Source: Macrostomum lignano (taxonomy: Eukaryota). From it: a stretch of DNA of 64,000 nucleotides. Made by a program: the position numbers and the translations under genes. The DNA lies in the NCBI GenBank assembly GCA_002269645.1, contig NIVC01002026.1, positions 62,001 to 126,000 on the forward strand, read 5' to 3'. The notes below the pieces were generated by a model. The model saw only the letters and a program-made list of their open reading frames with translations, searched no databases and was not told the origin of the DNA. Position 1 is the stretch's first letter, and each line of letters opens with the position of its first letter. Positions 1-64,000 of the stretch are shown one piece after another.

Positions 1-807
1 ATAATTACTGCTTGAGGTTGAGCTGGCCTCTCTAACCACCCGCTCCCTACAGCTCAAGACTGCGTTTTGTCCTAAATAAGCCATTGTTGCCATGCTTGAA
101 TCTCAGAATTTGATGGCTCTCAGGCCATTCAGTGCGGCTCAAAGCCTGTCTGTTGCTGCTGGCTGCAGGTGGCAGGAGTGCAAAATGCAGTGAGTTGCTG
201 CGGCCGAGAGCTGGACAGAATTGAGATGGGCTGCCAGAGCTCGGCTGCACTTTAATAATAAACAACTGATGAAGCCCGAGACTGCAATTGAGAGGCTGAG
301 CAGCTGCCTCTTGCGAAAATTTATGCATGTATAGTTGGTTCGATTCCGTGCGATTGGCCTGAGGCCATTCTCAGCCATGAAGGCCAACTTCTGAGGCTCT
401 GGCAGAATGGATTAGTTTCATTCTACACCGATATCAACTAAAGTCACTGTACTAATTGCATGCCTGTGCACTGTGCAGACAATGCGATAGGAATTCTAGG
501 ATTGCTTTTTTAGACTTCTGCTGGGTCACAGATTCATGGGAAATCAGTAGTTTTCAGGGCATATTGTATCGACCGAATTCTCTCTTCAAGGGAGGCGTTC
601 AATTCATTCTCTCTTCACACCTCTTCTCCCTTTAAATTTTAGACACTTTAGAGTCTTTAAGGCCCCACTTGCATAGCCGTAGCCATTTATTGACCATCCA
701 TATTTTTATTATTTATTGTTTTTCATCCATTCTATTTATTTGCTCCGGGTCTGCAGGACCTGTGTGCCATCGAACTCTGCTCTCAGCCACCAATCTGTTT
801 TTTAGAG

Positions 808-1203
808 TCTCTGACTCATCACACTGCACATGCACTCCATTCTCTGACTCATCACACTGCACATGCACTCCATTCTCTGACTCATCACACTGCACATGCA
901 CTCCATTCTCTGACTCATCACACTGCACATGCACTCCATTCTCTGACTCATCACACTGCACATGCACTCCATTCTCTGACTCATCACACTGTACATGCAC
1001 TCCATTCTCTGACTCATCACACTGCACATGCACTCCATTCTCTGACTCATCACACTGTACATGCACTCCATTCTCTGACTCATCACACTGTACATGCACT
1101 CCATTCTCTGACTCATCACACTGTACATGCACTCCATTCTCTGACTCATCACACTGTACATGCACTCCATTCTCTGACTCATCACACTGTACATGCACTC
1201 CAT
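808..1203. repeat. 33-bp minisatellite, about 12 copies
   Basis: Unit TCTCTGACTCATCACACTG(C/T)ACATGCACTCCAT recurs at 808, 841 and onward; it generates the spurious ORFs 669..1289, 713..1237 and 802..1203. Confidence 0.95.
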
Positions 1204-1427
1204 TTGCGCAGTGCTGTATGCGCTTGTACATGTACAAGTTTTTGCATTATCGATTTTTGCACCCTGTCATTATCACCTCTAAATATTGACGGCAACTCGC
1301 TCAAATAAACTCTGCTTTACTCGGCCTGACGAAGAATTTACAGTATTCTAAATATTATCAAATTGAACTGAACTGACTTTTATCAGTCCTTTTTACCGAG
1401 CCAGTGCCTGAGACTGGAGGTGCCCTT

Positions 1428-1532
1428 CTCTCTCCTCTCTCTCTCCCTCTCTCTCTCCCCTCTCTCTCCCTCTCTCTCTGTCTCTCTCTCTCTCTCCTCT
1501 CTCTCTCCCCTCTCTCTCCCTCTCTCTCTCTG

Positions 1533-1563
<31 letters not shown>

Positions 1564-1565
1564 CC

Positions 1566-1611
<46 letters not shown>

Positions 1612-1613
1612 TA

Positions 1614-1645
<32 letters not shown>

Positions 1646-1711
1646 CCCTCTCTCCCCCTCTCTCCCCCTCTCTCCCCCCTCTCTCTCTCCCTCTCTCCCC
1701 CCCTCTCTCTC

Positions 1712-1759
<48 letters not shown>

Positions 1760-1815
1760 CTTTCCCCCTCTCTCTCTCTCCCTCTCTCCCCCCCTCTCTC
1801 TCTCTCTCTCCCCCC

Positions 1816-1847
<32 letters not shown>

Positions 1848-1972
1848 TCTCTCGCCCTCTCTCTCTCTCTCCCCCTCTCTTTACCCCCCTCTCTCTCTCT
1901 CTCTCTCTCCCTCTCTTTCCCCCTCTCTCTCTCTCCCTCTCTCCCCCCTCTCTCTCTCCCTCTCTCTCCCCC

Positions 1973-2007
<35 letters not shown>

Positions 2008-2043
2008 TCTCTCGCCCTCTCTCTCTCTCCCCCTCTCTTTCCC

Positions 2044-2113
<70 letters not shown>

Positions 2114-2122
2114 CTCTCTCTC
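1428..2122. repeat. (CT)n / polypyrimidine low-complexity tract
   Basis: Almost exclusively C and T on the + strand. Confidence 0.95.
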
Positions 2123-4189
2123 TGCATACCTGTGTCTTATTCACCCATTCACCTTTGTATTCAGCACGCAAAACACGTGGCTCCGGAGAGCGCAGCCCTT
2201 TATTCCTCTTCAGTTCGCTATTTGATTTCCAATAGCCATGCATTTAAACTTGATAATGATGGCACTTGAAGAGATGCGAAAGGTTTGTCTTGTTCAAGCC
2301 AAATCCAAGTCTTCAGTGCAGCAGTGCCGAATGCACCTGCAGGGCACTCCTAGTTGCAGAAGTGATCATGCAAAAGGCTCTCCAGCTCACATCAGGTTGT
2401 CCCCCCAGTTCACGTTTATGGAAATCAATAATTTTGCTTCAGAGTGACAAAATATACATGTGCACAGATTCTTAAATGATGTACATCTATGAATTTAGCC
2501 ATGCACACATGTATGTACATGTCTACGAGTATGTAGAATTCTTGGCTTTGTTCCCTCCACAAAATCCATGGCGACGCCCCTGGCCTCTACGAGTATCTTG
2601 GTGCCTCAAGAACGCGCTGCTTTTACTTTTTAGCTGTGCTTAACAGTAGAAACTACCAAGAATTCCCCAATTCCCCCCTGACAATTTTTTTTGCTGCGCC
2701 GGAACGGAGCCGGAACGGAGGCACACGAAGTTCAAGAACATGGGCTAACTTTTTGTTGCGCACCTTCTCAAAAAAGAATCAAATCGCCAGCCCTCCGGGC
2801 CGTCGAGATATTCGACGATTCTGCCAGAAGGTCGGATTTTCCCATAAGCGCCAGTGTATTCAGTACACCCCTGTGCGCCAATCAGCACTACGCCTCAGTG
2901 CAGCCTTGCTATAAGCCTCCAAATTTCATCAGCACGTCGACCACATGTGTCTGCATCAGCTCTGACTTCGTTGGTCACTGGCCTTCACCCAGACGGAGCT
3001 TCTGGACCTTCAAACAGGTGGCAGCAGGTGACTGCGGACACCCTCTGATACGAATTTCTCGAGTTTCGCTGGTAAAAATCAACTGCTGGACATCCTCAGC
3101 TGGTCTCTCAAGCATTCCTTCATCACCCTGACGCCGTCGGCACCTTCAACAGATGACATCAGCAGGCGACTATGGACATTCTGTTGCAGCTATGTCAGAT
3201 TTTTCTTATCAAGCTTGAATAATGAGCAAAGCTCAACTGCTAGGCACCCTCAACTAGTTTCTCAAGCAGTTGGTCGGCATTCAGCCGTCTTTGGCAGCTT
3301 CAAGGAGACGAAACCATGACTATGGACAACCATAAGAGATAGTTTTTGATTGTTTGCATTTTAGTAACTTATATTTAAGACAGAATACTTAGATATTTCT
3401 GAGCAAATTCTGAGCAAATTCTGAGCAAAAACATACTGGATAAAACATACTGGAACCGGAGCTCGATACATACGATCGATATTTATCATTGCCTTTCGGA
3501 CTTGCAGGGTGGAACCTTGGATGACAGAACAATTTTCTGACACGTCAGAGGTCTGGCAGTCAGGGCCTATGTACTATTAATTGTCAGCTGTGTGAGCTAG
3601 TACATGCACATGTATACTGGTTGATTCACGGACAAACCCCCTATTTACAAAGACATGCATAAACAGTTCGCAATGCTACTTAATTAACTTGCGCACATGT
3701 GAGCGGCATCTTTAAATAATTTCAGAGAAGTTATTCTGCATACTAGATTGAACCTGTAAATTGTAGGCAAAAAGCAAACCAGGTACTCCAGTTAACCAAC
3801 TTTTGGGTTGCTTTGTTCAAATGGAATATGCGAACTGGTTCAATCAAATGTTTTATGAAGAGATCACGCCAAAAATCATGAAATCAAGAGTCAATCAGCC
3901 GAACCATCTTTCAATCTGTCAATCAATCAACCAATCAATCAATCAATTAATCAATCAATCAGTGGAAGGGTCAAGTGCGGCGTTTCGCCTGCTGTCAGGT
4001 TAAAATTGAAAGCCGCTGCTTTCTGTCTGTTTTTCTGAGCTCTGTGGAGCTTCGGCAGTTTTGAGTGACGATTTGAAAACTCTTGCTCCTGCTGAACTCA
4101 GAGACTTCTAGACTGGAATTTCTTGCAAACTGCTGCTAATGATCCTTGGCTAAACTATGACCCACCTGCTAATAAAAGGAAAGTGTTTC

Positions 4190-4810
<621 letters not shown>

Positions 4811-4976
4811 CCCTATAGACAGATAAACAGACAGACCGACACAAGCCTCATTCATTTCAATTGGCCCGTGCCAGCGCTGACAATAGCACACAATTGTGAC
4901 GCAAATAAGCAAAAACAGTTAAATTCCAGCAAAATGCGGCGCTCTCCGCAATGCACAGCACCGATACCAAGCCGAA

Positions 4977-7900
4977 ATGGAAGCTCTTTGGAGAATCCTG
5001 ACAGCGATTGCAGCAGTTCTGATGCAGACCTTCGGCAGGTCCGCAGGCCAAAGCGAGGGCCTTGATGGCACTGAGCAGGAGATCCTGGAAGCTGTTATGT
5101 TCGAAAATGAAACAAAAGTTTCACGATACCTGCAGACGCCTCATAACGTTGATAGGCTCTTCAGCATCAATGGGATGATATTCTCACCGCTTCACTTTGC
5201 GTGTGAAAAGGGAAAAGACAAAATTGTCGAAATGTTCATTCGAGCCCAAGCTGACGTCAATCTTCAACTAAACACTGGCGAGTCACCTCTATACATTGCA
5301 TCACAGGAGGGTCACCACCAAGTTGTGAGCTCACTCATCAAAGCACAAGCTGACGTCAATCTTCAACAAGTCGATGGCCGCTCACCTCTCTACATTGCAT
5401 CACAGAATGCTCACCGCCAAGTTGTGAGCTCACTCATTAAAGCACAAGCTGACGTCAATCTTCAACGAAACACTGCTGAGTCACCTCTCTACATTGCATC
5501 ACATAATGGTCACCACCAAGTTGTGAGCTCACTCATCAAAGCACAAGCTGACGTCAATCTTCAACGAAACACTGGCGAGTCACCTCTCTACATTGCATCA
5601 CAGAAGGGCCACCACCAAGTTGTGAGCTCACTCATCAAAGCACAAGCTGACGTCAATCTTCAACGAAACACTGCTGAGTCACCTCTCTACATTGCATCGA
5701 TTTTTGGTCACCACAAAGTTGTGAGCTCACTCATCAAAGCACAAGCTGACGTCAATCTTCAACGAAACAATGGCGAGTCACCTCTCTACATTGCATCACA
5801 GAATGGTCACCACCAAGTTGTGAGCTCACTCATCAAAGCACAAGCTGACGTCAATCTTCAACGAAACACTGCTGAGTCACCTCTCTACATTGCATCAGGG
5901 AAGGGTCACCATCAAGTTGTGAGCTCACTCATCAAAGCACAAGCTGACGTCAATCTTCAACTAAACACTGGCGAGTCACCTCTCTACATTGCATCACTGC
6001 AAGGTCATCACCAAGTAGTAAGCTCACTCATCAAAGCACAAGCTGACGTCAATCTTCAACAAGATGATGGCTGCTCACCTCTCTACATTGCATCACAGAA
6101 TGGTCACCACCAAGTAGTGAGCTCACTCATCAAAGCACAAGCTGACGTCAATCTTCAAGACGTCGATGGTTGCTCACCTCTCTACATTGCATCACAGAAT
6201 GGTCACCACCAAGTTGTGAGCTCACTCATCAAAGCACAAGCTGACGTTAATCTTCAAGAAGTCGATGGCTGCTCACCTCTTTACATTGCATCACAGAATG
6301 GTCACCACCAAGTTGTGAGCTCACTCATCAAAGCACAGGCTGACGTCAATCTTCAACGAAACACTGGCGCGTCACCTCTCTACATTGCATCACTGCAAGG
6401 TCACCACCAAGTTGTGAGCTCACTCATCAAAGCACAAGCTGAAGTCAATCTTCAACGAAACACTGGCGAGTCACCTCTCTACATTGCATCACTGCAAGGT
6501 CACCACCAAGTTGTGAGCTCACTCATCAAAGCACAAGCTGACGTCAATCTTCAACGAAACACTGGCGAGTCACCTCTCTACATTGCATCAGGGAAGGGTC
6601 ACCACCAAGTTGTGAGCTCACTCATCAAAGCACAAGCTGACGTCAATCTTCAACGAAACACTGGCGAGTCACCTCTCTACATTGCATCAGGGAAGGGTCA
6701 CCACCAAGTTGTGAGCTCACTCATCAAAGCACAAGCTGAAGTCAATCTTCAACGAAACACTGGCGAGTCACCTCTCTACATTGCATCACAGAATGGTCAC
6801 CACCAAGTTGTGAGCTCACTCATCAAAGCACAAGCTGACGTGAAGGGTGTACATATTGATTGTCAAGAAGTGGCTAAAAGTACATTCGCTGTGGAGTTGC
6901 CACCGAAACAGTTAGATTTTGGGTAAGATTCATTTTTGATTCTAAATAACTATTTTGATTAGTTTTTCACGGATCCGAAGAAGATTAGGCAATTGTGCAA
7001 GCAAGCGGTCATGAGAGGCAGTGTTGGCAGTTGGCAGTTTGCAGCAGAAAAGCTTGCAAACAGGTGAAAGCGAGAGCTTGCTGAATGCTGAGTCAAGATG
7101 AATTTAACATGGCTGATATCACAGGCAAGTATATGTGCTCACGGGGTTTATCCCTGTTGCAAGTAAATGCAATGTGAATGTGGAGTTCAGGACCCCATCT
7201 GCCGCCATCCCCATAATCGGCATCGTCAGCAAATCAGGTTTTCCGATTTACTCGGACCGCTCAGACCTGTTCGACCAATAAAGTTCCCTCGTAACCATGC
7301 CACTCTACAGACACTCTAATGGGCAGTCACGGAAATTGGACCATTTTCAGGGGCACACATTTTCTCCGGACACTGGGCTCACCTATGGACCCACCTTCAG
7401 CATGCTCCAGTCCACCTCCAGCATGCCCCACCCCACCTCCAGCATGCCCCACGCCACCTCCAGCCTGCCCCACCCCTCCTCCGGCCTGCTCCACTCTACA
7501 TCCAGGTCTCTGAATCTAAAGTATCAAATCCTCATCGCTGAATCAACTCTTTTCCCACCTGCCAACCATACACAGACACTCTGCATGGGACACTGTATGG
7601 GCAGTCATGGAAATTGTACAATTTTTCAGTAACAAAGCATGCACACATTTGCTCTAAACTAAACTAAAAGAACAATTAAAGGATCAACTGCCTGCAAAAT
7701 GATCAGCAAAATCAATTCATGCACTGTTCGGGAGGGCTGCCCTGTGCTACAAAAATCAGTCAAATAACCCGTCTAGACCTGCAAGTTTTTCACCTATAAC
7801 TCACATTTCAGATGCAGTCCCAGCGACTCAGAGCTGAGCCATCAGCTGCACTCAGCACTGGAGCAGTCAGGCTTCACCGAATCCCGAGCCGCATTGCAGA

Positions 7901-9969
7901 GCGCGGCTGCCGATGTCCTGCAGCAGATTCTGAGAAGTCGACTGGATGATAATCCATTTTTTGTGGTCGGCAGCTACTCAGAAGGCTGGGGCAACAACCT
8001 GACGACACTGGACGGCAGAACTGACGCCAATTCCGACATTGATGTGATGCATTTGATTTCTGGCCGAGAATACCACCAGAAAAGTCTGTGCGAGTGCGAT
8101 GGAGCTTCGGAGCAGCACGAGCTGGTGAACGGGCACATTCAGTGCTCAGGATTCGGTGAGTTCTCTCTTGGGGAGTGAGATTGTCTGGTAGTTTTGTTAT
8201 GACTGTTAGAGATTGCTAAGAAAACTTGGCAAGATTGTTGGTTTTAAATTTTTGTAGGATTGGTAAAAGTGGAGCAATGCTATGGAGGACTCAGTGAAAA
8301 ACTGTTCATTTTAGCAGCTTTTTGCATTTTTAGGTAAGAAGACTCGAATTTAGGGAACTTATAGGTAGCCTGTGACCTCTCCGTAGTGAGTTTAGGGTGG
8401 GTGCAAATATCGTGTCATTTGGTTGGGCGGTTTCTAAAGCTGCATATTTCCCGAACAGTCCAAGGCATCACCGCACAGACTCAAAGCTGTATATTCCCCA
8501 ATCGGGAACCGAATCGTTTTTACAGCCTCCAACCCTGCTCATGCGACACCCGGATGCCCGCTGAGGCCAGCGCTGGACAATGTCGACGCATGCCGTCTCT
8601 GCCGCTACCCGCCCATCACGCCGCTGCTGCCAAACCGCGTCTCCAACATCCCCCATCCGGTGTTGGAGGCTCTCCAGAAGGTTCTCACCTCCGCCTCATC
8701 GCCCTGTCACGTGGTGCACGCAGCCTCTCCTGACCGAGGAGGCGAAGAGCTCCGCGTGAGCACCAGCTTCCTGGAGAACCGGATGCTGCGAAGTCTCACT
8801 ACCCTGCAAGGCCAACTGTTCGTCACACTCAAATACCTGGTCAAGAAGGTCATCTGTCACAAGAATGGCTTGAATTCCTACCACGTGAAGACCATCGCCT
8901 TCCGAATGGTGGCTGAGACGCCGGTCGAGCAGTGGAAGAAGGAGAACCTCGTGAGTCTCACGAGACAGTCGCTGCAGATGCTGCTCGACTGTGTGGAGAA
9001 GAGCCGAGAGCAGGACAGACAAACACCTGACACACCTGACCGATCTCGGGTCGCATCATGAATCATTTCTTTCTCAGCGATGCGGCCATCTACCTCAAGG
9101 GTGCGGACAAGGAGAGAGCGGACCAGCATTTGGACGGCATCATGAGCACACTGAGAACAGGAATCGATCGGCTGCCCCAACTGCTGCAGCAGTTCATCGG
9201 CAGTCTCAGACCTGTGAGCGACTCAGGCACATTCTACTTCCACCCGTTCCAAATCCTGCCGGATCTGAGGCCGATGTCCCTCACGAAGTCCAGTGCTCTC
9301 GAGTACTATCAGATCTACGACGTGGTGAGAGAGTGTCTGGTGCGTCTCTCGCGCAGTGACTGCAGCCAGCGATCTCAGGAGTCGCTCACAGAGCTGATTG
9401 CCAGACTGCCAGACTGCACCCTCTCAGCACGGGAGGCTCTCAGAGCGCTGGCTTGCCTGAAGTTCGGCTACCGAGAAACTGCAGAGAGAGTCGTGAGCTC
9501 GTGCTTAGGTCACTCGGTGAGCAGAGGCATCGCTTGGTCTCGTGAGAAGTCGGCGACTGAAGCGACTGTGGAGTTCGTGATGCGGCATCTGAGCAGCCGC
9601 GACTCGGCGTGGAAGTTTTGCTTTGAGTTCGACCAGCGACCGAAACTCGAGTTCTTGACAGGAGCTCTGAGGGAGTGCTTTCCCCTCCGGTTGTCGAGCA
9701 GAGCTGACCATTTCTACATGAACTTTGATGCTCTGCTGTGGGCTCTGCGGCTCGAGCTGCGGACTGATCGAGAAGCGTGCGCTCAGGACTGGATCCGGGA
9801 TGTGGCTGAGAGAGAGGACTCGGATGAGCAGGAGGTGCTGGTTGCCGCTTTGAATTCTTCAAATCTGGAGCAGATTCTGGAAATAGTAAAGAAGCTGAAG
9901 ATGATGAGGGCAGATCTTCTCAGTTGGCTGAAGGCGAGACTTCTGGAAAAATGGAGCGATCGAACTTAG
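4977..9969 (+). CDS. Ankyrin-repeat + Mab-21/cGAS-like nucleotidyltransferase (cGLR-type) fusion protein, about 1244 aa; exons 4977-6922, 7812-8155, 8526-9969; apparent 1-nt frameshift at 9048-9050
   Basis: Exon 1 has 17 ANK repeats (SPLYIAS..GHHQVVSSLIKAQADVNLQ). Donor GG|gtaag at 6922 joins acceptor tttcag|A at 7812 in phase 2 (GGA). Donor G|gtgag at 8155 joins acceptor tttacag|CC at 8526 in phase 1 (GCC). Motifs: VGSYSEG...SDIDVM, VDAC, ELRVSTSFLENRML, LKY, SYHVKT, W, NHFF, matching the order in Mab-21/cGAS-family proteins. One extra G at 9048-9050 gives DRSRGRIMNHFF and a total of 3735 nt. Confidence 0.85.
5184..6845 (+). repeat. Coding 99-bp tandem array: 1 divergent + 16 near-identical ankyrin repeats
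   Basis: 33-aa periodicity in ORF 4977..6926; the DNA units differ at only a few codons. Confidence 0.95.
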
Positions 9970-11069
9970 GAAGTTTCGAGTAAAAAACAAAAACTGTTTT
10001 GCTGGTGAGCTGGTAATTAATATTTCTATTTTCCCAAATTATCCGACTGCTCTGATATTCCTCTTCCATTTTCGCATTGAGTCGGCATCCCCGAGAACTT
10101 CAGCTCATTAACATGTACTTTACTGCCATCTGGGTCATTGTCCTTGAATTCGTTGGAAATTTCGATTTTTTAAACAAAATTTTCAGTGTAACATTTTGTT
10201 ATAAATGTCTCATTATCGAATTTAGCAAATTCCGCTTCATCAGTAGCTTACTGACCGCTTTCGCACTCGGATATTTTATGACTTCACGGTGCTTCAGTTC
10301 CACCGCGTTTTGACTGCTGCAGTAGAAATGGTAAAATACCATTTAGCCAGTCAGCCATATAATTCTGAGATACGAGCATGATGACAATGGCTTATTTTTG
10401 TCAAAATAAGTGAGCGCAGTCTTGAGCCGTAAGGAGCGGGTGGTTAGAGAGGCCAGCTTAACCTCAAGCAGTAATTATGCTATTCTCAGGCTGCACATCG
10501 CTCTTCTAGCCTCCCTGCAACCAGCGATGCTGTGCTCGGTGTGTTTTGAGCAGTGAGCTGGATGGAGTTGCATTCTAGCCAGACTTGTTTTTTGTCTCTG
10601 AGACAGGGGGGTTGGCGTTTCGAGAGGCGTTTCGAGAGGCCTGTATGGGGCAGTTGCCAACTCAAAGCAGTCTCATCGCAATGCAGACAAAGCACTGCCA
10701 CTGCTGAGCTGGGTGGGGCCGCTCCAGATGAAGGTTGGAGACTGCAGGCGCGTTTTTAGTGCTTTGCTTTTGCAATGTCGCCTCCGGCGTTTTTGGCAAT
10801 TTTGGCTTTGGTTTTTCAAAACGCAAAACGCATTGAAATGAGAGATGAAGGTCATCTGCAGACCCTTACTCAAATTAATAAGCTGTCGCAGGAGGGCTGC
10901 AGCCACCCTGGCACAACGCCTTCGGCGACCTCAGTCCCACATCCCACGGCAATTCAGCCCATTCCGCTAAATCCTGAGCCATGCAAGCTCGCCAATGCTG
11001 TACGCAGGCACTCATGCACAGTGGTCCCACAGGGTGTACAGCGGCCCTAACTTTCTCATCGTCTAATCA

Positions 11070-11560
11070 GCTTGGCTGCCATCTGCATGTACCCGCCCTG
11101 GAGATCTGCTCCCTCTTCCATCTGCATGTACCTGCCCCGGAGATCTGCTCCCTCTTCCATCTGCATGTACATCAATCTGCCCTGGAGATCTGCTCCCTCT
11201 TCCATCTGCATGTACCTGCCCCGGAGATCTGCTCCCTCTTCCATCTGCATGTACATCAATCTGCCCCGGAGATCTGCTCCCTCTTCCATCTGCATGTACA
11301 TCAATCTGCCCCGGAGATCTGCTCCCTCTTCCATCTGCATGTACATCAATCTGCCCCGGAGATCTGCTCCCTCTTCCATCTGCATGTACATCAATCTGCC
11401 CCGGAGATCTGCTCCCTCTTCCATCTGCATGTACATCAATCTGCCCCGGAGATCTGCTCCCTCTTCCATCTGCATGTACATCAATCTGCCCCGGAGATCT
11501 GCTTCCTCTTCCATCTGCATGTACATCAATCTGCCCCGGAGATCTGCTCCCTCTTCCATC
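11070..11560. repeat. 45-bp (some 39-bp) minisatellite
   Basis: CCGGAGATCT recurs at 11221 and 11266. Confidence 0.9.
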
Positions 11561-12454
11561 TGCCGCTATCCAACAGCCATGAAAGAAGGCCGGCTCCCAA
11601 GCCACAGAGAGTGAACTCAGGGCCGCTGTACACCCTGTGTGAGCATTGCGTATGAGTGCTGTGCCTGCGTACAGTATTGGCGCGCTTGCAAGTGCTCTAT
11701 CAGGATCTGGGAGCAGCCATCAGCAGCCAATTTCAATAATCAAAATTTCAACCGCCTGGCTTTGCTTTGCCTTCAAGCAGAAACCGCACTGAAGTGCTCC
11801 TTTACTTCACCGCCAGCCGCCACCATTGAAAAGCAAATTCGCATTTTCAAGCGGCTTCAATTAAGCTCATCAGTGTTTTCACCTGGGTTTCTGATCACCG
11901 GAGTTGAGCAAAAAAAGGCTTCAGTCCTTAATTACCGCAGTGTGAGCTCTGGAGAAGCGCAGCTTGCAGCGGAGCGGAAAAAGCAGCCACCTCTACTCGT
12001 CTCAACCGCAGCCACCCGAGCAGCCCAGCTCCAGACCAGCCCAACTCAATGCTCAGAGGACAATGGGTGAATGCTGAGGCTTGAGGGCCGAGCCAGCAGC
12101 CTGCGAACGCGTGGCACAGAAGGCTCGCAGCAAATGCTTTGGGTTTGGGGGGGGGGGCTGATGTTTTCCTAGCAATGGCACAGAGAGAATCTGTGAGCGC
12201 CAACCCTGCCTGCTCAAAGCATTCATTGCCTGTGCGTTCTCAGCGAGACTATAGAGAATTCACTGCCTTGAGTATTCGGTTTGGAGAGTTTGAGATGAGG
12301 GCCTCGCAGACTCATAAGAATAATAATAGGGGCTTTAGAGGCCGGCGTGCTTGGCTGTCCCTCTGTATTAAGATAGCAGAAAAATAAGCTTATGTGTGCA
12401 GCATGGCAGACATTCAACTCATTGGACAATTAAATGCTCACTAATTCATTTTCT

Positions 12455-14614
12455 AGACAGAATAGGTTATTATTTTTGCAGGTATTTGTTTAAATGGGTG
12501 CCGCAAGCATTCTGATTGATTGATTGGTTCGTGAATTAATCGATTTTTATTGATTTATGATTGGCTGCTTCTGCTGATGCCCTGGTGCTGGCACCCCTTG
12601 TAGAATATCATTCTTAACTTTATTGCAAGACATTTAATATTGTTTTGTGCAGAGAAACGTTTCTTAGAAAGTGTTTATTAAGGAGGCTGGTTCTCGCCGT
12701 AAATACACTACAAAGGAAGGAACATTTTCACTTTTTTATGTAAAATCGTTATTGCTTTAGATAGGAGGCAAAACCACTGACCATATTTTGATATGTTTTG
12801 CCTTTCTTACAGCTCTATTGATATTCATAAAGCTTTTTGTGTTTGTGGAAATACTCGATAATCATATTCAGCTTTCTTGTTTAATTTTTCGGCTGCTTTG
12901 CCTTCTGAATTTATTTTTTGTTTAGATCCGTTTTACTCACCTTTATGAAAAGTTTCTGTGTGGAAGAAGTTTATTTCTTAATGTGTTAGTGAGTCTGCTT
13001 TTTTATTACTTAGTTACACAGTTACTTAGTTATTTAGTGTGTTTATTTGTTTGTTTGTTCGTTTGTTTGTTCGTTTGTACCATTTCGTACTCTCCACTTA
13101 CTTAGCGAGTGCATCAGTGAAATTCAATATTTAGGCTATTGCTGTCGGTCTTTAACTCGACAAGTGACTTTGCCGATTCTACAAATATATCGCAAGAATG
13201 AACGCTCGGTATTAAACAGTCAGTCTCCTGACTTTCGCGTCACGCCAGTTAGTTGGTTAGGAGAATTCTAAGATGCTGAGGCTCATGGGGAATTGCTGAG
13301 ATGCTGTGGCTCATGGGGAATTTCTTAGATGCTGAAGCTTATGGGGAATTGCTGAGACGCTGAAGCTCATGGGGAATCGCTGCGATGCTGTGGCTCATGG
13401 GGAATTTCTGAGATGCTGTGGCTCATGGGGAATTGTTGAGACGCTGAAGCTCATGTGGAATTGCTGAGATGCTGAGGCTCATGGGGAATTTCTGAGATGC
13501 TGTGGCTCAGGGGGAATTGCTGAGACGCTGAAGCTCATGGGGAATTGCTGCGATGCTGTGGCTCATGGGGAATTTCTGAGATGCTGTGGCTCATGGGGAA
13601 TTGTTGAGACGCTGAAGCTCATGTGGAATTGCTGAGATGCTGAGGCTCATGGGGAATTTCTGAGATGCTGTGGCTCAGGGGGAATTGCTGAGATGCTGAA
13701 GCTCATGGGGAATTGCTGAGATGCTGAAGCTCATGGGGAATTGCTGAGATGCTGAGGCTCATGGGGAATAGCTGAGATGCTGAGGCTCATCGGGAATTGC
13801 TGAGATGCTGTGGCTCATGGGGAATTGCTGATATGCTGTGGCTCATGGGGAATTGCTGAGATGCTGAGGCTCATAAGGAATTGCTGAGATGCTGAGGCTC
13901 ATAAGGAATTGCTGAGATGCTGAGGCTCATGGGGAATTGCTGAGATGCTGAGGCTCTAATCCGCTGACTCCTGAGCCATGCAAGCGCTCCAATACTGTAC
14001 GCAGGCACTCATGCACAATGCGCACACAGGGTGTACAGCGGCCATTCTAGACAGAATGGAATGTCATTTTTGCAGGTATTTGTTTAAATGGGTGCCGCAA
14101 GCATTCTGATTGATTGATTGGTTCGTGAATTAATCGATTTTTTATTGATTTCATGATTGGCTGCTTTTGCTGATGCCCTGGTGCTGGCACCCCTGGTAGA
14201 ATATCATTCTTAACTTTATTGCAAGACATTTAATACTGTTTTGTGCAGAGAAACGTTTCTTAGAAAGTGTTAATTAAGGAGACAGGTTTTCGCCGAAAAA
14301 TACACTGGCTACACTGCCTACAGAGATAGGAACTTTTCACTTTTTTCGTATTAAAATTGTATTGCTTTCGATAGGAGGCAGACCCAATGTTGAATATTTT
14401 GATATGTTTTGTCTTCCTTATAACTCTATTGATATTCGTAAAGCTTTTTGTGTTTGTGAAAATACTCCATAATCATATTCAGCTTTCTTGTTCAATATTT
14501 CGGCTGCTTTGCCTTCGGAATTTATTTTGTTTAGATCTGTTTTACTCACCTTAATGGAAACTTCATATGTGGAAGTTCATTTCTTTAATGTGTTAGTGAG
14601 TCAGTTTGTTTTTT

Positions 14615-14620
<6 letters not shown>
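12455..14620. repeat. Diverged direct duplication: about 12455-13030 resembles about 14046-14620
   Basis: Shared colinear text TTCTAGACAGAAT..TTTTTGCAGGTATTTGTTTAAATGGGTGCCGCAAGCATTCTGATTG..GTGTTAGTGAGTC in both copies. Confidence 0.85.
13270..13956. repeat. 28-bp minisatellite
   Basis: Unit GCTGAGATGCTG(A/T)GGCTCATGGGGAATT. Confidence 0.92.
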
Positions 14621-15135
<515 letters not shown>

Positions 15136-15214
15136 TTAATATTGAAAATACATTTCATGCGTGTTTATGCCTCAATAAAATGCGTTTTTTCTTCATCTCT
15201 CACATTGCCTCCCC

Positions 15215-15572
15215 TGTCTCCCCATCTCTCTCTCTGTCTCTTCCCATCTCTCCCCTCTCTCTGTCTCTTCCCATCTCTCCACTCTCTCTGTCTCTTCCCA
15301 TGTCTCTCTCCCCTCTCTCTGTCTCTTCCCATCTCTCCCCATCTCTCTGTCTCTTCCCATCTCTCCCCATCTCTCTGTCTCTTCCCATCTCTCCCCTCTC
15401 TCTGTCTCTTCCCATCTCTCCCCATCTCTCTGTCTCTTCCCATCTCTCCCCTCTCTCTGTCTCTTCCCATCTCTCCCCTCTCTCTGTCTCTTCCCATCTC
15501 TCCACTCTCTCTGTCTCTTCCAATCTCTCTCCCCTCTCTCTGTCTCTTCCCATCTCCCTCCTCTCTCTGTCT
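15215..15572. repeat. CT-rich minisatellite (related tract at 16915-17120)
   Basis: Units like CTCTCTGTCTCTTCCCATCTCTCCC; both tracts follow the same ~90-bp flank (15140-15230 and 16840-16930). Confidence 0.85.
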
Positions 15573-15990
15573 CCTCATGTAATAGGTCGTTTATCGGTAG
15601 TCTCTGGTGGCCTCTCACGCCAACTACCTTACACGCCTGCTACCCCTCTGCCACGACAGACAGAAGCTTCGAAGAACTGAGACAAGTCATTTTCTTAGGT
15701 TTGAGCTCAAACTCTACTAAACTCGGCAGTGGAGAGCCTCGGCTCTTTCAATTGCATTGTATTTATAATGCTCGGCATTGTGCTCGGGGGCAGTGTTGGG
15801 GTGGTGGCGTGATATTTTTCCGCCTCACAAATCTTATGTGCTTTTTTGCATAGTTAGGTAGTTACATAAATTAACACAGAGAGGGCATGCATGGTCTGCG
15901 TGGCTGTTTTAGTGCAGGCAAATGGGTGGGTCTAACATTAATTATCTACGATAAGTTTGTAACAGCATATCAGCGTTTTGAACTCTGATA

Positions 15991-16716
15991 CAGTGCAGGC
16001 CTCTGGCTTCCAAATGGTTAACTTGCACTTTTCCATGGCTGTTTGCTGACACAGTGCAGGCCTCTGGCTTCCAAATGGTTAACTTGCACTTTTCCATGGC
16101 TGTTTGCTGACACAGTGCAGGCCTTTGGCTTCCAAATGGTTAACTTGCACTTTTCCATGGCTGTTTGCTGACACAGTGCAGGCCTCTGGCTTCCAAATGG
16201 TTAACTTGCACTTTTCCATGGCTGTTTGCTGACACAGTGCAGGCCTTTGGCTTCCAAATGGTTAACTTGCACTTTTCCATGGCTGTTTGCTGACACAATG
16301 CAGGCCTCTGGCTTCCAAATGGTTAACTTGCACTTTTCCATGGCTGTTTGCTGACACAGTGCAGGCCTCTGGCTTCCAAATGGTTAACTTGCACTTTTCC
16401 ATGGCTGTTTGCTGACACAGTGCAGGCCTCTGGCTTCCAAATGGTAAACTTGCACTTTTCCATGGCTGTTTGCTGACACAGTGCAGGCCTCTGGCTTCCA
16501 AATGGTTAACTTGCACTTTTCCATGGCTGTTTGCTGACACAGTGCAGGCCTCTGGCTTCCAAATGGTTAACTTGCACTTTTCCATGGCTGTTTGCTGACA
16601 CAGTGCAGGCCTCTGGCTTCCAAATGGTGAACTTGCACTTTTCCATGGCTGTTTGCTGACACAGTGCAGGCCTCTGGCTTCCAAATGGTTAACTTGCACT
16701 TTTCCATGGCTGTTTG
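15991..16716. repeat. 61-bp minisatellite, about 12 copies
   Basis: CAGTGCAGGCCTCTGG starts at 15991 and 16052. Confidence 0.95.
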
Positions 16717-17349
16717 CTATCTTGATTGCAGTAAGCTTAATCTTTTATATAAGCAGCAAACAGAATTTTGTAAATGCAAAAATTTTTTATTTATGATTTT
16801 GTGTGTACTTGTGCTTTGTTTTTATTGCGCACAGTTAAAATCAAAAATAAATTTCATGCGTGTTTGTGCCTTAATAAAATGCGTTTTTTCTTCTTGTCTC
16901 ACTTTGCCTCCCCTGTCTCCCCCTCTCTCTGTCTCCTCCCATCTCTCTCCCCTCTCTCTGTCTCCTCCCATCTCTCTCCCCCTCTCTGTCTCTTCCCATC
17001 TCTCTCCCCCTCTCTCTGTCTCTTCCCATCTCTCTCCCCCTCTCTCTCTGTCTCTTCCCATCTCTCTCCCCCTCTCTCTGTCTCCTCCCATCTCTCTCCC
17101 CCTCTTTTTCTGTCTCTCTGTCTCGACTCACACCAATTGTGTACATACTTACCGTACGCTCTCTATCCACCTGTCTACTCTCTCTCCCCTCTAACCTCGC
17201 CTATCTAGTAACTTTTACAACGCCACTTGTCGCTAATTTTCACTTGACCTGACGAAGAAATACAATAATTTGAATATCGGCAATTCAATTGAACTGACTT
17301 TTTCCAGTCCTTTCTACCGTGTCAGTGCCTGAGATTGGAGGTGCCATCC

Positions 17350-17388
<39 letters not shown>

Positions 17389-17459
17389 GTCTCTCTCTGC
17401 CTATATTTGTAGCTCTTAACTTACAGCCCTGAATTCGAAATATCGGCAATTAAATTAGG

Positions 17460-18215
17460 TGTGAGGTGTGATTCTGAGGTGTGATTCTGAGGTTTGATTC
17501 TCTCTGAGGTGTGATTCTCTCTGAGGTGTGATTCTCTCTGAGGTGTGATTCTCTCTGAGGTGTGATTCTCTCTGAGGTGTGATTCTCTCTGAGGTGTGAT
17601 TCTCTCTGAGGTGTGATTCTCTCTGAGGTGTGATTCTCTCTGAGGTGTGATTCTCTCTGAGGTGTGATTCTCTCTGTGGTGTGATTCTCTCTGAGGTGTG
17701 ATTCTCTGAGGTGTGATTCTCTGTGAGGTGTGATTCTCTGAGGTGTGATTCTCTGTGAGGTGTGATTCTCTGTGAGGTGTGATTCTCTCTGAGGTGTGAT
17801 TCTCTCTGAGGTGTGATTCTCTCTGAGGTGTTATTCTCTCTGTGGTGTGATTCTCTCTGAGGTGTGATTCTCTCAGGTGTGATTCTCTCTGTTGGTGTGA
17901 TTCTCTCTGAGGTGTGATTCTCTGTGAGGTGTGATTCTCTGTGAGGTGTGATTCTCTCTGAGGTGTGATTCTCTCTGAGGTGTGATTCTCTCTGAGGTGT
18001 TATTCTCTCTGTGGTGTGATTCTCTCTGAGGTGTTATTCTCTCTGTGGTGTGATTCTCTCTGTGGTGTGATTCTCTCTGAGGTGTGATTCTCTCTGAGGT
18101 GTGATTCTCTCTGAGGTGTGATTCTCTCTGAGGTGTGATTCTCTCTGTTGGTGTGATTCTCTCTGAGGTGTGATTCTCTCTGAGGTGTGATTCTCTCGGA
18201 GGTGTGATTCTCTCT
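17460..18215. repeat. 17-bp minisatellite GAGGTGTGATTCTCTCT
   Basis: Direct reading. Confidence 0.95.
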
Positions 18216-18385
18216 GGGTTCTGAGGATCAGTGGATTATCTAGCAATAAGACTATCTGGGTAAAATTATTAGGAAAAGGCATGGTATTCTACTTCAAGTG
18301 TGACTCTAAGAGGTGAAATGATTCCGTTTTAACAGCCTGATTATTGAATCAAAAGCGTGATATTTTATGAGATTGACAGGCTCAC

Positions 18386-18835
18386 TTATCCACCCTATCG
18401 ATCGGCTGATTAGCGGTCGGCCCAAGCGACCCGATGCAGATCACAAAACAGCCGATGCCCACGTCCATCAGCCCTGTGCCGAAATTGAGCGTCTTGCTGA
18501 AATCGTTATTCCAGCAGGGCTGGTCCCTAGCGAAGATGCACACAGTCGTGCTGATGTACACTATGGATCGGTAGATCGCCAGCAAGTCATTGTACGGAGG
18601 TCTGGATAGCTTCTTCGCTCCATTGTCAGCTATGGCATGAGTAGTGATGGGCAGAGTTGATGAGGCAGCAGACCCCTGAGACAGGCTCTTGTGCAGCAGG
18701 CAGCCGAGGTAGGTCACCACGCAGACGGCATTGAAGGCCAAGGAAAAGATGGCGTAGCGCTCTATTGGGAAGTCAATCACGCAGATCACGAATGGGATTG
18801 TCAAAATGCAGAATTGAAGCCAGGATGCTGGGCTG
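18386..18835 (-). CDS. PIGW: Internal exon of a divergent PIG-W/GWT1-like GPI inositol acyltransferase (other exons not located)
   Basis: YRSIVYISTTVCIFARD...FSKTLNFGTGLMDVGIGCFV resembles the GWT1/PIG-W block YR...T..AILAVDF...FAKTE.FGTSLMD.GVG.FV; hydrophobic segments lie upstream; donor AA|gtgag at 18386. The 5' boundary is approximate. Confidence 0.65.
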
Positions 18836-18929
18836 GAATTTCAGCAAATGGCTTGCTTAGTAGGTTTTCGGGTTGTGGTGGGTTATTGTGCTTGGTTGTC
18901 CCCGATTCTGTGTTTGGGGTAATTCTAAA

Positions 18930-20125
18930 GTTGGGGCGATTCTGTGGTTGGGGCGATTCTGTGGTTGGGGCGATTCTATGGTTGGGGCGATTCTATGGTT
19001 GGGGCGATTCTGTGGTTGAGGCGATTCTATGATCGGGGCGATTCTATGGTTGGGGCGATTCTATGGTTGGGGCGATTCTATGGTTGGGGCAATTCTATGG
19101 TTGGGGCGATTCTATGGTTGGGGCGATTCTATGGTTGGGGCGATTCTATGGTTGTGGCGATTCTATGGTTGGGGCGATTCTGTGGTTGAGGCGATTCTCT
19201 GATCGGGGCGATTCTATGGTTGGGGCGATTCTATGGTTGGGGCGATTCTATGGTTGGGGCAATTCTATGGTTGGGGCGATTCTATGGTTGGGGCGATTCT
19301 ATGGTTGGGGCGATTCTATGGTTGGGGCGATTCTATGGTTGTGGCGATTCTATGGTTGGGGCGATTCTATGGTTGGGGCGATTCTATGGTTGGGGCGATT
19401 TTATGGTTGTGGCGATTCTATGGTTGGGCGATTCTATGGTTGGGGCGATTCTATGGTTGGGGCGATTCTATGGTTGGGGCGATTCTATGGTTGTGGCGAT
19501 TCTATGGTTGGGCGATTCTATGGTTGGGGCGATTCTATGGTTGGGGCGATTCTATGGTTGGGGCGATTCTATGGTTGGGGCGATTCTATGGTTGGGGCGA
19601 TTCTATGGTTGTGGCGATTCTATGGTTGGGGCGATTCTGTGGTTGAGGCGATTTTCTGATCGGGGCGATTCTATGGTTGGGGCGATTCTATGGTTGGGGC
19701 GATTCTATGGTTGGGGCAATTCTATGGTTGGGGCGATTCTATGGTTGGGGCGATTCTATGGTTGGGGCGATTCTATGGTTGGGGCGATTCTATGGTTGTG
19801 GCGATTATATGGTTGGGGCGATTCTATGGTTGGGGCGATTCTATGGTTGGGGCGATTTTATGGTTGTGGCGATTCTATGGTTGGGCGATTCTATGGTTGG
19901 GGCGATTCTATGGTTGGGGCGATTCTATGGTTGGGGCGATTCTATGGTTGTGGCGATTCTATGGTTGGGCGATTCTATGGTTGGGGTGATTCTATGGTTG
20001 GGGCAATTCTATGGTTGTGGCGATTCTATGGTTGGGCGATTCTATGGTTGGGGCGATTCTATGGTTGGGGCGATTCTATGGTTGTGGCGATTCTATGGTT
20101 GGGCGATTCTATGGTTGGGGCGATT
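18930..20125. repeat. 17-bp G-rich minisatellite TGGTTGGGGCGATTCTA
   Basis: Direct reading; source of the ORFs between 18944 and 20150. Confidence 0.95.
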
Positions 20126-20444
20126 CATCCATAGAACTATGAATAAATAAATCATAGTCTAATACTGTGCATGTATTTCTGAGATCTACTTTGTTTCACT
20201 TCGATCCCCTACTTAGTATCTGTGTATCAGTAGTATATTCAGTACGCTGGTATGATTTTCTTCTAGTTCACTCTTTAAAAAGTCCTTTAAAATAATTTCA
20301 AAGTCTCAGTTTTGACAGGATGAACAAGTAAAAAACAAATTGCTTGGCTCACTGATCAGATAGCAAAGAGATGTAGTCAATATTCATTTTCAGGTACTTA
20401 TAATTAAGACAAAGATAAATATTCTTGTGTTCTATCTGTGATAG

Positions 20445-20972
20445 AACACAGAGGGTGAGAGGGGAACACAGAGGGTGAGAGGGGAACATAGAGGGTGAGA
20501 GGGGAACACATAGAGTGAGAGGGGAACACAGAGGGTGAGAGGGGAACACAGAGGGTGAGAGGGGAACACAGAGGGTGAGAGGGGAACACAGATGGTGAGA
20601 GGGGAACACATAGAGTGAGAGGGGAACACAGAGGGTGAGAGGGGAACACACAGGGTGAGATGGGAACACAGAGGGTGAGAGGGGAACACAGAGGGTGAGA
20701 GGGGAACACAGAGGGTGAGATGGGAACACAGAGGGTGAGAGGGGAACACAGAGGGTGAGAGGGGAACACAGAGGGTGAGGGGGGAACACACACATGGCGA
20801 GAGGGGAACACAGAGGGTGAGAGGGGAACACAGAGGGTGAGAGGGGAACACAGAGGGTGAGAGGGGAACACAGAGGGTGAGAGGGGAACACAGAGGGTGA
20901 GAGGGGAACACAGAGGGTGAGAGGGGAACACAGAGGGTGAGAGGGGAACACAGAGGGTGAGAGGGCAACACA
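20445..20972. repeat. 20-bp minisatellite GAGGGTGAGAGGGGAACACA
   Basis: Direct reading. Confidence 0.95.
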
Positions 20973-21919
20973 GGGTGGGCGACGGAGAAGAAAGGTCAGA
21001 TAAGGACAGCCGCACAAGAAATCAAAAGTCCGATTCCGAAAAGACCTCCGGAGACGCTGAACCCCCTGGACGAGGCGCGCCTCCTCCTGGACAGCCGGGG
21101 ACGCCAGCTGAGTCCCACCGTCTGCCGGGTCACCCACATCGGCGGCGTCGACCTGCCGCTGATCTTCGCCGAGGCGAAGCCGGGCAAGCTGGAGGCCCCT
21201 TCGCCATGCCGGCCGGTCTCGAGACTGCGCCTGCCGACACCCGCGACTGCAGCAGCTGCCGCTGCACCAGCTGGTGCGCTGCTGCGGGTCCGCCCGCCTA
21301 CGGCACCAGGTCTCCTCATCACTGCTGCCGCTGGCACTGCCGAACTCTACTGAGGTCCTGTGCTCGATTCCCTGCGTGCACCGGGACGGACTAGGGGTTG
21401 CTGCCAGTGAGTCAAAATCAGGCATTGAAACTGAAGAAGTGGCGCCAAATCTAAGATATCTATCTTAACAGGGAGGAGAGAAAAGGGGAGAAAGGAGAGG
21501 GGATGGAAAGAGAGGAGAAGGATGGAGAGAGGAGAGGGGATGGAGGAGAGAGGAGAGGAGATGGAGGAGAGAGGAGAGCCGTGATACGTATACTGTATAT
21601 TTATCAACGCTTTTAGGATGCTCACAAAATATTTAATGCGGGAATTATTAGCAGTCCATATCCGCATGATTCAAATTGTGAGATTGCCCGTAAGTTGAAA
21701 CTTTTTTAATTTAGTAAAAAATTTTTACGACATGCGATGCAGCTCGCCAAGCTGGAGGCTGCTTCTGTCTGTTAAAACACGTTTGGATATAATAAATGTT
21801 TCCGGGACTTTAAAAAAAACTATTTTGTTTTAATAGTTTTTATACAAACAGTCCGATATTATTCTTGTTAATCAGGATTGATCTCCAGTTTGTTTTTAAA
21901 AACGATTCTAGATCCTGTG

Positions 21920-23275
21920 TCATGGCATCCAGTGCTCAATCATGCACTCTACCGTTCTCAGCGAGTAGCTCTGGCCCAGAGAACTGGGACACCCGACGCA
22001 GTGGTACATCATTGGCATCTGGGCGTAGTGCACACTCAAGGCTGTCGGGTGGTCAAAGTAGATGCCGTTCGGATTGAAGAAAGTACAATATCCGAACCAC
22101 CAGCCTCCGTGACGCTCTAAAGCGCAATTATCCGGACTCAAATCGTTATCGGAGTCCGGGGTGGAAAACTGATTACCCTGAATGCCAATGTCGCTAGTCG
22201 TCATGGCCTGTCCAATGCTTGAAGCGGCAGAGTCAAACTCGCCAATGACAGCTCGGTACTTGTCCTTGGGCCCGGACACGGTGAAGTTCAAGTTCTCCGT
22301 CCAGTACCATTTTTGTCCCAATCGCTCAGCTCCCAACGGACCCGGCGACCTCCGTGTTTGGTGAGCTGGTGAATCTGCTCAAGGCCCAGCCAGAAATTGT
22401 CGGCTTCTTCTAAGCCAAATCCAGTAGAGTAGTCGGTCCAGTTCTTATCGAAGCTCAGGTTGCTGCTCACGCGATGCTGGAATGTCTTCCAGTAGTTGAA
22501 TTGGCCCGATGGTTGTGCTCGGATCTGCGTTATGAAAGCATTTTGGAACGTAATAGAAGACCAGAGAAAACAGAAAAAAATCCGTGTTGCAGACACGTGT
22601 ACTCACCCAGACTTGAGTCACGGTAGCATCTACACGAATAGCATTCCTGCACTTTCTACAACCGTTCGGCCCCCTGTTGCACACAAACTCATGACAGGTC
22701 CGGTTGTGGAGAGGAGATGGAGGAGAGAGGAGAAAAGATGGAGGAGAGAGAGGAGAGGGGATGGAGGAGAGAGGAGAGGAGATGGAGGAGAGAGGAGAGG
22801 AGATGGAGGAGAGAGAGGAGAGGGGATGGAGGAGAGAAGAGAGGAGATGGAGGAGAGAGGAGAGGAGATGGAGGAGAGAGGAGAGGAGATGGAGGAGAGA
22901 GAGGAGAGGGGATGGAGGAGAGAAGAGAGGAGATGGAGGAGAGAGGAGAGGAGATGGAGGAGAGAGGAGAGGAGATGGAAAAGAGAGAAGAGGAGATGGA
23001 GGAGAGAGAGGAGAGGGGATGGAGGAGAGAGGAGAGGGGATGGAGGAGAGAGGAGAGGGGATGGAGGAGAGAGGAGAGGGGATGGAGGAGAGAGGAGAGG
23101 GGATGGAGAGAGAGGAAGCGTCGCAGATATGCAAACAAAAAACAGCAAGATAGGGTAAACTTTCTGGTAAGGAAGTGGCATTCTGATATCCCGGTTGCAG
23201 ACCATCAGCGCTGTGAACAGCTGCGGAAATAGAAGACAAAATAAGCAGATACCAAACGATTGATACGAAATTCAT
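21920..23275 (-). CDS. Fibrinogen-related (FReD) protein; intron 22525-22606; 1-nt frameshift at 22310-22314; 5' structure uncertain
   Basis: WKTFQHR, SFDKNWTDYSTGFG, NFWLGLEQIHQLT, FSTPDSDND, NCA, GGWWF, C and NPNG are fibrinogen C-terminal domain motifs. TGG|gtgagt (22607) and gcag|ATC (22524) join in phase 0. ORF 23275 starts with a signal-peptide-like MNFVSIVWYLLILSSISA. Confidence 0.8.
22710..23112. repeat. GA-rich degenerate minisatellite within the FReD locus
   Basis: Units like GGAGAGAGGAGAGGAGATGGA. Confidence 0.9.
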
Positions 23276-25706
23276 ACCTGTCTCCCCCTTTTCTCCCCCT
23301 TGACTCCCTTTAGTCTCCTTAGAGACGAACTAGAGACACCTGTGAGCCATGGGTCTGGGTCTTTGTATCCCACTTGTCATTTGTTTTTTTAACAGCATGG
23401 TAAGTATGTCTTGATGTTCTAATCAATAATAATGCACTATGTGAAACAGACAATGTGAAGCATACGATTGAAAGATGAAAAAATCCTAGTTATTTTAAGT
23501 ACGTTAGCATTTTGAATTCATCAGAAAGGCAGTTTTAATTGTCTGCTTCAATCTTTTTATTTTGCGGTAAAATTGATGCAAGGCAAGCCTTTCTTTCCAC
23601 AGCCAACCTGGAACGGCCTGTGGTCAGCCATGGAACTCCCGCAGACTTACTTACCCGCGAGGGATCAGGGAGGTTAGCAGTGCTCATCATCAGACTGGCT
23701 ACCGGTTGAGACATTGGCTCATTTTATTGACAGAAAAGATCTGCATGCGTTCCAATACGAGCAAGTCGTAGTAGTCATTCATTATTCACAGAGCTCACAG
23801 AGCTAGCTGGTTAAATTAAGAGCTAGAGCCGTAGCCTAGCGGTGCAGCGCATCACTCAGATTTTAAAGTACATTCACGTTAATTTTTGGGACTAAATTGG
23901 AATCTCGGCTTGGCTCTGCTCGTGGAATTAACCTCAAAGACGCTGGGAAGTGTACATGTCTAACGATAAATAAAGTGTGGGTGTGTGCCTGTGGGTATGA
24001 GTGCGTACGTATCCGCGCGCCTGTGAGCCTGCTCAGGGGAATCGGCGGGATGGGCAGTAATGCCTCTTGCCGGTTGTGCGACAATACCCACAACCAAGCG
24101 GAAAGGCAAGTGCAGTTTTCTGTGCTGCTGACACCTGAGCTTCCATATTCACACGGATACTACATTCACATTCACATGAATGTATCTGACGCACACAGTC
24201 TGTGCTTTGATTTGGGCTTTTTCCGAATCGGTATGAACTGCAAAACAGGCTTTTTGCGGGGCTCAAAAGACCGTTTAGCATTCCGACACATCCAACATGC
24301 CCGATTTTGATGGACCTCGCAGCCAAATAGTTTAGTACAAATAGTATAATCCATAGTATAATCCAAAGTGTAATCAAAATAGTATAATCCAAATAGTATA
24401 GTACAAACTACGTAACGTAGTTTTTTACGTTACGCCGACGCGCTTAGATGACGTTACAAGGCATTACAACGTCGGAGTAAAGAAAAAAGTAGCTCGTACC
24501 CATTTACCAGCAGCGTCTACAGATTTCGGGTGCCTCGAGCTCATGAGTGCTCGAGTAATCTAACGCAGATATTATGCTGAAAGCATCTAAATAGAATAAT
24601 CGAATTCGATGGAGCCGCCAGTTAATTTGCTCACAGCCTTTCACAGCTTCCCCCAAGCTTCACCACTCAAGGGAGTGGCTTATCGAGCCATCGGGGACTT
24701 GAAAGAGAAAAGAAGAAAAGATAAAATGACTGAGTAAATTTATTAAAACATTTGAGCAGCTTTAGTGTTGGCGATTTCAGTGCTGGAGTACTGGCGCTGT
24801 AATCGCGTTTAGCTGACAGGACGGTCGCCTTTGTGCGTGCTTGCGCGGGCTGTTCTTTGTGCCGGCGTGGGGGGGGGGGGGTTGGGGTGCGCGGGGTGCT
24901 GGGACGGTTGGCCTTTTGGCGGTTGGCCTTTTATGTGCGTGCGCGATGGTCTGATCAGCGCGTTTGCCCTCGCAGTTTTTTCTGCTTTTCCTTGCTTTTT
25001 CTTTAATCCTATGATTTTGGTTCTCCTCCTGTTTTACTCAGCAATTTTGTTTCTTTTAAGCTTCAATACTATCGAAATATATTCGTAATTGCTAGCGGGC
25101 TCGCTTCGCCGGCCCTTCTTCGTCCTCGCCATCCCCGCGCCTTCCGCCTTTTTCCTGTTGGCTAATATCAATTATTGACATTCATTGAATATAGAATATA
25201 AACAATAGGCACAGGCTAGACTAGGCGAATAGGCCCCAAAAGTGAAAAGCTGGGACTAAATTTCATAGTTTTACCCCCAAAATTAAATGGATAACAACAA
25301 AAAAAACAACAGAATACGCAGTTAGCGTCACTGAATGGATGGATGTATCGATTAAATGTATAACAGCTCTATTCTGCCGTCCAATAAACAGCGCAGTGTT
25401 AAAAGGAACATAAACAAATACGAGCGCATAAAAAATCAAGTTAGTTTCGCTAACAAGTGAATATAAAAAGTAAATTACATAAATTACAAAGTCCAATAAA
25501 TTACTTAAAAATTACACTTTCTACGAATCGTACTAAGAAATTACGCCTCTAGCATACATTCATGACTGGCTCGAAATTATATAGGCTTACAGTTTGGCTC
25601 GTAAAATTAAAAGGCCATATTCGTACAACTAACAATGAATTAACACAATCAAAGGAATGTTGCACAAAGCTACAATGCATAGTTTTAAGGTTATAAAACA
25701 TAATTT

Positions 25707-27121
25707 TTAGTTCTTCCTTGTAAAAAAGGAACCGATTTTGATGTCACTCAAAACTTTAGACACATTAACCAGTTCGAGGGCGTACTCACGAGTTTTCATC
25801 GCGGTGCCACCCCAGCTCGTTTCGCTCTTCCGCATGTCGTGAACAGCGTACACAGTTGGCGACGAGTCTGTAACAGGGTTGTAATTGGTGATGTTTGAGC
25901 ACAGCTGCGTCAGGTTCTTCACCTTTCTGAGAAGCTTCATGCTGGAGTCTTTGGTGTCGTTCAGTTTCCTGCAGCTAATGCTCATCTTGGACAGTCGATA
26001 GTTTCGAAAATTCGTCGAAACGCCGCTCAAAGAGTTGTTCTCGTACGGATAGAAGCTGAACGATGGCGGCACGTACACCGCTTCCATCGAGTCGTTTGTC
26101 AGCGGATGCTTGGCATTGTACCGCTCCAAGATTCTCGTCAGTCCAACTGGTCCAGCAAAGCCGAGAATGTCCCAGTTCGGCCGAATGAGAGACAGCTGGT
26201 CGAGCACAAACCTGTAGAACTTGTGCCCTGGCGCAGACATGAGGAAGGCGGGACTGGCCACAGGTCTAATGGGCCAGTGAGGCCCGAACAGCTGCAGCGA
26301 GTGCGTCTCCGGCTCGCGAGTGACCACCGCGTAGAAGCGACGAAACTCGTCCAGGTTTCGCGTCAGGCTGTAGTCCAGGTCTGCGTACGTGCCGCCGAGC
26401 TTCAAAAACCCAAAAATATTTCTGTATGATTTCCGCTTAAAAAGAAGTCAACTGCATGCTTTAGGAGCGTAAAAGGTAATTTTTAATTGAGGAATAAGTA
26501 AATATGACTAGTATAGTGTTTCAGTATTCTGTGAATGCTCGATAGTGCTTTACCTACCTTATACATCAGCATGTAGCGGAACATGTCAACCTTCATGATG
26601 TGCATCTTCTGAGACTTGAATTGCTTCAACAGTTTGGGAAAATTTTCAGCCACGAATGGATCCATATCCTTGTCGCGCCACAGCACGTGGATCCAATCGG
26701 GGTGAAGTTTCTGCCAAGTTTTTATGTGCTCGACAAAGTACTTGGACACGAACTCGTTGCGCCAGAGAATGTGCCGGATCTTCGGTATCGGGAAGATGCC
26801 TCTTTTGTGCAGGCTGGTCTCGTAGTCCAGCCGGCAGCTCTCGTTTGCGCAGACAGCCGGCAGCCAAGTCTTTGGTTTCAATTGTACTTTTCTGTTTGGT
26901 AATTTCGATGTTAAGTCGGATTGAATCAGAGTAGCATTTCCTCCATTCCTGTTGAATGCATTGAACAAGGTGGCAAGAAAAACCGGATGCCTGCTTGTCT
27001 TTGTCGACAGCGTCGCTATCTGAGTTATTGCGGCGTAGACCAGTAGAATAACGAAAACAGCAAACAGAATTTTGCGCCACTTGTCGCATCGAAACTTTTG
27101 GACTTTTACGAAAAAAATCAT
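25707..27121 (-). CDS. GT32-family DxD glycosyltransferase, type II membrane; exons 27121-26558 and 26399-25707
   Basis: N-terminal TM segment ILFAVFVILLVYAAI; motifs IPKIRHILW, HPDW..VLW.D, VDMFRY, YK|LGGTYADLD; phase-0 GT-AG intron (aag|gtaggt ... tttgaag|CTC). Confidence 0.85.
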
Positions 27122-27644
27122 TTTTATCAAACGGTGGCTTTTTAAATCCACTTATTTTTGCACTTGTATTTTGTAAAATGCTTTCCTAGCAGACTAATTA
27201 AGACGTCCTATTTCGACTTCTGTTTTTTACCTTGCTTATTTCAATCACCGATTGGCTATTCCAACTAATCCACAATCACTGGCCAAACCATTCTGTCCGG
27301 AGAGGTATCTACGTCAGTCTAGCTCCTTACCGGTGCGCTATCAGTTTGGGATAGGACAAATCGGGTAGCTCATTCCTACCTGACCAAGCCTAGAAATGTA
27401 CATTCTGTAACCGTCCACGGATGAATTGGGGCTTTCTGCATTAAATTTTAAGATAGCTGGAGTTTGCGTTAAATACATCCAACTTCCTGAAGGAATAAAG
27501 TAAGGCTTTTTCTGAAACTTCTTTTTTCAATTTCTGGACTCCTATATTAACATCTTCTCTGTCGTTTTCAAGTCATTAAGACTTCGTTGCTGCGGTTATT
27601 CGTTGTCAATGTCTGTTGTGTTGGAGCGAGTCTGGTATTGTCTG

Positions 27645-29037
27645 GATGAATGAATAAATGGATGGATGGATGGATGCATGGATGGATGGATGGATGGATG
27701 GATGGATGGATGGATGGATGGATGGATGGATGGATGGATGGATGGATGGATGGATGGATGGATGGATGGATGGATGGATGGATAGATGGATAGATGGATG
27801 GATGGATGAATGGATGGATGGATGGATGGATGGATGGATGGATGGATGGATGGATGGATGGATGGATGGATGGATGGATGGATGGATGGATGGATGGATG
27901 GATGGATGGATGGATGGATGGATGGATGGATGGATGGATGGCTGGATGGATGGATGGATGGATGGATGGATGGATGGATGGATGGATGGATGGATGGATG
28001 GATGGATGGATGGATGGATGGATGGATGGATGGATGGATGGATGGATGGATGGATGGATGGATGGATGGATGGATGGATGGATGGATGGATGGATGGATG
28101 GATGGATGGATGGATGGATGGATGGATGGATGGATGGATGGATGGATGGATGGATGGATGGATGGATGGATGGATGGATGGATGGATGGATGGATGGATG
28201 GATGGATGGATGGATGGATGGATGGATGGATGGATGGATGGATGGATGGATGGATGGATGGATGGATGGATGGATGGATGGATGGATGGATGGATGGATG
28301 GATGGATGGATGGATGGATGGATGGATGGATGGATGGATGGATGGATGGATGGATGGATGGATGGATGGATGGATGGATGGATGGATGGATGGATGGATG
28401 GATGGATGGATGGATGGATGGATGGATGGATGGATGGATGGATGGATGGATGGATGGATGGATGGATGGATGGATGGATGGATGGATGGATGGATGGATG
28501 GATGGATGGATGGATGGATGGATGGATGGATGGATGGATGGATGGATGGATGGATGGATGGATGGATGGATGGATGGATGGATGGATGGATGGATGGATG
28601 GATGGATGGATGGATGGATGGATGGATGGATGGATGGATGGATGGATGGATGGATGGATGGATGGATGGATGGATGGATGGATGGATGGATGGATGGATG
28701 GATGGATGGATGGATGGATGGATGGATGGATGGATGGATGGATGGATGGATGGATGGATGGATGGATGGATGGATGGATGGATGGATGGATGGATGGATG
28801 GATGGATGGATGGATGGATGGATGGATGGATGGATGGATGGATGGATGGATGGATGGATGGATGGATGGATGGATGGATGGATGGATGGATGGATGGATG
28901 GATGGATGGATGGATGGATGGATGGATGGATGGATGGATGGATGGATGGATGGATGGATGGATGGATGGATGGATGGATGGATGCATGGATGGATGCATG
29001 GATGGATGGATGGATGGATGGATGGATGGATGGATGA
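27645..29037. repeat. (GGAT)n microsatellite, about 1.4 kb
   Basis: Direct reading. Confidence 0.98.
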
Positions 29038-29679
29038 TGGACCATATTGGCTGTTTGAGCTAGTTGCCTATGCAGTGCTAACAACTCGTGTGCCATCTCA
29101 TTGAAACTAATCACTGAGCACCCTGGCCTCCCATGCTCAAATAAAATCGATGGAAGGTAGCGAGGTTGCTAAGCCAGGAAAATGTGAGAAAAGCAGAGCT
29201 GGCTAGCGACGCAAACCAAATCTTGTCGAATTCGAGCTTGCGAATAGTTGTAAGGATACAAGTGTTTTATTTATCATAGATTTATTTATCTTTTTCTTAT
29301 CGATCTTCCGATTGGATGGCTGGTCCCCAGTAGAGTTAGCTCATAGTAACTTTGATGGGATTCTGTCGACTGTAAGACATCTGGAGTGACTATCGATCCA
29401 TGGCTATCGATAAAGCATACATAGTTATTGAAAATTTAAGACGACATGCCCAGCTGTCGTAAGCATTGGTCGAGCCTCTTTTTTTAAACCCGTGCGGGGT
29501 TGAGTATCAAATTTGTGAAATGAACTACTTAGAGTAGCAACGGTGATTTCTTACCTCGGTAAATATCAGATAGAAGCGCAAAAACACTCGACCACTGAGA
29601 ATCTCTCACTCTCGCTCACTCTCTCAAGTCACTGACGATTTCTAGGAGTCACTTAAAATGTCTGAAGGTCACTGAGAAT

Positions 29680-29895
29680 CCCCATGAGTCACTGAGAATC
29701 CCCATGAGTCACTGAAAATCCCCATGAGTCACTTCGAATCTCTAAAAATCACTGAGAATCTCTAAAAATCATTGAGAATCTCTAAAAATCACTGAGAATC
29801 TCTAAAAATCACTGAGAATCTCTAAAAATCACTGAGAATCTCTAAAAATCACTGAGAATCCCCATGAGTCACTGGGAATCTCTAAGAGTCACTGA
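29680..29895. repeat. 20-bp minisatellite CACTGAGAATCTCTAAAAAT
   Basis: Direct reading. Confidence 0.85.
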
Positions 29896-29899
29896 GAAT

Positions 29900-32800
29900 A
29901 CTGCACTTGATAAGCCAAGGATTACTGCACTTGATAAACTAAAAATAATTGCACTTGATAAGCCAAAGATTATTGCACTGGATAAACCAAGGATTATTGC
30001 ACTTGATAAACCAAGGATTATTGCACTTGCTAAGCCAAAGATTATTGCACTTGATAAACCAAGGATTATTGCACTTGATAAAACAAGGATTATTGCATTT
30101 GATAAGCCAAGGATTACTGTACTTGATAAACCAAGGACTACTGCACTTGATAAACCAAGGATTATTGCATTTGATAAGCCAAGGATTACTGCACTTGATA
30201 AACCAAGTATTATTGCACTTGATAAACCAAGGATTATTGCACTTGATAAACCAAGTATTATTGCACTTGATAAACCAAGGATTATTGCACTTGATAAACC
30301 AAGGATTATTGCACTTGCTAAGCCAAAGATTATTGCACTTGATAAACCAAGTATTATTGCACTTGATAAACAAGTATTATTGCACTTGATAAACCAAGGA
30401 TTATTGCACTTGATAAACCAAGGACTACTGCACTTGATAAACAAGGATTATTGCACTTGATAAACCAAGGATTATTGCACTTGCTAAGCCAAGGATTATT
30501 GCGATTGATAAACAAGGATTATTGCACTTGATAAACCAAGGATTATTGCACTTGCTAAGCCAAGGATTATTGCGATTGATAAACCAAGGATTATTGCACT
30601 TGATAAACCAAGGATTATTGCACTTGATAAACCAAGTATTATTGCACTTGATAAACCAAGGATTATTGCACTTGATAAACCAAGGATTATTGCACTTGAT
30701 AAGACAAGGATTATTGGTTAAGGATTAAGCCAAGGATTATTGCGCTTGATAAGCCAAGGATTATTGCGCTTGATAAACCAAGGATTATTGCACTTGATAA
30801 ACCAAGGATTATTGGTTAAGGATTAAGCCAAGGATTATTGCGCTTGATAAACCAAGGATTATTGCACTTGATAAACCAAGGATTATTGCACTTGATAAAC
30901 CAAGGATTATTGCACTTGATAAACCAAGGATTATTGCACTTGATAAACCAAGGATTATTGGTTAAGGATTAAGCCAAGGATTATTGCGCTTGATAAACCA
31001 AGGATTATTGCACTTGATAAGCCAAGGATTATTGCACTTGATAAACCAAGGATTATTGCACTGGATAAACCAAGGATTATTGCACTTGATAAACCAAGGA
31101 TTATTGGTTAAGGATTAAGCCAAGGATTATTGCGCTTGATAAACCAAGGATTATTGCACTTGATAAACCAAGGATTATTGCACTTGATAAACCAAGGATT
31201 ATTGCACTTGATAAACCAAGGATTATTGCACTTGATAAACCAAGGATTATTGCACTTGATAAACCAAGGATTATTGCACTTGATAAACCAAGGATTATTG
31301 CACTTGATAAGCCAAGGACTATTGGTTAAGGATTAAGCCAAGGATTATTGCGCTTGATAAGCCAAGGATTATTGCGCTTGATAAACCAAGGATTATTGCA
31401 CTTGATAAACCAAGGATTATTGGTTAAGGATTAAGCCAAGGATTATTGCGCTTGATAAACCAAGGATTATTGCACTTGATAAGCCAAGGATTATTGCACT
31501 TGATAAACCAAGGATTATTGCACTGGATAAACCAAGGATTATTGCACTTGATAAACCAAGGATTATTGGTTAAGGATTAAGCCAAGGATTATTGCGCTTG
31601 ATAAACCAAGGATTATTGCACTTGATAAACCAAGGACTACTGCACTTGATAAACAAGGATTATTGCACTTGATAAACCAAAGATTATTGCACTTGCTAAG
31701 CCAAGGATTATTGCGCTTGATCAACCAAGGATTATTGCACTTGCTAAGCCAAGGATTATTGCACTGGATAAACCAAGGATTATTGCACTTGATAAACCAA
31801 GGATGATTGCACTTGATTAACCAAGGATTATTGCACTTGATAAACCAAGGATTATTGCACTTGATAAACCAAGTATTATTGCACTTGATAAACCAAGGAT
31901 TATTGCACTTGCTAAGCCAAGGATTATTGCGCTTGATCAACCAAGGATTATTGCACTTGCTAAGCCAAGGATTATTGCACTTGATAAACCAAGTATTATT
32001 GCACTTGATAAACCAAGGATTATTGCACTTGATAAACCAAGGATTATTGCACTTGATAAACCAAGGATTATTGCACTTGATAAACGAAGTATTATTGCAC
32101 TTGATAAACCAAGGATTATTGCACTTGATAAACCAAGGATTATTGCACTTGATAAGCCAAGGACTATTGGTTAAGGATTAAGCAAAGGATTATTGCGCTT
32201 GATAAGCCAAGGATTATTGCGCTTGATAAACCAAGGATTATTGCACTTGATAAACCAAGGATTATTGGTTAAGGATTAAGCCAAGGATTATTGCGCTTGA
32301 TAAACCAAGGATTATTGCACTTGATAAACCAAGGATTTTTGGTTAAGGATTAAGCCAAGGATTATTGCGCTTGATAAACCAAGAATTATTGCACTTGATA
32401 AACCAAGGATTATTGCACTTGATAAACCAAGGATTATTGCACTTGCTAAGCCAAGGATTATTGCACTTGATAAACCAAGTATTATTGCACTTGATAAACC
32501 AAGGATTATTGCACTTGATAAACCAAGGATTATTGCACTTGATAAACCAAGGATTATTGGTTAAGGATTAAGCCAAGGATTATTGCGCTTGAAAAGCCAA
32601 GGATTATTGCGCTTGATAAACCAAGGATTATTGCACTTGATAAACCAAGGATTACTGCACTTGATAAACCAAGGATTATTGCACTTGATAAACCAAGGAT
32701 TATTGCACTTGCTAAGCCAAAGATTATTGCACTTGATAAACCAAGTATTATTGCACTTGATAAACCAAGGATTATTGCACTTGATAAACCAAGTATTATT

Positions 32801-33895
32801 GCACTTGATAAACCAAGGATTATTGCGCTTGATCAACCAAGGATTATTGCACTTGATAAACCAAGGATTATTGGTTAAGGATTAAGCCAAGGATTATTGC
32901 GCTTGATAAGCCAAGGATTATTGCGCTTGATAAACCAAGGATTATTGCACTTGATAAACCAAGGATTATTGCGCTTGATCAACCAAGGATTATTGCACTT
33001 GATAAACCAAGGATTATTGGTTAAGGATTAAGCCAAGGATTATTGCGCTTGATAAGCCAAGGATTATTGCGCTTGATAAACCAAGAATTATTGCACTTGA
33101 TAAACCAAGGATTATTGCACTTGATAAACCAAGGATTATTGCACTTGATAAACCAAGGACTACTGCACTTGATAAACAAGGATTATTGCACTTGATAAAC
33201 CAAGGATTATTGCACTTGCTAAGCCAAGGATTATTGCGCTTGATCAACCAAGGATTATTGCACTTGATAAACCAAGGATTATTGCACTTGATAAACCAAG
33301 TATTATTGCACTTGATAAACCAAGGATTATTGCACTTGATAAACCAAGGATTATTGCACTTGATAAACCAAGGATTATTGCATTTGATAAACCAAGGATT
33401 ATTGCACTTGATAAGCCAAGGACTATTGGTTAAGGATTAAGCCAAGGATTATTGCGCTTGATAAGCCAAGGATTATTGCGCTTGATAAACCAAGGATTAT
33501 TGCACTTGATAAACCAAGGATTATTGCACTTGATAAACCAAGGATTATTGGTTAAGGATTAAGCCGAGGATTATTGCGCTTGATAAGCCAAGGATCAATG
33601 CGGTTGATAAACCAAGGATTATTGCACTTGATAAACCAAGGATTATTGGTTAAGGATTAAGCCAAGGATTATTGCGCTTGATAAACCAAGGATTATTGCA
33701 CTTGATAAACCAAGGATTATTACACTAGATAAACCAAGGATTATTGCACTTGCTAAGCCAAGGATTATTGCACTTGATAAACCAAGTATTATTGCACTTG
33801 ATAAACCAAGGATTATTACACTTGATAAGCCAAGGATTACTGCACCTGATAAGCCAAGGATTATTGCACTAGATTTGAAAGGATTATTGCACTAG
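29900..33895. repeat. 24-bp satellite GGATTATTGCACTTGATAAACCAA, about 4 kb, with interspersed variant units
   Basis: Period 24 (31201 and 31225); recurring variant GGATTATTGGTTAAGGATTAAGCCAA. Confidence 0.97.
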
Positions 33896-34194
33896 CTGAG
33901 AAGCTGATTATTGCGCTCGTTGAGACGTGGATCGTTGCACAACCTGAGAAAGCGATTATTGCATTAGCGGAGGTAACATTTGCACTAGCTACTTGCTGTT
34001 TCGTGGATGCTTGCTATCTGGAGGATGCTTGCTCTCGAGGGGGAGGGGAGGGGGTACGAGCTACTTGCTATTTGGGAGGGGGTACGGGCTACATGTATGG
34101 GATTCTTTCTATCCAGGGATGCTTGCTATTTAGGGACTCTTGCTATCTGCAGGATGCTTGTGATCCAGGTGGATGCTTCTATAATATCTGGGGG

Positions 34195-34620
34195 GTGCTT
34201 GCTATCTGCAGATGCTTGCTATCTGCGGTGATGCTTGCTATCTGGGGGATGCTTGCTATCTGCAGATGCTTGCTATCTGCGGTGATGCTTGCTATCTGGG
34301 GGATGCTTGCTATCTGCAGATGCTTGCTATCTGCGGTGATGCTTGCTATCTGGGGGATGCTTGCTATCTGCAGATGCTTGCTATCTGCGGTGATGCTTGC
34401 TATCTGGGGGATGCTTGCTATCTGCAGATGTTTGCTATCTGCGGTGATGCTTGCTATCTGGGGGATGCTTGCTATCTGCAGATGCTTGCTATCTGGGGGA
34501 TGCTTGCTATCTGCAGATGTTTGCTATCTGGGGTGATGCTTGCTATCTGGGGGATGCTTGCTATCTGCAGATGCTTGCTATCTGCAGATGCTTGCTATCT
34601 GAGGTGATGCTTGCTATGAG
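34195..34620. repeat. 54-bp higher-order repeat of three 17-19-bp GATGCTTGCTATCTG subunits
   Basis: GCTATCTGCA recurs at 34201 and 34255, with the subunit endings CA, CGGT and GGG cycling. Confidence 0.85.
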
Positions 34621-35483
34621 CATTAGGGGATGCTTGCTATCTGCGGTTGCTTACTTTTGGAGGGGGTGCTTGCTATCTGGGGGGATGCTTGCTGTCTTGG
34701 GAATATTTTCTATTTAGGGGGAGCTATATTTTGTTGTTGTCTGTTTGTTAATTTTAGAGAAAAAGTGATTCATAGCAAACATCTTTGTCCGTGTCAATGT
34801 TACACGAATGTGATTTTTAAAAGTGAAGAAGAAATTGGTTCTTAAGAAAATGTGCTTTTTTAATTGTTTTCAATGAACTATTTTTGCTCCTTGCTTATTG
34901 GGCGCCCCGAAGGGGGCCGCACTAGATTGCTAGTAGACTCTCTAAGAGTCACTAAAAAGCTCCAAGAGTCACTACTCGTATTATCAGAAATAGTAAAATC
35001 TTACTTATCTTTCAGTAAATTTCCGAAAGCAAAACATGCAGAAAAACTGGCATCTGCAAGGTGATCCAAAGGACCAACAATCAAAACAACATTGTGCGCG
35101 TATATACTTCATTGACAAAATCTTATGAAGCCTTGTACGACAGCAAAATTCGATATGCAAAGTTTTACTGCAACAAAGAACAGACATTGTGGAAGGTGCT
35201 GACTAATTAAAAAAAACACAAAAATATCAGGAAACATCGTGTGAGTGTGCAAAGGTGCCAAACTGTGTCGACAGCCAGGAATAGTTTGATACAATTATTG
35301 ACGCTGCTGGCCAACGTCATCAATGTTACCAAAGTCTATAAGCTCTGAAATTCGCTACTAAACCTGCTTAACCTCAATTACGTGTAGTGAGTAACTTTCG
35401 CTCGCAGAAATTTAAATAACGATCGATGCATGGAGCTGAATAGAGAAAAAAAATTGACAAAATTCGAGCTCATCCATCAGCGC

Positions 35484-57902
<22,419 letters not shown>

Positions 57903-59097
57903 GGTGCCCGGACTGAAACTGAGAGTTTGAGCAGCTTCTCAACAATCTCGGCTGAAGTAGGACTCAACGGTCGAATTTTGCTGTCGCTTTTCTGTTGTTG
58001 ACAATTTCCAGTTCAACAAATTTAATTAAGCAACTCATCAAGCGGAGAGACGCAGTCAGTCGTTCGGTGCAAGCATCGATTTTTTTGCGGTCGTGTCCTG
58101 TCGACTCTTTAATCTACCGCCGTAGTGAGCCACATGTCCGGCAATTTGAAAGAAGCCGTCCCCCCCCCCTGTTACCGAAGTCGGCAGAAATAGCTGACGG
58201 ATTCTTTCGACGGCTCCCTAGGGGGTGGAGAAGGGCTAGGGGGCAGAGGGTCGACAGCTCCGCCTGATGGTCAACAGCCAATCAGATCTGTTAGCCAATG
58301 GACCTCTTGTCTGGCTTAACCCAGCGTGGGCGTTGCCAGAGCGTGCAGACTTTCCTCGGCAATGCTGACATTTTGAAAAAAAGTATTTTGGAATTAAGCC
58401 TCGAAATCTACGCGCTATCAAAGAGAACTCAAGCTAAACAGTTGGGCGAAGTGTTGAGCTACCTGACCTCTCTCCCTAACAAGTCTCACTTGTTGCAGTG
58501 AATCCCCTATCATTTCCGAGAAATAGCTCGTAGTCCTTTCAATGCGATTCTTTTTTCTCCAACTTTGAAGTGGGACAAGTCAACCGCCTCTGTTCCCACT
58601 CCTTTCCCTTGTCTCCTATACTCGGCAAGAAGTAAGGAGACTCTGAAGGTGACGGGCGAGCAAAGCTTGAACAAAGTAAAGAAAGGTGTCAACAATTTCA
58701 CAGACCTTTGCAATGCCTTTCCGTATTCCCCCCGGCCCCAACTTCTGCCTTTCGTTGCACTGCGCAGTCTCGTCCTTATTACGAGCTATGATCGGAGATC
58801 GCTACTGCTCAAAAATCCTATCTAATATTCAGCTAGCTGCATTTAGCCGGTTCTGCAAGTTGTCTATACAGCTGAGCCAATCAGTTTTTTGTCGGCAAGT
58901 TGAAAGAAGACAAAAGAGAAAGAGTGAAAAAAGAAGAACTTAGGCAAACTTTAAATAAAAAAATGAAAGTCTGGACAAAGTGTTGACGCTTTTGTGGAAG
59001 AATTTCTGGCTCTTAATATTCGTTTCCTTTTGGAGTAAAACTGCGTTTTTTAGGAAGCACTCATTGAACTGGATTGAAATATCGGAAAGTATTTGAT

Positions 59098-59660
59098 AGA
59101 GGGGGGATCAGGGGAGAATGGTGGGTCAAGGGGTGGATCAGGGGAAAATCGTGGGTCAAGGGGCGGATCAGGGGAAAATCGTGGGTCAAGGGACGGATCA
59201 GGGGAGAATCTTGGGTCAAGGGGCAGATCAGTGGAGAATGGTAGGTCAGGGGCGGATCAGTGGAGAATCGTGGGTCAAGGGGCGGATCAGGGGAGAATCT
59301 TGGGTCAAGGGGCAAATCAGGGGAGAACTATGGGTCAAGGGGCAGATCAGTGGAGAATGGTAGGTCAGGGGCGGATCAGTGGAGAATCGTGGGTCAAGGG
59401 GCAGATCAGTGGAGAATCGTAGGTCAGGGGCGGATCAGTGGAGAATCGTAGGTCAGGGGCGGATCAGTGGAGAATCGTGGGTCAAGGGGCGGATCAGGGG
59501 AGAATCTTGGGTCAAGGGGCAAATCAGGGGAGAACTATGGGTCAAGGGGCAGATCAGTGGAGAATGGTAGGTCAGGGGCGGATCAGTGGAGAATCGTGGG
59601 TCAAGGGGCAGATCAGTGGAGAATCGTAGGTCAGGGGCGGATCAGTGGAGAATGGTGGGT
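59098..59660. repeat. 29/30-bp G-rich minisatellite GGGGCGGATCAG(G/T)GGAGAATCGTGGGTCAA
   Basis: Direct reading. Confidence 0.9.
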
Positions 59661-60469
59661 CAACAGCCAAAGCAGAAACGAATCCCAGAGTTCAAAACTT
59701 TACCAGCCAGAACACTAGTATACCAGGCTCCCACTGCCCAAGGCATCTCCTTACAAATCCTAAAGCACCCAAGAGATTTCCCAAGCAGATTTTCTCACGG
59801 TAGGGAATTTTCTACACTGCAGACTCTTTCTTGCCAAGATTTTCTTCTAGGCGCGAGACGCTGCAGGAAGGAAAAAGAAAAATTACAACTGTGGAGAGAG
59901 AGAGAGAGTGAGTGAAATCTCCCATCGGATTAGCGATGAAAATCGATCGAGAAGAACTCGGTTATCGGCTTGTTGGGCCATGGCTGATTTTCAAACTGCC
60001 GGTTCAAAAGGCGTCACAACGAGCAAACCATAAACTGATGTTTTCTTTGCTTTCATTAGCAAAATCGAACAATCCTTAAAACTGTAAAGCTCTCTGCTTT
60101 TTCACTCGGGGAGAGTTATTTGCAACCTTTTAATCAAGCTCAACCTGATGCGGAGTAAAAGGAGACTGAGTGAGGATCTTTCTTTAATGGATATTTAAAT
60201 ATGATCAGCAGTTTTTTGCTACTAGTAGCTTAAGAAACCGGAGACTGATTAAAAAAAACAGCGCATCATCCGCAGTTTGAGATATGAGATTTGACAAAGC
60301 TCGCAAGGTGTCCAATTCTGCTCCCGATTGGTCCTTCGATTGTGAAGGCTGATCGAGATTTCGAGACCTTTTGAGATCTAATTGGGTACTCATGGGTCTT
60401 GATATTTGAGTCTTGAATCTTGGCCATCCATAGATTTTGTTGATGGAGGTAACTGGGGGCTTGGCGATA

Positions 60470-61015
60470 ATTAGATCTACTGTCTATAGATCTACAGACA
60501 GTACATCTAGTGTCTATAGATCTGCAGTCAGTATATATAATGTCTATAGATCTGCTGTCAGCGTATCTAATGTCTTTAGATCTGCAGTCAGTATATCTAA
60601 TGTCTATAGATCTGCTGTCAGCGTATCTAATGTCTTTAGATCTGCTGTCAGTATATCTAATATGTATAGATCTGCAGACAGTATATCTAGATTCTTTAGA
60701 TCTGCAGACAGTATATCTAGATTCTATAGATCTGCAGACAGTATATCTAATGTCTATAGATCTGCAGACAGTATATCTAATGTCTTTAGATCTGCTGTCA
60801 GTATATCTAATATGTATAGATCTGCAGACAGTATATCTAGATTCTTTAGATCTGCAGACAGTACATCTAGTGTCTATAGATCTGCAGACAGTATATCTAA
60901 TGTCTCTAGATCTGCAGACAGTATATCTAATGTCTATAGATATGTACTCAATGTATCTACAGCTCTATATTTAGTCTGTATATCTGCAGTCTTAGATGTA
61001 TATTAATGTCTGTAG
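60470..61015. repeat. 30-bp minisatellite TAGATCTGCAGACAGTATATCTAATGTCTA
   Basis: Direct reading. Confidence 0.9.
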
Positions 61016-61612
61016 ATCTTGATGAATGCAATTTATTAATACTTTTCCGTAAAAGGTCAAAAACACTATAAATTGCCAAAATAAAAAATATATAAGTTTA
61101 AATTTCGATAGTAGAAGTAACGATGCTTGAAAAAACTCCCTGTAACATCATTATAGATTAATCTCATTTATATATATTTTTCCAACGCACTCTCAGTTTT
61201 CAAGTAAAATATAATTATTAATAACAGAACCAAGAAAACATTTGGCCTTCATAAAAAGTTCTGGGGATAAAAACAGGCCACAATAGAAGACTGTGTTATC
61301 ATTGTCTGCTTAATTCGAATAACTTTGATAATATAAAAGAACAACAGCCAATACAGAATTCAATTATGTACTCGTATAGATACAGAAAAAAGGTCATAGA
61401 AAAGCTTTACGCTCACAACCCAATTTTCCTACGGTCAATTTTCCCCCAGGAAGTCATCCGTCATCCCTGCAGCTCACGCCTTCTCGTTGCCCTCCTGAAA
61501 AATCCAAAGCAAACTTGTTTTATTAAATTTTCAAATGGAAATATAAAATAGTAGCATATTCTCATTTTTCTACTTTCAGTAGAGTAGTTTGAAAATGTGT
61601 TTTTTTAGAGCT

Positions 61613-62190
61613 TTATTGCCTCACCGTTTCGCCCTTCTCCTCGGCTGGGGCCGCCGCCGCGGCCGCTTGCTCCTCGTTGGGCGAATTATCCGCCTCCTCT
61701 TCGCCACCTTCCTCCACCTGTGAAAAAAATCATTTTTGACTCTAATTAAAGCACTGTGAGTAAGTAAGCTACATCGAACCCCTTTAAAAAGTTACCGTAA
61801 ATTTGTACACCAGCCCCACATTCCAAGGTGTACACCAGCCCCACATTCCAAGGTGTACACCAGCCCCACATTCCAAAGTGTACACCAGCCCCACATTCCA
61901 AGGTGTACACCAGCCCCACATTCCAAGGTGTACACCAGCCCCACATTCCAAGGTGTACACCAGCCCCACATTCCAAGGCAGTTTCTCACCCGCTCCAAAT
62001 TCTGTCTCTCCTCCTCTCCGCCCTGCTCCTCCTCGTTCCCAGCGGACTCAGCTTCCCGCATCGCGTTCTCGCGCTCCTCCTTGCGACGCTCGCGAAGCTT
62101 CTTCTCATTTTCGATGGCGGCGAAGAAGTCCTGCTCGGCCTTGGCCATCAGATCTTCGCCTTGCTCCTCGCCGTGTTCCTCTTCATCATC
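61613..62190 (-). CDS. DNAI2: Last two exons (62190-61990, 61717-61613) of a probable axonemal dynein intermediate chain 2
   Basis: EDLMAKAEQDFFAAIENEKK resembles, from memory, the DNAI2 C-terminal LVSKAEEEFFDII.AE.KK segment, followed by an acidic tail. Phase-0 GT-AG intron; AATAAA overlaps the stop. Upstream exons not seen in the window. Confidence 0.6.
61800..61980. repeat. 25-bp minisatellite TGTACACCAGCCCCACATTCCAAGG (intronic)
   Basis: Period 25 (61861 and 61886). Confidence 0.93.
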
Positions 62191-62319
62191 CTTTGAAAGC
62201 GAATCAATGAGCAGAATTTGATTATGATAAGGCTTTATGAGCAGGCATTCTAGGACTTGATCGATTTGCACGTGCTTAGAGTACGTTAAACCACAGAGTA
62301 ATGCACACCAATCCTCTCC

Positions 62320-63545
62320 TTAGTCCGCACAGAATGTACACCAACTCTCACCCCATTCTCTTCCCGGTCCGCATTAGATGTACCCCAACCCTCACCTCAT
62401 TCTCTCTCCCTGGTCCGCATACAATGTACACCAACCCTCACCCCATTCTCTCTCCCCACCTTGCATAGAATGTACACCAACCCTCACCCCATTCTCTCTC
62501 TCCCCAACTTGCATAGAATGTACACCAACCCTCACCCCATTCTCTCTCTTCCCAACTTGCATAGAATGTACACCAACGCTCACCCCATTCTCTCTCCCCA
62601 ACCTGCATAGAATGTACACCAACCCTCACCCCATTCTCTCTCTCCCCAACTTGCATAGAATGTACACCAACGCTCACCCCATTCTCTCTCCCCAACTTGC
62701 ATAGAATGTACACCAACCCTCACCCCATTCTTTCTCTCCCCAACCTGCATAGAATGTACACCAACCCTCACCCCATTCTCTCTCTCCCCAACCTGCATAG
62801 AATGTACACCAACCCTCACCCCATTCTCTCTCTCCCCAACCTGCATAGAATGTACACCAACCCTCACCCCATTCTCTCTCTCCCCAACCTGCATATAATG
62901 TACACCAACCCTCACCCCATTCTCTCTCTCCCCAACTTGCATAGAATGTACACCAACGCTCACCCCATTCTCTCTCCCCAACTTGCATAGAATGTACACC
63001 AACCCTCACCCCATTCTTTCTCTCCCCAACCTGCATAGAATGTACACCAACCCTCACCCCATTCTCTCTCTCCCCAACCTGCATAGAATGTACACCAACC
63101 CTCACCCCATTCTCTCTCTCCCCAACCTGCATATAATCTACACCAACCCTCACCCCATTCTCTCTCTCCCCAACCTGCATAGAATGTACACCAACCCTCA
63201 CCCCATTCTCTCTCTCTCCAACCTGCATAGAATGTACACCAACCCTCACCCCATTCTTTCTCTCCCCAACCTGCATAGAATGTACACCAACCCTCACCCC
63301 ATTCTCTCTCTCCCCAACCTGCATATAATGTACACCAACCCTCACCCCATTCTCTCTCTCCCCAACCTGCATAGAATGTACACCAACCCTCACCCCATTC
63401 TCTCTCCCAACTTGCATAGAATGTACACCAACCCTCACCCCATTCTCTCTCTCTCCAACCTGCATAGAATATATACGAAACCTCACCCCCATTCTCTCTC
63501 CCCGGTCCGCATAAAATGTACACGAACCCTTACCCCATTCTCTCT
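62320..63545. repeat. 48-bp (some 46-bp) minisatellite (intronic)
   Basis: Unit AATGTACACCAACCCTCACCCCATTCTCTCTCTCCCCAACCTGCATAG. Confidence 0.95.
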
Positions 63546-64000
63546 CCCTTGTGAGCACGAGCTTCACAATACATCCTAACCTACCAAGGACGGAAGCTAA
63601 TAGCTAAGTCACATAAACAAAACACTTTATGACGATTGCTAAAAGCAATGGGGATGGCGAACAGGCATGCAAATTTGTTTGATAAATGCACATAAGGTAA
63701 ACAATAGAATTTATCTGCTTAGCATCGATACTACAAGTATGCCAATCAATGAGCTTACATATCCGGAACTTTACGAGAAATCCACAGGTACGACAGCAAT
63801 CTCATTTGTCTTTTATTTTAATTTATTAGCTACAAATTACCGAATTTCGTAGCGTATGAAACTCAATGGGCGCTAATTGAGACGAACTACTTGACTCTGA
63901 TACACTCTGTAAGTAAAGTTTTGTTTTTAAAGCGGTTAAATTATTGTACAGTGGAAAATAGCTCGAAGAAGAGTAGGTGACGGGGGGCAAACGGCAACTT

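What the first reader, a model, noticed from the sequence alone, without database searches (positions are those of the whole stretch)
4977..9969. Ankyrin-array / cGAS-like (Mab-21) nucleotidyltransferase fusion: candidate variable-sensor second-messenger receptor
Seen: a 17-repeat ANK exon splices in matching phase to exons with GS..EG...SDID, a third Asp (VDAC) and the Mab-21 C-lobe motifs (RVSTSFLE, SYHVKT, NHFF). Established: cGAS/cGLR enzymes are innate-immune receptors that make cyclic dinucleotides when they bind ligand, and ANK arrays are protein-binding scaffolds. Inference: the ANK array may supply target specificity, possibly for proteins rather than nucleic acids, and gate nucleotide-signal synthesis. 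This would be a sensor-enzyme design analogous to NLRs or bacterial CBASS. Accessory-domain fusions are known for some invertebrate Mab-21 proteins, so novelty must be checked. No STING-like gene was seen in this window.
Basis: partly seen in the sequence, partly recalled or inferred. Interest (0 to 1): 0.9.

Follow-up and report, generated by a model that had tools for sequence, protein, structure and literature searches.

The report
Flatworm ankyrin–cGAS-like receptor gene
This is one three-exon gene of the flatworm Macrostomum lignano that joins 17 ankyrin repeats to a cGAS-like enzyme domain; that class of fusion is already catalogued, but its repeats vary almost only at their ligand-contact positions, and this copy carries a one-base frame break.

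Summary
Exon 1 (4977-6922) encodes a short leader and 17 ANK repeats. It joins in phase, through GT-AG introns, to exons 7812-8155 and 8526-9969.

Those exons encode a domain whose AlphaFold model (pLDDT 87.7) matches cGAS, Sp-cGLR1, MAB21L1 and MB21D2. G-S, D-x-D and a third Asp are conserved across paralogues.

Two corrections:
- The conserved third Asp is the D of "ALD" (8576-8578), not the D of "VDAC".
- The frame breaks at 9047-9049. A GGG run here is GGGG in the Mlig_3_7 assembly, so NHFF and the last 303 codons are out of frame as written. Restoring one G gives 1,244 aa, and residues 654-1244 are identical to BOX15_Mlig022050g1.

The fusion is real. Paralogues about 57% identical keep the same intron positions and phases, with introns of about 100 nt, in RNA-seq-based gene models.

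It is not a new design. Li et al. 2023 list ANK-cGLR fusions, tabulate M. lignano ones, and cloned five relatives.

Apparently undescribed:
- ANK codon variants are 20 nonsynonymous to 1 synonymous at seven binding-surface positions, against 4 to 12 in the framework.
- There is a 250-aa C-terminal domain with no match among solved (PDB) structures.
- Distant paralogues carry a caspase domain.

Catalysis, ligand and downstream receptor remain untested.

The parts
4977..6922 (+). Exon 1. It holds the start codon, a 20-residue hydrophobic leader (MEALWRILTAIAAVLMQTFG) and the whole ANK array. It ends in phase 2 inside a Gly codon (GG|A).
   Evidence: ORF and splice context. The leader is shared with paralogues P0006, P0020 and P0040.
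5160..6842 (+). 17 ankyrin repeats of 33 aa. Repeat 1 is divergent. Repeats 2-17 (5259-6842) are near-identical 99-nt units (mean 91% nt identity) that vary at unit positions 4-8 and 16-17.
   Evidence: Pfam Ank, 17 stretches. TRF. Repeat table. Nucleotide differences from the consensus: 72 nonsynonymous to 1 synonymous at variable codons, 5 to 13 at framework codons. Distinct codon states: 20 to 1 against 4 to 12.
6923..7811 (+). Intron 1 (GT..AG, 889 nt). It contains a 21-nt minisatellite at 7390-7505.
   Evidence: Colinearity with Mlig_3_7 contig NIVC01001460.1 starts at 7431, inside this minisatellite.
7812..8155 (+). Exon 2: the NTase spine helix and N-lobe. G-S is at 7969-7974 and D-I-D at 8035-8043.
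   Evidence: Translation. G49, S50, S70, D71 and D73 of P0001 are invariant in 13 family members. These residues are within the transcript-based protein P0001.
8156..8525 (+). Intron 2 (GT..AG, 370 nt), phase 1 inside an Ala codon.
   Evidence: P0001 reads straight across this junction (..QCSGFASNPAH..). The P0005 locus has the same position and phase.
8526..9969 (+). Exon 3: the third catalytic Asp (8576-8578), the Mab-21 C-lobe (RVSTSFLE, SYHVKT, NHFF), the C-terminal domain and the stop TAG at 9967-9969.
9047..9049 (+). Frame break: GGG here, GGGG in Mlig_3_7. As written, translation stops at TGA 9059-9061 after 941 aa. With one G restored the ORF is 1,244 aa.
   Evidence: Paralogues P0002 and P0003 read ..DRSRGRIMNHFF.. 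through this point.
9205..9966 (+). Family-specific C-terminal domain of about 250 aa. It is mostly helical and has no significant match among solved (PDB) structures.
   Evidence: AlphaFold pLDDT 83.2, pTM 0.85. Best Foldseek PDB E about 0.9. No Pfam hit. Conserved in paralogues.

Best explanation
What it is (shown). This is one gene of Macrostomum lignano. It encodes, in order:
- a short hydrophobic leader;
- 17 ankyrin repeats;
- a cGAS/Mab-21-fold nucleotidyltransferase (cGLR-type) domain with G-S, D-x-D and a third Asp intact;
- a family-specific C-terminal helical domain of about 250 aa.

It belongs to a large expansion of ANK-cGLR genes. All nine named clusters sampled were M. lignano. 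Some members lie in tandem, with ANK arrays that differ in repeat number.

How it most likely works (inferred). The concave face of the ANK array binds a ligand, more probably a protein or another non-nucleic-acid molecule than DNA or RNA. The array is built from one framework plus a small set of interchangeable contact-residue cassettes. Binding activates the NTase to make a nucleotide second messenger for innate immune or cell-death signalling. The receptor for that signal is unknown.

This copy (shown). As assembled, it has a one-base deletion in a G run that truncates the protein at 941 aa. This is probably an assembly error, or else a very recent null allele.
For: Species and family:
- 38 homologues, nearly all M. 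lignano, many ANK plus Mab-21_C.
- An exhaustive phmmer search of 1.84 billion representatives gives only 178 hits. Of 10 clusters sampled, 9 are M. lignano.

One gene:
- The splice sites are phase-matched.
- The P0005 locus has introns of about 100 nt at the same positions and phases.
- Two tandem copies in L002 show the same three-exon layout.
- BOX15 gene models are RNA-seq based (PMC5730564).
- P0001 is annotated 5'-partial, starting 13 nt into exon 2.

Fold:
- AlphaFold pLDDT 87.7, pTM 0.89.
- Foldseek top hits are cGAS (E 1.7e-6, probability 1.0), Sp-cGLR1, MAB21L1, MB21D2, MiD51 and CdnE.

Sequence link:
- The family profile matches cGAS at E 2.5e-5.
- The weaker phmmer hits carry PF03281 plus PF20266.
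- The third-Asp strand aligns with theirs.

Active site: G49, S50, D71 and D73 are invariant and D128 is present in 12 of 13 members.

Sensor role of the ANK array:
- Nonsynonymous change is confined to positions 4-8 and 16-17 of the unit.
- The same positions and the same cassettes recur in two other arrays.

Ligand type: the NTase domain has pI 6.56, whereas Li et al. report pI above 8.5 for nucleic-acid-sensing cGLRs.

Immune or cell-death context: distant paralogues are true cGLR-ANK-caspase fusions.

Frame break: it is one of only two indels against Mlig_3_7 in the 2.7 kb compared base by base (7431-10100), and both lie in homopolymer runs. The downstream 303 codons are 100% identical to P0001.
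Against: - No enzymatic activity is shown for any family member. Li et al. cloned five M. lignano relatives, and the phyla they name for their 15 active enzymes do not include flatworms.
- The residue before G-S is Val, not the Q/T of their motif. The G-S to D-x-D spacing is 20 residues, the upper limit of their motif.
- Pfam Mab-21_C scores 22.4 bits, below the 24.1 cut-off, and PF03281 does not hit.
- Wu et al. 2014 report cGAS and STING as lost in flatworms, on the basis of Schistosoma. STING in M. lignano was not tested here.
- The exon 1 to exon 2 junction has no direct transcript evidence at this locus. No annotated protein contains this ANK exon. In Mlig_3_7 the sequence upstream of intron 1 is a satellite array instead.
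- The hypervariable codons were chosen after looking at the data.
- The variable residues come from a small shared cassette set, which gene conversion among repeats could also produce.
Confidence: 0.6

Rival explanations
1. It is a non-catalytic Mab-21-type scaffold. The NTase fold binds a nucleotide or a partner without making a signal, as in MAB21L1 or MiD49/MiD51. The ANK array only recruits proteins.
For: - MAB21L1 and MiD51 are among the Foldseek hits.
- The residue before G-S is Val, not Q/T, and there is a long 20-residue insert before D-x-D.
- The phyla Li et al. name for their 15 active enzymes do not include flatworms.
- STING is reported lost in flatworms.
Against: - G-S, D-x-D and the third Asp are invariant or nearly so across paralogues only 38-64% identical. 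Li et al. describe Mab21L1/2/3 as lacking a predicted functional active site.
- Li et al. curated M. lignano relatives into the set with complete active sites.
Confidence: 0.25
2. This copy is a pseudogene or null allele. The missing G is real, and the locus makes a 941-aa protein that lacks the end of the C-lobe and the C-terminal domain, or makes no stable product.
For: The frame break is in the sequence as given. M. lignano is a neopolyploid with redundant copies, with 180 Mb in duplicated blocks, so loss of one copy would be tolerated.
Against: - The only two indels against the other assembly in the 2.7 kb compared base by base are in homopolymer runs, which is typical of long-read error.
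- The 303 codons after the break are open and 100% identical to the transcript-based protein. There is one synonymous SNP and no other defect.
Confidence: 0.2
3. The ANK array is not a sensor. It acts as a localisation, oligomerisation or effector-recruitment module, while the NTase domain or the C-terminal domain senses the ligand.
For: - ANK-less relatives exist that keep the same leader (P0040).
- Some paralogues place further ANK repeats after the NTase, next to a caspase domain. That suggests an adaptor role.
- The C-terminal domain is conserved and has no assigned function.
Against: An adaptor that binds a fixed partner would be expected to conserve its contact residues. Here the framework is frozen and the contact positions carry nearly all the nonsynonymous change.
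Confidence: 0.15
4. The ANK exon and the NTase exons are separate genes that only lie next to each other.
For: In the Mlig_3_7 assembly, the sequence within 9.6 kb upstream of the NTase exons is a satellite array rather than the ANK exon. The annotated protein starts in exon 2.
Against: - That protein is flagged 5'-partial.
- Exon 2 has no in-frame start codon ahead of the G-S motif. The ATG at 7812 is out of frame (P0007).
- Exon 1 has no stop codon before its donor site.
- Paralogues with introns of about 100 nt have the identical layout.
Confidence: 0.03

Closest known systems
ANK-repeat cGAS-like receptors (cGLRs) catalogued by Li et al. 2023 (PMC9980059), including M. lignano PAA86972.1, PAA45980.1, PAA57558.1, PAA93208.1 and PAA68676.1
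   Same: - Same organism and the same architecture (ANK then cGLR).
- Same motifs (GS[FY][AS]E[GA]WGN .. SD[IV]D; RVS[TF]SFLE; TLQGQ; K[TS]YH[AV]KT; HFF).
- P0001 is 36% identical to PAA86972.1 (E 8e-67) and 31% identical to PAA93208.1 (E 4e-53) over the whole cloned span.
   Different: - This paralogue is annotated only as a 5'-partial protein without its ANK exon.
- Its array is long (17 repeats) and near-identical.
- I found no statement in that paper's text or held supplements about hypervariable ANK contact positions, the C-terminal domain or caspase-fused relatives.
cGAS and Sp-cGLR1 (PDB 4k97, 8sj2, 8gjy)
   Same: Bilobed NTase fold with a spine helix, catalytic G-S/D-x-D/D, and the C-lobe helix bundle (Foldseek E 1.7e-6 to 1e-5, target-normalised TM 0.51-0.53). 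Sequence match over the C-lobe.
   Different: - Only 13-15% identity.
- No zinc thumb was identified.
- Near-neutral to slightly acidic NTase domain (pI 6.56), against a basic nucleic-acid-binding surface.
- Extra ANK array and an extra 250-aa C-terminal domain.
- No activity, ligand or product is known.
MAB21L1 / MB21D2 / MiD51 (non-signalling or orphan Mab-21 proteins)
   Same: Same fold.
   Different: Li et al. describe Mab21L1/2/3 as lacking a predicted functional active site. This family keeps G-S, D-x-D and D.
Repeat-based innate receptors with diversified binding surfaces (NLR or TLR LRRs, lamprey VLRs) and designed ankyrin binders (DARPins)
   Same: - A constant repeat framework carries variation concentrated on the solvent-exposed binding positions. 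From my own knowledge of the DARPin design, its randomised positions 2, 3, 5, 13 and 14 correspond to unit positions 5, 6, 8, 16 and 17 here.
- The sensor array is fused to a signalling domain.
   Different: This is an analogy only. The repeat type differs from LRR receptors. There is no evidence of somatic diversification, and no ligand is known.
Bacterial CBASS CD-NTases (e.g. CdnE)
   Same: Distant structural relatives (Foldseek E 6e-4 to 1e-2). The concept of a sensor NTase that makes a nucleotide signal.
   Different: This is an intron-containing eukaryotic gene with no operon-linked effector. Similarity is much weaker than to animal cGLRs.

Membership tests
cGLR (criteria of Li et al. 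2023) | Active-site motif: G-S, then 8-20 residues, then [DE]h[DE]h, then 50-90 residues, then h[DE]h | tested here: met
   VVGS, 20 residues, DIDV, 52 residues, LDN. G49, S50, D71 and D73 are invariant and D128 is in 12 of 13 members.
cGLR (criteria of Li et al. 2023) | Q or T immediately before G-S (h[QT]GS) | tested here: not met
   The residue is Val (VVGS). The M. lignano proteins that Li et al. accepted also deviate here: VMGS, ILGS and VFGS, with only ITGS conforming.
cGLR (criteria of Li et al. 2023) | Homology across both the NTase core and the C-terminal helix bundle | tested here: met
   Foldseek alignments of 375-420 columns to cGAS and cGLR chains. phmmer hits to PF03281 plus PF20266 proteins cover residues 110-270. 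The family profile matches the cGAS C-lobe at E 2.5e-5.
cGLR (criteria of Li et al. 2023) | AlphaFold-predicted structural homology to known cGLR or CD-NTase enzymes | tested here: met
   Model pLDDT 87.7. Top hits are cGAS, Sp-cGLR1, MB21D2 and CdnE, all at probability 1.0.
cGLR (functional definition) | Ligand-stimulated synthesis of a nucleotide second messenger | not testable with these tools
   This needs biochemistry. The phyla Li et al. name for their 15 active enzymes do not include flatworms.
Pfam Mab-21 (PF03281 / PF20266) | Score at or above the Pfam gathering threshold | tested here: not met
   PF20266 scores 22.4 bits against a 24.1 cut-off. PF03281 gives no hit. Several paralogues carry a precomputed PF20266 assignment.
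Ankyrin-repeat proteins | Tandem 33-residue ANK repeats | tested here: met
   PF00023, 17 stretches, E 3.7e-114. Exact 33-residue spacing.
cGAS-STING pathway | A STING (or other cyclic-nucleotide) receptor encoded in the same genome | not tested
   There is none in the window. The M. lignano genome could not be searched with these tools. Wu et al. 2014 report STING as lost in Schistosoma.

The most novel reading that the evidence does not exclude
The M. lignano ANK-cGLR family is a germline-encoded, fast-evolving recognition repertoire. Modular ANK arrays are built from one frozen framework and a small alphabet of contact-residue cassettes, and they vary in number and order between tandem copies. 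These arrays bind pathogen or danger proteins and gate cGLR nucleotide signalling. This occurs in a phylum generally thought to have lost cGAS-STING. Some paralogues are wired directly to a caspase domain. That would make it an NLR-like, protein-sensing branch of cGLR immunity.
Probability: 0.2. Interest if true: 0.8.

Novelty: new member of a known kind. Interest (0 to 1): 0.45.

Why it matters
Most animal cGLRs are orphans. Only double-stranded DNA and RNA are established ligands, and whether any cGLR senses proteins is an open question.

An expanded family whose appended ANK arrays vary almost only at their contact residues gives a concrete place to test that idea. One could swap arrays, pull down ligands, and assay the NTase with and without the array.

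The family also shows that a free-living basal flatworm keeps, and has greatly expanded, a cGLR family, although the phylum is usually described as having lost the pathway.

For genome annotation, the finding flags three things:
- a gene whose ANK exon is missing from the public gene models;
- a probable homopolymer error in this assembly;
- a structural difference between assemblies inside intron 1.

Tried and rejected
1. A short intron as the cause of the frame break. Removing 9008-9054 (47 nt) restores the frame and gives CVEKSR|IMNHFF, which resembles cGAS. But the segment has no GT-AG, and paralogues P0002 and P0003 and the transcript-based P0001 translate straight through it. Rejected in favour of a 1-nt indel.
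2. Family profile with ANK columns against PDB sequences. Ankyrin proteins swamped the result, so it was uninformative. I repeated it with an NTase-only alignment.
3. hhalign of the family against four coral cGLRs. It was statistically weak (E 0.034, probability 1.5%). I used it only as a pointer to the third-Asp strand, which searches then confirmed.
4. Search with the leader plus the first ANK repeats for an annotated full-length counterpart. It returned only generic ANK proteins.
5. Paralogues, caspase or STING elsewhere in the window. tblastn found none.
6. Literature searches for Macrostomum together with cGAS-like, cGLR or STING. Nothing beyond the supplements of Li et al.
7. A database search for an M. 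lignano STING. Not attempted. The word-indexed search would fill up with vertebrate STINGs, and the exhaustive search accepts only window-derived queries.
8. Structure search of the C-terminal domain. No significant PDB match. The BFVD viral library was not tried.


Full report
**Source and gene model**

The window is eukaryotic. Every close protein relative comes from the free-living flatworm Macrostomum lignano.

| Feature | Coordinates | Boundary sequence |
|---|---|---|
| Exon 1 | 4977-6922 | donor GG\|gtaaga |
| Exon 2 | 7812-8155 | acceptor tttcag\|A, donor TTCG\|gtgagt |
| Exon 3 | 8526-9969 | acceptor ttacag\|CC, stop TAG at 9967-9969 |

The phases match across both introns: phase 2 in a Gly codon, then phase 1 in an Ala codon.

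**The frame break**

It is not.
- The frame that carries RVSTSFLE and SYHVKT ends at TGA 9059-9061.
- The ORF that begins MNHFF (9058-9969) is in a different frame.

I first considered a small intron, because deleting 9008-9054 gives a cGAS-like CVEKSR|IMNHFF. That segment has no GT-AG, and paralogues translate through it.

The window aligns at 99.8% from 7431 to 11563 with contig NIVC01001460.1 of the Mlig_3_7 assembly (locus L001). A base-by-base comparison of 7431-10100 shows only two differences inside the gene:
- a G run of three here against four there (window 9047-9049);
- one synonymous T/C at 9063.

The only other indel nearby (10089) also lies in a homopolymer run.

Restoring one G gives a 3,735-nt CDS of 1,244 aa. 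Residues 654-1244 are identical to the annotated protein BOX15_Mlig022050g1 (P0001). As written, the window encodes 941 aa.

I judge an assembly error more likely than a null allele, but reads are needed to decide.

**Are the ANK and NTase parts one gene?**

Direct evidence at this locus is incomplete.
- P0001 is annotated 5'-partial and starts 13 nt into exon 2.
- In Mlig_3_7 the sequence upstream of the point matching window 7431 is a satellite array with a period of about 120 nt, with no ANK exon within 9.6 kb. The break in colinearity lies inside the 21-nt minisatellite of intron 1.
- No annotated protein in the collection contains this ANK exon.

Indirect evidence is strong.
- Many paralogue models combine ANK and the NTase. 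GenBank BOX15 models derive from a genome-guided RNA-seq transcriptome (PMC5730564).
- At the P0005 locus the whole gene is 2,858 nt for 890 aa. Its two introns of about 100 nt lie at the same positions and phases as here..LLSG|SALVEY.. and ..PGY|ASSPA...
- Two tandem copies in locus L002 show the same layout of an ANK exon, an exon of about 366 nt and an exon of about 1,450 nt.
- Exon 2 has no in-frame start codon before the G-S motif. Exon 1 has no stop codon before its donor.

**The enzyme domain**

Sequence methods alone are weak for this protein:
- Pfam Mab-21_C scores 22.4 bits, below the 24.1 cut-off, and PF03281 does not hit.
- cGAS chains match only over the C-lobe (E 0.04 for the single sequence, 2.5e-5 for a family profile).

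Structure is clearer. An AlphaFold model of P0001 with 21 family sequences has pLDDT 87.7 and pTM 0.89. Its best PDB matches are all at probability 1.0:
- cGAS (E 1.7e-6, target-normalised TM 0.51-0.53);
- Sp-cGLR1;
- MAB21L1;
- MB21D2;
- MiD51;
- bacterial CdnE.

An exhaustive phmmer search of 1.84 billion representatives found 178 relatives. The weaker ones (E 1e-5 to 1e-7) are canonical Mab-21 proteins with PF03281 and PF20266, and some have TPR tails. Pairwise alignment puts LDNVDAC opposite their VDYVHAL and KDMVQAF.

Across 13 family members that are 38-64% identical, G49, S50, S70, D71 and D73 are invariant, and D128 is present in 12.

So the third catalytic Asp is the D of ALD (8576-8578).

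The motif departs from Li et al.'s h[QT]GS in having Val before G-S. Its 20-residue spacer is at their upper limit.

**Two further parts of the protein**

- The last roughly 250 residues (9205-9966) form a confidently modelled, mostly helical domain (pLDDT 83.2). It has no significant PDB match and no Pfam hit, and it is conserved in the family.
- The first 20 residues (MEALWRILTAIAAVLMQTFG) form a hydrophobic leader shared with paralogues. Its role is unknown.

**The ANK array**

Repeat 1 is divergent. Repeats 2-17 are 99-nt units with 91% mean identity.

Variation from the consensus, split into seven codons at unit positions 4-8 and 16-17 and the other 26 framework codons:

| Measure | Positions 4-8 and 16-17 | Framework |
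|---|---|---|
| Nucleotide differences from consensus (nonsynonymous : synonymous) | 72 : 1 | 5 : 13 |
| Distinct codon states (nonsynonymous : synonymous) | 20 : 1 | 4 : 12 |

From my own knowledge of ankyrin structure, these positions are the beta-turn tip and the start of helix 1. They form the target-binding face and are the positions randomised in DARPins.

The two ANK arrays in L002 (16 and 11 units) vary at the same positions and reuse the same cassettes (RNTGE, LNTGE, EVDGC; QN, AY), on a different framework.

Caveats:
- I chose the variable codons after seeing the data.
- Repeated units are not independent.
- A small shared cassette set could reflect gene conversion as well as selection.

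**What is already known**

Li et al. 2023 (PMC9980059):
- define cGLRs by the criteria used above;
- state that 87% are stand-alone and that some carry TPR or ANK modules;
- say that most platyhelminths have no cGLR other than Mab21-like proteins.

Their Table S2 lists M. lignano proteins with Ank_2 domains. Their Table S3 lists five M. lignano constructs cloned for the screen. P0001 is 36% identical to one of these (E 8e-67) and 31% identical to another (E 4e-53).

The phyla they name for their 15 active enzymes do not include flatworms.

The architecture and this family's status as cGLRs are therefore catalogued. I found no main-text discussion of Macrostomum cGLRs anywhere.

**Mechanism**

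Shown: the gene structure, the fold, the conserved catalytic residues and the pattern of ANK variation.

Inferred: the ANK face binds a ligand and gates the synthesis of a nucleotide signal.

Points that bear on the inference:
- The NTase domain has pI 6.56, while paralogues range from 6.0 to 9.6. Li et al. report pI above 8.5 for nucleic-acid-sensing cGLRs. This weakly favours a non-nucleic-acid ligand for this member.
- An immune or cell-death setting is suggested by distant paralogues (about 31% identical) that are genuine cGLR-ANK-caspase fusions. Peptidase_C14 scores E 1e-25. One gene is 3,651 nt for 1,099 aa, and a single ORF spans the NTase C-terminal part and the ANK repeats.
- The downstream receptor is unknown. 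There is no STING-like sequence in the window. Wu et al. 2014 report STING as lost in Schistosoma. I could not search the M. lignano genome.

**Verdict**

This is a real gene and a real cGLR-type fusion.

It is a new member of a catalogued kind, not a new design, so the interest score is moderate. Most of that interest comes from the hypervariable ANK contact positions, the unassigned C-terminal domain and the caspase-fused relatives. None of these was mentioned in the literature text and supplements I could search.

Noticed in passing
L004 3001-6651 (Mlig_3_7 NIVC01002235.1); proteins P0084, P0192, P0096: Distant paralogues (about 31% identical) combine the cGLR-like domain, further ANK repeats and a caspase domain (Peptidase_C14, E 1e-25) in one gene with short introns. 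One ORF spans the NTase C-terminal part and the ANK repeats. I did not find this in the held text or supplements of Li et al. 2023.
   Followed up: partly
window 7390-7505 and L001 1-9606: Colinearity with the Mlig_3_7 contig begins at 7431, inside a 21-nt minisatellite in intron 1. Upstream of that point the other assembly has a long satellite with a period of about 120 nt in place of the ANK exon. This is either a structural haplotype difference or a misassembly.
   Followed up: partly
L002 (Mlig_3_7 NIVC01001606.1) 775-25445: At least two complete tandem copies of a paralogous ANK-cGLR gene lie here, plus a reverse-strand fragment. Their ANK arrays have 11 and 16 units. The annotated protein P0006 appears to join exon 1 of one copy to later exons of the other. 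P0039 fuses two complete units in one model.
   Followed up: partly
protein P0040 (UniRef A0A1I8IKY0): This relative, 90% identical in the NTase part, has the same leader (MEALWRILTAIAAVLMQNFG) joined almost directly to the NTase with no ANK repeats. It may be an ANK-less paralogue, an isoform or a collapsed assembly.
   Followed up: no
window 4977-5036: A 20-residue hydrophobic N-terminal leader (mean Kyte-Doolittle 1.29) is conserved in paralogues. In P0006 it contains a CC pair. It may be a membrane-association or lipidation signal on an otherwise cytosolic-looking protein.
   Followed up: no
window 4194-4808: A (TGTC)n microsatellite of about 154 copies ends 169 bp upstream of the start codon.
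   Followed up: no
window 11095-11563: A 45-nt tandem repeat of 10.7 copies lies about 1.1 kb downstream of the gene. It creates long spurious ORFs on both strands.
   Followed up: no
window 37042-37776 (-) and 56349-57902 (-): Exons of a class C GPCR on the minus strand: 7tm_3 (E 2.5e-68) and the ANF_receptor ligand-binding region (E 2.3e-66). If they belong to one gene, it spans about 20 kb.
   Followed up: partly
window 46726-51459: Three ORFs of 357 aa recur at exactly 1,830-bp spacing on the + strand. Pfam finds nothing in them. They probably reflect a long tandem repeat or repeated element.
   Followed up: no
window 26483-27151 (-): An ORF matches the glycosyltransferase DXD sugar-binding region (PF04488, E 2.5e-7).
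   Followed up: no
proteins P0024 (MetaClust), P0029 (JGI), P0032 (NCBI, 'Kangiellaceae bacterium' MAG, 1,065-bp contig): A few relatives 36-42% identical come from metagenomic sources. One is labelled bacterial but sits on a contig of about 1 kb. That is most likely eukaryotic (flatworm-like) DNA binned into a MAG.
   Followed up: no

What the first reader, a model, noticed from the sequence alone, without database searches (positions are those of the whole stretch)
5184..6845. Natural DARPin-like hypervariability with combinatorial cassette reuse in the ankyrin array
Seen: the 16 homogeneous 99-bp units differ almost only at two sites. After IAS the pairs are QE, QN, HN, QK, IF, QN, GK, LQ, QN, QN, QN, LQ, LQ, GK, GK, QN. 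The preceding hairpins are LNTGE, QVDGR, RNTAE, RNTGE, RNTAE, RNNGE, RNTAE, LNTGE, QDDGC, DVDGC, EVDGC, RNTGA, then RNTGE four times. Changes are multi-nucleotide blocks (cagaat, gggaag, ctgcaa, attttt), reused in different pairings: RNTAE with HN/IF/GK, RNTGE with QK/LQ/GK/QN, LNTGE with QE/LQ. Established: these are the beta-hairpin and first-helix binding-surface positions randomised in DARPin libraries. Inference: unequal crossover or gene conversion shuffles specificity cassettes within a homogenised scaffold, reminiscent of VLR LRR modules or TALE variable residues.
Basis: partly seen in the sequence, partly recalled or inferred. Interest (0 to 1): 0.85.

Follow-up and report, generated by a model that had tools for sequence, protein, structure and literature searches.

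The report
Hypervariable ankyrin array in flatworm cGAS-like gene
Sixteen near-identical 99-bp ankyrin repeats in a Macrostomum lignano gene differ almost only at the residues that ankyrin proteins use to bind partners, a pattern of repeat homogenisation plus binding-face diversification already known from fungal immune receptors, here attached to a cGAS-like enzyme domain.

Summary
There are sixteen in-frame 99-bp units at 5253-6836. Variation sits in 7 of 33 codons: 19 of 21 nucleotide columns vary there against 14 of 78 elsewhere. Those codons are ankyrin positions 1-5 and 13-14, and five of them are positions randomised in DARPins.

At these codons the changes are nonsynonymous (20 of 21 variant codons; dN 0.55). 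The scaffold is under purifying selection (dN 0.010, dS 0.083).

The array is exon 1 of a three-exon Macrostomum lignano gene. Exons 2 and 3 encode a Mab21/cGAS-like nucleotidyltransferase with a conserved GS and three-Asp motif. It belongs to a flatworm family already catalogued among cGAS-like receptors.

Hairpin and helix variants are re-assorted between units, but only a few exchanges are needed, and ordinary unequal crossover in a coding minisatellite explains them. 41% of this window is tandem repeat. No donor cassettes flank the gene, so the VLR analogy has no support.

The same regime is published for fungal NLR ankyrin repeats, and I also see it in mollusc ankyrin arrays. Verdict: real and non-random, a new member of a known kind. 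The array could not be checked in a second assembly.

The parts
4194..4808 (.). (TGTC)n microsatellite of about 154 copies, ending 169 bp upstream of the start codon
   Evidence: TRF
4977..6922 (+). Exon 1. It runs from ATG 4977 through an N-terminal leader, one diverged ANK repeat, 16 homogenised ANK units and a 29-residue tail, to the donor GG|GTAAGA. The in-frame TAA at 6924 lies inside the donor site.
   Evidence: ORF. N-terminus conserved in paralogues P0005, P0022, P0153. Splice phase joins exon 2 in frame. The junction LDFG|CSPSDSELS matches paralogue P0122 EPEFE|CSLSDSELS.
5184..5252 (+). Diverged first ANK repeat (SPLHFACEKGKDKIVEMFIRAQA), cap-like
5253..6836 (+). 16 x 99-bp homogenised ANK units. 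Each reads D/E-V-N-L-Q-[xxxxx]-SPLYIAS-[xx]-GHHQVVSSLIKAQA. The hypervariable blocks are nucleotides 16-30 and 52-57 of every unit.
6923..7811 (+). Intron 1. It contains a 21-bp minisatellite at 7390-7505, where the older assembly contig diverges from the window.
7812..8155 (+). Exon 2: start of the Mab21/cGAS-like domain, with the nucleotidyltransferase motif VVGSYSEGWGNN...SDIDVM
   Evidence: tblastn with paralogues; gene model; 100% identical to P0121
8526..9969 (+). Exon 3: rest of the Mab21/cGAS-like core (third conserved Asp in RPALDNVDA; Mab-21_C lobe KSYHVKT...HFFL) plus an alpha-helical C-terminal extension of about 250 residues. Stop at 9967-9969.
9047..9049 (+). GGG homopolymer, one base shorter than in assembly GCA_002269645.1 (GGGG). 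As written it frameshifts exon 3 in the window.

Best explanation
The region is a coding minisatellite. It consists of sixteen 99-bp ankyrin-repeat units in exon 1 of a Macrostomum lignano gene whose product (about 1,244 aa) joins an N-terminal ANK solenoid to a C-terminal Mab21/cGAS-like nucleotidyltransferase. Unequal crossover and gene conversion between units keep the scaffold nearly uniform. The same processes generate the many non-coding minisatellites of this genome, and they duplicate, delete and recombine units. Replacements at the beta-hairpin tip (ANK positions 1-5) and at the end of the inner helix (positions 13-14) are retained by diversifying selection, because these residues line the concave groove that ANK domains use to bind partners. 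The outcome is a recognition surface that can change specificity quickly, through point changes and through re-pairing of hairpin and helix variants, on a constant fold. By analogy with cGAS-like receptors and fungal NLRs, the ANK surface probably acts as the ligand sensor that controls the nucleotidyltransferase. Shown here: the anatomy, the site-specific excess of nonsynonymous change, the purifying selection on the scaffold, the re-assortment, the gene model and the fold of the C-terminal domain. Inferred: selection as the cause, germline unequal exchange as the mechanism, and a sensor or immune role.
For: Units and hypervariable codons. Hypervariable codons have dN 0.55 and dS 0.22; the scaffold has dN 0.010 and dS 0.083 (omega 0.12). 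The hypervariable pN of 0.39 exceeds the scaffold pS of 0.079 fivefold, which neutral relaxation cannot produce. Scaffold variants are 4 nonsynonymous to 11 synonymous, p = 8e-5 against neutrality; the hypervariable-versus-scaffold contrast gives p = 2e-5. Hypervariable positions match the DARPin paratope positions (p = 5e-4). In diverged paralogues the outer-face positions 17, 18, 21, 22, 25 and 27 are the most variable (2.4-3.5 bits), yet they are almost invariant in this array. So only binding-face variation survives homogenisation. Four-gamete incompatibilities and Rm = 3. The LQ and IF pairs are absent, and GK is seen once, among 155 units of 33 family members, where QN is the default (66 of 155). 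These states therefore arose in this array and were then copied within it. 41% of the window is tandem repeat. Gene model and identity to M. lignano P0121. C-terminal domain: AF2 model with pTM 0.83; Foldseek top hits are cGAS, MB21D2, MAB21L1 and Sp-cGLR1, all at probability 1.00. The profile hits Sp-cGLR1 at E = 2e-4. S50, D71, D73 and D128 are at least 90% conserved. Relatives are listed among cGLRs cloned by Li et al. 2023. Published precedent for the evolutionary regime: PMC4986451.
Against: Only one copy of the array is available. The older assembly has a satellite of at least 9.3 kb (118-bp period) where the ANK exon should be. No predicted protein in the 5.8-billion-protein database carries this array. 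Polymorphism, repeat-number variation and even correct assembly are therefore untested. dN/dS inside the hypervariable block rests on about 5 synonymous sites, and gene conversion violates the assumptions of the estimator. The window copy carries a 1-nt frameshift in exon 3, so this particular copy could be a recent pseudogene. Exon 1 to exon 2 splicing is inferred from phase and from paralogue models, not from transcripts. No ligand, enzymatic activity or expression data exist.
Confidence: 0.6

Rival explanations
1. Neutral young minisatellite. The array expanded very recently from a few already-diverged units. The variable positions are simply the least constrained surface residues, with no diversifying selection.
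For: The genome generates minisatellites everywhere (41% of the window). Units 14 and 15 are identical and units 12 and 13 nearly so. Adjacent units tend to be more alike (8.1 against 9.5 differences, p = 0.08).
Against: Nonsynonymous divergence at the hypervariable codons (pN 0.39) is five times the synonymous divergence of the scaffold (pS 0.079), and 20 of 21 variant codons are replacements. Equally exposed outer-face positions that drift freely in paralogues are invariant here. Derived pairs such as GK, LQ and IF need 3-5 nucleotide changes from QN.
Confidence: 0.15
2. Targeted diversification machinery. A dedicated germline or somatic mechanism (VLR-like cassette assembly, or templated or hypermutation patches) writes multi-nucleotide blocks into the two sites.
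For: Changes are contiguous multi-nucleotide blocks. For example, TC[ACAGAA]T becomes TC[GATTTT]T in unit 5, which includes the adjacent synonymous base.
Against: No partial ANK cassettes or unit fragments occur elsewhere in the 64 kb. No reverse transcriptase or deaminase gene is evident among the ORFs scanned. The reuse seen needs only about three exchanges. The hairpin classes (xxDGC, RNTGE-like) are old and shared with paralogues.
Confidence: 0.05
3. Assembly artefact or dead gene. The array is a chimeric or mis-sized reconstruction of reads from several paralogues, or it lies in a pseudogene, so its pattern has no functional meaning.
For: The independent assembly does not place the ANK exon upstream of exons 2-3. 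The window has at least one homopolymer error or mutation in the same gene. M. lignano carries many 83-90% identical paralogues. A 90% paralogue model lacks the array.
Against: 1,946 bp of exon 1 remain open with no indel across 16 units. 15 of the 16 units are distinct yet differ in a codon-aware way (scaffold omega 0.12), which random mis-joining of paralogues would not produce. Paralogue scaffolds differ from this one (P0002, P0122). The other assembly has the exon 3 frame intact.
Confidence: 0.15

Closest known systems
Highly internally conserved ANK/TPR/WD repeats of fungal NOD-like receptors (Podospora Pa_3_8560, HET-E/D/R, NWD family; Dyrka et al. 2014 PMC4986451; Paoletti et al. 2007 PMC1805685)
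   Same: Repeats at least 85% identical to one another. Variation and positive selection are confined to a handful of positions on the concave face (inner helix and beta-hairpin for ANK). Evolution is concerted, with repeat shuffling. The repeats are fused to an immune-type effector or signalling domain.
   Different: This is an animal, not a fungus. The partner domain is a Mab21/cGAS-like nucleotidyltransferase, not a NACHT/NB-ARC NTPase. The ANK array is N-terminal rather than C-terminal. Repeat-number polymorphism is not yet shown. Dyrka et al. found only 0.8% of metazoan repeats to be highly internally conserved.
cGAS-like receptors (cGLRs), including the minority with ANK fusions (Li et al. 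2023, PMC9980059)
   Same: Mab21/cGAS fold with GS and an acidic triad. Li et al. list ANK-cGLR as a domain architecture. M. lignano relatives of this gene are in their cloned set.
   Different: There is a long insertion between GS and the Asp-x-Asp (20 residues) and an extra C-terminal helical domain of about 250 residues. No product or ligand is known. Hypervariability of the ANK part was not described in the text or supplements I searched.
DARPin libraries (designed ankyrin repeat proteins)
   Same: A constant 33-residue scaffold with diversity at positions 2, 3, 5, 13 and 14 forming the paratope.
   Different: DARPins are designed, not natural. They also randomise positions 33 and 26 and keep positions 1 and 4 fixed. 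The window varies 1 and 4 and keeps 33 and 26 fixed. The DARPin positions were themselves chosen from natural ANK variability, so the resemblance is expected (my own knowledge of Binz et al. 2003).
PRDM9 zinc-finger minisatellite and TALE repeat arrays
   Same: Coding tandem arrays homogenised by unequal exchange, in which only the contact residues vary and units are shuffled (PRDM9 is described as a rapidly evolving minisatellite in PMC8925151; TALE variable di-residues from my own knowledge).
   Different: These have different folds and bind DNA with a one-unit-one-base or triplet code. Nothing suggests a code here.
Lamprey VLR assembly
   Same: A solenoid repeat protein with a variable concave surface.
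   Different: VLR diversity comes from somatic copy-choice out of flanking cassette banks. No cassettes are present in this window and no somatic evidence exists.

Membership tests
Ankyrin repeat (Pfam Ank / Ank_2) | 33-residue helix-turn-helix-hairpin motif matching the Pfam models above gathering score | tested here: met
   Ank scores 366 bits in 17 stretches and Ank_2 scores 375 bits. phmmer to ankyrin and DARPin PDB chains gives E down to 1e-112.
Highly internally conserved repeat arrays with hypervariable binding face (fungal-NLR type) | Repeats at least 85% identical over at least 100 aa | tested here: met
   Mean pairwise unit identity is 0.87 over 16 x 33 aa.
Highly internally conserved repeat arrays with hypervariable binding face (fungal-NLR type) | Variable or positively selected sites restricted to the concave face (hairpin and inner helix) | tested here: met
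   Amino-acid entropy peaks only at ANK positions 1-5 and 13-14. The face assignment comes from alignment to DARPin modules, not from a structure of this protein.
Highly internally conserved repeat arrays with hypervariable binding face (fungal-NLR type) | Codon-model evidence of positive selection | tested here: inconclusive
   Nei-Gojobori dN/dS is 2.5 in the hypervariable block, and hypervariable dN over scaffold dS is 6.6. Variant codons are 20 nonsynonymous to 1 synonymous against 4 to 11. No recombination-aware site model was run, and there are few synonymous sites.
Highly internally conserved repeat arrays with hypervariable binding face (fungal-NLR type) | Repeat-number or repeat-order polymorphism between individuals | not testable with these tools
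   The only other assembly lacks the exon at this place. No allele was found in the protein databases.
NOD-like receptor (STAND NTPase) | Central NACHT or NB-ARC NTPase domain | tested here: not met
   Pfam finds only Ank families and Mab-21_C. The gene is not an NLR.
cGAS-like receptor / Mab21 superfamily | Bilobed Mab21/cGAS nucleotidyltransferase fold | tested here: met
   The AF2 model (pLDDT 78, pTM 0.83) hits cGAS, MB21D2, MAB21L1 and Sp-cGLR1 at probability 1.00, with TM about 0.5 on the target.
cGAS-like receptor / Mab21 superfamily | Sequence match to Mab-21 models at the curated threshold | tested here: inconclusive
   Mab-21_C scores 22.6-25.0 bits against a cut-off of 24.1, depending on the member. 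The profile hits Sp-cGLR1 at E = 2e-4 and cGAS at 1e-3.
cGAS-like receptor / Mab21 superfamily | Active-site G-S and three acidic residues | tested here: met
   G49-S50, D71, D73 and D128 (P0121 numbering) are at least 90% conserved across 17 family members. They sit on the expected strands of the model. Equivalence to the cGAS catalytic residues is inferred, not aligned residue by residue.
cGAS-like receptor / Mab21 superfamily | Ligand-activated synthesis of a nucleotide second messenger | not testable with these tools
   This needs biochemistry. M. lignano relatives were cloned by Li et al., but none is mentioned in the main text I searched.
VLR-type somatic cassette assembly | Banks of partial repeat cassettes flanking an incomplete germline gene | tested here: not met
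   There are no tblastn or blastn matches to ANK units outside 4.9-7.0 kb in the window. This test is limited to 5 kb upstream and 57 kb downstream.

The most novel reading that the evidence does not exclude
Macrostomum ANK-cGLR genes form a rapidly diversifying, possibly highly polymorphic receptor repertoire. In it a protein-binding ankyrin surface, encoded by a coding minisatellite that mutates at minisatellite rates, gates cyclic-nucleotide signalling in place of a nucleic-acid-binding surface. That would be an animal counterpart of fungal NLR allorecognition and effector-sensing loci, built on the cGAS pathway, in a phylum said to lack most cGLRs.
Probability: 0.2. Interest if true: 0.8.

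Novelty: new member of a known kind. Interest (0 to 1): 0.5.

Why it matters
If the array is polymorphic and the protein is an active cGLR, this would be a tractable animal example of a germline-diversifying recognition module coupled to second-messenger synthesis. M. lignano is a transgenic laboratory flatworm. It would extend the scheme of homogenised scaffold plus hypervariable face from fungal NLRs to metazoan cGAS-like sensors. It would also suggest that some orphan cGLRs sense proteins through ANK surfaces rather than nucleic acids. Natural specificity-determining residues on a near-consensus ANK scaffold are also of practical interest for binder engineering. If the array is monomorphic or mis-assembled, it is merely one of many coding minisatellites in a genome that is 41% tandem repeat in this window.

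Tried and rejected
1. Exact-product look-up of the exon 1 ORF found nothing on record.
2. A second copy of the array was sought in three ways. The full-length search gave no hit above 61% identity. The search with the N-terminal 130 aa gave only two weak, unrelated hits. The older assembly contig (L001) matches the window at 99.8% from 7431 onward, but upstream it carries a satellite of at least 9.3 kb with a 118-bp period instead of the ANK exon. No comparison of the array was possible.
3. An AlphaFold single-sequence model of the cap plus seven units came out all-beta (pLDDT 82.6; the five models ranged 45-83). It had no significant PDB neighbour. I rejected it as an artefact of folding a perfect repeat without an alignment, because the sequence matches ankyrin and DARPin chains at E = 1e-112. 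Mapping of the variable sites therefore rests on alignment to DARPin modules.
4. A PDB profile search with the full-length family alignment was swamped by ANK hits. It was repeated with an alignment of the C-terminal domain only.
5. VLR-like donor cassettes are absent from the window.
6. The idea that GK, LQ and IF were imported from paralogues is not supported, because those pairs are essentially absent from 155 family units.
7. dN/dS across paralogue arrays was not attempted. Paralogue arrays are 40-65% identical at protein level, and DNA for the one other homogenised array (P0002) is not held.
8. A literature search for Macrostomum with Mab-21, cGAS or ankyrin found no paper on this family.
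Full report
**1. The observation.**
Reading from the ATG at 4977, the + strand is open for 649 codons. From 5253 to 6836 it consists of sixteen exact 99-bp units. Each encodes D/E-V-N-L-Q-[5 variable]-SPLYIAS-[2 variable]-GHHQVVSSLIKAQA. TRF gives period 99, 16.2 copies, 91% matches and no indels.

**2. Is it more than chance?**
- 33 of the 99 nucleotide columns vary. Nineteen of these lie in the 21 columns of unit codons 6-10 and 18-19, and 14 lie in the other 78 (Fisher p = 1e-9). Nucleotide diversity is 0.35 against 0.027.
- Pooled Nei-Gojobori estimates over the 120 unit pairs give dN 0.55 and dS 0.22 in the seven hypervariable codons. The scaffold gives dN 0.010 and dS 0.083, so omega is 0.12.
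- Counted as variant codon states, the hypervariable codons carry 20 replacements and 1 silent change. The scaffold carries 4 and 11 (Fisher p = 2e-5). The scaffold ratio departs from neutrality at p = 8e-5.
- Two things follow. The scaffold is under purifying selection, so this is not junk. Replacement divergence at the seven codons (pN 0.39) is five times the silent divergence of the surrounding sequence (pS 0.079), which relaxed constraint alone cannot produce.

**3. Where the variable residues sit.**
- The protein is an ankyrin array beyond doubt. Pfam Ank scores 366 bits in 17 stretches, and ankyrin and DARPin chains in the PDB match with E down to 1e-112.
- In the DARPin register (D-x-x-G-x-TPLHLAA-x-x-GH...) the unit reads [R][N][T][G][E]SPLYIAS[Q][N]GHHQVVSSLIKAQADVNLQ.
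- I aligned the six internal modules of DARPins off7 and 16, whose sequences are printed in PMC6130421. The designed variable positions are 2, 3, 5, 13, 14, 26 and 33. The window varies at 1, 2, 3, (4), 5, 13 and 14.
- Five of the seven coincide, which has p = 5e-4.
- These positions are the beta-hairpin tip and the end of the inner helix, the concave binding face (PMC8229355; PMC4986451).
- I could not confirm this on a model of this protein. The single-sequence AlphaFold run gave an all-beta artefact with no PDB neighbour.

**4. Cassette reuse.**
- There are 9 hairpin and 8 helix nucleotide haplotypes, in 15 combinations.
- RNTAE occurs with HN, IF and GK. RNTGE occurs with QK, QN, LQ and GK. 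LNTGE occurs with QE and LQ.
- At nucleotide level, hairpin column 26 against helix columns 52, 53 and 57 shows all four gametes. On strictly biallelic columns Hudson-Kaplan Rm is 3.
- Avoiding exchange would need two- to three-nucleotide parallel changes, so exchange between units is the economical reading.
- The effect is modest. Treated as two multi-state characters the combinations are still compatible with a tree. Only three hairpins and three helix pairs recur. The excess similarity of adjacent units is not significant (p = 0.08).
- Unequal crossover with breakpoints inside a 99-bp unit produces exactly such chimeric units. No special machinery is needed.
- No ANK fragments occur elsewhere in the window, so a VLR-type cassette bank is not present within 5 kb upstream or 57 kb downstream.

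**5. What the array belongs to.**
- The stop after codon 649 lies inside a consensus donor (GG|GTAAGA, exon end 6922).
- Exon 2 (7812-8155, acceptor ttcag|A) continues in frame. Exon 3 (8526-9969) follows a GTGAGT...acag intron.
- The conceptual product of exons 2 and 3 is 100% identical to P0121, 'hypothetical protein BOX15_Mlig022050g1, partial [Macrostomum lignano]'. The window is therefore M. lignano.
- As written, the window has GGG at 9047-9049 where assembly GCA_002269645.1 has GGGG, which frameshifts exon 3. This is either a homopolymer error or a null allele.
- Paralogues P0002, P0003, P0005, P0010, P0022, P0033 and P0126 show the same architecture: ANK array, linker and a domain of about 600 aa. 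P0122 supports the exon 1/exon 2 junction.

**6. The C-terminal domain.**
- Pfam gives only a borderline Mab-21_C hit.
- An AlphaFold model built on 25 family sequences (pLDDT 78, pTM 0.83) matches cGAS, MB21D2, MAB21L1 and the coral cGLR Sp-cGLR1, all at Foldseek probability 1.00.
- A family profile hits Sp-cGLR1 at E = 2e-4 and cGAS at E = 1e-3.
- The nucleotidyltransferase signature is conserved in at least 90% of 17 members: G49-S50, D71-x-D73 and D128.
- An extra helical region of about 250 residues follows.
- HMMER against 1.8 billion representative proteins finds 178 relatives, 96 of them below 1e-10. All but one of the named relatives from the word-based search are M. lignano.
- Li et al. 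2023 state that most platyhelminths lack cGLRs and that a minority of cGLRs are fused to ANK repeats. Their supplementary list of cloned cGLRs includes M. lignano proteins carrying this family's motifs.
- The gene is therefore a member of an already catalogued, lineage-expanded ANK-cGLR-like family.

**7. Comparison with paralogues and other arrays.**
- Among family members only the window array (mean unit identity 0.87) and P0002 (0.89) are homogenised. P0002 varies in the hairpin only. The other paralogues are 0.4-0.65.
- In the diverged arrays the most variable positions include the outer-face residues 17, 18, 21, 22, 25 and 27. In the window array these are essentially fixed.
That sharpens the contrast rather than removing it: after homogenisation only binding-face differences persist.
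- QN is the family default at positions 13-14 (66 of 155 units). LQ and IF are unique to this array and GK is seen once elsewhere. These states therefore arose here and were then copied within the array.
- The phenomenon is not special to this gene. Eleven other ANK proteins among the hits have internal identity of about 0.8 or higher. They include Mytilus coruscus P0013 (a CARD and STAND-NTPase protein), oyster P0115 and several unnamed eukaryotic proteins. They vary mainly at positions 3, 5, 10, 13 and 14.

**8. Mechanism and rivals.**
- Best supported: a coding minisatellite evolving in concert by unequal exchange, with diversifying selection keeping replacements on the recognition face. 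This genome is 41% tandem repeat in this window, and the scaffold identity of about 97% is in the range of the neighbouring non-coding arrays.
- The neutral rival fails on pN(hypervariable) being far above pS(scaffold) and on the invariant outer face.
- A dedicated diversification machinery has no positive evidence.
- An assembly artefact cannot be excluded, because the only other assembly places a 118-bp satellite where the ANK exon should be. But an open, indel-free 1.9-kb exon with codon-aware variation argues against it.

**9. What is known, and novelty.**
- Dyrka et al. 2014 (PMC4986451) describe ANK, TPR and WD repeats of fungal NLRs with at least 85% internal identity, repeat-number polymorphism, and positive selection at positions on the concave face (inner helices and hairpin). 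They report such repeats as rare in metazoa, at 0.8%.
- PRDM9 zinc-finger minisatellites and TALE repeats are functional analogues.
- The window array meets the sequence criteria of this kind. It is not an NLR, because it has no NACHT or NB-ARC domain.
- It is a new member of a known kind. The new elements are the animal host and the cGAS-like partner domain.

**10. Verdict.**
- The DARPin-position claim is supported.
- The shuffling claim is supported in a modest form.
- The VLR analogy is not supported.
- Interest is moderate (0.5). The gene is a good candidate for a diversifying protein-sensing cGLR in a laboratory flatworm, but polymorphism, expression and activity are all untested, and the evolutionary regime itself is established.

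Noticed in passing
window 1-64000: 41% of the window lies in tandem arrays (86 TRF rows). Examples: (TGGA)350 at 27643-29041, a 24-bp unit x165 at 29902-33893, (TC)355 at 1427-2123, and a roughly 1,830-bp unit repeated three times at about 46.7-52.2 kb, each copy containing its own 55-bp and 21/45-bp minisatellites.
   Followed up: partly
window 9047-9049: GGG here against GGGG in GCA_002269645.1 (NIVC01001460.1). The window copy of exon 3 is frameshifted while the other assembly is intact. Two further small differences in the 2.7 kb compared: T/C at 9063 and a 1-nt indel at 10089.
   Followed up: yes
L001 1-9606 (NIVC01001460.1 51843-61448) versus window 1-7430: The older assembly carries at least 79 copies of a 118-bp satellite (99% matches) directly upstream of the break, which falls inside the 21-bp minisatellite of intron 1. 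This is either a large structural difference or a mis-join at a repeat. The gene was annotated there as 5'-partial.
   Followed up: partly
window 37042-37776, 40386-40838, 56349-57902 (- strand): Exons of a class C GPCR (metabotropic-glutamate-receptor-like): 7tm_3 (E = 4e-68), NCD3G and ANF_receptor (E = 2e-66). They are spread over more than 20 kb, with introns full of minisatellites.
   Followed up: partly
window 21920-22336 (-) and 25707-27151 (-): A fibrinogen C-terminal domain fragment (E = 6e-14) and a DXD-motif glycosyltransferase (Gly_transf_sug), the latter as two adjacent ORFs.
   Followed up: no
P0153 and P0135 (M. lignano paralogues, 89-90% identical in the C-terminal domain): P0153 keeps the same N-terminus (MEALWRILTAIAAVLMQNFG...) but passes straight to the cGAS-like domain with no ANK array. 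P0135 retains a single unit (ADVNLRRNSGESPLYIAS). This is either array collapse in close paralogues or a gene-model artefact.
   Followed up: no
P0013, P0115, P0073, P0053, P0063, P0068 and others (hits): Mussel, oyster and unnamed eukaryotic ANK proteins, several carrying CARD, death or STAND-NTPase domains, also have arrays with about 0.8 or higher internal identity. Their variation is concentrated at ANK positions 3, 5, 10, 13 and 14.
   Followed up: partly
window 5154-5945 (protein model m012584d56ef5): AlphaFold2 without an alignment folded the near-perfect ANK repeat as a beta-solenoid with mean pLDDT 82.6. This is a confident-looking but wrong model, worth remembering when folding idealised repeats.
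   Followed up: yes
P0146: A 347-aa fragment of this flatworm family (41% identity) is deposited as a 'Kangiellaceae bacterium' MAG protein on a 1,065-bp contig. It is probably eukaryotic contamination of a metagenome bin.
   Followed up: no
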